Source: Mobula hypostoma
Lineage: Eukaryota
NCBI RefSeq assembly: GCF_963921235.1
Contig: NC_086108.1
Coordinates: 12,276,001-12,340,000 of the forward strand
Length of the DNA stretch: 64,000 bases
Direction of reading: 5' to 3'
Each line of letters opens with the position of its first letter. The first letter of the stretch is position 1. The translations under genes and the position numbers were made by a program. This document shows, piece by piece, positions 1 through 64,000 of the stretch. Below the pieces are notes generated by a model. The model was given only the letters and a program-made list of their open reading frames with translations. It had not been told where the DNA came from and ran no database searches.

Positions 1-460
1 CCCTCATTCTGTTCCCTCTGGTCCTAGACTCCCCTCATAGGAAACATCCTCTCCACATCCACACTTTCTAGGCCTTTCAATACTCAAGAGGTTTCAATGA
101 GATCCTCCAACATTCTGCTAAACTCCAGCAAGCAGAGGGCCAGAGACTTCAAATGTTCCTCATTCTTGTGAACCTTCTCCATTCAATGTCAGTGCGTCCT
201 TTCTTGGATAAGGGGTCCAAAACTGCTCACAATACTCCAAGTGCAGTCTGACCAGTGCCTTATAAAGCCTCAGCATTACATCCTTGCTATTCTATTCCAG
301 TCCTCTCAAAATGAATCTAACATTGCATTTGCCTTCCTTACCAGTGACTCAACCTGCAATTTTACCTTTAGAGAATCCCACATAAGAACTCACAAGTTCC
401 TTTGCACCTCTGATTTTTGAATTTTCTCCCCATTTAGAAACAAGTCCACACTTTTATTCT
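1..460 (-). mobile_element. CR1 LINE fragment (RT C-terminal region); continues at 1642-1790 after a nested insertion
   Basis: Reverse-complement similarity to other CR1 copies in the window (e.g. 4050-4780). The sequence resumes in register at 1642 (gccaaagtatatgatcatgcac). Confidence 0.8.
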
Positions 461-1641
461 TTGTGCTGGAGTTATATGAAGAGGCAACAATAACAATAAA
501 GTCATTTACATTTACTTTCAGAGGGCTTTTGACAAAGTACAGCACAAGAGGTTGATAATCAAATCACAGGAGGTAGGGATTCAGGGTAGGGTGTGCGACT
601 GGGTGCAGAATTGGCTCAAAACCAGAAAACATCGCGCTATGGTGAGAGGATCATTTTCACATCCAGATGTTAAAAGTGGGGTTCCGCAGGATCAGTTTTG
701 GGGCTACTCCTGATTTTTTTATTTGCATTAATGACTTGTAAAAGCACATAAAAAATAAACTAGTAAAGTTTGCCGATGACCCAAAATTAGGGGATGTGCT
801 GATAACATTCAGGCAACAGAATTAATGGTTAGATCTAAACAAAATCCAGATGTGGGCAGATAAATGGCAAATTAAATTTAATGTAAGTAAATGTAAAATA
901 TTACATATAGGAATTAGAAATATTAGATACAAATATACAATGGGGAGGGGTCTTTAGTTAGAAAGTGCACTGTATGAGAATGATTTGGGTGTCCTGGTAG
1001 ACCCATCACTATCAACATCTAGATAATGCACGGAAGTGATTAGGAAGGCTAATAGAATGCTGGGCTATATGATGTGCTCAGTGGAGTTCAAGTCTAGAGA
1101 CGTTCTCCTTAAGCAGTATAATGTGCTTGAAAGGGCACACGAGCACTGTGTGCAGTTTTGGTCTCTATACTGTGTGAGCGATGTGAAGGTACTGGAGAGA
1201 GTTCAGAAAAAGGTGACTAGAGTCATTCCAGGTCTGCAGGCTATGAGCTATGAAAAAAGATTGAAAGAATTAAATCTCTTTTAGTCCAAGTTGACATAGA
1301 ATGAGAGGAGACATGATAGAAGTGTCCAAAATTATTAAGGGTATAAGTAATGAGGATGCCAGCTGCTACTTCAAAATCAATCCATCAATGAGGACATGGG
1401 GCCATAGGTTGAGACTAATGAATGGGAGATTTCAGATTGACATCAGGAAGCATGTCTTTACACAGCGAGTTGTGGACACATGGAACAAACTACCTAGTTG
1501 TGTAGTTCAGAGTAGCACCTTGGAAACTTTCAAATTGAAACTCGATAGCTATTTCAACACAGTATGTGAGTAGGAATTTGGCAAGCATTGTTAAACCGAA
1601 TGGCCTGCTCTTGTCAGAAACTTTCAACTGTTCTTATGTTC
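461..1641 (+). mobile_element. 5'-truncated CR1 LINE nested in an opposite-strand CR1
   Basis: KFADD motif near 765-780. ORFs 1036-1284 (CVQFWS..LERVQKK) and 1301-1573 (MRGDMIEV..FTQRVVDTWNKLP). Ends in ttcttatgttct. Confidence 0.9.
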
Positions 1642-2529
1642 TGCCAAAGTATATGATCATGCACTTCTTTGCCTATTCTCCACCTATTTTCATATCATCT
1701 ACAAACCTGACTACAAAGCCGTTAATTCCTTCATCAAAATCATCAACATGTAATGTGAAAAAATGACCCCACCACCGAACCCTGCGGCACCTCATCCGCC
1801 ATGCTGAGAGGGTGAGGAGAGGAAATCAGGGTGAAGAAGGGAGTCAGAACAGAGAATAGATAAAGAGAGAAGGGGGAGGGGGGGAAGTGCCCACACTTAT
1901 TTGATTTTATCTGAGAGAACTGACATAACAGCCATTTTGAGTTGTCCTCGTAGCCAGTCTGATGTTGGTTCCCTATCTCTGCAATGATGGAAGATGACTT
2001 TGGAAATCTGTGCTTTGGGAATTTTGGGAAATCAAATGCAGGATAAATGCTAAAATAGTCGGGCTGAGTTCAGATGGACACAGTCACAGATCTGAAAGAT
2101 GAGGAACATTTGCTTGAGAAATATCCTGACCTTCCTTCACTCTGTTTTCTCCACACACACGTTTTTGTGCACCTCTTCAGAAGAACCCTGCCATAACTGA
2201 AGCTTTCCACAGCCATCAGAGTCTGTCCTGGGGCCCACACCTCATTTGGGAAGTTCTTTTTTAAATTTACTGGGATACAACATGGAATACGCTTCATACC
2301 CTTTGGCCCACATCATCCAGTAATAAATTAATCCTAGCCCAATCACGGGACAATTTACAATGACCAATTAACCTACCACCTAGTACATCTTTGGACTGTG
2401 GGAGGAAACCAGAGCACCTGGAGGAATTCCACATGGTCGCGGGGAGAACACACAAATTCCTTACAGGCAACACACATCAAAGTTGCTGGTGAACGCAGCA
2501 GGCCAGGCAGCATCTATAGGAAGAGGCGC

Positions 2530-2564
2530 AGTCGACGTTTCAGGCCGAGACCCTTCGTCAGGAC
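2530..2564 (-). ncRNA. Minimal hammerhead ribozyme, mirror copy in the other palindrome arm
   Basis: The reverse complement reads GTC-CTGACGA-agggtctcggcct-GAAACGTC|GACT. Confidence 0.75.
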
Positions 2565-2614
2565 CCTTCGTCAGGACTGACTGAAGGAAGAGTGAGTAAG
2601 GGATCCCTTCAGTT

Positions 2615-2650
2615 AGTCCTGACGAAGGGTCTCGGCCTGAAACGTCGACT
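2615..2650 (+). ncRNA. Minimal type I hammerhead ribozyme (Penelope-type)
   Basis: AGTC-CTGACGA-agggtctcggcct-GAAA-CG-TC|GACT: stem I AGTC/GACT, intact core, palindromic ACGT minimal stem III. Confidence 0.8.
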
Positions 2651-3447
2651 GCACCTCTTCCTAGAGATGCTGCCTGGCCTGCTGCGTTCACCAGCAACTT
2701 TGATGTGTGTTGCTTGAATTTCCAGCATCTGCAGAATTCCTGTTGTTTGCGTTTAAATTCCTTACAGGCAATGGCAGGAACTGAGCCCAGGTCACCTGTA
2801 GTGTAAAACGTTGTGCTAAGCACTATGCTACTGCGCTGTCCCAAGGCAATAGGTTGGAGGATGCATGAGCATAATTAACATTCTGATCATCCTGTCCTCA
2901 GTAAAATGATTCTCCTTTGGGGAATGGATTTTTCCTCATGAGGGCAGGGAAGAGAGAGAGAGGGAGTGTGGAAAATGGCCTTTGGAAATGAAGAAGCTGA
3001 TTCCTTGTGCAAATCGGGAGGTGCTGACAGAGAAGCAGAAAGCAGCAGCTGGCTCCCTCAGCAGCACTTCATATTCCTGGTTTGTGCAAACACTCGTCCG
3101 TAATTGCTTCATTTCATGCATACACAATTCATCACCTTATAATAGACACCGCCGCCTGGCTTTAGCCCAAATCCACAGTGGCTGCACATCGAATGGCTGC
3201 AAAAACAAACCAATCATGAAGCATGAGATGGCAGAGTCAAGGTTGCTGTGATGTAATCAAAGCAGAAAATGCCGGGAACGGCAGGCCAGGCTGCACTAGG
3301 GGAGAGGAAAAGAATTCAGGTCCCAGAAAGAGCCAACAGACTGAAATGTTTCTCAGGAAGGGGTGAGGCCTCAAGCGATTTGAGTTCAAGGTGAGGGAGC
3401 TTTAAATTTTCCACATTGTTCATTAAAACCAGGTTATCCAATCCTGA

Positions 3448-3580
3448 ACAACAGGAATTCTGCAGATGCTGGAAATTCAAGCAACACACATCAAAGCTGC
3501 TGGTGAACGCAGCAGGCCAGGCAGCATCTCTAGGAAGAGGTACAGTCGACGTTTCAGGCCGAGACCCTTCGTCAGGACGA
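3448..3580 (-). mobile_element. Solo Penelope pseudo-LTR fragment with hammerhead motif
   Basis: Nearly identical to 2616-2746. 12-bp TSD atccaatcctga at 3436-3447 and 3581-3592. Hammerhead core at 3544-3578. Confidence 0.85.
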
Positions 3581-3760
3581 ATCCAATCCTGATGCTTTTC
3601 CTTATCGTTCTGTTATCCTGACCTTTCTCTGAACAGTGTGTATGAAGTGTACATAGAATGGTGTACACGTCATGGTGTACACGTCATAGTGTACACATCA
3701 GTTTACACAGCACAACGTACTCACCAGAGAATACACACACCACAGCAAGGTATACACGTC

Positions 3761-5765
3761 ATAGACCATAAGACCATAAGACATAGGAGGAGGATTAGGA
3801 CTTCTGGCTCACTGAATCTGCTTTGCCATTTGATCATTACTGATCATTTTTTTTCCACTTCCCGGCCTTCTCTCCATAACTGATGCCATGGCCAATCAAG
3901 AATCTATCAACCTCTACCTTAAATAGACCCAGTGACCTGGCCTCCACTGCTGCCTGTGGTAATATATTTCACAAATTCACCATTCTTCGGCGAAAAAAAA
4001 ATCTCCACATCTCTGTTTTAAATGGATGTCTCTCTAACTTGAGGCTGTGCCCTCTTGCCCTAGACTCCCCCAGCATGTGAAATATCCTTTCCACATCTAC
4101 TCTGTCTCGGCCTTTCAACATTCAAAGGGTTTCAATGAGACCCCCCCTCATCCTTTTGTATTCCAGCGAGTACAGACCCAGAGCCATCAAATGTTCCTTG
4201 TATGATAACCCCTTCATTCCTGGAATCATCTTTGTGAACCTCCTCTGAACTCTCTGCAATGCCAGCACATCATTTCGTAGATGAGGAGCCCAGAACTGTT
4301 CATAATACTTTAGGTGAGGCCTTATCAGTGCTTTATAAATCTTCAGCATCACATCCCTGTTCTTGTATTCTAGACTTGAAATGAATGCTAACATTGCATT
4401 TGCCTTCCTCACCACAAACTCTACCTGCAAGTTAACCTTTAGGGTGTTCTGCTCAAGTACTCCAAAGTCCCTTTGCATCTCTGATTTTAGGATTTTCTCC
4501 TCATTTAGAAAAGAGTCTGAACATTAATTTCTACTACCAAAGTGCATGACCATACATTTTCCAACATTGTATTTCATTTGCTACTTTCTTGCCCATTTTC
4601 CTAATCTGTCTAAGTCATTCTGCAGCATACCTGTTTCCTCAACACTACCTGCCCCTCCACTTATCTTTGTATCATCTGCAAACTTAGCAATGAAATCATC
4701 TATTCCATCATCTCAATCATTGAAATACAGCATAAAAAGAAGCGGTCCCAACACCGACCCCTGCGGAACACCACTAGTCACTGGCAGCCAACCAGGAAAG
4801 GATCTTTTTATTCCCACTCACGCCTCCTACTAATTAGCCAATACTCTAACCATGCCAGTAAATTTCCTGTAATACCATGAGTTCTTAACTTGGTAAGCAG
4901 CCTCATGTGTGGCACCTTGTCAAAGGCCTTCTGAAAGTCCAAATATACATTCCACTGCATCCCCTTTATCTATCCTACTTGTAATCTGCTCAAAGAATTC
5001 CAACAGGTTTGTCAAGCAAGAATTTCCCTCAAGGAAACCATGCTAACTTGTCCTATCTTACCCTGTGTCACCAAGTACTCCATAATGTCATCCCTAACAA
5101 TTAACTCCAACATCTTCCCAACCACTGAGGTCAGGCTAACTCGTCTATAGTTTCCTTTCTGCTGCCTTCCTCCTCTCTTAAAGAGTGGAGTGACATTTGT
5201 AATTTTCTCGTCCTCTGGCACCATGCCAGAGTCCAATAATTTTCAAAGTTTTCAAAGGTACATTTAATGTCAGAAAAATGTATGCAATATACATCCTGAA
5301 ATGCTTTTTCTTTGCAACCATTCACGAAAACAGAGATCTGCCATCTCCTTGGCCCTTGTTATTATTTCCCTGGCCTCATTTCCTAGTGATCCTATATCTA
5401 CTCTCATCTCTCTTTTATTTTTTACATACTTGAAAAAGCTTTTACTATCTAATTAGATATTGTTTGTTAGCTTGCTTTCATATTTCATCTTTTCCCTCCT
5501 AATGATTCTTTTAGTTGCTCTCTGTAGATCTTTAAAATCTACCCAATCCTTTATCTGCCTGCTAATTTTTGTGTTGTTGCATGCCCTCTCTTTTGCTTTT
5601 ACATTAGCTTTGACTTCCCTTGTCAGCCATGGTTGTACTATTTTGCTATTTGAGTATTTCTGTTTTGGAATACATCTGTCCTGCATCTTCCTCATTTTTC
5701 CCAGAAACTCACACCATTGCTGCTCTGCTGCTATCCATGTCAGCATCTCCTTCCAATTTCCTTTA
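3761..5765 (-). mobile_element. Decayed CR1 LINE ORF2 and 3' end
   Basis: ORF pieces 5453-5770, 5012-5236 (GNYRRVSLTSVVGK) and 4122-4478 (QFWAPHLR..VQRRFTKMIPG). Octamer tail seen as (accataag)n at about 3761-3785. Short foreign LINE-tail insert at about 5240-5335. Confidence 0.9.
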
Positions 5766-5789
5766 CCCAAATCCTCACAGTGTGCATGT

Positions 5790-6030
5790 CAGTATACACT
5801 ACACAATGTACACACCAGAGAATACATATACCACACTGTACACACCATAGTGAACACACAAGTTAACACACCATAGTGAACACACCACAGTGAACTGGCC
5901 AGAGTAAACACACCACAGAAAACTCATCAGAGTAAACACACCATAGTGAACACACAACAGTGAACACACCACAGTGAACACACCACAATAAACTCACCAG
6001 AGTAAACACAACAGAGTGAACACACCACAG
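5790..6030. repeat. Degenerate CA-rich minisatellite (acacaccacagtga-like, about 14 bp); related remnant at 3640-3760
   Basis: Repeated gtgaacacaccacag/ccatag units are directly visible. Confidence 0.8.
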
Positions 6031-6994
6031 AATTACACAGTCTCTCCTCACTTTGCCCATCACTGTATCGTTGACAAGACATTTATCATCAATTCATTGT
6101 CCACCAGGCTGTGATGATCCCCACCTTCCTGGATTGCTCTGAAATCCTCCCTAATCACCTTTAAAAGCCATTGGGACAGGGTCATGGATTGAAAAGGTTT
6201 AGAAGATCATAAAGCCCAGAAGTTTCACAAGATTCTGGAATGGTTCCATAGGATGGCAAAATTGCAAGTATTACTCCAATGACAAGTATGTTAATTAGAA
6301 ACGTTTAAAAGCTTATAAAACTACAAGAATCATTAAAGTCTGGTGATCGTTCAGGATTTGCTGATCCCCACACAGAACCCACAAAACTGAAGTAAGTAGT
6401 CCTCAGCTAGGGGGCTGCTTCAGAAGGAGCTTCCCAGTGCAGACGGCCTCTGCACTTCGGGAGATGGCTACTGCAGTTGAGACTGTCCCAGAGGCACCTG
6501 GGCTATCTGTACAGGTTTCCTCGAGTATCCCTTCTAGTTTGTGCTGCCCCACATTGATCTCCAGTGCTAGCTGTGTCTCCTTGTTTGGGTTGGAGAAGGA
6601 CTGATGTTGACCCTTGTCAGACTGCTGAACTTGAGTGAGGCCAGATATAATTCGCGGAGGTGCAGGGCACCAAAGAATTGCCAACCAGACTGTGCAGCCT
6701 GGAAGCTCCTGGGGAGAGTAGGGTTGGACATTTGGTGTTGGATTTGGGGAAGGAATGAGAGTTATTGGGAGTGAGGGCACAAAGGTGGGGGTATGACCAA
6801 GCAGAAGGATCCCAATGTGAGGGAGGTTCCAATGAGAGCAAGTGGGTAGGAAGGTAGAGGTTGCAGATTTCAATTCGCTTTTCACCCTTTTGGAGAACTT
6901 CTGAATTATCTGGGTTGACCACAACCAGCAGTGAGAAAGGAGCTCACTACACAATAATGTTACCATAAAGCAGCCAACTATGAATTACATTTGA

Positions 6995-7435
6995 GAGGGT
7001 TCAAAGGAGGTTCATGAAAATGATTCCAGTATTGAAAGGTCTGTCATATGTGGAGCATTTGATGGCTCTGGGACTCTACTGACAAGAATTCAGAAAAATG
7101 AGAGGTGATCTCATTGAAACCTGTCAAATATTGAAAGGCTTCGACAGTGGAAATGGAGAGGATGTCTACCACCAGAGGACACATCCTCAGGATAGAGGGG
7201 TGTCCTTTTAGAACAGAGATGGAGAGGAAGTTCCTTTGTCACACGATGGCTAATCTGTGGAATTTGTTGCCACAGGTGGCTGTGGGAGGCCAAGTCACTG
7301 GGTATATTTAAGGGGGAGGTTGATAGATTCTTGATTAGTCAGGGCATGAGGGGATATGGGGAGAAGGCAGGAGATTGCAGCCTGAGAGCGAAAATAGAGC
7401 AGCCATTTTCTGCTCCTATATCTTATGGTCTTATG
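6995..7435 (+). mobile_element. CR1 3' fragment
   Basis: gagagggttcaaaggaggttc...gaattcagaaaaatgagaggtgatctcattgaaacc; tail tcttatggtcttatgg. Confidence 0.8.
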
Positions 7436-7439
7436 GAAA

Positions 7440-8170
7440 AATACATTAACGTCAAGACAAGATTGTCTAATGTTATTTTCAGAACACAAGTGTAAAGGAG
7501 AATGAAATAATTGTTACTCCAGATCTGATGCAGCACACAAAAAAGCATTGTAAGATAAAATATGCAATCCTTTAAAAAAAACAATAAATCATCTACCAGG
7601 GTGCCTCTATGGGCATGAATTGTCTAAATGAATGCATTGGTGACATAGCGGTTAGCAAGACTCTATCACAGATTGGGGCTTTGGAGTTGGGAGTTCAATC
7701 CCAGGGTCCTCTGTAAGGAGTCTATATGTCCTCCCGTGGAATGTGCGTGTTTCTGTCGGGTGCATACGTGGATTCATTGTAGGTCTACAAAGAGACGTAG
7801 ACATGAGAGTGGCTGCACATGAGGTGACTCTGACAGGAAATGATAAAGTAGTGGTGGTTGAGGGTGTGGAGGGGAGGGTTAGTGGGTGGAGGTGCTGATC
7901 AGCCTTACTGCTTGGGGAAAGTAACTGTTTATGAGTCTGATAGTCCTGGTGCAGACGCTATGTAGCCTCCTCCCTCGTGGGACTGGGACAAGCAGTTCAT
8001 GAGCAGGGTGGGTGGGATCCATCATGATGTTACTGACCCTTTTCCGGCAACTTTCTGTATACACGTCCTTCATTGGGGAGGAGGCTGGTGCTGGTGACGT
8101 GCTGAGCAGTTTTGATTACCCGTTGTAGACCCTTCCTGTCCACCACAATGCAGTTTCCATACCACAACAC
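7440..8170 (-). mobile_element. Rex1/Babar-type LINE 3' fragment, with a SINE piece at about 7640-7790
   Basis: ORF 7879-8073 reads IMMDPTHPAHELL..GRRLHSVCTRTIRLINSYFPQAVRLI. Confidence 0.75.
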
Positions 8171-8215
8171 TGAAGAAATCTGAGAGCATGGATGATAGAA
8201 AAAGTGGGGCATGTA

Positions 8216-8437
8216 TGACGCACCTTCAATAACTCCAAAAGACTGAGGTTTGGTAAAATACTGAAAGGCTTTTATTCGCTGTACAATACGACCTCCACGG
8301 TGAGTGTCTGCCCCCGGACTGAGGGGGAGGGGCAAGGCGAACACCTTTATACAGGACTCTGTGGGAGGAGCCACAGGGGCAGTCAGCAGAGGGGCATGTC
8401 CAGACAGGTAACCCAGTTACAAATATCATTTATCACA
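8216..8437 (-). mobile_element. Short solo LTR (222 bp)
   Basis: TG...CA termini. atgta is duplicated at 8211-8215 and 8438-8442. TATAAAG and AATAAA occur in order on the minus strand. Confidence 0.7.
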
Positions 8438-9226
8438 ATGTATGAGGGAAGTGTTAGATTGATTTTAGAATGGGTTAAGGGGTCAGCAGGACATTGTGGG
8501 CCGAAGAACCTGTACAGGCTGTGAGCTACGTTGGATGTGGAATAGGAAATGAGTGAAGTGAGGAGCAGAACTGGGGCTCTGCCTTCACAGCAGCCTCTCT
8601 GGCAGGGCTCCAACAGCTGTGATCATCAATGGAAAACGCTCTCGCATTATCGAGCGCTGGTCAGCAAACACGCAGTCTGCAATTTTATTAATGAGCTTCC
8701 ATTACACGGTGCTCATTAAAAATTTATTGAAGCTGCTCTGTGGCAGAGTGCTGTTGATGAGGGTCAGCTGCTGGGGACTGTTTAAAGCATTAGCTGGGAG
8801 GGTGAATGGAAGGGGTTTGTGTGAGGGGGTATTTCGAAAGACAACAGCAAAGGAAAAGGCAACAGTGCAGTGGGGAATGATAAAGGGCAAGTCATATGAG
8901 CACATAAGTGGCACCAACATTTAGAATCAGGTTGGAAGAAATAAACTGAAAGCATTAAAGTTAAAAATATGAGAGATATTTCACACTAGATTAGGTCAGC
9001 ATAAGCACTTTATTGGGGTCAGTGGAAACTGAAATAACTTAACAGTCTAATTTGTTTTCCTCTGTACATAGGATGGCGAACAACAGGGAGACCACATGGG
9101 AAGATGTTGTGGTGAATCTGCATTAGATATTCCTGGATACACATCCCAAATACCCCTTTTGGAAGGTCTCCTTCAGGCCTTTCATTTACTTGGTTGGTCC
9201 TGAAGGCTCTTAATCACTGCTCCAAA

Positions 9227-9911
9227 GGAGGAGGAGGAGAAGATGGCGGCGCGACGCAGCGCGCAGCAGCCACTCCGGTGAATGAATTCTGTTATCTGTC
9301 AAGTAGGGTGCCGTGCACAATCCTGATTTGATGGAGACAGATGTGAGAGCACAGGGGAACATCTGGAGAAACTTCTGAAATATCTTCTTCGCTGCCGCTA
9401 CTACTGTGTGATCCAGAATCTCCGGAGGAGAAGGCCCCGAGTCCTCAGCTTTGCTTGTTGCTCGGTGGCCGGGGCAAGGTAGAAGTGCTCGGCAGAGACG
9501 GTGCTCGGTGCTCGGTGTCGGAGGGCTGGTCGGGGGCTGGAAGTTTTCAGACGGACTCGAGTTGGCTGAGGTCGGGTGCTTCCAATGCATCGCCAGTTGT
9601 CGGTGCCTGGAGGTTTATGGCAGGGAGAGTTTCTCCCTTTTGCCGCCTGCTATCGGGACTATCGGGAGTCGATCGGAATTTTGAGACTTTTTTTTACCGT
9701 ACCCATGGTCTGCTCTTTATCAAATTATGGCATTGCTTTGCACTGCTGTAACTATATATTATAATTATGTGGTCTTGTCAGTGTTAGTCTTTGGTTTGTC
9801 CAGTTTTTTTTGTGATATTACTCTGGAGGAACATTGTATCATTTCTTGATGCATGCATTTCTAAATGACAATAAACGAGGGCTGAGTGTCCTTATAATCT
9901 AATCTAATCTA
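9227..9911 (+). mobile_element. Non-autonomous LINE-derived retroelement, CpG-rich and probably young
   Basis: 5' aagatggcggcg (YY1-like) start, no coding region, 3' gacaataaa followed by a (taatc)n tail. Confidence 0.65.
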
Positions 9912-10300
9912 AAGAGCAGCACTGAAAGTGGTATCAAGAGTTCTTAGTGCCATAAAGAAAGCTTCTGGCACATTGGCATAAATCACCTGGGTTCTGAAAA
10001 AGGTGGCTGAAGATGCATTAGTAATGATCTTTCAAAAATCAATAGATTCTGGAATAGTTCTGGAAAATCGGAAAATTACAAATGTCACTTCACTCTTCAA
10101 GAACGAAGAGAGACAGAAGTAAGGAAATTATAGGCCAATTGATCTGACCTCAGTGGTTGGGAAGATGCTGGAGATGATTGTTAAGGATGTGGTTTTGAGG
10201 TACTTGGAGGCACATGATAAAATAGGCCATAGTCAGCATGGTTTCTTCAAGAGAACATCTTGCCTGACAAATTTGTTGGAATTCTTTGAAGAAATAACAA

Positions 10301-11750
10301 CTGGAGACAACTAAAAAACTCATTAGTCTCACTCAGTGTCAATAAGGAACTGATTGTAGACCCCAGGAGAGGGAAACCAGAGGTCCATGAGCCAGTAATC
10401 ATCATAGGATCAGAGGTGGATGGGGTCAGTAACTTTAAATTCCTGGGTGTCACTATCTCAGAGGGCCTGTCCTGGACCCATCATATAAATATTATAGTGA
10501 AGAAAGCACATCTGAACCTCTACTTCCTCAGGAGTCTGCGGAGGTTCAGCATATCATTGAAAGCCTTGGTAAACTTCTATAGATGTGTGGTGGAAAGTGT
10601 GCTGATTGGCTGCATTACGGCCTGGTATGGGAATATCAATGCCTTTGAGCGGAAAATCCTAAAAAGGTATTGGATTGAGCACACCTACATGAAACGTTGC
10701 CGTAGAAAAGCAGCATCCATCATCAAAGATCCTCACCACCCAGACCATGGTCTTTTCTCACTGCTGACATCAGGTAGAAGGTACACGTGCCTCAGAACTT
10801 GCACCACCAGGTTCAAGAGCAGTTACCACCCCTCAACCATCAGGCTCTTGAACAAAAGGGGATAGCTACACTCTTTTAAGGACTCTGTTACATCGTTATA
10901 TAATGCTTGTTACTTAATACTATTTATTTATATCTGTATTTGCACAATTTGTTTATAATTATCAGTTCCTGATGTTTACAGTTTACAGTTACCATTCTAT
11001 ACATTTGCTAAGTATGCCTGCAGGAAAAGAATCTCAGGATTGTATATGATTACATGTGTGTACACTTGTGACACTCGCTTTGCCTAGTGCCATGATCTCA
11101 GGGTGATAAACCCCTGCCCGGCCAAACCTTAGAATTCTCATTTGGGTGAATGCTGTGCGATGTGTCCCCTGTTTCAAATCAGTACCCTGTAATGACAAGC
11201 CATACACAGGATGCGGTTAAATCATTAAGATTTTATAACTCTCACTTGAACTATGGGATTAGTAGAGAACCGAAATATAAAATAAAAAGGCGCCAAGAAT
11301 AATAATTAGACAGTTCATGCACAAGTAACACGTTGGAGCTCACGCAATATCCTCGGTCCACCATTCGATCTCCTCCGAACTCCGCTGGGTCCCGAGCCCC
11401 AGCTCGGGGTCCGCTCCGCTAGCCAGCTCACAGCATCTCTTCATGTGCATCTTCTCTCTTCATCCGCATGGCGTGTTCTCCCCAAATCCTGCACAAACAA
11501 CAGCTTACAGACACACAAGAAAGAATAACATCTATCCCAATTGGTTAGCAAAATGAATACAAGTCCCGTTATCAATAATTATAACCCAAACATGCGGCTA
11601 CAGAGAACCCCTTACCTTAGCAGTTAACATTACAAAGAAGCCATTTTGTTATAACACTACAGAGAAGCCATTTGATTAGCCTTAGCAAATAACCTGAAAG
11701 AAGAAACGCCTTAGACACTGATAATAAATTTTGCTTTGAACTTTAAATTT
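10301..11750 (+). mobile_element. Rex1/Babar-type LINE 3' fragment containing a solo LTR
   Basis: ORF 10416-10865 reads FKFLGVTISEGLSW..LYFLRSLRRF..DPHHPDHGLFSLL. 3' end ctgataataaattttgctttgaac. Confidence 0.85.
11067..11715 (-). mobile_element. Solo LTR (649 bp)
   Basis: 4-bp TSD cact at 11063-11066 and 11716-11719. One terminus is TGT, the other mutated. Similar to 39014-39550 and 61160-61495. Confidence 0.75.
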
Positions 11751-12915
11751 AGAATTAACAAGCACGATAGATAAAGGAGAATCAGTTGATGTTGTGTATT
11801 TGGATTTTTTGAGAAGGCCGTTGACAAGATGCCACACACGAGGCTGCTTAACAAGCTACGAGCCCATGGTATTACAGGGAAGATTCTAGCACGGATAAAG
11901 CAGTGGCTGATTGGCAGGAGGCAAAAAGTGGGAATAAAGGGAGACTTTTCTGGTTGGCTGCTGATGATTAGTGGTGTTCCACTGGGGCCTGTGTTGGACC
12001 AATTCTTTGTATATGATATGTTAATGATTTGGATGATGAAATTGACGGCTTGTTGCAAAGTTTGCAGATAGATGGAGGAGCAGGTAGTTTTGAGGAAGTA
12101 GAGAAGCTTCAGAAGGGCTAAGGCAGATTAGGAGAACTGGCAAAGGAATGGCAGATGGAATACAGTGTTGGGGAACGTGTGGTCAGGCATGTTGATAGAA
12201 GAATTGAAAGGGTTGACTATTTTCCAAATAGAGAGAAAATACAAAATAAAACTGAGGCACAAAGAGATTTGAGAGCCCTTGTTCAGGATTCCCTAAAGGT
12301 TAATTTGTGGTTGAGTCCGTGATAAGGAAGGTGAATGTGATGTTAGCATTCATTTCACGAAGACTAGAATATAAAAGCTAGGATGTAATGTTGAGACTTT
12401 AGAAAGCACTGGTGAGGCCTCACGGAGTATTGTAAGCAGTTTTGGGCCCTGTATCTTAGAAAGGATGTGCTGAAACTGGAGAGGGTTCAAAGAAGGTTTG
12501 AAAAAATGATCCCAGGTTTGAATAACTTGTCATATGAAGAGTGCTTGATGGCTCTGGGCCTGTATTCAATGGAATTCGGAAGAATGAAGGGTGACATCAT
12601 TGAAACCTATCAAATGGTGAAAGGCCAAGATAGAGTGGATGTGGAGAGGATGTTTCCTATGGTGAGAGAGTCTAACACCAAATGACACAGCCTCAGAATA
12701 GAGTGGTGTCATTTTAGAATGGAAATGAAAAGGGATTTCTATAGCCAGAGTGTGATGAATCTGTGAAATTCATTGTGACAGGCAACTGTGGAGGACAAAT
12801 CTGTATGTATATTTACAGAGGTTGATAGTTTCCTGGGTGGTCAGGACATGAAGGGAAATGAGGAGAAGGTAGGAGATTGGGGTTAAGGGGACAATTTGGA
12901 TCAGCCATGATGAAA

Positions 12916-13254
12916 ATTATAAGGGTTATAGACAGGTTAAAAGCAAGCAGGCTTTTTGGGACTACAATTAGAGGTCATGGGATAAGGGTGAGAGGTGAAA
13001 AGTTTAAGGGGATCATGAGGAAAACTTTTTCACTCAGAGGATTGTAAGGGTGTGAAAAAAGCTGCCAGAAATAGCGGTGCATGTGAACTCAATTTCAAGG
13101 TTTAACAGAAGTTTGGATAGGTACATGGAGGGACATGGGAGACTATAGTCTGGGTGCAGGTCTATGGGAGTAAGCAGTGTAAACGGCTTGGCATGGACTA
13201 GATGGGCCAAAAGCCCTGTTTTTGACCTGTACTTTTCTATAACTCTATGACTCT
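12916..13254 (+). mobile_element. CR1 3' fragment (different subfamily)
   Basis: ttttcactcagaggattgtaagggtgtg...; tail ctataactctatgactct. Confidence 0.7.
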
Positions 13255-14910
13255 TTGCTGTCTAAGAAAGAAATCAGGAGGGCTAAAAGAAGACATGAGA
13301 TTGCCTTGGCAGTCAAAGTGAAGGATAATCCAAAGAGCTTTTACAGGTATATTAAGAGCAAAAGTATTGTAAGGGATAAAATTAGTCCTCTTGAAGATCA
13401 GAGTGCTCGGCTATGTGCGGAACCAAAGGAAATGGGGGAGATCTTAAGTAGGTTTTTTGCGTCTGTATTTACTAAGGAAACTGGCATGAAGTCTATGGAA
13501 TTAAGGGAAACAAGTAGTGAGATCATGGAAACTGTACAGATCGAAAAGGAGGAGGTCCTTGCTGTCTTGAGGAAAATTAAAGTGGATAAATCCACGGGAC
13601 CTGACGGGGTATTCCCTCGGACCTTGAAGGAGACTAGTGTTGAAATTGCAGGGGCCCTCGCAGAAATATTTAAAATGTCGCTGTCTACAGGTGAGGTGCC
13701 GGAGGATTGGAGAGTGGCTCATGTTGTTCCGTTGTTTAAAAAAGGATCGAAAAGTAATCTGGGAAATTATAGGCCGGTAAGTTTAACGTCGGTAGTAGGT
13801 AAGTTATTGGAGGGAGTACTAAGAGACAGAATCTACAAGCATTTGGATAGACAGGGACTTATTAGGGAGAGTCAAAATGGCTTTGTGCGTGGTGGGTCAT
13901 GTTTGACCAATCTATTGGAGTTTTCCGAGGAGGTTACCAGGAAAGTGGATGAAGGGAAGGCAGTGGATATTGTCTACATGGACTTCAGTAAGGCCTTTGA
14001 CAAGGTCCCGCATGGGAGGTTAGTTAGGAAAATTCAGTCAGTAGGTATACATGGAGAGGTGGTAAATTGGATCAGACATTGGCTCAATGGAAGAAGCCAA
14101 AGAGTGGTAGTAGGGAATTGCTTCTCTGAGTGGAGGCCTGTGACTAGTGGTGTGCCACAGGGATCAGTGCTGGGTCCATTGTTATTTGTCATCTATATCA
14201 ATGATCTGGATGATAATGTGGTAAATTGGATCAGCAAATTTGCTGATGATACAAAGATTGGAGGTGTAGTAGATAGCGAGGAAGGTTTTCAGAGCCTGCA
14301 GAGGGACTTGGACCAGCTGGAAAAATGGGCTGAAAAATGGCAAATGGAGTTTAATACAGACAAGTGTGAGGTATTGCATGTTGGAAGGACAAACCAAGGT
14401 AGAACATACAGGGTTAATGGTAAGGCACTGAGAAGTGCAGTGGAACAGTGGGATCTGGGAATACAGATACAAAATTCCCTAAAAGTGGCGTCACAGGTAG
14501 ATAGGGTCATAAAGAGAGCTTTTGGTACATTGGCCTTTATTAATCAAAGTATTGAGTATAAGAGCTGGAATGTTATGATGAGGTTGTATAAGGCATTGGA
14601 GAGGCCAGATCTGGAGTATTGTGTTCAGTTTTGGTCACCAAATTACAGGAAGGATATAAGTAAGGTTGAAAGAGTGCAGAGAAGGTTTACAAGGATGTTG
14701 CTGGGACTTGAGAAACTCAGCTACAGAGAAAGGTTGAATAGGTTAGGACTTTATTCCCTGGAGCGTAGAAGAATGAGAGGAGATTTGATAGAGGTATATA
14801 AGATAATGATGGGTACAGATAGAGTGAATGCAAGCAGGCTTTTTCCACTGAGGCAAGGGGAGAAAAAAAAACAGAGGACATGGGTTAAGGGTGAGGGGGG
14901 AAAAGTTTAA
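13255..14910 (+). pseudogene. CR1 ORF2 reverse transcriptase; no endonuclease, frameshift near the C-terminus
   Basis: Motifs [34 protein letters not shown] and KFADD. The frame continues in ORF 14891-15082. Confidence 0.95.
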
Positions 14911-15162
14911 AGGGAACATTAAGGGGGGCTTCTTCACACAAAGAGTGGTGGGAGTATGGAATGAGCGTCCAGACGAGGTGGTAAATGTGGGTTCTTTTTT
15001 AACATTTAAGAATAAATTGGACAGATACATGGATGGGAGGTGTATGGAGGGATATGGTCCGTGTGCAGGTCAGTGGGACTAGGCAGAAAATGGTTCGGCA
15101 TAGCCAAGAAGGGCCAAAAGGCCTGTTTCTGTGCTGTAGTTTCTATGGTTTCTATGGTTCTA
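13255..15162 (+). mobile_element. Young 5'-truncated CR1 LINE
   Basis: 551-aa open RT frame, 3' stem-loop gggccaaaaggcct and (ttctatgg)n tail. Confidence 0.95.
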
Positions 15163-15289
15163 TTGAAATTCTGAAGGTCAGACTGCATCAATGGAGGAGA
15201 TTAATCAGTCAACGTTTTAGGTCCAGATCCTTCATCAGTGACACAGCCAGCAGAGCTGTTTCCTCACAGATGAATGTCTGTACTTACAG

Positions 15290-16090
15290 GAAATGCCTGC
15301 TGACCATCACGGCAGCTAACTCACTCCCTTGCTCGTTGCACTCAGTGTCAGTAAGAACAAGGAATTGATTGTGTACTTTAGAAAGGGGAAGTCGAGGGAA
15401 CACACACCAGTACTCACTGAGGGACCAGCAATGGAAAAAGTTAGCAATTACAAGCTCCTGGGAGTCAACATCTCTGAAGATCCATCCTGGGCCCAACATA
15501 TCGATGAAATCATAAAGAGGTCATGACAGTGGCTATATGTCATTAAGAGTTTGAGGAGACTTGGTATGAAACCATGGACACTCAAATTTCTACAGATACA
15601 CCGTGGAGAGCATTCTAACTGGTGGGATCATCATCTGGTATGGAGTGGGGAGGGGCCTCTGCACAGGATCGGAAGAAGCTGCAGAAAGTTACAAACAGCC
15701 AGCTCCATCATAGGCACTGGGCTCCACAGCATCAAGGACACCTTGAAAAAGTGATGCCTCGACAAGACAGCATCCAACACTAAGGACCACTATTACCCAG
15801 GGCAGGCCCTCTTCTCATTGCTACCATTGGGGAGGTGATAAAGGAGCCTGAAGGCACACACTCAACATTTTAAGAACATCTTTTCCCCTCTGCCATCAGA
15901 TTTCTGAATTGACAATGAACCAACCCATGAACACTACCTCAATATTTTTTCCATTTTTTGCACTACTTACTTAATATAATTTAACAATATATTGTGATTC
16001 ATAGTTTTAAAAAATATTATATGCGTTATTGTGTACTGCTGTTGCAAAATAACAAATCTCACAACATGGCTGTGAATTTAAACCTGATTG
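15290..16090 (+). mobile_element. Decayed Rex1/Babar-type LINE 3' fragment
   Basis: ORF 15329-15526 reads SVSKNKELIVYFRK..YKLLGVNISEDPSW. Ends near taaacctgatt. Confidence 0.8.
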
Positions 16091-16303
16091 TGATGCATCG
16101 TTCCACTTTCCAACGAACTGATGATCCACATACGTCCACAGACTGAGCAAACTTCGTCTCACTGATCCTAACTGCTCCTGGGTTGACATCTGATGCTGGA
16201 AGTAAAGGATATCTCCAGCCTTTGACACTAATACCAGCAAACTGTCCAAGCAACAAATATGTTGAAAAATTCCTGCAGACAGCAAACCTGGAGTGTGATA
16301 TAT

Positions 16304-16869
16304 TGTGAGGGTTACTAGCAAACTCAAGAGCGGGAATCACAGAGACTTCAGCAATTCAAACAAAACTAAAGATTTATTTCGGAAATTAACTAGAAAAGCT
16401 AATAAGAGCTCCGACAAACTATACAGAACCATGTCAAACTGAAGTCACTCACAGAAGAACTCAGTCTGAGTTTCACCAAAGAAAAACAACGATCTAGCAA
16501 AGACCGACTGGCATGTCCCCCGAAATACACTCTGGAGCACAAAGGAATTCAGCACCAATCAGACAACATAAGTGTCCAGATGAAGCAATAATCCCCAAAG
16601 CCAACAATTACAATACAAGACATTCAAAATACCATGCTAACTAAATTATCCTAATTTGAATAAAAGTGCTAAATACAAAGAAATCTTAACAGTCCCCATG
16701 ATCCCAAATGAGACACCTGCAAAATAAAAGGAAAAACCAAAGATAAACAATTAGACATAAAAGGTAAACAATCCTAAGAGTACTGCACACCTACAAAGTC
16801 ACACTGAGAAAATACAGTCCACATACTAGCTGACAAAAAAATATTTTCAAATGACCCCTGGTTGTGACA
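16304..16869 (-). mobile_element. Solo LTR (566 bp)
   Basis: TGTGA...TGACA termini. Flanks tatat/tacat form a 5-bp TSD with one mismatch. AATAAA lies near the minus-strand 3' end. Confidence 0.6.
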
Positions 16870-16984
16870 TACATAGATTCTTAGCAATTATTTATGCAAT
16901 TTATCAGGGAATTAAATAAAGGATTCTTGCCCACTCCTCCACCAACCAATCCTTATGGCAAGGTGCTTTGTTGGGGCATTGCAT

Positions 16985-17190
16985 ACAAGATTCTGGAGGA
17001 ACTCAGCAGATCAAGCATGCCTGTTTAGGGAAATGAAGAGTCAGTGATAAGGACCAAGACCTTTCATCAGGTCCTGAAACATCGACTTCCATTTCTCTCC
17101 ATAGAAGCTGACTGACCCACTGAGTTTGTGCACATTTTGTGTGTGTCAGTCCGCATTTTCAGCGTCTGCAGTCTTGTGTCTCTGTTTTGT
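16985..17190. mobile_element. Old palindromic Penelope-derived element
   Basis: ctggaggaactcagcag...catcagg / cctgaaacatcgact...cagcgtctgcagtc; a decayed version of the 2471-2754 architecture. Confidence 0.6.
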
Positions 17191-17384
17191 TGGGGCAATA
17201 ATGGACATGAATCACATTTCATATTGGTGAGCTCCATGACCACAAGAAACTGCATGGAGTTGTGGACACAGCTCAGAACATCATGGAAATCATTCTAAGC
17301 AAATTCATCACCAAATTCTGGATCCTGGGATTCAACGCCTCCTGGGAAAATTCAGAAAATGTGTAGCTCAGGTGGCTGATGGCT

Positions 17385-17895
17385 GGGTTGAGTTGTTCTC
17401 CAATCTTGGCAATTTACTTGCAAATGTTTTGTCACCATAGGAGGACACATCGTCAGTGTGCTTTTGATTGTGGTGTGCCTTCCGAATGCTAGGCCCTTAT
17501 ATACTTATCTATCAGCTGACTGGCTGTCATTTTGGAAAATCAGTTGTGATCTGGGGAGGAAATCTCATCACTGAGATGAGCTATATGGTGAAATTTGTGC
17601 CTTGTGGTCAGGAATTTTGTCCACATTGGCTCATAGAAAGGATCGAGGTCTGTGTGTTTGTTTCCAGAATTGTTCATGGAAAGCCATGTTTCTAGGAATT
17701 CCCTTGCATTCCATGTGTTTGCTTGTGTCATGACTTCCACTGATTCCAGTGAAAGACCAATCAGCTGATTGAGAGGTAAATGAAGGCCAGCATTCAGAGA
17801 ACACACTCCAATCACCAGCACACTGATAATGCTTCCCTGTTTGGGTGACGAGACATTTGCAAGTAGATTACCAGGATCAGAGAACAACTCTGCCT
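17385..17895 (-). mobile_element. Penelope-like (Poseidon-type) endonuclease C-terminus flanked by inverted pseudo-LTRs
   Basis: The minus frame reads QANTWNAREFLETW..NKHTDLDPFYEPM. 17385-17535 is an inverted copy of 17745-17895. Both ends carry decayed CTGA.GA...GAAAC hammerhead remnants. Confidence 0.7.
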
Positions 17896-17929
17896 AACCA
17901 CTTTTTGCCTCCCCCTGCAACTGTATCCT

Positions 17930-18555
17930 TGACTTTTTGACCAATAGACTGTAATCAGTAAGGACAGGCAGTGACACCTCTGCCGCGATTACCCTACATA
18001 CTGATGCTCTACGAGGTTGCATCCTCAGCCCTCTACTCTATTCCTTGTATATTAATAACTGCCTAGGCGGATTCCACTCTAACTCCTTCCACGAGTTTGC
18101 AGACAATGCCACTGTAGTTTGCCTCATCACCAATAATGATGAGCCTGAGAAGAAGAAGGAGATTGACCTTAGTGACATGATGTCTTGACAACAACCTTTT
18201 CTTCAATGTCAACAAAAGGGCTGGTCATTGACCAGAAAGGGGAGGCAGAGCCACTGGTCCTGTCTACACCTGTGGTGTTGAGGTTGAGAACTTTAAGTTC
18301 CCGGGTGTGCACATCACCAATAGTTAGTCCACAGATGTCATGGCCAAGAAAACTCACCAATACCTCCGCTTCCTCAGGAGGCTAAAATAAATTTGACATG
18401 TCCCTATAGACTCTTACCAGTTTTTAACGATACACCACAGATGTGTAACACATTGGTATGGTGACTACTCTGCACACGACCACAAAAAAATACTGCGGAG
18501 TGTGGACGTAGCTCAGTGCATCACAGGAACCTGCCTCTCCTCTACAGATTAATGC
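17930..18555 (+). mobile_element. Heavily decayed Rex1/Babar-type RT fragment
   Basis: ggttgcatcctcagccctctactctattcc (GCILSPLLYS) and gagtttgcagacaat (FADN). Confidence 0.65.
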
Positions 18556-18559
18556 TTGC

Positions 18560-19480
18560 AGAGATACAAAGATAAGCAGGGGAGCAGATAGTTTTGAGGA
18601 AGTAGAGAAGCTGCAGAAGGGCTTAGATAGATCAGGAGAACTAGCAAAGAAGAGACAGATAGAACACTGTGTCAGGAAGTGGATGGCCATGCAGCTTGAA
18701 AGAAGAAATAAAAAGGATTGACTATGTTCTAAGTGGACAGAAAATATAAAAGAAGCAGAGGCACAAGAGGACTTAAGAGTCCTTACGCAGGCTTCCCTAA
18801 AGGTTAATTTGCAGGCTGAATCAATGGTGAGGAAGGCGAATGTGATGTTAGCATACAGTTTTAAGAGGAATAGGTTGCAAAAGCAAGGATGTAATCTTGA
18901 GCCTTTATAAAGCACTGGTGAGGCCTCACTTGGATTTTTGTGATCAGTTCTGACGCCTTATCTAAGAAAGGATATGCTGACATTGGATAGGGTTCAAAGG
19001 AGGTTCATGAAAATGATTCTAGGATTGAATGGTTTGTCATATGAAGAGCGTTTGATGGCTCTGGGCCTGTACTCACTGAAATTCAGAAGAATAAGGAGTG
19101 GCCTCATTGAAATCTACTGAATATTGAAAGGCCTTGATAGAGTGGATGTGGAGAGGCTGTTTCCTCTGGTGGGGGAGTCTAAGACCACAGGCCACAGCCT
19201 CGGAATAGAGGGGTGTCCTTTTAGAATGGAGATAAGGAGGAATTTCTTTAACTAGAGAGTGGTGAATGTGGAATTCTTTGTCACAGGAAACTATGGAGGA
19301 CAAGTAATTGGGTATATTTAAGGCAGAGGTTGATAGATTATTGATTAGTCTGGACATGAAGACACATGGAGAGAAGATTGGGAGGGAAAATGGATCAGTC
19401 ATGATGAGATGGCAGAGCAGACTAAATGGACCGAGTGGTCTAGTTCCTCTCCTATATTTTATGGTGTTATGGTTATGATC
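18560..19480 (+). mobile_element. CR1 3' fragment
   Basis: Closely similar to 12060-12915; tail ttatggtgttatggttatg. Confidence 0.8.
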
Positions 19481-19487
19481 TTGCAGC

Positions 19488-20180
19488 TTAGTCATAGTCA
19501 TAGTCATACTTTATTGATCCCAGGGGAAATTGGTTTTCATTACAGTTGCACTATAAATAATAAATGGTAATAAAACCATAAATAGTTAAATAGTAAAATG
19601 TAAATTATGCCAGTAAATTATGAAAGAAGTCCAGGACCAGCCTTTTGGCTCAGGGTGTCTGACCCTCCAAGGGAGGAGTTGTAAAGTTTGATGGCCACAG
19701 GCAGGAATGACTTCCTATGACACTCTGTGTTGCATCTCGGTGGAATGAGTCTCTGGCTGAATGTACTCCTGTGCCCACCCAGTACATTATGTAGTGGATG
19801 GGAGACATTGACCAAGATGGCATGCAACTTGGACAGCATCCTCTTTTCAGACACCACCGTCAGAGAGTCCAGTTCCATCCCCACAACATCACTGGCCTTA
19901 CGAATGAGTTTGTTGATTCTGATGGTGTCTGCTACCCTCAGCCTGCTGCCCCAGCACACAACAGCAAACATGATCGCACTGGCCACCACAGACTCATAGA
20001 ACATCCTCAGTATTGTCCGGCAGGTGTTAAAGGACCTCAGTCTCCTCAGGAAATAGAGACGGCTCTGACCCTTCTTGTAGACAGCCTCAGTGTTCTTTGA
20101 CCAGTCCAGTTTATTGTCAATTCGTATCCCCAGGTATTTGTAATCCTCCACCATGTCCACACTGACTCCCTGGATGGAAA
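19488..20180 (-). mobile_element. Young Rex1/Babar-type LINE 3' fragment
   Basis: Open ORF 19618-20160 reads YKYLGIRIDNKLDW..KKGQSRLYFLRRLRSF. (actatg)n tail. Confidence 0.9.
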
Positions 20181-20411
20181 AACATTATCTACTTGTACTG
20201 CACTTTCTCTGCAGTTCTTACACTGTATTCTGCAATCTGTTGGTGCTTCACCTTGTACCACTTCAATGCACTATATAATGAATTAATCTGTACAAAGAGT
20301 GTGCAAGAGAACTTTTCACTTTACCTTGTACATGTGACTATAATGAACCAATTCCAAATCTAATTCTAATTCAAATTCCATTTTGATGCTAAGGAAAACT
20401 GCAACAGATTA

Positions 20412-21218
20412 CACCGGACAATGAATTTTTTCGAAAATGTAGCTTTCTCAAATTTTTTTTTAAGCTGAGTGCAAATACAATGTCAAACTACTTGCACCAC
20501 ATAGGAACCTGGAGAACCAAGAAATTAACTTTTATTGAATATAATGTGTTTACTTCCATAATGGTGCTGACGCTTTGCAATAGTTAACTAAGCTAAAAAT
20601 ACCTTGTCAATGATTTTCATTTGTACTCAGTGTCTGAGGCTTCACACTTAAGTGTCCAACAATAGTCAGCCAGCTTTGATGGATTCCAGTTGCTGTAATA
20701 CTGTTTCTCGATGTCCTGGTTCTGATATGCCAATGTCCTGATATCATTGGTACTAATGTCTTTTCATCATGCTCGTCACGGACAGCACCAAGATTTGCAG
20801 GGAAGAAGTCTAAATGGGAATGCAGAAAATGAATCTTTAGTGACATGTTGCACTTCATAGTTTTGCATGCTTGAAGCATGTTGTCAGTCAGGTGCACGTA
20901 GTTTTTGCTCTGTAGTTGCCAAGAAAATTTTCAGCAACATCCTTGAATGTCTTCCATGCGATTTTCTCCAGTCCCAGTAGAGGTTCTTTGAATTGTTTGT
21001 CATTGATGACCTGTTTGACTTGTGGACCAACAAGAATCCCTTCCTTAACCTTGGCATCAGTTATTCTGACATGAATTATGAACTTAAACAACAAATATAG
21101 GTGATTTAAAAAATGGTGCGTGATAGGGAAATTTCATGGTGATTTTCATCTTCAGTGGCCCAAGGTCAATAAGGTACACCCAGAAGTATTCAGGAAGTAA
21201 AATTGTTGTTGTCCAGGG
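20412..21218 (-). mobile_element. Internally deleted Chapaev3-type DNA transposon
   Basis: TIR-like ends caccggacaa / ttgtccaggg. Transposase C-terminal remnants DAKVKEGILVGPQ, NFLGNYRA and CNMSLKIHFLHSHLDFFPANLGAV.DEH. Confidence 0.85.
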
Positions 21219-21844
21219 TTTATTATGGAACTCCAACTATTTTCAGTGGCTTGCTGCCAGTAGAAATTAGTGAACTAGGGGACAATTTAGGCCATTATTT
21301 GTATTTTAAAATCCCTCCAAAATGTTACACATTGTTATTGAGTTGTAAATGAATTTTTTATGGAATTCTGAACCATAATTGCAGCTTAAGAATGTCTAGC
21401 CATAAAAAAAATCTAATTTTATATGTGTGGACCATTAATCCCTCGGGTAATTATTTTGGCTCCATATCTGTTATTAAAAATTAAATTTTGCTTTTAAAAT
21501 TTCATTTTTGATTTTTCAGTTTCTGCTTAAACCTCCTGGGGGCATTCCATCCCATAATTTCTATTTATAGAATTTTTAGGGGGCTAGAAAAAGATCTATA
21601 TTTAATACTTGGTTTAATTCTTTAATGTGATTAGCTGGTCAGCTGCTTGATGGTGAATTTATTACTGGGTGCCAGGGATCCCCCAAAGCCAATGCAAAAA
21701 ATATCAATGTTCACCGCTCATCACCTCTCTTGCTGACTTTGGTGATGCTAATGAGACAGCGTTGTTGGCTTTATTTATTTTAATTGTCTTTTCAGGATGT
21801 TGGCATTGCTGCTAAGGTGATAATTTCCTCCAAAAAGACCATAA

Positions 21845-22245
21845 CATTGTGGTAGCATTTGGGGGTTTGCATGCCTCAGTGAATGGAAGGGTTAAATTGG
21901 CTGGAGTCCGAGCCTTGTGCTTTGACCTTTGGTAGTCAAGCAGGTCAAAGGGTTGAAGTTAGACGAAGAGTGTTCCACCAGTCCTCCAGGTTTGGGGGTT
22001 CAGCTCAGGGCTAACAACACTGATTGGTCAGACAAAATTGTTCTGAAAACATCAATGAAAAATCCTTCTACATCTGAGTGCAATGGTATTCCTGAGTCTC
22101 CACCCAGGACCTGCATGACTGACAGTAAAAAAAACAAGAGGAAGCTACTGACACAATGAAGGAAGCCCTGAACACCACTAGAGATAGAGGACCTTCTTTG
22201 CTGTACTAACTGCCAGTGGTGTAACGGGGAATAAATAAATAAAGA
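21845..22245 (+). mobile_element. Non-autonomous RTE-derived bipartite element (5' UTR plus 3' end)
   Basis: Homologous to 43245-43640. RTE-like 5' motif gcatgcctca.tga and 3' motif ttgctg..ctaactgcca; (ataa)n tail. Confidence 0.65.
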
Positions 22246-22363
22246 AGGTCATAATTCATTGTCCATCCTTAATTGCTCTTGAGAAGGTGTTAATCAGCTA
22301 CCTTCTTCAATATCTATGCTCTGAATGATGACAGCACCTCCTATTGTTCGGCAAGATTTAGAC

Positions 22364-22433
22364 CAGGGGTTTCCAAATTTTAACACCATGGTCCACTACC
22401 ATTTACCAAGGTGGTCCATGAGCCCCTTGTTGG
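22364..22433. mobile_element. hAT/Charlie-type MITE remnant
   Basis: CAGGGG terminus. 8-bp NTTTAGAC duplication at 22356-22363 and 22863-22870. Confidence 0.55.
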
Positions 22434-22862
22434 TGTCATGTTGTTAGATTACTTGTTGTTCGGAAGTTGCTTTGACTGTGCTGGCCATTGAAGGGTACAG
22501 CTGCTCTTACCTATTGGTTGCCTTGTGTGCCACGGCACTGGTGTCCAGTTTCAGGCACCTCCAAGATATAACAATAGCTCATGCAGGAGGCTTGGCCTCT
22601 TTTCCTTTTGTCCTCAGGCACTCATTTTCACACTGAAGTAGTGGCCTTTGCAGAAGAACTATTAGGAATGCATGCTGCAGACTTAGAAAGCCCACTCACA
22701 CTCCTAGCTAAGTATCTGTTTGTTGAATATTTAGTTTTGTAGTTTGTGTAACTTGGGGGGAACTTAGATATTTGTTCAAATCTTTTAATGTTTGTAAATA
22801 AATGATAACTGATGCTTCTTCTTTCTCACTCACCAAACCCATGAACCTGCTTCCTCATAACA
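22434..22862 (+). mobile_element. Solo LTR inserted in the MITE
   Basis: TGTCA...TAACA termini, TATA-like motif near 22567, AATAAA near 22797. Confidence 0.55.
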
Positions 22863-23010
22863 GTTTAGACACAGCTTTGATGAAGGAGCAGTTTCTTGAC
22901 TGGGCCAGTGTATGAAATAGACAGGACCCTGCATGTTATGGTGCCTGTCAGCTCTGAAAGCCTTTGGTCTTCATGCTTCTTTGAGCAAAGGTTTCTTTGG
23001 CCAAACATTT

Positions 23011-23390
23011 ACATAGAACATAGAATAGTACAGCACAGTACAGGCCCTTTGGCCCACAATGTTGTGCCAACCCTCAAACCCTGCCTCCCATATAAGCCTC
23101 CACCTTAAATTCCTCCATATACCTGTCCAGTAGTCTCTTAAACTTCACCAGTGTATCTGCCTCCACCACTGACTCAGGCAGTGCATTCCACGCACCAACC
23201 ACTCTCTGAGTAAAAAAACCTTCCTCTAATATCCCCTTTGAACTTTCCACCCCTTACCTTAAAGCCATGTCCTCTTGTATTGAGCAGTGGTGCCCTAGGG
23301 AAGAGGCGCTGGCTATCCATTCTATCTATTCCTCTTAATATCTTGTATACCTCTATCATGTCTCCTGTCATCCTCCTTCTCTCCAAAGAG
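23011..23390 (-). mobile_element. CR1 3' fragment
   Basis: ORF 23174-23398 reads YSLERRRMTGDMIEVYKI; tail acatagaacatagaa. Confidence 0.85.
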
Positions 23391-23589
23391 TATTTCATGG
23401 ATACTTATCAAGTTACCCACTTGGATAATGTCCAATTTCTACAGTATAAATGGAGCAGCACTAATCCAGGGAAATGGAGCATAGGTCGCATGCTCTCCAC
23501 TCATATCTTTTGGGAGGTGGGAGGAGTCAGGTGAGAAGTCACTCACAAATTTCTGGCCTCCTAGTGCTGCCTCACTGTGAGGCATTGGA

Positions 23590-24335
23590 GACACTGAATG
23601 GAACTGGCAGAGGACAAAATAAGAGTGTGGTAGAACAGAGAGATCTGGGAATACAGGTCCATAATTCATTGAATGTGGCGTCACAAATAGATAAGATCAT
23701 AAACTAACCTTTTGGCACATTGCCCTTCACAAATCAGAGTATTGAGTACAGGAGTTGGGATGTTACATTGAAGTTGTATAGGACATTGGTGGGGCCCTAT
23801 TTAGAGTATTGAGTACAGTTCTGGTCACCTCCCTGCAGGAAAGATGTAAGTAAGGTTGAACATGTACAGAGAAAATTTACAGGGATGTTGTTGGTACTGG
23901 AGGATCTGAGTTATAAGGGAAGATTGAATAGATTAGGGTTTCATTTCTTGGAACATAGAAAACTGAGGGAGACTTAATAGAGGTACACAAAATTATCAGT
24001 GATACAGATGGGGTAAATTTAAGCAGGCTCCTTCCACTGAAGCTGGGTGGGACTACAACTGGAGGTCATGGGTAAGGGGTGAAAGGGGAAAAGTTTGAGG
24101 GGAACATGAGGGGAAACTTCTTCACTCAGGGGATCATGAGAGGGTGGAACAAACTGTCAGCGCAAGAGGTGCATGTGAGCTTGGTTTCAACATTTAAGAG
24201 AAGTTTGGGAAGGTACATGGATGGTAAGAATATGGAGGGCTATGGTTCCAGTGAGTAGGCAGTTTAAATGGTGCAGCATAGGCTAGATGGGCCAAAGGAC
24301 CTGTTTCTGTGCTGTACTTTTCTATGACGTTATGT
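23590..24335 (+). mobile_element. CR1 3' fragment
   Basis: EQRDLGIQVHNSLNVASQ; cagttctggtcacc; 3' gggccaaaggacctgtttctgtgctgtac. Confidence 0.85.
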
Positions 24336-26264
24336 CTTTGTGGGCGGCTGAATTAATACGTGATAACTGGGCAAAATGAGATCAGAGTGGTTAGCTCTAA
24401 CTGATAAACCGTGGTAATGCTTGTTCCTATGGTAATTACTCTTTTTACCGAGGTCAAAGGTAACTGCGTGGAGCGCCTCTCCTATCACTGAGTATTTGCT
24501 AAACTTGCTTTTAAATTATTGAGCAATGTTTTGCAAGAGTGCCCCTGAGTGTTAACTTTCGTCAGTAATGGTGTGATTACTATTTTTTCTGCATGCAGGT
24601 TTGGACCAGAATAGTTGCTGGCTCCAGCAAATCTCAGATGCATTCCAGTCGAAATGAGAAACGCAGTGCCAGTTAACTCCTCCAGCACAAAGTGGCCACG
24701 TAAACACCCACAGAGTGAGTGACTTTGCACATTGGAGTTGCCTTTGGTAATAAGACAACTCTTTTAAGATCACGCATTGATCCAGGCAGACGTTACTGGC
24801 GCATTGATAGAGACAGCTGGTCTGGATCCTTGTGAGTGTCAGCCTCGTAATTGGAGTTACTGCTGAAATACTGAGGACTGCTGGTTAATTCATCACACAT
24901 TTAAAAATAGGCCCTTCAACTCAAATAGCTAGAAGTTCGGCACTTAAAATAGAAACGTACAGCTGTATACGCAGGAAGCTTTCAGAGCAGCAGTACTGAA
25001 CAACGCGATCAAATACTGAAAGCTGAGAGTAAAAGCATCAAAGGATCTCGGTACAGGAAATAAAATCTCCAACATTTAACCATTTCAGCATTTCGTGTCT
25101 GACTCAATTGATTGCCGACCCTCCCCCTTCCACCAGCATCTGTTTATCTTCCAAATCGTTATGTCTTTCCAAATAACTTGTTCATCCCCGAAACTATTAG
25201 TCACAGGCTTGGCAGAGAATGAAGGAGTTCGCTGCTCGAATTCACCCATAATTAACTATATTCAGGTTCCACATCCGCGTCCTTCGGGAAATAAACGGTT
25301 CTGTGTGTAATTCAACTGTGTGCATGTTCCCTTGGGATTTTTTTCGCTTTCTGCCTCTGTAGTTGCTCTGTCTGGGGAGATCTGGTATCAGAAGGTGCCA
25401 GTATTGAGACTGTGGGTTGTAAACGTGACGGGTGTGTTAAAGTGAAAACTGAGTTCACGGGATGAGGATAATGGTGAGTGTTGTCAGTCGAGTAGAAACA
25501 TGTTCCACCGGGTCACATTGCGGCAAACTGTTTGCCCACACACAGCTGTTATGCCCCGTAATTACTCGTGGAGATGGATTTGATAATACAATGCCTTAAA
25601 TAAAAACCTTTAGAGAACCGTCGGCTTGGAAGATTACTCCTAATTTAACCCTGGATCTGCTGCTATAGAAAGCTCCTTTCCATTAATTAATCATGAAAAT
25701 GTAGTTCTTGTTTATTGAGGAGATAACCTTTCAGAGGAGTTGCGATTGTGAATTTGAAGTCAAGACAAGAATTAGAGGAGCTCTCGGTGGGACTGAATGA
25801 AAAGGACGAATCGCACGCTGGAGCAATGCGCACAAAATGCTGGAGGAACTTAACATGTCAAGCAGCATCTATGGAAATGAATAAACAGTCGACATTTCCG
25901 GCCGAAACCTGTTTCTTCACACTATTCCTTCTTCGTCTTCAACTGTTATTGGAGGATAAAAAATACTCCATTTGTGTTCAATTGTTCCACCAATTAAGTA
26001 GTTAAACAGTTGGATAAGTACAGGCTGTAGTGCGTCGGTCATTAACTTGCAGTCTTTAAGAAACCATTAAAAGGTCCATGTCATTTTGCAATGACTATGC
26101 TAAGGCAGGTTTTCCTTAGCTCGGACCCAGGGCTGTTTTGAGCAAATGGGCCATGGAGGCTGCTCTACAAAAGATAATTTTGTGCCCAAGATTTCAATGC
26201 CATCTGGAAATTTGCAGCTGGAGTTCCCATCCCTGATAATATGAGGTTTCCCAGTGAAATAAAC

Positions 26265-27060
26265 CATAAAACCATGAGAGATAGGAACAGAATTAGGCCA
26301 TTTGGCCTATCGAGTCTGCTCCACCATACAATCATGGCTGATTTATTTACTCTGACAACACCATTCTTCTGCCTTCTCCCCATAACCGTTGACGCCTTTA
26401 CTAATCAAGATCTAAACTGAGCGCGGGGGTGGGCTGTGGAGCAGAATTTGGCCATTCAGCCCATCGAGTCTGGTCTGCCATTTGATCACGGCTGATTTGT
26501 TTTCTCTCTCAACCTTATTTTCATGCTTTCTCCCCATAAACCTTGACACCCTTACCAATCAAGAATCTATCAAGGACTGCTTTAAATATACCCAATTACT
26601 TTTCCTCTACAGCTGCCTGTAGCAATGAATTCTTCAGATTCACCAGCCTCTGGCGAAAGAAATTCCTCCTCATCTCTATTATTACAGAAATCTCAGTCAT
26701 TTCTGTGGTTTGTTACATCCCATGTCAGAGTCAAGAGTATCATGGAGCATCTGCAGGAAGTTCTGAAGTGATAGTATACCACTAGAGGCTGTGGTTCTCA
26801 TTGAATGAAAAACATTAGTGAAGTTCTGATAGGAAGGGTATATGAGGGGGTTACCACATCAAAACCTATCAAATGTTGAGGGGCCTCAACAGAGTGGATG
26901 TGGAGAGGATGTTTCCCGTGTTGGGGAGTTAAGGACCAGAGGACACAAATTTAGAATAAAGGGTGTCCCTTTAGAATGGAGATGAGGAGGAATTTCTTTA
27001 GGCAGAGAGTGGTGAATCTGTGGAATTCATTGCCACAGGCAGCTGTGGCGATCAATTCAT
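26265..27060. mobile_element. Cluster of short CR1 3' fragments: two on minus (26265-26680), one on plus (26850-27060)
   Basis: ggccatttggcctatcgagtctgctcc 3'-end motifs; gagtggatgtggagaggatgtttcc. Confidence 0.7.
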
Positions 27061-27614
27061 TGGATTTGCAAACTTTTTCTTGCAAACTGTTCACGAACTG
27101 AATTTTATGGTTCTTATCTTATATTGGATCTTATATTTGATCTTATTGTCTTGTACAGCTAGAGGCAACAGTCCTCCTAGAACCAACAACTTTAGTAAAG
27201 TTCTTTAGGGGCAGGTTATAGGTCTAAAGGCTATGGTCCTCATAGAACCAACAACATTAGTAAAGTCACTGCTTCTAAGCTGTGCACAGAAAATCTATTA
27301 TGCAATAATCCTAAAATGTGGACCCATCCACATAAATCTCTCTTGCTGTTTATTGAACAACTTTAAATTACTTGGTGTGTTTACATTCCTTGAGTGATCA
27401 ATAGTGATCTGTTGAGAATAGATTACCCTGTTTCTGAGAACCATGAACAAGTTCCTAATGGCAGTCTCTCCTTTCACACCTACTCCTGCCAGTTGTCCTC
27501 TAGTGACATGTTGTCCCTGTCACCACCACAAGGCCATGAGAATAAAGCTCCATCGCTGATGGCGGAGGGTCCTGGTTAAGGGAGTTAACACTTGAAGACC
27601 ATGTCTCCTTAACA

Positions 27615-30460
27615 GATAGAAACATAGAAAACCTACAGCACAATACAGGCCTTTCGGCCCACAAAGCTGTGCCGAAAATGTCCTTACATTAGAACTACCT
27701 AGGCTTACCCATAGCTCTTTATTTTTCTAAGCTCCATGTATCCATCCAGGAGGCTATCAAAAGACCCTATTGTTTCCGCCTCCACCACTGCCACCAGCAG
27801 CCCAATCCAAGCACTCACCACTCTCTGCATAAAAAACTTACCCCTGACATCTCCTCTGTATGTAGTTCCAAGCACCTGAAAACTATGCCCTCTCATGCTA
27901 GCCATTTCAGTCCTGGGAAGAAGCCTCTGACTATCCACACGATCAATGCCTCTCATTATCTTGTACACCTCTATCAGATCACCTCTTATCCTCTGTTGCT
28001 CCAAGGAGAAAAGGTTGAGTTCACCAAACTATTCTCATAAGGCATGATCCCCAATCTAGGCAACATCCTTGTAAATTTCCTCTGCACCCTATGGTTTCCA
28101 CGTCCTTCCTGTAGTGAGGTGACCAGAACTGAGCACAGTACTCCAAGTGGGGTCTGACCAGGGTCCTATATAGCTGCAACATTACCTCTCAGCTCTTAAA
28201 ATCAATCCCATGATTGATGAAGGCCAATGCACCGTATGCCTTCTTAACCACAGAGTCAACCTGCGTACCAGCTTTGAGTGTTCTATGGACTCGGACCCCA
28301 AGATCCGACTGATTCTCCACACTGCAAAGAGTCTTGCCATTAATGCTATATTCTGCCATCATATTTGATCTACCAATATGAACCACTTCACACTTATCTG
28401 GGTTGACCTCTATCTGCCCAGTTTTACGTCCTATCAATGTCCCGCTGTAACCTCTGATAGCCCGCCACACTACCCACAACACCTCCAACTTTTGTGTCAT
28501 CAGCAAATTTACTAACCCGTTCCTCCACTTCTTCATTCAGGTCATTTATAAAAATCACAAAGAGCAGGGGTCCCAGAACAGATCCCTAAGGCACACCACT
28601 GGTCACTGACCTCCATACAGAATATGACCCATCTACAACCACTCTTTGCCTTCTGTGGGCAAGCCAGTTCTGGATCCACAGAGTAATGTCTCCTTGGATC
28701 CCATGCCTCCTTACTTTCTCAATAAGCCTTGCATGGGGAACCTTATCAAATGCCTTGCTAAAATCTGTATACATTACATCTATGGCTCGACCTTCATCAA
28801 TGTGTTTAGTCACATCCTCAAAAAGTTCAATCAGACTTGTAAGGCACGACCTGCCTTTGACAAAGCCATGCTGACTATTCCTAATCATATTATGCCTCTC
28901 CAAATGTTCATAAATCCTGCCTCTCAGGATCTTCTCCATCAACTTACCAACCACTGAAGTAAGACCCACTGCTCTATAATTTCCTGGGCTATCCCTAGTC
29001 CCTCTATTGACTAAGGGAACAACATCCGCAACTCTCCAGTCCTCCAGAACCTCTCCCGTCCTCATTGATGATGCAAAGATCATCACCAGAGGCTCAGCAA
29101 TCTCCTCCCTCACTTCCCACAGTAGCCTGGGGTACATCTTGTCCGGTCCCGGTGACTTATCCAACTTGATGCTTTCCAAAACCTCCAGCACATCCTCTTT
29201 CTTAATATCTATATGCCCAAGCTTTTCAGTCTGCTGCAAGTCATCCTACAATCACCAAGATCCTTTTTCATAGTGAGTACTGAAGCAAAGTATTCATTCA
29301 GTACCTCTGCCATCTCCTCTGGTTCATGCACAATTTTCCACTGTCACACTTGATTGGTCCTATTCTTTCACGTCTTATCCTCTTGCCCTTCACATACTTA
29401 TAGAACGCCTTGGGGTTTTCCTTAATCCTGTCCGCAAAGGCTTTCTCATGGTCCTTTCTGGCTCTCCTAATTTCATTCTTAGCCTCCTTCTGCTAGCCTT
29501 ATAATCTTCTAGATCTCTATCATTACCTAGTTTTTTGAACCTTTTGTAAGCTCTTCTTTTCTTCTTGACTAGATTTACAACAGCATTTGTGCACCATGGT
29601 CCCTGTACCCTACCATCCTTTCCCTGTCTCACTGGAACGTAGCTATGCAGAACCCCACCAAATAGCCCCTGAACATTTGCCACATTTCTTCTGCACATTT
29701 CCCTAAGAAAATCTGTTTCTAATTTATGCTTCCAAGTTCCTGCCTGATAGCCTCATATTTCCCTTCACTCCAATTAAACTTTTCCCTAGCTTGTCTGTTC
29801 CTATCCCTCTCCAATGCTATGGTAAAGGAGATAGAATTATGATCACTATCTCCAAAATGCTCTCCCACTGAGAGACCTGACACCTGACCAGGTTCATTTC
29901 CCAATACCAGATCAAGTACAGCCTCTCCTCTTGTAGGCTTATCTACATATTGTTTCAAGAAACCTTCCTGAGCACACCTAACAAACTCTACCTCATCTAA
30001 ACCCCTCACTCTAGGGAGATGCATACCATATTTGGGAAATTAAAATCTTCCACCACAACAACCCTGTTATTATTACTCCTTTCCAGAATCTGTCTCCCTA
30101 TCTGCTCCTCGATGTCCCTGCTACTATTGGGTGGTTTATAAAAGACACCCCGTAGAGTAATTGACCCCTTCCTGTCTCTAACTTCCACCCACAGAGACTC
30201 AGTAGAAAATCCCTCCATGACTTCCTCCTTTTCTGTAGCCGTGACACTATCTCTGATCAGCAGTGCCACGCCCCCACCTCTTTTGCCTCCCTCCGTCTTT
30301 TCTGAAACATCTAAAGCCTGGAACTTGAAGTAGCCATTTCTGCCCCTGATCAATCCAAGTCTCTGAAATAGCCACATCACAGCTCCAAGTGCTGATCCAT
30401 GCTGTAAGCTCATCTGCTTTATTCATGATACTCCTCGCGTTAAAATAGACACATCTCAAA
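27615..30460 (-). mobile_element. CR1 LINE spanning nearly all of ORF2 (APE endonuclease plus RT), frameshifted
   Basis: YFNARSIMNKADEL..AISETW, DFNFP, SDHN, GNYRAVGLTS and DFSKAFDKVPH across ORFs 27705-30459; (tttctatg)-type tail. Confidence 0.95.
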
Positions 30461-30884
30461 GCATTGGAGGAGGGAAGCAGGTCACCATCTAGTGAACGTG
30501 GACAGGACTAGTTACCAGAACTTGGAGCAGCACTATCATCTTTATTTTGTCTACTTGGTTTGGATGGGGGATTAATGGTCACCTGTACCTGTTGGAGGCA
30601 TTCAAGATGACAAGAGCATAGGTAGCGTGGACAGCCAGAGACTGCTGTATTTCCGGGATCAAAATGCAAGGGGAATAATTTAAGGTAATTGGAGGGAAGT
30701 TTAGGGATAGTTAGCACATCGGGCCACTGATGCTGGCTATCATGGAATTATTCATCTGGATTAAGGGATGAAATTAAATGTCACTCATTGCAGTCCCACC
30801 TGAAAAACGTGATCATCTTCCCTGCATCTCCAAGAAACTATAGGAACATACAGGAAAGTAATGTCTATTTCCTTGCCAACTAAT

Positions 30885-31205
30885 AGGGAAAAGGAGAGAG
30901 GGAGAAAGGGAAAGAGGGAAATAGGGAGAGGGAGAGAGGATGAGTCCAAGGAGAGGGGGAGAGAGAGATGGAGAGAAGGACAGGGGGGAGAGAGGGGAGA
31001 GGGAGGGAACAAGAGCGAGTCAGGGAGACAGGGAAGGAAGGAGAGAGGGGGAGAGGGAGGAAAGAGGAGGGAGGGAGTGGATCAGGGAGACAAGAGAAGG
31101 CAGGAGAGAGAGGGAGGGGGAGAAAGTGGAAAAGAGAAAGAGGGAAGGGGAGAAAGGAGAAAGATGGAGAGAGGGAGAGTATGAGGCAGAGAGAGAGAGA
31201 GAATG
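30885..31205. repeat. GA-rich polypurine low-complexity tract
   Basis: Almost entirely G/A on the plus strand. Confidence 0.9.
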
Positions 31206-32583
31206 AATAAATACAGGGTCCATGTGTGTTTAGCTTCATCCATGTGTCCTTTGTAAGCTCACCAGAGCCAACAACCTTGTCCTCACTGGTGATGGGACCA
31301 TCAACAAAACCACATGTGAGCAGATTTACACACATACATTACCAGTGGACAGAGGAACTGTGTCACAGGGTAATATTTTCAGCTCTCAAAAGAAATAGAT
31401 ACACTGCCCCTTCTCCCTATTATTGTTCCAGGGAGTGACGCAAGTGGAGTATTTAATTTTCTCCCTTATATTCCACAGGTGAGATCAAGTTTCTTCTATT
31501 CCAATATTGGTGCATTGAATGTCTCAGGACTCACAGAGTAGTAATGGGCAAGTTAACCTCTGCATCAAGGTCAGCAGGGTCCCAACACAGGACCACTTCA
31601 TTTGCTACTTGTGTCTGGAACACTGATGACTACATTGTCTCATTTCCTGTTCCATCACTTCTGTTGTCACCCTAACCTCACTTTCAATTGTTTGGTCTCC
31701 GACTCTTCCCTTTGCTCCATTTCTGTTCTCAGAAGTTAAGCTAACACCCCAACCAAGTTGGCTGGAGTATGGGTCTTCAGTACCACATCTGGGATATTGT
31801 CTAGCCCATTAGGCATGTGTACTTTTCCGTCTCTTCTCTCATGAAATGAGTCACGTTAGCTGAAGACTGGCCTTGGAGATGTTGGGAATTTCAAGTGGAA
31901 ACTGAGGTGGGTTGAACACTTGACTGAACTTGGTTCCATGTGCTTTGGTCTTGCCCTTATGAAAGAAAAATCAGCATTTATTCATCAGCTGGCATGCTTT
32001 GTGTATGTGACTAGAGGGATAGATAAGGGGGGGTGGGAAACCTCTGATCAGAAGCATGAGATTGGTAAATATGGTTGGAGCACACTGGATAGGGGTAATA
32101 CTGAGACAGATGATCGCCCAGAAAGCACAGAGCAGGAATAAACGGATTGTTCTCAAGTTCCAAGCTCTGACTAGTGGGATGCAGTGGGGATTTGTGTTAG
32201 ACAGTCTACACCCACCGCTTCTCTGAGGAGATAAAGTGCCACCCTTCCAAGATCCCTCACGGTAGGAAATAATGTGGGTTGTGAGTACTGAGATCTTCAT
32301 GAGGATTTTTTTTTAGGAAGATATGCACGCTGACCAAGTGACAAGACCTGGAAGGTGGACAAATATGAATTCAGAATTCGAATCACGTTTAATATCATTA
32401 GCATATGTGATGAAATTTGATGTTGTTTTGCAATAGCAGTATATTACAATACATGGGAAGGTGTTGGAGTCAATTGGGAAGGATGAGGTTATGGAGTACC
32501 TGGTGACACAGGACAAGACAGGACAAAGTCAGTGTGGTTTCCGTAAGGGAAAATCTTGCCTGACAAACCTGATGGAATTCTTT

Positions 32584-33335
32584 AGAAACGTAGAAACATA
32601 GAGAACCTACAGCACAATACAGGCCCTTTGGCTTACTATGCTGTGCCAAACATATACTTACTTTAGAAATTACCTAGCCTTCTATATTACTAAGCTCCAT
32701 GTAGCTATCCAGGAGTCTCTTAAAAGACCCTATCATATCTGCCTCTACCATCACCGGCAGCCCATTCTACGCACTCGCCACCCTCTGCGTAAAAAACTTA
32801 CCCCTGACATCTCTGTATCAACTTCCAAGCACCTTAAAACTGTGCCCTCTCCTGTTAGTCATTTCAGCCCTGGGAAAAGGCCTCTGACTAGCCACATGAT
32901 CAATGCCTCTCATTATCTTATACACCTCTATCAGGTCACCTCTCATCCTCCATTGCTCCAAGGAGAAAAGGCCACATTCACTCAACCTATTCTCATAAGG
33001 CATGCTCCCCAATCCAGGCAACATCCTTGTAAATTTCCTCTGCACCCTTTCTATAGTTTCCACATCCTTCCTGTAGTGAGGTGACCAGTAATGAGCACAG
33101 TATTCCAAGTGGGGTCTGACCAGGGACCTATAAAGCTGTAACATTACCTCTCAGCTCTTAAACTCAATCCCACAGTTGATGAAGGCCAATGCACCGTCTG
33201 CCTTCTTAACCACACAGTCAACCTATGCAGTAGCTTTAAGTGTCCTATGGACTCGGACCCGAAGATCCCTCTGATACTCCACACTGCCCAAGAGTCTTAC
33301 CACTAATACTATATTCTGCCATCATATTTCACCTA
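32584..33335 (-). mobile_element. CR1 3' fragment, same subfamily as 27615-30460
   Basis: ORF 32818-33144 reads LVRPHLEYCAHYWSPHYRKD; 3' UTR very similar to 27615-27800. Confidence 0.9.
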
Positions 33336-33695
33336 CATGTAGTATAGATAAAGGGAATACCGTGGATGTTGTATATTTGGACTTTCAGAAGGCCTTTGTC
33401 AAGGTACTATACGTGAGGCTGCTTACTGAGTTAAGAACCCATGGTATTACAGGAAACTTAGTGACATGGTTAAATCATTGGCTGATTGGTAGGAGACTGA
33501 GTGGGAATAAAAGGATCCTTTTCCGGTTGGTTGCCAGGGACTAGTGGTGTTCCTCAGGGGTAAGTGTTAGGACTGCTTCTTTTTATGCTGTATATCAATG
33601 ATTTAGATGATGGAATAGATGGCTTTGTTGCCAAATTTACAGATATGAAGATTGGTGGAAGGTTAGTGTTGAGGAAATACGTAGGCTACAGATTA

Positions 33696-34365
33696 GTAGC
33701 ACAAAACACTCTGCATATGCTGGGGTTAAAGCAACACTCACAACATGCTGGAGGAACTCAGCAGGTCGGGCAGCATCCGTGGAAACGATCAGTCAATGTT
33801 TCGGGCCGGAGTCCTTCGTCAGGACTGAAGAGGGAAGGGACAGTGGCCCTATAAAGAAGGTGGGGGGAGGTTGGGAAGGAGAAGGCTGGTAGGTTCTAGG
33901 TGAAAAACCAGTAAGGGGAAAGCTAAAGTGGTGGGGAAGGGGAAGCAGGGAGGTGATAGGCAGGAAAGGTGAAGAAAGAATACGGGAAAACACAATGGGT
34001 AGTAGAAGGAGGCAGGTGATAGGCAGCTGGGAGAGGGGGCAGAGTGAAATAGGGATAGGGGAAGGGAGGGGGAGGGAATTACCGGAAGTTGGAGAATTCT
34101 ATGTTCATACCAAGGGGCTGGAGACTACCTAGACGGTATATGAGGTGTTGCTCCTCCAACTTGAGTTTAGCCTCATCATGGCAGTAGCGGAGGCCATGTA
34201 TGGACATATCCAAATGGGAGTGGGAAGCAGAGTTGAAGTGGGTGGCTACCGGGAGATCTTGTCTGTTGTGGCGGACGGAGCGGAGGTGCTCGACGAAGCG
34301 GTCCCCCAATGTGCGTTGGGTTTCACTGATGTAGAGGAGGCCACACCGTGAGCACCGGATGCAGA
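33696..34365 (-). mobile_element. Penelope-like (Neptune-type) 3' fragment: GIY-YIG endonuclease plus pseudo-LTR with hammerhead
   Basis: ORF 34079-34387 reads CSRCGLLYISET..RFVEH..VATHFN..LGSLQPLGMN. TSD tacagatta at 33687-33695 and 34366-34374. Hammerhead-like TCAGTC-CTGACGA..GAAACATT-GACTGA at 33789-33828. Confidence 0.9.
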
Positions 34366-35690
34366 TACAGATTAAGAGAATGGGCAAGAAAGTTGCAAAT
34401 GAAATACAATGTTGGAAACTGCATGGTCATGCATTTCAGTGGTAGAGATAAATGTGCAGACTATTGTGCGATATCTCAGATCGAGTTCTCAGTATTCTGA
34501 AGAGTGAGGGTGAGCAGCCAGATGTCGTGGTCCATGTAGGGACCAATGACGTGGGTAGGAAGAGTGAGGAGGTCCTGAAAGTCGAGTTTAGGGAGTTAGG
34601 CACCAAGTTAAAGGACAGGACCTCCAGGATTGCTACCAGTGCCACGTGCAGACGGGTTTAGAAATAGTAAGACAGTGCAGATCAACCCGTGGCTGAAGGC
34701 ATGGTGCAGGAGGGAGGGCTTCAGATTTATAGATAATTGGGCAGTTTTCCAGGGAAGGTGGGACCTCTTCCATTGGGACTGTTTACATCTGAACTGGAGG
34801 GGGACAAATATTCTTGCAGGTATGTTTGCTAGAGAGGCTCCGGTGGATTTAAACTAGATACGAGGGGGGAGGGGAACCAGAGTGTAGGAACAGAAGTAGG
34901 GGAGAAGGAAGAAAAAGAAAATAGTAAAGTTGTTTGCACCGTTAGTGATAAACAGAGAGTAAGAGGTGGAAAATTTCTTAAATGCATTTATTTTAATGCT
35001 AGGAGCTTTATAAGAAAGGTGGATGAGCTTAAAGCATGGATTGATACCTGGAAGTATGACGTGGTGACTATTAGTGAAACATGGTTACAGGAGGGGTGTG
35101 ATTGGCAACTAAATATTCCTGGATTTCATTGCTTCAGGTGTGATAGAATCAGAGGGACAAGAGAGCATTGCTTGTCAGAGAAAATATAACAGAGGTGCTC
35201 TGGCAGGATAGATTAGAGGGCTCGTCTAGGGAGGTTATTTGGGTGGAATTGAGGAATGGGAAAGGTGTAGTAACACTTATGGGGGTATATTATAGACTAC
35301 CTAATGGGGAGCGAGAAGTGGAGGAGCAAATTTGTAAGGAGATAGCAGATATTTGTAGTAAGCACAAGGTTGTCATTCTGGGAGATTTTAATTTTCCACA
35401 CATAGACTGGGAAGCCCATACTGTAAGAGCGCTGGATGGTTTGGAGTTTGTAAAATGTGTGCCAGATAGTTTTTGCAGCAATACATAGAAGCACCAACTA
35501 GAGAAGGGGCAGTGTTGGATCTCCTGTTAGGGAATGAGATAGGTAACGTGACGGAGGTATGTGTTGGAAAGCACTTCGAGTCTAGTGATCACAATGCCAT
35601 TAGTTTCAATATAACTATGGAGAAGGATCGGTCTGGACCCAGGGTTGAGATTTTTGAGTGGAGAAAGGCTAACTCTGAGGAGATGCAAAA

Positions 35691-36904
35691 GGCTGGGGTC
35701 CTGGGCCTTGAGCCTGGCTTGAGGCTGGGGTCCTGGGCCTTGAGTCTGGCTCGAGGCTGGGGTCCTGGGCCTTGGAGCTTGGCTTCGGGATCCTCGAGGC
35801 TGAGGTCCTGGTCCTTGGAGCTTGGCTTCGGGATCCTCGAGGCTAGGGTCCTTGGAACTTGGCTTCTGGATCCTCGAGGCTAGTGTCCTTGGAGCTTGGC
35901 GTCGGGGTCCTCGAGGCTAGGGTCCTTGGAGCTTGGCTTCGGGGTCCTCGAGGCTAGGGTCCTTGGAGCTTGGCTTCGGGGTCCTCGAGGCTAGGGTCCT
36001 TGGAGCTTGGCTTTGGGGTCCTCGAGGCTAGGGTCTCTGGAGCTTGGCTTCCGGATCCTCGAGGCTAGGGTCCTTGGAGCTCAGAGACAGACTGGGAACC
36101 GAACATCAACATAGAGCCAGGATTTATCCTTCGACAAGCCAGGACTCATCTTTAACATGACACTAACATGAGACAGGACAAAACATAGACATAGAGCCGG
36201 GACTTATCCTAAGATAAGCCAGGACTCAACTTCACCTCCACACCAAGGTGGGACAGGTCTCTCCATCAGGTAATGGCAGAACAGCCAGACTTACCCAACA
36301 GAGACAAGGACAAGACAAGACAGGACCCTCCGCAGGGCAATGGTAGAATGGCCAGACTTACCCCACAGAGTCAAGGACAAGACATGACAGATCCCCCACA
36401 GGGCAACAGCAAAACAGCCTGGCATACACCACAGAGTTAAGGACCAGAAGAGACAAACACTAAAGAACAACAGACAGTTCCATCTCTGCTCCAGGGAAGC
36501 TCTCAGCTCAGCCAGCAACCTCAGCTGGCTACAGAAGCAGCCGGATCCCTACCTAGCTCAGTGGCTGACAGCCACTCAGCTGGCCCAGGAAACAGCCGAA
36601 TCCATACCACAAAGACTACTCCAACAAGTGGCAACAAGGCTCCATGAAGTGGTGGTCCTCCAACCAGGCCTAGAGATCATGAATGGTTTCACTAGCCTTC
36701 CATCAGCAGGCTGCTCCAAGGGGGACTGACAAGACAAACCAGCAGCCCACACTCAACCCCAAAGCTACTTACATTCCAAGCACCAAGATGGGAATCAGGT
36801 GCCTATGATTAACTCAAACAATGGACAGCTGGAAGACCCGGAGTCCTGAGTCCACTGACCGGACAATGAACTGGAATATGGACTTCATGGACTGGACCAT
36901 GACA
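35691..36904 (-). mobile_element. Partial LTR (Gypsy-like) related to 51481-52849
   Basis: Ends ...ccatgaca as at 52849. Shares the agggcaa.agca..a.ggcc.gacttacccca.agag subrepeats. The other end is missing along with flanking CR1 sequence. Confidence 0.7.
35787..36080. repeat. 37-bp tandem minisatellite, about 8 copies
   Basis: Unit ggggtcctcgaggctagggtccttggagcttggcttc, e.g. starting at 35941 and 35978. Confidence 0.95.
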
Positions 36905-39013
36905 GGTATGGAATAAGAGAGATATCTACAATAAATATAAGCAGCATGGAGTAAATGAGGTGCTCGAGGAATATAAAGAATGTAAAAAGAACCTTAAGAA
37001 AGAAATTAGAAAAGCTAAAAGAAGATACGAGGTTGCTTTGGCAAGTAAGGTGAGAATAAACTCGAAGGGTTTCTACAGTTATATTAATAGCAAAAGGATA
37101 GTGAGGGATAAAATTGGTCCCTTAGAGAATCAGAGTGGACAGCTATGTGTGGAACCAAAAGAGATGGGGGAGATTTTGAACAATTTCTTTTCTTTGGTAT
37201 TCACTAAGGAGAAGGATATTGAATTATATAAGGTATGGGAAACAAGTAGGGAAGTTATGGAAACTATGATGATTAAAGAAGAGGAAGTACTGGTGCTTTG
37301 AAGGAATATAAAAGTGGATAACTCTCCAAGTCCTGACAAGATATTCCCTAGGACCTTGAGGGAAGTTAGTGTGGAAATAGCAGGGGCTCTGACAGAAATA
37401 CTTCAAATGTCATTAGAAACGGGGATGGTGCCGGAGGATTGGCATATTGCTCATGTTGTTCCATTGTTTAAAAAGGGTTCTAAGAGTAAACCTAGCAATT
37501 ATCTGCCTGTGAGTTTGACATCAGTAGTGGGTAAATTGATGGGAAGTATTCTTAGAGATGGCATATATAATTATCTGCATAGACTGGGTCTGATTAGGAA
37601 CAGTCAACATGGATTTGTGCGTGGAAGGTCATGTTTGACAATTCTTATTGAATTTTTTGAAGAGGTTACTAGGAAAGTTGACGAGGGTAAAGCGGTGGAT
37701 GTTGTCTATATGGACTTCAGTAAGGCCTTTGACAAGGTTCCACACGGAAGGTTAGTTAGGAAGGTTCAATCATTAGGTATTAATATTGAAGTAGTGAAAT
37801 GGATTCAGCAATGGCTGGGTGGGAGACGCCAGAGAGCAGTGGTGGATAACTGTTTGTCAAAGGGAGGCTGATAACTAGTGGTGTGTATCAGGGATCTGTA
37901 CGGGGTCCAATGTTGTTTGTCATATACATTAATGATCTGGATGATGGGGTGGTAAATTGGATGAGTAAGTATGCAGATGATACTAAGATAGGTGGCGTTG
38001 TGGATAATGAAGTAGGTTTTCAAAGCTTGCAGAGAGATTTAGGCCAGTTAGAAGAGTGGGCTGAAAGATGGCAGATGGAGTTTAATGCTGATAAATGTGA
38101 GGTGCTACATTTTGGTAGGACTAATCAAAATAGAATATACATGGTAAATGATAGGGCATTGAAGAAGGCAGTAAAACAGAGGGATCTAGGAATAATGGTG
38201 CATAGTTCCCTGAAGGTGGAATCTCATGTGGATAGGGTGGTGAAGGAAGCTTTTGGTATGCTAGCCTATATAAATCAGAGCTTTGAGTATAGGAGTTGGG
38301 ATCTAATGTTGAAATTGTACAAGGTATTAGTAAGGCCAGATTTGTAGTATTGTGTACAGTTCTGGTCACTGCATTATAGGAAAGATGTCAACAAAATAGA
38401 GAGAGTACAGAGAAGATTTACTAGAGTGTTACCTGAATTTCAGCACCTAAGTTACAGAGAAAGGTTGAACAAGTTGGGTGTTTATTCTTTGGAGTGTAGA
38501 AGGTTGATGGGGGACTTAATCGAGGTATTTAAAATTATGAGGGGGATAGATAGAGTTGACGTGGATAGGCTTTTTCCAATGAGAGTAGGGGAGATTCAAA
38601 CAAGAGGACATGATTTGAGAGTTGGGGGCAAAAGTTTAAGGGTAACATGAGGGGGAACTTCTTTACTCAGAGAGTGGTAGCTGTGTGAAATGAGCTTCCA
38701 GCAGAAGTGGTAGAGGCAGGTTTGATATTGTCATTTAAAGTAAAATTGGATAGCTATATGGACAGGAAAGGAATGGAGGGTTATGGGCTGAGTGCAGGTC
38801 AGTGGGACTAAGTGAGAGTAAGCATTTGGCATGGACTAGAAGGGCGGAGATGGCCTGTTTCTGTGCTGTAATTGTTATATGGTTATATGGTAATATTTTC
38901 TAAATAGGGAGAAAATTGAAAATCTGAGATGCAAAGGGACTTGGAATCCTTGTGCAGAACACTCTAAGTGTTAACTTATAGATCGAGTCAGTGGTGAGGA
39001 AGGTAAATGCAAT

Positions 39014-39550
39014 TATAACACCCTGGGAAAGGTTTCACTGCTAATGTAATGGTTTTTGTAGAAGCAGTGTTTGGGTTATGGTTAGAGATAATGGGTGATT
39101 TCAAATATGAGCCGTCCAATGACGGGAGGGTGTTTTTGTGTCGTGTGTCTGACACCAGGGTGATCTAGGTTTTTTGTTTGGCAGGAGATGAAGAGAGAAG
39201 ATGCCGGAGCAGAGCCATGATCCAACGAAGGTCAGGTAGATCGAAGGAGGATCGGCGAAAGGGAAACCATGAGCTCCAACTTGTGAACATTAGACTGTTC
39301 CATTAAAATGAGCATTTTTCTTTCATTTTTGCTTGTTCTTCTCTAACCCTGTAGTCAAATTAAGAATTAAAAAGCTAAATCATTTAATTGTGTGTGGTGT
39401 ACTGTCTGTTATATCATGGTACTGATTTGTAACAGGGGAACAAATCACACAGCATCCACAGAAACGGGAGGTTTCGGGGTGGACTCGCATCTCAGTCTCA
39501 CCCATTTGGCAGGGCCAGAGATTATCTTCCCCAGACTTACGAGGGGAACA
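39014..39550 (+). mobile_element. Solo LTR (537 bp)
   Basis: 4-bp TSD caat at 39010-39013 and 39551-39554; removing the insert restores CR1 gcaatgttggc. Termini tataac / aaca. Confidence 0.8.
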
Positions 39551-40319
39551 CAATGTTGGCAATCATTTCAAGAGGTCTAGAATATCAGAAAAGGGGTGCA
39601 TTGGCTTTAGAAGGCACTGGTGAGGCCTCACCATAAGTACTGTGAACAGTTCTGGGCTCCTCATCTAAGAAAAGATGTGCAGGCATTGGAGATGGTTCAA
39701 ATGAGGTACACAAGGATGATTCCAGGAATGAATGGGTCAACATATGAGGAACATTTGATAGCTCTGGGTCTGTACTCACTGGAATTTAGAAGGATGAGGG
39801 TGGGATCTCATTGAAACATTTTAAATTTTGAAAGGCCTGGACAGAGTAGATATGGAAGTCAATGGAAGTAGACAGTTTAGCTGGTTCAGCGTGGATTAAA
39901 TGCGCCAGAGAACCTGTTTCTGTGCTGTATTTTTCTATGAATAGGACTCTACAATGCAGTCAGATAAAGAATCAGAGAATAATGTTTTCTTGAGCAGTGA
40001 ATCATAAATAAAATATAAATAATTCTCACAGAGGGTGAAAGAGAAACCGGTTAAAGAGCTGAATAAAGAATTAGGTTGTGTGCGGGTCAGACTGGTACAC
40101 ACCATCAGTCTGGCTGCCATTCAATCACAAATGTGTTACGACCTCCCGGCTGGGGCGGGGAGGCTCATTGTTATGAAACCTGCACATCAGTGCGTGTGCA
40201 GGCCATGGGTACAGAGTCACTGCTTCAGATAAGACTCTGAACACGGTGGCTGATGGATTCTGGTCTCTGCTCCTCTCCTGACTCTCTGTGATCCCCAGCT
40301 CTTTGAGCTTTCAAATACT

Positions 40320-40830
40320 CATCCATCAATTGTAAATTTCTACCGATGTACCCTGGAGAGCGTTCTAACTGGCTGCATCACCATCTGGTATGGGGGTGGG
40401 GGGGAGCTACTGCACTGGATTGAAATAAGCTGCAGAGAGTTGTAAACTCACTCAGCTCCATCATGGGCACTAGCCTCCACAGAATCCAGGACATCTCCAA
40501 GGAGCAAAGCCTCAAAAAGGTGGCGTCCATCTTTAAGGATCTCCATCACCCAGGACATATTTTGTTCTCCTTGCTACCATCAGAAAGAAGGTACAGGAGC
40601 ATGAAGGTACACAATCAGTGATTCAGGAACGGCTCCTTCCCCTCTGCCATCCAATTTCTGAATGGACATTGAACCAATGAACATCACCTCACTACTTTCC
40701 TAAACTTGGTATTTTTGCACAACTTTCTGTAATTCAATATGTTTTTCCTATTATTATGTATTGCATTGTACTGCTGCTGTAAAGACAACATATTTTGTAA
40801 CATATGCCGGTGATATTAAACTTGATTCTG
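40320..40830 (+). mobile_element. Rex1/Babar-type 3' fragment
   Basis: aatttctaccgatgtacc.tggagagc...ccatcacccaggacat; ends gatattaaacttgattctgat. Confidence 0.75.
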
Positions 40831-41049
40831 ATCCTCGCATTCAACAGATCCACAAGACAGATCCAGAAAAACTGGCGAAATTCAGCGGGTCCAGTAGCAT
40901 GTGAGAGGAGAAAATAATTCTTGCCCTTTCTGCAACAAACTCTGCACTGAGAATTAATTATATCCACTGATCTGGCTGCCACCTCTCTGAGAGGCAGGAA
41001 TTCCATCAACTACTGGTGACAATGCTCACACACTTCCTCCAACAGTACA

Positions 41050-41460
41050 GGCTCTGGAGCTGTACTCACTAGAATTTGGAAGAATGGGCGGGGGGACCTG
41101 TCGAATTTTGTTTGTTGATAGAGTGGATGTGGCGAGGATGTTTGCTTTAGTGGGAGAGCCTCAGACCAGAGGCACAGAATAGAGGAATGTCCATTTAGAA
41201 AAGAAAAGAGGAGGAATTTCTTTAGCCAGAGGGTGGTGAATCTGCAGAATGCGTTGCCATAGGCGGTTGTGAAGACCAAGTCATTGGGTATATTTAAGGT
41301 AGAGGTTGATAGATTCTTGATTAGTCAGGGCATGAAGGGATATGGGGAGAAGGCAGGAGATTGGAGCTGAGGGAGAAATGGATCAGCTGTGATGAGATGG
41401 CAGAACAGACTGGAAGGGCCAAATGGCCCAATTTTTGGCTAATCGTAGGGGTCTATGGGC
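41050..41460 (+). mobile_element. CR1 3' fragment
   Basis: gaatttctttagccagagggtggtgaatctg; gggccaaatggccc stem-loop. Confidence 0.75.
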
Positions 41461-43244
41461 TAAAAAAATTTGGGAACTCCCAGATCACAGGGATCTCCAG
41501 CATGGGAGCAGTCACCCTGTAGAGTCCTGGAGAGAGGAGAATCAACAGATGAAGCTACTGGGTCACCAGGCAACATCAGGACAGATACTAAAACATCATA
41601 GCAGAGAAATAAGGTGAATGCATCCACCCAGCATGTGGACATGGCTGGAAAAGAGTTAAAACATAAAGACGGCCATTGAAACTGGTCCTGCCTTGCACTT
41701 CCAAGCACTAAACCATTGAAATATAACAACCTTTTTTACTAGTCCCTTAATTCCTATTCAATTCCAAAATTTAATTTGGTTGTAGAGAGGAGGCTGCCCC
41801 GTAGGTGATTCCTACTGAAGATTAATAAACAGGCCTGTCTCATATCTTCTGATCTTCAGTTCATAATGATCAGTGTAGGATGTTCATCAGCTAGATCATT
41901 TCCCCAGTCACAAAGTAAATTATCTATGTAAATTCAATTTTTAATAATTTCAAAGTAATTTCCTTTCAACAGAGAATCCACTAAACCTGTGTTAAATAGT
42001 GAATATGTAAGCCATTGACCTTTTACCTCTGATATCTAGTCCCTTTTGATCAAGCCAGGATTTAACTGCGGTCAGGTTAGAAAAGTTGTGGTGTGGGACT
42101 TGTAGAGAAACCAGATGCTGGAATGAAGAAAAACTGTACGCAACCTGATCTAATTTTCCACAAAATACCAAACCTGCCACTCTCCCAATGCAGAGCATCC
42201 TGTGACAACAACCAGCCCTACCTAGACCCAAATTCTGACCTCACCCAACTGCTCTGTGGTAGGGATTGCTTTCAGTTTGCTGGGGTTCCTGTAGTACAGC
42301 AGCCTAGATATCAACATCCTGCTCTTTAAAGTTCAAAGTTCAAAGTAAATTTATGATCAAAGTACAATATGTCACTAAATGCAATCTGAGATTCACCTTC
42401 TCGCATGCATTCATAGTGGAACAATGAAATCCAAAAGAACCAAGAAAAAACTACACGTAAGGATGAACAGACAACCAAAAGAAGACAAATGGTGCAAGTA
42501 AAAAAATAATAAATAGATAGAGAAAGGAATGGATGGATGGATAGAGAGATAGATAGATAAATAAGTAATACTGAAAACATGAGTTGTAGAGTCCTTGAAA
42601 GTGAGTCCATAGTTTGTGGAATCAGTTCAGCATTAAGGTGAGTGAAGTTATCCACAATGGGTCAAAGTTCAAAGTACAATTTATTGTCAGAGTGCATACA
42701 TATCATCAGATACAACCCTGAGTTTTTTTTTAGTTGATGGTTGTAGGGCAATAACTGTCCCATGATGAAAGGTAATATTGCAGTAAGATGCCAATAAAGA
42801 ATTCCTAACTCAATCCCTACAAAACCTTTTAAAGTATTATAAATGTCCTAAATAAAGTCAGAAGATATGAGATTAAGGTAGACACAAAAGAGCATTAATA
42901 AATTGAAACATTATTTTGAAGCTTATGGTCCTGAGGGAATCACAATATCAAATCAGCTTTTGTGGAAGATGTTGGGTTTGAAAATTTGCTAGCAGTAATA
43001 ACAGTTCAGTACATTGCTACGAAAGTCTCTGAGACTGGCATTTTACAGACATACACAAAACACTGGAAGAACTCAGCAGGTCAGGCAACATCAACAGAAA
43101 AGAATCAACAGTTGATGTTATGGGCCAACCCTTTATCGGAACTGTTTGTAAATCATTAAAATTTACAGCGAGGCAAGTGTTTTTTGTTTCAATGCAGATG
43201 GAATTTGCCAAAAGCAGAACTCTCAGATCTTCTAGAGAACGACA

Positions 43245-43640
43245 TTCTTGTCATGGTTTGGAGGCCTGCATGCCTCAATGACTCTGAAGAGCTACTGTAT
43301 GTTGGCAGCAGTCAGGGCCTTGCGCACTGGCTCTTGACAGGGTCACCCATGCCGAACAGGTCAAAGGGTAGAGGCCAGACTAAGAGTGGTCCACTGGTCC
43401 TCCAGGTTCAGGGGTTCAGCTCAGGGTTAACCTCCCTGACTGGTCAAACAAAATAGTTACCGAAACAACATTGGAGAACCTTTTATATCTGAGTGCAACG
43501 ATATTCCTGAGTCTCCACCCGGGACTTGCATGATTGACAGTAGTGAGAACTGAGCTACTGACATGATGGAGAAAGCTATGAACCATTCGTAGAGGACCTT
43601 CATTGCTGCCCTAACTGCCAACAGTGTAATGGGCATTAGA
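43245..43640 (+). mobile_element. Non-autonomous RTE-derived bipartite element (second copy)
   Basis: Colinear with 21845-22245 (ggtcctccaggtt..ggggttcagctcaggg; tattcctgagtctccaccc). Confidence 0.7.
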
Positions 43641-45292
43641 TAGAACTCTTGGAGCAACTTCCACTATCAATGTCCCCACAGAGTGCAGACCATTGCATAA
43701 TTCAATGGGTGTGTAACTGACCAATTAAAATTAAGGATTCAACATTTAGCAAAACAAAGAAACTGTTATCCACAACAAACCCGTAATGCTCTCCTGAAGA
43801 CAGGATCAATATTGGAGAAGCGACCATCAATCTCACACAACTGGCCCAGTTGTGTCAAAGCAGCCTGGTACATCACACTAATTCTGTAGATTTATATAAG
43901 CTTATTCCTAAGGGCACCAAATATCACTTTGATAATCTTATGTTGGCAAAATAGTAAAAGTCCACACATTTTGTTATTCAAACTAAATCAGGGAGATGGA
44001 AAAGGTTTATGTGGGTAAGGGACAAGATGGTTTAAAAGCAACAATGGCTTTTCATTTCTCAGTTAGGAGGAGAGATCAGCTGCCAGATAATGTCAATATT
44101 CTAGCTGAGTGCAATCCAATAATGAGGAGGTAGTGAGGAAGCTCTAACAGCCAACTCCCACTCTCCCTTACAGTGTTATCTTCAAGGGCATCTGAAATCA
44201 CTAAACTGCGAGTAGATAGATAGATAGTTCATTGATCCCAAAGGAAATGACAGTGTCACAGTAATATTACTAACGCACAGAATTCACCCCACTGACCCCG
44301 AGGAATCTGTCTCAGGTCTAGGCATCTCAATATCCCTTAGAATAGGAGTATTTCATCATCCTGGTGGATCTCCTGATACATATAATTTGATCTTGTACAC
44401 ACACTGTAATGTGAGCCCTCAGGGATTTGCTCACTACTTCATTAGTTCTTTCATTTTACACTTCCCTATCTCTCTGTCATCCCTTCATTTCACTCCAGAA
44501 AATAGCAGTTGAGAAATTAATCCTGTTCTCAAATCATTTGCTGAGGTGGTGTTTATCTGCCTGGACCTCAGCCAGATTCCTCAGGGTCAGTGGGGTGGAT
44601 TCTGTGATTGGACGCAATGTAAGTGTCATGGTGTGCATTGATAGACAACTGAACCCATGTGTGGCAAAACGACAGACTCCCATGTTGAGACAGTATCAAG
44701 AGTTTATTCATAGGAATTCCAACTGAATATCAGAGCCTAGACCGAGCGATACCATGAGACAAATCATCCTCAACTCACAAGGGCCCCATGATCTGCACTA
44801 ATTGGGAGTCCGTTTTAAGTAAGCGCAGTACACTGAAAACCCGTGCCAGTCAAAATGCACTTGACAAGATTAAACAGAAAGCACAAGAGTGTAGCAACTT
44901 TAGGTAAGAGAGCAATTAACAAATACAGGCCCACAGGCCCAAAGGGCACATGACAGTAAGGGACAGTGTGGGTGGGCAGGGTAGCCTGGACTCCTTCTGT
45001 ACAGGTAGGTAACTAAGGAGGCTCAGCCACTCTACAAACTGACTGGATGTGTATCAAAAATAGCTTTTAAGTGGAGAGATGCTAGATCCCTACTAGACTG
45101 ACCTTCATACACCAGTGCGCACAGTCTGTCTCTTAAGGGAGCACTTGACTGACTCTGCTGGTAATGAAGCTGCTGTACTGTTAATGTCCATAGAACACTG
45201 ACATGGCTCTTTCAGAAAACTTGCCATCTAAAAAGACATCAGCACACTGCACAATAATCGATTTGCTTTTAATCTGCCCAGAGCCCCTCGGA

Positions 45293-46527
45293 TATAGAAA
45301 CATAGAAACATAGAAAATAGGTGCAGGAGTAGGCCATTCGGCCCTTCGAGCCTGCACCGCCATTTATTATGATCATGGCTGATCATCCAACTCAGAACCC
45401 AGCCTTCCCTCCATACCCCCTGACCCCTGTAGCCACAAGGGCCATATCTAACTTCCTTTTAAACATAGCTAATGAACTGGCCTCAACAGTTTGCTGTGGC
45501 AGAGAATTCCACAGATTCACCACTCTCTGTGTGAAGAAGTTTTTCCTAACCTCGGTCCTAAAAGGCTTCCCCTCTATCCTCAAACTGTGACCCCTCGTTC
45601 TAGACCTCCCCAACATCGGGAACAATCTTCCCGCATCTAGCCTGTCCAATCCCTTTAGGATCTTATACGTTTCAATCAGATCCCCCCTCAATCTTCTAAA
45701 TTCCAACGAGTACAAGCCCAGTTCATCCAGTCTTTCTTCATATGAAAGACCTGCCATCCCAGGAATCAATCTGGTGAACCTTCTTTGTACTCCCTCTATG
45801 GCAAAGATGTCTTTCCTCAGATTAGGGGACCAAAACTGCACACAATACTCCAGGTGTGGTCTCACCAAGGCCTTGTACAACTGCAGTAGTACCTCCCTGC
45901 TCCTGTACTCGAATCCTCTCGCTATAAATGCCAGCATACCGTTCGCCTTTTTCACCGCCTGCTGTACCTGCATGCCCACTTTCAATGACTGGTGTATAAT
46001 GACACCCAGGTCTCGTTGCACCTCCCCTTTTCCTAATCGGCCACCATTCAGATAATAATCTGTTTTCCTATTTTTGCCACCAAAGTGGGTAACTTCACAT
46101 TTATCCACATTAAATTGCATCTGCCATGAGTTTGCCCACTCACCCAACCTATCCAAGTCACCCTGCATCCTCTTAGCATCCTCCTCACTGCTAACACTGC
46201 CACCCAGCTTTGTGTCATCCGCAAACTTGGAGATGCTGCATTTAATTCCCTCATCCAAGTCATTAATATATATTGTAAACAACTGGGGTCCCAGCACTGA
46301 GCCTTGCGGTACCCCACTAGTCACCGCCTGCCATTCTGAAAAGGTCCCGTTTATTCCCACTCTTTGCTTCCTGTCTGCTAACCAATTCTCCACCCACACC
46401 AATACCTTACCCCCAATACCGTGTGCTTTAAGTTTGCACACTAATCTCCTGTGTGGGACCTTGTCAAAAGCCTTTTGAAAATCCAAATATACCACATCCA
46501 CTGGTTCTCCCCTATCCACTCTACTAG
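45293..46527 (-). mobile_element. Very young 5'-truncated CR1
   Basis: Uninterrupted 375-aa frame to the natural stop, clean (tttctatg)n tail, CpGs retained. Confidence 0.95.
45392..46519 (-). pseudogene. CR1 ORF2 RT C-terminal half
   Basis: Motifs [31 protein letters not shown] and FFTQRVVNLWNSLP. Confidence 0.95.
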
Positions 46528-46694
46528 ATCTGTGGGTGAGGCCGATATACTTTAATCTCCAGAGTAACTATGGGACACTTCAACAAGTGTGTATTCATGG
46601 TTGGATTTATGCAGCTGCCTTGTTCCAGGGTAAAATCTCCCTGGACCTTTCATTACTTCAATCACTGAGTCCATGTTTCACCTTCTCTCCTGTG

Positions 46695-47398
46695 TCCAGT
46701 GCCATCAAGAGCTGACTCACCAGATGGTGACAAGAGGGCATACAGGAGTGAGATATATCAGCTAGTTGAGTGGCGTTGCAGCAGAAACCTTGCACTGACA
46801 ACTGATTATGGATTTCACAAAGGGTTAAATGAGGGAACACATACCAGCAGAAAGAATGAGCAGTTTCAAGTTCCTGGGTGTCAATATCTCTGAGGATCTA
46901 ACGTGGACCCAACATATTGACCCAGCTACAAAGAAGGTACAACAGCAGCTATATTTCATTAAGAGGTTGAGGAGATTTGGTACATCACCAAAAACACTCG
47001 CAAATTTCTACAGATGTATGTGGAGAGCATTATAACTGGCTACATCACCATCTGATATGGTGGGGGGGGGGGGTGTTGCTACTGCACAGGATCTAAGTAA
47101 GCTACAGAAAGTTGTAAACAGTCAGCTCCATCATGAGTGCTGGCCTCCACAGTATTCAGGACATCTTCAAGGAGAAATGCCTCAGAAAGGTGGTGTCCAT
47201 CAATTTTTTAAAGAACCTCATCACCCAGAACATGCCCTCTTCTCATTGCTACCATCAGTGAGGTGGTACAGGAGCATGAAGACACACACTCGATGATCCA
47301 GAAACAGCTTCTTCCCCTCTACTGTCCGATTTCTGAATGGACATTGTACCCATCATTACCCACCACTACTTTTTTTAATTTTTATTTCTGCACTACTA
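46695..47398 (+). mobile_element. Rex1/Babar-type 3' fragment, ending where the HERO tail begins
   Basis: ORF 46829-47035 reads FKFLGVNISEDLTW..LYFIKRLRRF; later PHHPEHALFSLLPS. Confidence 0.8.
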
Positions 47399-50300
47399 GA
47401 ATTGAATTGAATTGAAAATACACTTGGACTAAGATGTCAACTGTCCTGTGCTGTCACCAGTGGGATCATCAGTTGATCTGCCACCTGTCTTCAGGAGTTT
47501 CGGCCCACTTATGATCAAGGCTCCCTCGAGATGGTGGGCCAGCAGTGCTAAAGCACCACCTCCCACTGGTGAGCTTAAAAACTTGGCATCTGCCTCTATC
47601 AGAGTTGTTGGTCACTTCCATCCAACAGATAGTCTACAGGTGTCTATGCAACTACTGATGGATTTGCAAAAGATGGATACACTGTCTGACTATCTGCCCC
47701 TCTGGACATACTTGGTCCACACCCATGCTGATCCTGTCTCTGCTGCCTCAGCTACTGCCCTGCTGGTTGACTTGATCTCTCTTCTAGTGAAGCCAAAGTC
47801 ACGCAGCCACTTCTGTCACAACTTTGAGAACATTGCTATGTCTCCAAGTATACATGCCACTGGAAGGATTGACTCTGCATGCACTCAAAATATGTTGAAG
47901 TGTTCCCTTCTCGCCACAAGCAGCACACCCGTCTGTCTTATCTTCATATCAGGTGTTGAGGTTGGCAGGTGTTGGGAGCAGGTCATACGCTGCTCTGCAT
48001 AGAAAAAGAATGCAGAGCAGTTCCATCTGCCACAGAATATTTCAAGACAGATGTCGTTGTGCAACACTCTCCCATCATGTCCAAGCCCCTTATTTGGTCA
48101 GGCCAGCTGTTTTAGTTAATCGCTTCTCCTCTTCTACCTCTAGTGTTTCTTGCGTTACAAGCTCACGGCGCTCCTTACCTGTAGAAGATGACCACCACTT
48201 GTGGGTTGTCCATCCAAGTCCCTGGCGGCCTAGTTGGATAGCCCCAACCGTCTCCTTGTGCTTCAATCTGGACTCTGCCTCATCAACTGCTACATGGGCT
48301 GACCACTTCCTGCCTGATCTCACATCCTCCTGGGTGTTCTTGATGACAGGGTCTTTTGGGTCTTGAAGCATCAAGAATGATCTTACCTTGGCTACCTTGA
48401 CTTCTTCTACAAGGGATTGCACTGGGATGGTAAGCTTTGTCTGGCTACTGTGGATTGCAACACTGGTGAGGCTGCTCAGTACTCCAAGCCATTTCTTCAC
48501 ATACTTGTTGATCTTCCATTCCATTGCCTCAACATGGGACATTTCCACTTCATAGACAGTGGCCACATTATCCATGGCATCAGTCCGTACTGCAAGCACC
48601 ACAACTTCAACTTGCCAGGCAAGCCACACTTGTTGATAGATATCAGACCTCTGCTGATCTGTTCTCCTGTCTCTTGAACCCTCTTGGTGTTCTCAGCTCC
48701 TCTGTGTACCATTGCCCGAGTCTCTTAACTGGTTGGTCCTGAATGGATGGAATCTCCTCTCCACAAAGGGTGAAATGAATGTTCACCGGCTTTCCTCTCT
48801 TAAGAACAAGGTTCCTTGACTTCTTGGTCTTGAACTTCACTCTTCACCAATCCATTAGCTCCTCGAGTCTAGATAGTACACTTTCCACTGCCTCCGTGCT
48901 GGGACCCAAAAGGGTGAGATCATCCATGAATACTCGTATTGGTTGTAACTCCCCTCCGCCATCATGTGCGACACCTGGTCCCACTGATTCTGCAGCCCTC
49001 ACAATGACCTCCATGGCCAACACAAAAAGGATGGGTGAAATCGCACATCCCATTGAGATTCCAACATCCAAGCTCTGCCACCTAGTTGTAAACTGCTGAG
49101 TGGAAAACCTCATCCGGAAATCGTTGTAGTACTGCATAATAAATTTCCTCACCTTAGCAGGAATCCATAGAAATTCCATCACAAACTCAATCAGGACATG
49201 CGGAAACAGAACCATACGTATTTGCAAGATCAAGCCAAACTACAGCTAAATTTCTTCTTAGCCTTTTCGACCCCTGGATGGTATGTCATATCATACTAGA
49301 ACGTTCAAGGCATCCCGGGAAGCCTGGTATTCCTGCCTTCTGCACAGACCATTTAACAGTCCATTCTCTATCACATTCTTTCTGCTAGAATGCCAAACAT
49401 AATCTTCCCCTCTACCTTCAGGAGTGAAAATGGTCAGAACTGATTCAATGTAGAAGAATTCTCTTCCTTCGGGATGTATACTCCTTCAGCCTCACTCCAT
49501 GACAAAGGAACAACACCTTGTCTCCACACCACCTTTAACAATCTCCACAAGTATTTCCTCAGCTCTTCACACTTCTTGAACACCTTATACGGCACTCCAT
49601 TAGGTTCTGGCACTGAGCCTGACCTTGTCTTTCTGATGAACTGTTCGACTTCTGCCAGTTTGGGTTCTGACAGATTGAACTTCACTCCTGGCTTGGTAGG
49701 CTTCACAAGCCCTGAAATGTCAAGCAAAGGAGCCTCCCGCTGTTCGTTCGAGTAAGTGCTTGCCAGGTGATCCTCAAGTTCTTGTTGAGAGATGTTAAGC
49801 TGCCCGCTCTTACTTTGTTCAAACAACTTCTTTGTGAACTGGTGAGGATTCTCAAAGAATGGCTTTCTTGCCTTCTGTCTCTTCTTTCTCTTTTTACGTT
49901 GTGACTCTGCATGACAGAGCGATGCTAAATTTAATCAAAAATGCTCTCCAAGATCAGCAAGCCCTGGCTTGTCACCCTCACTTGCTACCTTCCACCTCTG
50001 TCTCAATGATCTAAGCTCTCTCCTCAACCTGCTAATCTCCTTCTGGTGCCTGCTTGGTTGCTGTGTAGGCTTTGCTTTCTTCAACTCAACCAGACCAAAC
50101 CGGTACTTTCCAGCATCATAAGTCATATCGCCCATCCTTCCAACTTTCTGTTTGATGTTCCCCTGAGAGTGTTCTCCAACATCATACTGATATCCTCATC
50201 AAACACACGCCAGGTCTTCTCATCTGCCATTGCTGGCCATTTGACCTTCCTCTTCTTCTCTACCTCCACACCACCGCCATCATGCGAAGGATCTACCTGG

Positions 50301-50800
50301 GTACTGTGGTCTGAAACCTGATCTGGGTTATCTGTCATCTGACCTGGAGTATGATGACTCTCTTCAGAGCGAATCGCAGTGGTTTGTGAATCAGTGGTTG
50401 AAAAGACCACATCATCTGTGCTTGGTGAAGAAATCTCATCTTCATCCACTGGGATGGAATAGCACTTCAACTTTGCTTGGTGGACTTGTGCTTGAAAACA
50501 CTCTCCCACACCAATACACTGGACATTCAGAGCCTCTTACCCTAGCTCTTGGTCATAGTCGTTCCCTGTAATTAACTGTATCCGTCCGATTGGGTCCATC
50601 ATTCTCCCTCCCTCTTGGAGGACCCTGAGGGTATGTTTCTCCATGTAAACTAGAAGCTTCAAGAGGTGGGTGCTCTTCTGAGCTGGTGCCCGGACTGCAA
50701 ATCCCGACACCCCCGGTGCCAATCTTTCCTGGCTGTCAGCTGTCTCTCCACGCTGTCACCGGACTATTCCTGGTGGTCACTGGTGTCCAGAACTGAAGGT
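47399..50800 (-). mobile_element. Near-full-length decayed HERO-type (R2 group, RLE-class) non-LTR retrotransposon
   Basis: Remnant of a single ORF: N-terminal Zn finger (..VHQAKLKC), VKWP, GSVPEPNGVPYKVFKKC, GISMGCAISPILF, FMDD, CCHC knuckle CAAC..HILSAC, RH, C-terminal AAETGSAWVW, stop at 47690-47692. (TTCAA)n tail at 47399-47416. The 5' end is approximate. Confidence 0.85.
47454..47572 (-). ncRNA. Candidate pseudoknotted, kink-turn-containing hammerhead ribozyme in the HERO 3' UTR
   Basis: CTGATGA (47472-47466) and GAAA (47501-47498), with stem I TTGATC/GATCAA, stem II GGCCCA/TGGGCC, stem III CTCCT/GGGAG, an extra helix CCATCT/AGGTGG and a 12-bp closing helix. Position U16.1 is C in this copy. 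Confidence 0.7.
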
Positions 50801-51044
50801 ACAATAGTCTGAATGGCCAGATGGTTCTTTTCTTTCCTTACAGGGGAAAAGCAAAGATGGGATGTTTAGTGATGTGTAACCTCAGACAGATGGTAATCCA
50901 TGAGAAAATGAACTGGCCAAGGGATAGAGTCAAGAAGGCAAGAAGGACAAATAGGCAGAGAGAGGTGCGGGAGGCAATGGTAATACTCCTTTCCCTTCTT
51001 CTACCTTCTGAATGGTATAACAGCACGATATAGGTCAGTTGCAT

Positions 51045-53505
51045 ATATACTTTATATACTTTATACTTTATACTTTATTGTCACCAAACAATTGGTACTA
51101 GAACATACAATCATCACAGCGATATTTGATTCTGCGCTTCACACTCCCTGGATTACAAATATTAAATATTAAATATACTTAAAGTAGTTAAAATTAGTAA
51201 ATATTAAAAATTTAAATTATAAATCATAAATAGAAAATAGAAAAATGGGAAGTAAGGTAGTGCAAAAAAACTGAGAGGCAGGTCCAGATATCTGGAGGGT
51301 ACGGCCCAGATCTAGGTCAGGATCCATTCAGCAGTCTTATCACAGTTGGAAAGAAGCTGTTCCCAAATCTGGCCATACGAGTCTTCAAGCTCCAAAACCT
51401 TCTCCCAGAGGGAAGAGGGACGAAAAGTCTATTGTCTGGGTGGGTCCTGTCCTTGATTATCCTGGCAGCACTGCTCCGACTGTCACAATAGCGGGGGCAT
51501 TGGGAGCAAGGGTGGACCCAAATTCAAGACACATCTTGTGAGGTTAATTAAATTTAGTTTTTTGTTTGAAACCAGGAGAGCAAGGCAGGAGTAGGAATAG
51601 TGAACTGGACAAGGACTGAGGACTATGACTAGGCTGGGACCAAGGGTCTGGCCTAGGACTCGGAATCGGCTCCCAGAACTAGAGGAGACATGAAGAGGCT
51701 AGGGTATGGACTCCGAGCCAGAGACTGGGCAAGGACCCAGTATCTGGGTCTTGCCTCGGGCTCGGACCCCAGAACCAGGCATGGACATGACATGGGCTAG
51801 GTAGAGGAGGAACATGGGCTAGGTAGAGGAGGAACATGGAATACAGAGCCTCGGTCTCGGGAGAGCAGGTACATGGAACCATGGACACATACACAGAACA
51901 CAGAGTTGGGACCCCTCCTTGAATACAGGACATAGGGCCGGGACTCACACACAGAACAGAGAGCCGGGACCCCTCCTTGGGTACAGGACATAGGGCCGGG
52001 ACTCATGACCCTCCGTGGGGCAACAGCAAGATGGCCTGAATTACCCCACGGAGGCGAGGACAAGACAAGACAGAACATGACCCCCCCTCCCCCCCCCCGC
52101 GGGGCAACAGCAAGACGGCCTGACTTACCCCACGGAGGCGAGGACAAGACAAGACCAACACGAAAGCACACCAGACAATACCTATCTAGCTCCGGCGATA
52201 GAACTAGACTGAAGTGCAGGCGAGGGATGCAGACGAGGGCTAGAGGCGAGAGGGGCAGAGAAGGGATTCAGACAGCGGGGTCGGACAGGAATCACAGACC
52301 GCTGAGGTCAGGACTTGACTCAGAACTGGGAAGCCGCCAGGGACAGGACTTGACTTGATACTTGAATGCCACCCGGGCCAGGACTTGAGTTGACGTGGTA
52401 CTTGGATGCCGCCGGAGCCAGGACGTGGTGCTTGGAGCCTCCAGGTAGTGGTGAGCTCTAGACTCGGCCCAGGAACAGTAGACAGCAGCTCCTGATTCTC
52501 TCTGGCGGGTTAACCGACAGACCCACCTTGATGAGGAAACTTTGCAGGCTCACTTCGATGAGGTAACTGGACAGGGTTGCTCTGGTGAGGAAGGACGAAT
52601 TACTGGCACTCGCTTCGGCAGAGACTAGGCTTGCTCCGGCCAGATGACATCGGCACACCGTACCTTTGATGACTTTGCAGACGCTCCCGCGCCGAACGGC
52701 TGAAATTCGGAGACTATAAACTACCGGTTCAGCTGAGCGTTAATTGCCTCTAATCACCAAAGCTGAGGGACACGGGAAAACAGGGAATCAACGGTCCGGG
52801 TTGTAACAAACAAGGTAAATTTAAAGGGACCTTGATCCAGACCATGACACCGACAGCGTGTAGTGTAAAGTGAGTCCACAGATGGAAGATTGGTTTGTGT
52901 GATGTGCTGCACCGTGTTCACGATCTTCTGCAGCTTCTTTTGGTCTTGGACAGGACAACTTCCATACCAGGTTGTGATGCACCCTTTAAGAATGCTTTCT
53001 TCCTGTGCATCTATAAAAATTAGTGAGGGTTTTAGGGGACAGGCCAAATTTCTTTAGTTTTCTCTGGAAGTAAAGGGGCTGGTGGGCCTTCTTGGCAGTG
53101 AACTCTGCTTGGTTGGACCAAGTCAGGTCAATTGTGATACTGACCCCGAGGAACTTAAAGCTTTTGACCTGTTCCACTTGCGCACCACCGATGTAGATGG
53201 GGTCGTGCGGTCCGCTACTCCTTCTGAAGTCAACAATCAATTCCTTCATCTTGCTGACATTGAGGGATAGGTTATTGTCCTCACACCATGCCACCAGGTT
53301 CTTAATTTCCTCTCTGTACTCAAACTCATCATTACCCAAGACACGGCCTACAATTGTTGTGTCATCAGCAAACTTATATATTGAGTTTGATGGAAACTTG
53401 GCTACACAATCATGGGTGTACAGTGAGTTCAGCAGGGGACTGAGTACACAGCCTTCTGGGGCACCGGTGCTCAGAGTGATTGTAGAGGAGAGCTTGTCCC
53501 CTATT
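51045..53505 (-). mobile_element. Rex1/Babar-type LINE 3' half interrupted by a solo LTR
   Basis: TGAPEGCVLSPLL/KFADD region at about 53350-53470. ORF 52986-53339 reads LNVSKMKELIVDFRR..FKFLGV. (tataaag)n tail at about 51045-51075. Confidence 0.9.
51481..52849 (-). mobile_element. Long solo LTR (1369 bp), Gypsy-like
   Basis: TGTCA...TGACA termini, perfect 5-bp TSD ccgac at 51476-51480 and 52850-52854, internal subrepeats, TATA-like motif near 52715. Confidence 0.9.
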
Positions 53506-53519
53506 TTGGGGTTCTGTCC

Positions 53520-54357
53520 TATCTATATCGCAGAGAATTGGTAGATGGAGTTTAAACCAGATAAATATGAGGTATCGCACCTCGGTAGGGCAAGCAGAAG
53601 GAGATAGTACACTGTTAAGGACAAGTTCCTTAACAGTGATGCTAAACAAAAAGATCATGGGATCCAATTTCATAGCTCCTTGAAAGTGGCTACACAGGTC
53701 GATAGACTGGTTAAGAAGGCTTATTAAGTGCTTGTATTACTCAAGCCATTGAGTACAAAAGTCAAGAATTTATTCTGCAACTTTATAAAACTCTGGTTAG
53801 GCCACAAATGGAGTATTGTATACAGTTCTGATCACCGCACTATAGGAAGGATGCTGAGGTTTCAGAGAGGGTGCAGCAGAGGTTTACCAGGATGATGCCT
53901 GGTTTAGAGGGCATGTATTATGAGAGGATAAAAAAATTGGGTTGCTCTGGAGCACTGGAGGCTGAGGTGAGATCTGATAGAGGTTTATAAGATTATGAGA
54001 GATTTAGGTAGAGTAGACGGGGAGTATTTGTTTCCATGGTTGAAATGTCTAATGCCAGAAAGCATGCATTGGAGGTGAGAGGGGATAGGTTTAAGAGGGA
54101 CATGAGGGGTAGGTTTTTTGACTCAGAGAGTGGTGGATGCCTGGAATGTGCTGCCTGGTATGGTGGTAGAGGCAAATACGTTAGAGGCTTTGAAGAGATA
54201 TTTGGATGGACACATGAAGATGGAGGGACACGGAAATGTTGTAGGTAGGAAGGATTAGTGTTTGGGAGTTTTTGATTTGCTTTGCTTTTTAGCTGGTTCA
54301 GCACAATGTTGAGGGCCAAATGGCCTGTTCCTGTGCTATACTGTTCTATGCTCTATG
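53520..54357 (+). mobile_element. CR1 3' fragment
   Basis: gatggagtttaaaccagataaa...gagtattgtatacagttctg; tail gttctatgctctatg. Confidence 0.8.
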
Positions 54358-54509
54358 AAAAGTGATGTAAGAACAGAGAAACCTGGGGAGTCATCTCCAA
54401 GTAAGGCAACATAAGACAAACTCAACTATTCATTGGTGGAGAGGTCAGGAACTTGGGAGAAGATAATGAATGTGATTGACAAAAGGACCAGAAAGTGAGG
54501 GCTAATTTG

Positions 54510-55010
54510 TAGCATTGTGTGCAGTTTTGGTCACCAACCTACAGGAAAGATGTAAATAAGGTTGAAAATTTACAAGGATGTTGCCAGGACTGGAGGGCCT
54601 GAGCTATAAGGAAAGATTGAATAGGTTAGGACTTTATTCCTTGGAACGTAGAAGACTGGAGGGAGATTTGATGGAGGTATAGATAGTGTAAATGAAAGCA
54701 GGCTTTTTCCACTGAGGTTGGGTGGGACTACACCAGAGGTTAAGGGTGAAAGGTGAAAAGTTTAAGGGGAACATAAGGGGAAACTTCTTCACTCAGAGGG
54801 TGGTGAGAGTGTGGAATGAACTGCCAGCACAAGTGGTGCATGCAAGCTTGATTTCCACTCTTAAGAGAAGTTTGGATAGGTACATGGATGGTAGGGGTAT
54901 GGAGGGCTATGATCCAGGAGCAGATCAATGAGACTAGGCAGTTTAAATAGTTCAGCACAGACTAGATAGGCTGAAGGGCCTTTTCCTATGCTGTATTTTT
55001 CTATGACTCT
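54510..55010 (+). mobile_element. CR1 3' fragment
   Basis: ORF 54722-54931 reads RGNFFTQRVVRVWNELP. Confidence 0.8.
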
Positions 55011-56709
55011 AACTATTTGGTGTGGGAACAAAAGGTTACTCATGCACACGGTGAGTGCTTGGGGATTAGGACTCTGGCTTCCTTCCCACAGCCCAGAAAT
55101 TGCGGGTGGTAGGTCAGCTGACTGCTCTATGTTACCCCTGGTTTAAGTAAGTGGAGGGAGCACTGGTGTAGGCAGTGGTTGAGAATAGGTTACAAGGAGA
55201 GAAGAGGGAAATCAGATTGATGGAATTGTTTCAAGAGCTGGAATAAATTTGATGGGTCAAATGGCTTCCTGATATTTTAAGTATTTTCACCATTCAGACA
55301 AACTTAAGTATTGAGCGATCTGTCTTTCTCCCGCTCTTTTTTGATGAAGAGTGGGAGCTTCTCAGATGGGTGGGGGAGAAGATTGTAACATTGGAACAGC
55401 TAGTTGTTGGTCTCCCCTCTCATTGTAGCAGGAGCAATCTCTCTCTCCCTCACTGGGAGAAAGAGTCTGTCTGTCAGATACCAAAGTGCTGGTTTGTGGA
55501 TTGTAGTTTTGATGAAATATGGATTAAGATGTCTTTGGTGGTTTGGAGCTTCTGCTGTTGCAGGCATGCTGAGGGGGAAGAGGAGGTCGATACTTTTGCT
55601 GCTGCTTGTGTGAAGGGTGGGGGGAGTTTTGGAGCTGATGTTTCTATCATTGATTCAACGGGGTATCTTGTTTCATGGATGTCTGTGGAGAGTACGAATT
55701 TCAGACTGAATACTGCATTCACACTCCGATATTAAATGAACTTTGGGACCTTTGAACCTTTGAAGTACCTGAAAGGATTTACATGTTTCTGAGGAGAGTT
55801 TGGGCAATGGGAACAGCTCGATTGATCCCACAATTCTTCTGGAAAGGCTCAATAAGCCAAAGGCCTTGTCCTGAGCTGTGAGCATTCTGCTGCCAGGAAT
55901 AAAACCAAGGAAGGTCTCCTATAGCTTCATCATTCCGTGAATGGACATCAGGTAGAGAATTGGGTCCCAGATGTGCCATGATGTGGAAAACTCTTCCAGG
56001 GTTTATCAGTTTCAGCGATTAGACCTGGGAGGAGCCAAGTTTGTTCTTCTGGGATGGGGAGGAGATTGGGTAGGAGGAGGAGGAAGAATCTTCAATTGAG
56101 TTTCAATTATTTTATCTGAGGATATGATACTAATAGTTATAGCGAGTGATAATGTAAATCACAGTTACTGAGCCTGGGTGCTCCTCCATGTTCCCAGTCC
56201 AATGACCAGCCAAACATTACCCTAGACCTCCCTTGACCTTCTTTTCTTAGGCTTCATTAGCCTTCATTAATTCAGTACTTATGAAACTTAGTGTCCCTGA
56301 AAGGATTCACGGTCTATCCTGCCATTTCGTCTACAGCAAAGGCATAGAGTGATCATCTGTCCTAGCAGGGTGGTGAGACAGTTAGATTTATGTGGTTCAA
56401 GGTCCGAGGCGGACAGGGAGCAGATAATCATTGTGCTTGCAGCTTGTATCGGTCCTGCAGAGGCCCTAGCTGATTGGACACATTTGCCTCAGATCAGACC
56501 TGAAGAAACAGCCCATAAATCACAGAATGAAGTCCGGTCAGGGAAGTGCACACAAAGCATTCAGCATAAAGTTTAGCACAGAACCTGCCTGGATGTGGTG
56601 ACATACATACAGCAGGGCAAAGGTTGGTAGGGTGTGGCATGACCCCCTTGTGGGGCAGTGGTGAGGTAAATTAGCAAGACACAGGCCTTCTTGTAGCGGA
56701 GGATAATTA

Positions 56710-57190
56710 GAGTCATAGAGACATAAAGAAGTACCTGTATGTCACAGAAACAGGCCTTTGGCTCATCTAGTCGATGCTGAAATATTTAAGCTGCCTACTT
56801 CCATCTGGACCATAGCCCTGCATACCTCTACCATCCATGTACCTATCCAAACCTCTTAAACATTGAAATTGAGCTCACATGCACCACTTGCGCTGGCAGC
56901 TTGTCCCACACTTCCATGACACTCGGAGTGAAAAAGTTCTCCCTCATGTTCCCCTTAAGCTTTTCACCTTTCACCCTTAACCCATGACCCCTGGTCGTAG
57001 TCCTGATCCAACTTCAATGAAAAGAGTCTGCTTGCATTAACCCTATCTATACCCCTCATAAATGTGTATATCGCTATAAAATCTCCTCTCTCTTCTATGT
57101 TTCAAGGATTAAAGTCCTAACCTATTCAACCTTTCCTTATTACTCAGTTCCTCTAGACCCAGCAACATCCTTGTAAATTTCCTCTATTTC
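56710..57190 (-). mobile_element. CR1 3' fragment
   Basis: Reverse-complement similarity to 54560-55010. Confidence 0.75.
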
Positions 57191-57369
57191 TTATTTCTGT
57201 TGAGCATGGTGCAGTTTCTCAGCACAGAAGCAAGCCTCTCAGCCAACTGCCCTGCTGACCAAGACGTCCAAGGAAGCCTGTGGTTGCCTGCGTTTGGCCC
57301 ATAACCTCCTTAACCTTTCTAATCCACATACCTGTCTAACTGTCATCACTATAGTCATTTTCTGGTGTA

Positions 57370-59455
57370 TTCTCTCCCTCCCTCTCTCTCCCCCCCTCTC
57401 TCTCTCACTCCCTCTCTATCTCCTTCTCTCTCCCCCTCTCTCTCTCTCAGTCCCTCTCTCTCTCCCTCCCTCCCTCTCCTGCTCTCTCTCTCCCTCTCTC
57501 TCTCTCTCCCTCCCTCTCTCTATCTCCCTCTCTCTCCCCTCTCTCTCCCTCCCTCTCCTGCTCTCTCTCCCTCTCTCTTTCTCCCTCTCTCTCCCTCCCT
57601 CTTTCTATCTCCCTCTCTCTCCCCCTCTCTCTCCCTCCTTCTTTTTCTCTCCCTCTCTCTCTCCACCCTCTTTTTCTCTCTCTCTCTCTCCCTCCCTCCC
57701 TCTCTCCCTCTCTCTCTCTCCACCCCTTTTTCTCTCCCTCTCTCTCTCCCCTTCTCTCTCTCTCCCTCCCTCTCTCTCTCCCTCTCTCTCCCTCTCTCTC
57801 TCCCTCCTTCTCCTGCTCTCTCTCTCCCTCTCTCTCCCCCCTCTTTTTCTCTCTCTCTCCCTCCCTCTCTCCCCCTCTCTGTCTCCCTCCCTCTTTTTTC
57901 TCTCTTTCACTCTCCCTACCTCTCTCTCCCTCCCTCCTTCTCTCTCCCTCTCTCTCTCCTTCCCTTCCTCTCCTGCTCTCTCTCTCCCCTCTCTCTCCCT
58001 CTCTCTCTCTGTCTCTCTATCCCTCTCTCCATCTCTCCCTCTCCCTCTCTCCCTCTCCCTCTCTCCCTCTCTCTCCCTCCCCCTCTCTCTCTCCCTCCCT
58101 CTTTTTCTCTCTCTTTCACTCTCCCTCTCTCTCTCTCTCCCTCTCTCTCTCCCTCTCTCTCTCTCCTTCCCTCTCTCCCTCTCTCTCTCTCCACCTCTTT
58201 TTCTCTCCCTCTCTCTCTCCCCTTCTCTCTCTCTCCCTCCCTCTCTCTCTCCCTCTCTCTCCCTCTTTCTCTCCCTCTCTCTCTCCCCTTCTCTCTCTCT
58301 CCCTCCCTCTCTCTCCCCCCTCTCTCTCCCTCTCTCTCTCCCTCTCTCTCTCTCTCCCCCTCTCTTTCTCTCCCTCTCTCCCTCTCCCTCTCCCTCTCTC
58401 TCCCTCCCTCTCTCCCTATCCTTCTGTCTCTCTATCCCTCTCTCCCTCTCTCCATCTCTCTCTTCCTCTCTCTCTCTCTCCCTCCCTCTCCCACCCTCTC
58501 TCTCTCCCTCTCTCTCTCCCTCTCTCTCTATCCCTCTCTCTCTCCCTCTCTCCCTCTCCCACCCTCTGTCTCTCCCTCTCGCTCTCTTTCTCTCTCCCCC
58601 ACTCCCTCCCTCTCCCTCCCCTCTCCCTCTCTCACTCTCTCTCTCCCTCCCTCCCTCCCCCTCTCTCTCTCCCTCCCTCTCTCTCTCCCTCCCTCTTTTT
58701 CTCTCTCTCTCTCCCTCTCTCTCCCTCCCTCCCTCTTTCTCTCTCCCTCTCTCTCCCTCCCTCTCTCTCTCTCCCTCTCTCTCTCCCTCTCTCTCTCCCT
58801 CCCTCCCTGTCCTGTTCTTCTTCTCCCTCTCTCTCTCCCCTCTCTTTTTTTTCTCTCTCTCTCCCTCCCTCTTTTTCTCTTTCTTTCACTCTCCCTCCCT
58901 CTCCCTCTCTCTCTCTTTCCCTCTCTCTCTCCCTCTCTCCCTCTCTCTCACCCTTTCTCCCTGGTCTCTCTCCCTCCCTCTCTCCCTCTCCCTCTCTCTG
59001 TCTCTCCCCTTCTCTCCCTCCCTCTCTCTCTGCCTCTCTCTCTGTCTCCCTCTCTCCTTCTCTCTCTCCTTCCTTCTCTCTCCCTCCCTCCCTCTCCCGC
59101 TCTCTCTCTCCCTCTCTCCCTCTCTCCAACTCTCTCTCCCTCTCTCTCTCTCCTGCCCTCCCTTTCCCACCCTCTCTCTCTCCCTCTCTCTCTCTTTCTC
59201 TCTCCCTCCCTCCCTCTCCCACCCTCTCACTCTCCCTCGGTCACCCTCTCCTTCTCTCTCTCTCTCTCCCTCTCTCCCTCTCTCTCTCTCCCTCCCTCCC
59301 TCTCCCACCCTCTGTCTCTCTCTCTCTCTTTCTCTCTCCCCCACTGCCTCCCTCTCCCTCCCCCTCTCCCTCTCTCACTCTCTCTCTCCCTCCCTCCCTC
59401 CCCCCTCTCTCTCTCTCCCTCCCTCTCCCACTCTCTCTCTCTCTCTCTCTCCCCC
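57370..59455. repeat. 2.1-kb CT-rich polypyrimidine low-complexity tract
   Basis: Almost only C/T on the plus strand, with interrupted (CT)n/(CCCT)n runs and longer duplicated blocks. Confidence 0.98.
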
Positions 59456-60074
59456 TTAATGCTTTCTGAGGTTAGTGCTGGACTTCTGTGTCTACGGTTT
59501 CTGGATTGGGCACTGTACTTCACGTGATGATGTGCTTCTGATTTATGGTCGCACCTTTTTTTTGTTGCTAGTTTGGACAATTTTGAACGGGGGTGGCCTG
59601 TGGGTAATGAACACTGAGCTGAACTGAATATGCCAAGACTCTTTTGATTTTGTGTTTTAAGTATATTCTGTATTTTTCGCTCATTTCTTGTTGCTGTTTG
59701 TGCAATTCTTTTTGCACACGGGGGGTGGGGGCTTGATGGTTTTCTTTGTTTCTTGGCTGTCTGTAGGAAGATGAGTCTCAGGGTTGTATACTGTATACAT
59801 ACTTTGATAATAAATGAACTTTGAATTTTGGTGTATGTAATCTGACAGCTTTGCAATTTTCTAATATTTGTGAGTGTATTCATACCATATGGGCTTCTTC
59901 TGTGTGTATATTTGCACATTTAAGCAGGATTTAGTTGATGTGCGTTTGTTCAGAACACAAACTACAGATGGTACACAGGCTCCCCTGAACATCACAGAGG
60001 AGTTGTAAGCCTACAGAGGCCTGATGTAAGTAAAGCTCCAACCGCACCTTGTTTGACACATCAGGTGGCAACCT

Positions 60075-60217
60075 TAACATTTGTCTGTTTTAAGAGGCCA
60101 AGTTGCTAGCTTGACACCCAACCAACACAGATGGAAGGCATGCAAGGAGCCGGCCAGATTTGAACCCGGGACCACCAGCTCCGAAGTCCAGTGCAGATGC
60201 CACTGCACTACCAACCA
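60075..60217 (-). mobile_element. tRNA-derived SINE head
   Basis: On the minus strand: TAGTGCAGTGG (A-box-like) ... GGTTCAAATCT (B-box-like), followed by a non-tRNA body. Confidence 0.6.
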
Positions 60218-60469
60218 GCTGGAGGCCTGCTGTGGTCTATGTAATAATTCTGTATCCTGAGTTCTCCAAGTCTGAGGGAAGTTTACAGATGACACAAAAA
60301 TAGTTGGAGTTTTGGATAGTGAAGGTAGCTGTCAAATGATATAGATCAGTGGCAGATATGTAGAGAAATAACAGAGTTTGATCCTGCCAGGCGTGAGGTA
60401 TTATGTTTTGCGAGGTCAAATGTAAAGAGAAAGCATACAGTGATTGGAAGAATACTTAGGAGCAGTTTT

Positions 60470-61160
60470 GAAGAAGATGGCACCAGTGAACAATGAGACC
60501 AATGGCAACGTCCTGCTGACAGTTCAGAAAACTACTTCTTTTACTTCTTCCTTCAAATCTGATTCCACTGTTATTGGAACCTGGGACCTACAGTTTAACG
60601 GTGGGTTTTTGGGCTGATTGAGCGATCTAGTGCTTTGCTGTCCCTGAGTGAGTTCAGTGCAGCCTGGGGACAGGATGCAAGCCCATGATCAGCACCATTC
60701 CTCATCAATTAAAGCATTGAACAAGGTTGAAATCAATGGAAACAAGAACATCGCCTTCTGCCTGTGTTTGACCACACTCTCTCTTCAACTCGTTCTCTGC
60801 TCCCGAGGATGATGCCAGATTCTTGGGTCTTTGACAACGCAGTTTGTAGATTGTACTCTGTAGTTCTTGTTATTTGTGTTTCTGGTTACTCATTTTCTTT
60901 ATTGCTATTTTGTGTACTTTTGATTGAGGTGGACTGGTTCTGCAGCCTGCAGTCAATGAATGACAGAACACTAAACTGCACTGCACTGAACTGTCACTGT
61001 GACTCTGTGGTTTAGTGTTTCGTATCCTGTGTTTTTGCTCGTTGTTTTGCTGTTTGCATGATTTTTTTTTTGCACATTGGGAGTTTGATGTTTTTCTTTG
61101 AATGGGTTCCAAGATTTTTCTTTGTTTGGTGGCTGCGTATGGAGAAGATGGATTCACGTT
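60470..61160 (+). mobile_element. Old non-autonomous LINE-derived element; a related 3' piece lies at 59460-59830
   Basis: 5' gaagaagatggc start. The 3' segment tttgcacattgggagtttgatg...ggctgcgtatggagaagatg matches 59710-59780. Confidence 0.5.
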
Positions 61161-61495
61161 GACCGCAGGCCCAGCGGGTGAGTGACAGAAGTTCAAGATG
61201 AGCTCCAAGTTGTCCACATTCGACTGTTTAATTAGAATGGGCTATTTTCTTTTTGTTATTCTTTACTAACCCTTTAGTTAAGATTCATAAATGTAATTCC
61301 TTTAATCGTATGCAGTGTACTGTCTGCTATTTTGTGGTATTAATTTGTAACAGGGTAGCGAATTTCACAGCATCCACACAAACAGGGGGCTTTGCTTGGG
61401 GGGGGGGCTGCTTGTGCCTCAATCTCACATGCTTGGCGGGGCCGAAGATTGTCTCCCTTACACTTACGCAGTGGAGGACACCAGAGTGTTTCACA
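61160..61495 (+). mobile_element. 3' part of a solo LTR of the 39014-39550 family
   Basis: Shares gagctccaa.ttgt..acatt.gactgtt and atttgtaacaggg..cacagcatccaca; ends ...ttcaca. Confidence 0.7.
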
Positions 61496-61789
61496 TGTAT
61501 ACAGCTAAACGAAACATTGTTCTGCTGCAAAACACAGTGCATACAGTCAAACACAGGTCACAGCATATATAGTTATGATACTCAAATTCAATGTTGACCT
61601 CTGGTGCTGTTTGTGTGGAGTTTGCAAGTTCTCCTCAAGTGTTCTGTTCCATCCCATGTCCCAAAGACAAGCTGATTATAGTAAATTGTCCAGTGTGTGC
61701 GTGGGTGATGGGTCGAATTGGGGAGAGATGTTGGAAGTTGGTGTCGTATTTGTGTAACTGGGTGCTTCATATCAGTACAAACTCAACTC

Positions 61790-62120
61790 AACACATCTAC
61801 ACGGAATATTGTTGCAGGAAGGCAGCATTCATTGTCAGGGACTTCCACCACCCAGGATATGCTCTCTTCTCACTGCTGCCATCAGGAAGAAGGTACAGGA
61901 GCTTTAGGACTCAGACCACCAGACTGAGGAACAGTTATTACCCCTTAACCAGCAGGGTCTTGAACCAGAGGGGATAACTTTACTCAACTTCACTTGCCCT
62001 ATCATTGAAATGTTCCCACAACCTGTGGCCTCACTTTCATGGATTTACTGAGTATTCCCACAAGAAAATGAATCTCAGGGTTGTATATAATGACAGATAT
62101 GTGCTTTGATAATGAAATTA
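61790..62120 (+). mobile_element. Rex1/Babar-type 3' fragment
   Basis: RDFHHPGYALFSLLPSGRRYRS. Confidence 0.75.
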
Positions 62121-62184
62121 AAATCTTTAACTGTGTGTTGTTGAAAGAGGCCAAGATAAGCTGAGAGGCTGATTGAGCTTAAGA

Positions 62185-62550
62185 TCATAAGATATAGGAG
62201 CAGAATGAGTCCATTTGGCCCATCGAGTCTGCTCCACCATTTCATCATGGCTGATCCATTTCCCTCTCATCCCCAGTCTACCACTTTCTCCCTGTATCCC
62301 TTCATGCCCTGACTAATCAAGAATCTATCAACCTCTGCCTTAAATATACCCAATGACTTGACCTCCACAGTCGCCTGTGGCAGCAAGGTCCACAGATCCA
62401 CCACTCTCTGGCTGAAGAAATTCCTTCTCACCTCAGTTCTAAAAGGACTTCCTTCTACCCTAAGGCTGGTCCTCTGCTCTCAGACTACTCCAACTTCAGT
62501 AACCTTCTCTCCTAATCTACTCTGTCGAGGGCTTTCAACATTCGATAGCT
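62185..62550 (-). mobile_element. CR1 3' fragment
   Basis: ccatttggcccatcgagtctgctcc 3'-end motif; ccactctctggctgaagaaattcc. Confidence 0.75.
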
Positions 62551-63377
62551 ATAAGACTTCAAAGAGGCATTCAGAGCAGAGAGCAGAGAGCTTCGGTGTG
62601 CATGCTAAACAAGAAAGATATCTCCCTCTTAGTATGCACATACAGTTCTGATATTCATCTCAATGCTTCAGAACTGAGATAAACGATTGAGATGAAGGGA
62701 GGATTTTTCTTTTTGCGATTTACACAAAACAGTAAGTGCAGACGCAGGAGATTTTCAGACCAGGCCTCTAAACATAACACAAAGCGAGGAGCATCAATTA
62801 TTTATGGTGTTGGGCGTAATGTCTTGTTCCCAGAGCACTGTTTCCAAATTATAGTTTAAGCCACAAATCTATGGCTTACAACAAGTTTATTTTAAAACTA
62901 CAGGCCAGGCGTTGCCAAGAGATACAACATTTGATTTCTGCACAGAACACAGGGCACTGTGAGTGATGAGGCAGGACATTGAAAACAATTTCTATGTGTC
63001 TTGCAATAACACAACACCTCTGCTTCTTTGAAATGCTTTGCATTTCAGTTAATCTAATTTAAAACATAAACTCTGTCATTATTTGGCCCATGAAAGCATC
63101 AGTTCTAAAGTAGCTTGGGTAGTTAAATGTGGGCCTGGCTGCTGTCCTGCCTCTCTGGGCTATTGTGTTGGTGATGTTGTTCTCAAAATGTCTTACAATG
63201 ACCAAAAGGGGGGCCTTTCAGCCCCTAGACCATAGAACAGTACAGCACAGAAACAGGCCCTTGGGCCCACAGTGTTGTGCTGAATCAATTAAATTAGGAA
63301 TCAAATGGCTAACTAAACTAATCCCTTCTCCCTACAAATGTCCACATCTTTCCATTTCCTCATATCTACCTGGCTAT

Positions 63378-63694
63378 ATATATATCGGCATCCGTTAGTC
63401 TCATGAGACCATGGATTTGCACCTTGGAAGGTTTCCAGGGTGCAGGCCTGGGCAAGGTTGTATGGAAGACCGGCAGTTGCCCATGCTGCAAGTCTCCCCT
63501 CTCCATGTCACCGATGTTGTCCAAGGGAAGGGCACTAGGACCCATACAGCTTGGCACCGGTGTCGTTGCAGAGCAATGTGTGGTTTAATGCCTTGCTCAA
63601 GGACACACACGCTGCCCCAGCCAAGGCTCGAACTAGCGACCTTCAAATCACTAGACAAATGCCTTAACCACTTGGCCACGTGCCAACACAACAT
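63378..63694 (-). mobile_element. Full-length tRNA-derived SINE with CORE-like centre and RTE-like 3' end
   Basis: A box TGGCCAAGTGG, B box GTTCGAGCC, gtgtccttgagcaaggca core, gactaacggatgccg followed by a (ta)n tail. TSD ctggctat at 63370-63377 and 63695-63702. Confidence 0.8.
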
Positions 63695-64000
63695 CTGGCT
63701 ATCTAAAGGTCTTTTAAAAGACTCTACCACCACCACAGGCAACAAGTTCCACAAACACAAATCTCTGTGTATAAAAAAGGTTTTTGCAGACCCAATTTAT
63801 TCTTCCTTTCTCATGTCTCTCTTATCTCTTCAAGGTGGCTGGAGTCCTGTCGGAGTCCATGATCTACAGCTACAGCTCAAACTTCGGTTCTCCGCCATAT
63901 GGCCTGACTTTTTGATAACTGCAGGTGCAATCTGGAAGACGTATGCCTTCAAAGAGTGGCCCATGGATGACCTGGGTCCTCGCCAGAAGGAGTATTGTGG

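What the first reader, a model, noticed from the sequence alone, without database searches (positions are those of the whole stretch)
47454..47572. Hammerhead ribozyme core in a non-canonical, pseudoknotted strand order in the 3' UTR of a HERO retrotransposon
Seen on the minus strand, 5'->3': TCACCAGTGGGA [P0] - GGTGGTGC ttta GCACTGCT [hairpin] - GGCCCA [II] - CCATCT [PX] - CGA - GGGAG [III'] - C C | TTGATC [I] - ataag - TGGGCC [II'] - GAAA - CTCCT [III] - GAAGAC - AGGTGG [PX'] - ca - GATCAA [I'] - CTGATGA - TCCCACTGGTGA [P0']. Almost every base of the 119 nt falls into a helix or a catalytic motif. The helices abut the core exactly where a hammerhead needs them: stem I before CUGAUGA, G10.1-C11.1 before GAAA, and two nucleotides between III' and I. 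Established: natural hammerhead types I/II/III are circular permutations of the order CUGANGA-strand, GAAA-strand, UH-strand. Here the order is reversed (UH, GAAA, CUGAUGA), so no core stem is closed by a simple loop and the three arms are joined at both ends like a cage. Standard descriptors would miss this. Ribozymes described for R2-group elements are mainly HDV-like and at the 5' end. Inference: this is a fourth hammerhead topology, or a domain-swapped dimer, carried by HERO elements. I know of no description of it, but this needs a literature check. This copy has C instead of the conserved U16.1 (position 47520), consistent with the element's decay, so it may itself be inactive.
Basis: partly seen in the sequence, partly recalled or inferred. 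Interest (0 to 1): 0.93.

Follow-up and report, generated by a model that had tools for sequence, protein, structure and literature searches.

The report
Split, permuted hammerhead in LINE tails
The 3' tail of an abundant R2-like jumping gene carries a hammerhead self-cutting RNA motif wired in a rearranged order that was first described in 2023, but here with one strand further split, and related jumping genes keep the same design through compensating base changes.

Summary

- The family majority, and four other coded organisms, have U at 16.1. This gives a canonical GUC / CGAAAC / CUGAUGA core.
- Diverged relatives of the LINE (44-56% protein identity, metagenome contigs) carry the same architecture in their 3' UTRs. 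Stems I, III, PX and P0 have different sequences but stay complementary: 11 of 22 compared pairs changed on both sides. The core is invariant.

The novelty claim is only partly right. The strand order UH, GAAA, CUGAUGA was published as the "type-SGC" hammerhead (Eckert et al. 2023, PMC10085705), including the short I-to-II linker and the helix equivalent to PX.

What I found no description of:
- Stem II's 5' strand is separated from CUGAUGA and rejoined through a 12-15 bp helix (P0) and a variable hairpin. That paper assumed this block could not be interrupted.
- The host is an animal R2-like LINE.
- 24 of 29 sampled full-length copies are preceded by a partial head-to-tail copy ending in the same tail, as in Penelope-like elements.

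Self-cleavage is untested. No genomic copy starts at the predicted cut.

The parts
47561..47572 (-). P0 5' strand (12 nt). Pairs with 47454-47465 and closes the whole motif.
   Evidence: One pair changed C-G to U-A in coded organism E. Relatives have 13-15 bp helices of different sequence at the same place.
47541..47560 (-). Variable hairpin (HP) between P0 and stem II. One arm of the four-way junction.
   Evidence: Replaced by a 24-nt hairpin in type B and a 52-54 nt insert in type A.
47535..47540 (-). Stem II 5' strand (G10.1 to 10.6). It lies upstream of the cleavage strand instead of directly after CUGAUGA.
47529..47534 (-). PX 5' strand. Pairs with 47481-47486. Equivalent to the stem I/II 'interaction' helix of type-SGC hammerheads.
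   Evidence: Comparison with the type-SGC rows in the supplement. The window copy has T at 47531 (a G-U pair); the family majority has C.
47519..47525 (-). Stem III 3' strand GGGAG, position 16.1 (C here, U in the family), and C17. Predicted scissile bond between 47519 and 47518.
47513..47518 (-). Stem I 5' strand (1.1-1.6).
   Evidence: All 6 pairs changed on both sides in types A and B.
47502..47507 (-). Stem II 3' strand, ending in C11.1.
47498..47501 (-). G12 A13 A14 A15.1 (GAAA).
   Evidence: Invariant in intact copies of all four lineages.
47493..47497 (-). Stem III 5' strand.
47481..47486 (-). PX 3' strand.
47473..47478 (-). Stem I 3' strand.
47466..47472 (-). C3-A9 (CUGAUGA).
   Evidence: Invariant in intact copies of all four lineages. 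No variant at 5% or more is among the listed rows in four other organisms; 13 rows were not shown.
47454..47465 (-). P0 3' strand. Starts directly after A9.
47400..47453 (-). 3' terminal tail of the element: 39 nt ending ...GTGTATTTT (47415), then three CAATT repeats (47400-47414).
   Evidence: Copies diverge from each other after the repeats. 46 of the 50 ends that the search pattern could class carry the CAATT tail.
47573..47692 (-). Upstream part of the 3' UTR, with the family's stop codon TAG at 47690-47692.
47693..50793 (-). Body of this decayed LINE copy. It has frameshifts and a roughly 410-nt internal deletion at 47804-47815. Its 5' end is at 50793.

Best explanation
This is a genuine hammerhead-class ribozyme motif. 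It is kept by selection in the 3' UTR of a clade of R2-like LINEs (zinc finger, RT, CCHC, restriction-like endonuclease).

Shown:
- The three core strands come in the non-circularly permuted order S (cleavage site), G (GAAA), C (CUGAUGA), as in published type-SGC hammerheads.
- A short linker joins stem I to stem II, and helix PX ties the other sides of stems I and II together.
- Unlike any described hammerhead, the CUGAUGA strand is not continuous with stem II. Stem II's 5' strand lies upstream. It is brought next to A9 by a 12-15 bp closing helix (P0) and a variable hairpin.
- The window copy is a decayed one (C at 16.1).
- Full-length copies are mostly preceded by a partial head-to-tail copy ending in the same tail.

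Inferred:
- Core, stem II, P0 and the hairpin meet as a four-way junction with no unpaired nucleotides. The crossover is between A9 and G10.1 in the window's family and between 10.1 and 10.2 in two relatives.
- Intact copies are predicted to cut after C17, at the bond corresponding to 47519|47518.
- Transcripts should carry the motif on both sides of the coding unit. The ribozyme would then trim longer-than-unit RNA, as proposed for Penelope-like elements and retrozymes.
- The two cleavage products would stay held together by about 40 base pairs, which would favour re-ligation or circularisation.
For: Core in the family.
- T at 16.1 in 27 of 30 copies and 42 of 45, giving GUC, CGAAAC and CUGAUGA.
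- The same base is essentially fixed in contigs of four other coded organisms: 150.7/150.7, 12.2/12.2, 3748.9/3755.6 and 63389.3/63610.6 depth.

Relatives.
- A protein-guided search of metagenome contigs gave 39 loci encoding relatives.
- A strand-order descriptor hit 7 of the 30 CTGANGA sites in them, all downstream of the ORF end. Chance expectation is about 0.1, my estimate from the rates.
- Further decayed copies were found by BLAST.

Covariation across four lineages (window family, L107, type A, type B).
- CUGAUGA, GAAA, A15.1-U16.1 and G10.1-C11.1 are invariant. H17 is C or A.
- Stem I changed on both sides at 6 of 6 pairs, stem III at 3 of 5, PX at 2 of 5. In total 11 of 22 pairs.
- P0 is 12, 14 and 13-15 bp with different sequences.
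- In organism E, one P0 pair changed C-G to U-A: 8686.9/10171.8 and 3209.7/5497.7 depth.

Match to published type SGC.
- Strand order, a 3-nt I-to-II linker, and the interaction helix before I3' and after II5'.

Context.
- 24 of 29 non-self loci holding a full-length 5' end are preceded by a partial copy of the 3' UTR joined by one uniform junction without the CAATT repeats.
- 12 of these include the whole motif. One upstream copy runs at least 1.45 kb.
- Partial tandems carrying hammerheads are the hallmark of Penelope-like elements (PMC11167929, passages read).
Against: - No cleavage has been seen. No RNA run was on record, and the one read-laying run used assembled contigs, which cannot show RNA ends.
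- None of 29 copies sampled with the 3' fragment alone starts at U1.1. None of the 16 mapped 5' ends of upstream partial copies lies at U1.1.
[quoted passage not shown] A helix junction there may cost activity.
- Stem II never varies, so it has no covariation support. PX is degraded in L107, 4 of 6 pairs.
- Only three or four lineages were compared. Stem I differs as one block, so independent events are few.
- Within the young family there is no covariation: 1 double change in 1452 cells, and 65-98 of 500 shuffles do as well.
- In organism H most depth has U at 11.1, a G-U pair, but this rests on 5 contigs.
- Of 9 relatives' loci holding the ORF end and at least 250 nt beyond it, 5 have an intact motif, 2 a decayed one, 1 a fragment (L111) and 1 none (L116).
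- In the anole Penelope-like element, ribozyme mutants did not affect insertion in vitro and no RNA-seq reads end at the cut site (PMC11167929). A hammerhead in such a place need not be essential.
Confidence: 0.72

Rival explanations
1. The structure is mainly the 3' UTR fold that the element's reverse transcriptase recognises to start target-primed reverse transcription. It has a hammerhead-like core, derived from a ribozyme or mimicking one, but it no longer cuts, because the strand break next to A9 disables it.
For: - It lies where R2-type elements carry their RT-binding 3' UTR (recalled knowledge of R2 biology; no call).
- No copy starts at the predicted cut.
- An insertion at this place is unprecedented.
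- The 5' ends of upstream partial copies cluster inside the fold, at motif positions 69-73 and 97-103. This is as expected if a stable structure stalls the RT.
Against: - A fold kept only for protein binding has no reason to hold every catalytic nucleotide (CUGAUGA, GAAA, U16.1, non-G at 17, G10.1-C11.1) invariant while all surrounding helices change sequence across lineages at 44-56% protein identity.
- The two roles are not exclusive.
Confidence: 0.15
2. It is active only as an intermolecular or inter-copy assembly: a domain-swapped dimer, or halves supplied by the upstream and downstream copies of a tandem transcript. It may also need the element's protein.
For: - Penelope-like-element hammerheads act as dimers. 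This is known to me only from the title of Lunse et al. 2017, seen in a reference list.
- The anole element's ribozyme needed its protein (PMC11167929).
- Tandem transcripts would hold two copies.
Against: - All partners are present in cis within 119 nt, closed by a 12-15 bp helix.
- Validated type-SGC ribozymes act in cis (PMC10085705).
Confidence: 0.1
3. Chance resemblance: a structured repeat that happens to contain CTGATGA and GAAA.
For: The relaxed descriptor is expected about 280 times by chance in 3.2e10 nt.
Against: - Recurrence with compensatory changes at the homologous place in diverged elements.
- 13 of 60000 shuffles reproduce the three extra helices.
- In 722,306 nt of loci and window (both strands), every descriptor hit was a family copy.
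Confidence: 0.01

Closest known systems
Type-SGC hammerhead ribozymes (non-circular permutation; Eckert, Friedrich, Weinberg and Weinberg, NAR 2023, PMC10085705)
   Same: - Strand order: cleavage-site strand, GAAA strand, CUGAnGA strand.
- Stems I, II and III mutually pseudoknotted.
- Stem I joined to stem II by a few nucleotides.
- An extra helix formed by the stretch before I3' and the stretch after II5' (PX here).
- Stem III and that helix can be directly connected, as in type A here.

   Different: - There the CUGAnGA strand runs straight into stem II (one extra U at most). The chain ends lie at stem III and after the interaction helix.
- Here those ends are joined (CGA in the window family). 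The chain is opened between A9 and 10.1, or between 10.1 and 10.2, and closed by P0 plus a variable hairpin.
- Theirs come from metagenomes and metatranscriptomes linked to hairpin-ribozyme RNAs. These sit in LINE 3' UTRs of an animal genome.
Hammerheads in the pseudo-LTRs of Penelope-like elements, and retrozymes (PMC4209133 and PMC7229834, abstracts in search listings only; PMC11167929, passages read)
   Same: - A retroelement organised as partial head-to-tail tandems, with a hammerhead in the repeated terminal region.
- 3' ends of insertions are uniform although the template evidently continued past them.
   Different: - Those are type I, often minimal, hammerheads.
- Penelope-like elements have a telomerase-like RT with a GIY-YIG endonuclease.
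- This element has R2-like architecture: weak PDB matches to R2 proteins (E 0.003-0.004) and a CCHC plus RPD...E...K tail.
- Retrozymes are non-autonomous. This element encodes its own RT.
HDV-like ribozymes of R2 and other LINEs
   Same: A self-cleaving RNA carried by a restriction-like-endonuclease LINE. It would trim co-transcripts.
   Different: - Different ribozyme class.
- Placed at the 5' end of the element, not in the 3' UTR.
Discontinuous hammerhead in mammalian CLEC2 3' UTRs
   Same: A hammerhead whose strands are far apart in the primary sequence of a 3' UTR.
   Different: There the interruption is an enlarged stem I loop in the normal strand order. Here the order is permuted and the break is next to A9 or G10.1.

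Membership tests
Hammerhead ribozyme (class) | C3 U4 G5 A6 N7 G8 A9 between stems I and II | tested here: met
   CTGATGA directly follows stem I's 3' strand. It is invariant in intact copies of four lineages. Continuity with stem II is only through a helix junction.
Hammerhead ribozyme (class) | G12 A13 A14, and an A15.1-U16.1 pair | tested here: met
   GAAA lies between stems II and III. U16.1 is present in 42 of 45 family copies and in all relatives. The window copy itself has C16.1 and fails this feature.
Hammerhead ribozyme (class) | Position 17 is not G, followed directly by stem I | tested here: met
   C17 in the window family, A17 in L107 and types A and B.
Hammerhead ribozyme (class) | Stems I, II and III supported by covariation, with a G10.1-C11.1 closing pair | tested here: met
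   Stem I changed on both sides at 6 of 6 pairs and stem III at 3 of 5. Stem II is invariant, with G10.1-C11.1 kept, so it is neither supported nor contradicted.
Hammerhead ribozyme (class) | Site-specific self-cleavage giving 2',3'-cyclic phosphate and 5'-OH ends | not testable with these tools
   No raw RNA reads were available. Genomic 5' ends give no sign of it.
Type-SGC hammerhead (Eckert et al. 2023) | 5'-to-3' order of block S, block G, block C | tested here: met
   S at 47513-47525, G at 47493-47507, CUGAUGA strand at 47466-47478. Same order in relatives.
Type-SGC hammerhead (Eckert et al. 2023) | Block C uninterrupted: CUGAnGA continuous with the 5' strand of stem II | tested here: not met
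   Stem II's 5' strand is upstream (47535-47540). CUGAUGA runs into P0'. In types A and B only G10.1 stays attached. Hence this is not a plain member of type SGC.
Type-SGC hammerhead (Eckert et al. 2023) | Short linker from stem I to stem II, and a helix joining the other sides of stems I and II | tested here: met
   Linker is 5 nt in the window family and 2-3 nt in types A and B. PX is 5-6 bp and covaries at 2 of 5 positions. Layout compared with the supplement's alignment rows.
HERO clade of non-LTR retrotransposons | Single ORF with RT and a C-terminal restriction-like endonuclease after a CCHC motif | tested here: inconclusive
   RVT_1 E 3.3e-07. zf-RVT E 0.0036, below its cut-off. R2 proteins in the PDB E 0.003-0.004. 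The CCHC and RPD...E...K motifs were read by eye in P0001, and calling them restriction-like rests on recall.
HERO clade of non-LTR retrotransposons | Placement inside the HERO clade in an RT phylogeny | not tested
   No reference HERO, R2, NeSL or R4 sequences were at hand.
Penelope-like elements | Partial tandem (pseudo-LTR) organisation | tested here: met
   24 of 29 full-length 5' ends are preceded by a partial copy of the tail.
Penelope-like elements | GIY-YIG endonuclease and telomerase-like RT | tested here: not met
   No GIY-YIG match in Pfam at E up to 1. The C-terminus has a CCHC plus RPD...E...K layout. So it works like a Penelope-like element in genome organisation but is not one.

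The most novel reading that the evidence does not exclude
An autonomous R2-like LINE clade behaves as an animal 'autonomous retrozyme'.
- Longer-than-unit transcripts are cut at two copies of a caged, split hammerhead.
- The unit-length RNA's ends are held together by about 40 bp of the ribozyme's own helices and re-ligated into a circle.
- Reverse transcription starts at an internal site (...UAUUUU) and runs round more than once. This would leave the observed partial tandems with a seamless junction.

Independently of that, the motif would be a further hammerhead topology. It would show that the CUGAnGA block can be split by a helix junction.
Probability: 0.22. Interest if true: 0.92.

Novelty: new variant of a known kind. 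Interest (0 to 1): 0.85.

Why it matters
- **Range of permuted hammerheads.** Non-circularly permuted hammerheads were known only from environmental RNA linked to hairpin ribozymes. This would place them in a high-copy animal retrotransposon (at least 1648 first-look candidates in a 3.5-Gb genome).
- **New host class.** It would be the first hammerhead tied to R2-like LINEs, whose known ribozymes are HDV-like (recalled).
- **A design rule broken.** The working assumption that the three hammerhead blocks cannot be interrupted would fall. That widens what descriptor searches should look for and what engineers can build.
- **A link to other retroelements.** The Penelope-like partial-tandem organisation points to a shared logic between unrelated retroelements: a ribozyme in the repeated end, and internal initiation or read-round. 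This is testable at the bench with short natural RNAs.

None listed a hammerhead in HERO or R2-like LINEs or a split block C. Subscription-only papers are outside that library.

Tried and rejected
- **Rfam.** At E up to 10 on window 40000-55000, at E up to 5 on three tandem-junction loci, and at E up to 10 on four relatives' loci: no ribozyme family matched.
- **Earlier findings of this scan, by sequence.** Nothing to show.
- **RNA evidence.** No RNA holder was listed. The four runs laid are contigs, two of them only guessed to be RNA, so they say nothing on expression or RNA ends.
- **Fossils of cleaved RNA.** 0 of 29 copies found with the 3' fragment alone start at U1.1. 0 of 16 mapped upstream-copy starts lie at U1.1.
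- **Covariation inside the young family.** None, as expected for copies 93-96% identical.
- **My first reading.** I took it to show a 415-nt SINE-like unit. This was wrong: the window copy has an internal deletion of about 410 nt.
- **MAFFT alignment of the four lineages (A2).** It misregisters the 3' half by 3 columns, so I did not use it. Pairs were counted by script from the core outwards instead.
- **One event or two.** I wanted each tandem's own 3' UTR to test whether the upstream and downstream copies come from one insertion event. The only pair already held (L089/L041) shares 10 derived sites, with 9 and 12 private ones. That fits one event or one subfamily, but n = 1.
- **Target-site duplications.** Not evident by eye.
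- **PDB search with the C-terminal 483 aa.** No match.
- **Protein atlas.** Only generic RT zinc-binding clusters.
- **Tandem state of the relatives.** Could not be judged. Their contigs hold no downstream N-terminal ORF.
- **Timed-out script.** A first chance simulation timed out and was redone.
Full report
**1. The observation**

I re-read each named segment by coordinate.
- The 119 nt fold much better than shuffles: MFE -57.4 kcal/mol, z -5.50, 0 of 200 shuffles as good.
- Rfam at a permissive threshold finds no ribozyme there.

**2. The family and the element**

- The window's genome is 3.48 Gb. It holds at least 1648 first-look candidates for this stretch. The 40 that were scored are 93-96% identical to the window copy, apart from the window itself.
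- In 30 aligned copies the majority differs from the window copy at the two places that matter. Position 16.1 is T in 27 of 30. The PX position 47531 is C in 28 of 30, which makes PX six Watson-Crick pairs.
- In a cleaner alignment of 45 copies, T at 16.1 is present in 42. The family's active sequence therefore had GUC, CGAAAC and CUGAUGA.
- The full pseudoknotted structure pairs 96.4% of 1452 cells, against 23.7-47.7% when partners are slid.
- As expected for copies this alike, there is no covariation inside the family.
- The motif really lies in a LINE 3' UTR. I first misread as showing a 415-nt unit. In fact the window copy has a roughly 410-nt internal deletion at 47804-47815.
- Other copies encode a C2H2-like finger, an RT (RVT_1), and a CCHC motif followed by an RPD...E...K tail.
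- There are weak matches to R2 proteins in the PDB (E 0.003-0.004).
- The stop codon is at 47690-47692. The element ends at ...GTGTATTTT (47415) plus CAATT repeats.
- I did not test the HERO assignment itself.

**3. The literature**

- The strand order UH, GAAA, CUGAUGA is not new.
- Eckert et al. 2023 (PMC10085705; sections 13, 15 and 18 and supplement passages read) found and validated 'type-SGC' hammerheads. They also reported types CSG and GCS.
- Their type SGC has a linker of about 3 nt from stem I to stem II. It also has a helix formed by the stretch before I3' and the stretch after II5'.
- They assumed that each of the three blocks cannot be interrupted, because no known hammerhead has more than one or two inserted nucleotides next to CUGAnGA.
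- All their examples but one bacterial type-GCS sequence come from IMG/M metagenomes and metatranscriptomes.
- Seven searches listed no hammerhead in HERO or R2-like LINEs and no split block C.

**4. How this motif differs**

- Here stem II's 5' strand (47535-47540) is not behind CUGAUGA. It lies upstream of the cleavage strand.
- CUGAUGA runs straight into P0' (47454-47465). P0 (47561-47572) runs straight into the hairpin, and the hairpin runs straight into G10.1.
- The core, stem II, the hairpin and P0 therefore meet with no unpaired nucleotide. I read this as a perfect four-way junction; the three-dimensional arrangement is inference.
- Formally the motif is a type-SGC hammerhead whose free ends are joined (by CGA) and whose chain is re-opened inside block C.

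**5. Chance**

- A relaxed descriptor (core, three stems, any order, stem II's 5' strand anywhere) is expected about 280 times by chance in 3.2e10 nt. The bare core plus stems would not be significant for a scan of this size.
- Three disjoint 6-bp helices between the stem-II loop and the 3' segment arise in 13 of 60000 shuffles.
- In 722,306 nt of loci and window (both strands), every descriptor hit was a family copy.

**6. Relatives: the decisive test**

- A protein-guided search of metagenome contigs with the C-terminal 483 aa (P0001) gave 39 loci encoding relatives.
- A simple S-G-C descriptor hit 7 of the 30 CTGANGA sites in them, always downstream of the ORF end.
- The seven hits are L093, L094, L096 and L101 (type A), L095 and L112 (type B), and L107 (closest to the window family). 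These elements share 44-56% protein identity with P0001, except L112, whose match is only a 39-residue stretch at 69%.
- BLAST added decayed copies: L099, L106, L092 and L111 for type A and L129 for type B.
- Of 9 loci that hold the ORF end and at least 250 nt beyond it, 5 have an intact motif, 2 a decayed one, 1 a fragment and 1 none (L116).
- Segment by segment, CUGAUGA, GAAA, A15.1-U16.1 and G10.1-C11.1 are invariant. Position 17 is C or A. The helices compare as follows:

| Helix | Window family | Type A | Type B | Pairs changed on both sides |
|---|---|---|---|---|
| Stem I | UUGAUC/GAUCAA | GCAUGG/CCAUGC | GCAUGG/CCAUGC | 6 of 6 |
| Stem III | GGGAG/CUCCU | CAGCGA/UCGCUG | GUCG/CGAC | 3 of 5 |
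| PX | CCACCU/AGGUGG | CCUCC/GGAGG | CCUUCC/GGAAGG | 2 of 5 |
| Stem II | invariant | invariant | invariant | 0 of 6 |
| P0 | 12 bp | 13-15 bp | 14 bp | different sequences; not counted per pair |

- In total 11 of 22 compared pairs changed on both sides.
- The insert between P0 and stem II is a 20-nt hairpin in the window family, a 24-nt hairpin in type B, and 52-54 nt in type A.
- In types A and B, G10.1 stays attached to A9 and the strand crossover lies one pair further in, between 10.1 and 10.2. The junction has thus moved by one step between lineages. This fits a helix junction rather than an accident.
- Contigs of four other coded organisms add two points. U16.1 is fixed in all four. In organism E, one P0 pair changed C-G to U-A.
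- Against: organism H mostly has U at 11.1, a G-U pair, but on few contigs.
- Rfam finds nothing in the relatives either.

**7. Genomic context**

- The element's 5' end is at window 50793. There are 358 first-look candidates for the 5' region.
- In 24 of 29 non-self loci, the full-length 5' end is preceded by a partial copy of the 3' UTR. It ends at ...GTGTATTTT and is joined by one uniform junction (GTAACTCTTTT, with a one-letter variant) that lacks the CAATT repeats.
- The upstream copy starts at varied points. It contains the whole motif in 12 loci and runs at least 1.45 kb in L064.
- This is the partial-tandem, pseudo-LTR layout known from Penelope-like elements. Those carry hammerheads there and start reverse transcription inside a multi-copy RNA (PMC11167929).
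- Two of the 50 3' ends that the pattern could class carry a few letters of the junction instead of, or before, the CAATT tail. That is expected if the template RNA continued past the usual end.
- Internally deleted derivatives keep the 5' region and the 3' UTR (L063, L066, L070, L074).

**8. Mechanism**

- Shown: a hammerhead core with covarying helices, conserved in the 3' UTRs of a LINE clade, and present on both sides of many full-length copies.
- Inferred: intact copies cut after C17. Transcripts longer than one unit are trimmed. Because the two products remain joined by P0, II, PX, III and I (about 40 bp), cleavage need not separate them and re-ligation or circularisation is favoured. 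Reverse transcription that starts internally and reads round would give the partial tandems.
- Against a simple '5' end maker': none of the 16 mapped starts of upstream copies lies at U1.1. They cluster at motif positions 69-73 and 97-103, inside the core, which looks more like RT stalling at a stable fold. None of 29 copies sampled with the 3' fragment alone starts at U1.1 either.
- No RNA evidence could be had.
The single pair already held fits one event, but n = 1.

**9. Verdict**

- The claim of an undescribed strand order is refuted by the 2023 paper.
- The split of block C, the animal LINE host and the tandem context are, as far as the searched library shows, undescribed.
- I rate this a new variant of a known kind. 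Confidence that it is a selected hammerhead-class motif is about 0.85. Confidence in the whole explanation, including cleavage and the processing role, is about 0.7.

Noticed in passing
window 47804-47815 (minus strand): The window's LINE copy has an internal deletion of about 410 nt inside the endonuclease domain, at a short repeat (CAGAAG). Other copies are continuous there.
   Followed up: yes
L063, L066, L070, L074: Short internally deleted derivatives keep about 700-800 nt of the 5' region joined to the last 260-400 nt (the 3' UTR with the motif). They are possible non-autonomous riders, like the short internally deleted elements of R2.
   Followed up: partly
upstream partial copies in L066, L068, L072, L073, L085, L088, L090: The 5' ends of upstream partial copies cluster at motif positions 69-73 (C11.1 / GAAA) and 97-103 (stem I 3' strand / CUGAUGA). 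That is 7 of the 16 mapped ends. It suggests the reverse transcriptase stalls at the folded core.
   Followed up: partly
window 50778-50785 (minus strand); tandem junction in L081:1400-1600: The 5' UTR starts with an 8-letter copy of the P0 5' strand (CACCAGTG), about 70 nt downstream of an upstream copy's P0'. It could compete with P0 and make the upstream and downstream ribozyme copies behave differently. It may also be chance.
   Followed up: no
L067, L077, L087: Three full-length copies begin 26-33 nt before the end of the upstream tail (at ...TCTTAGTCC). This is a possible transcription start, and it would give the RNA a short terminal repeat.
   Followed up: no
L076 and L085 upstream copies: In the L076 upstream copy, P0' is deleted exactly, between the repeats TGATGA and TGGTGA. 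In L085 the same stretch is replaced by an altered sequence.
   Followed up: no
5' UTR, about 20-50 nt from the 5' end, in most copies: Most full-length copies carry a 32-nt tandem duplication (ACCAGGAATAGTC...) that the window copy lacks.
   Followed up: no
window 45392-46567 (minus strand) and 52986-53522 (minus strand): Open frames of other, unrelated RT-bearing LINE fragments (CR1/L2-like by eye) flank the element.
   Followed up: no
L129:1150-1300: A decayed type-B copy has a different but still perfectly paired variable hairpin (about 11 bp). Its catalytic core is mutated.
   Followed up: no
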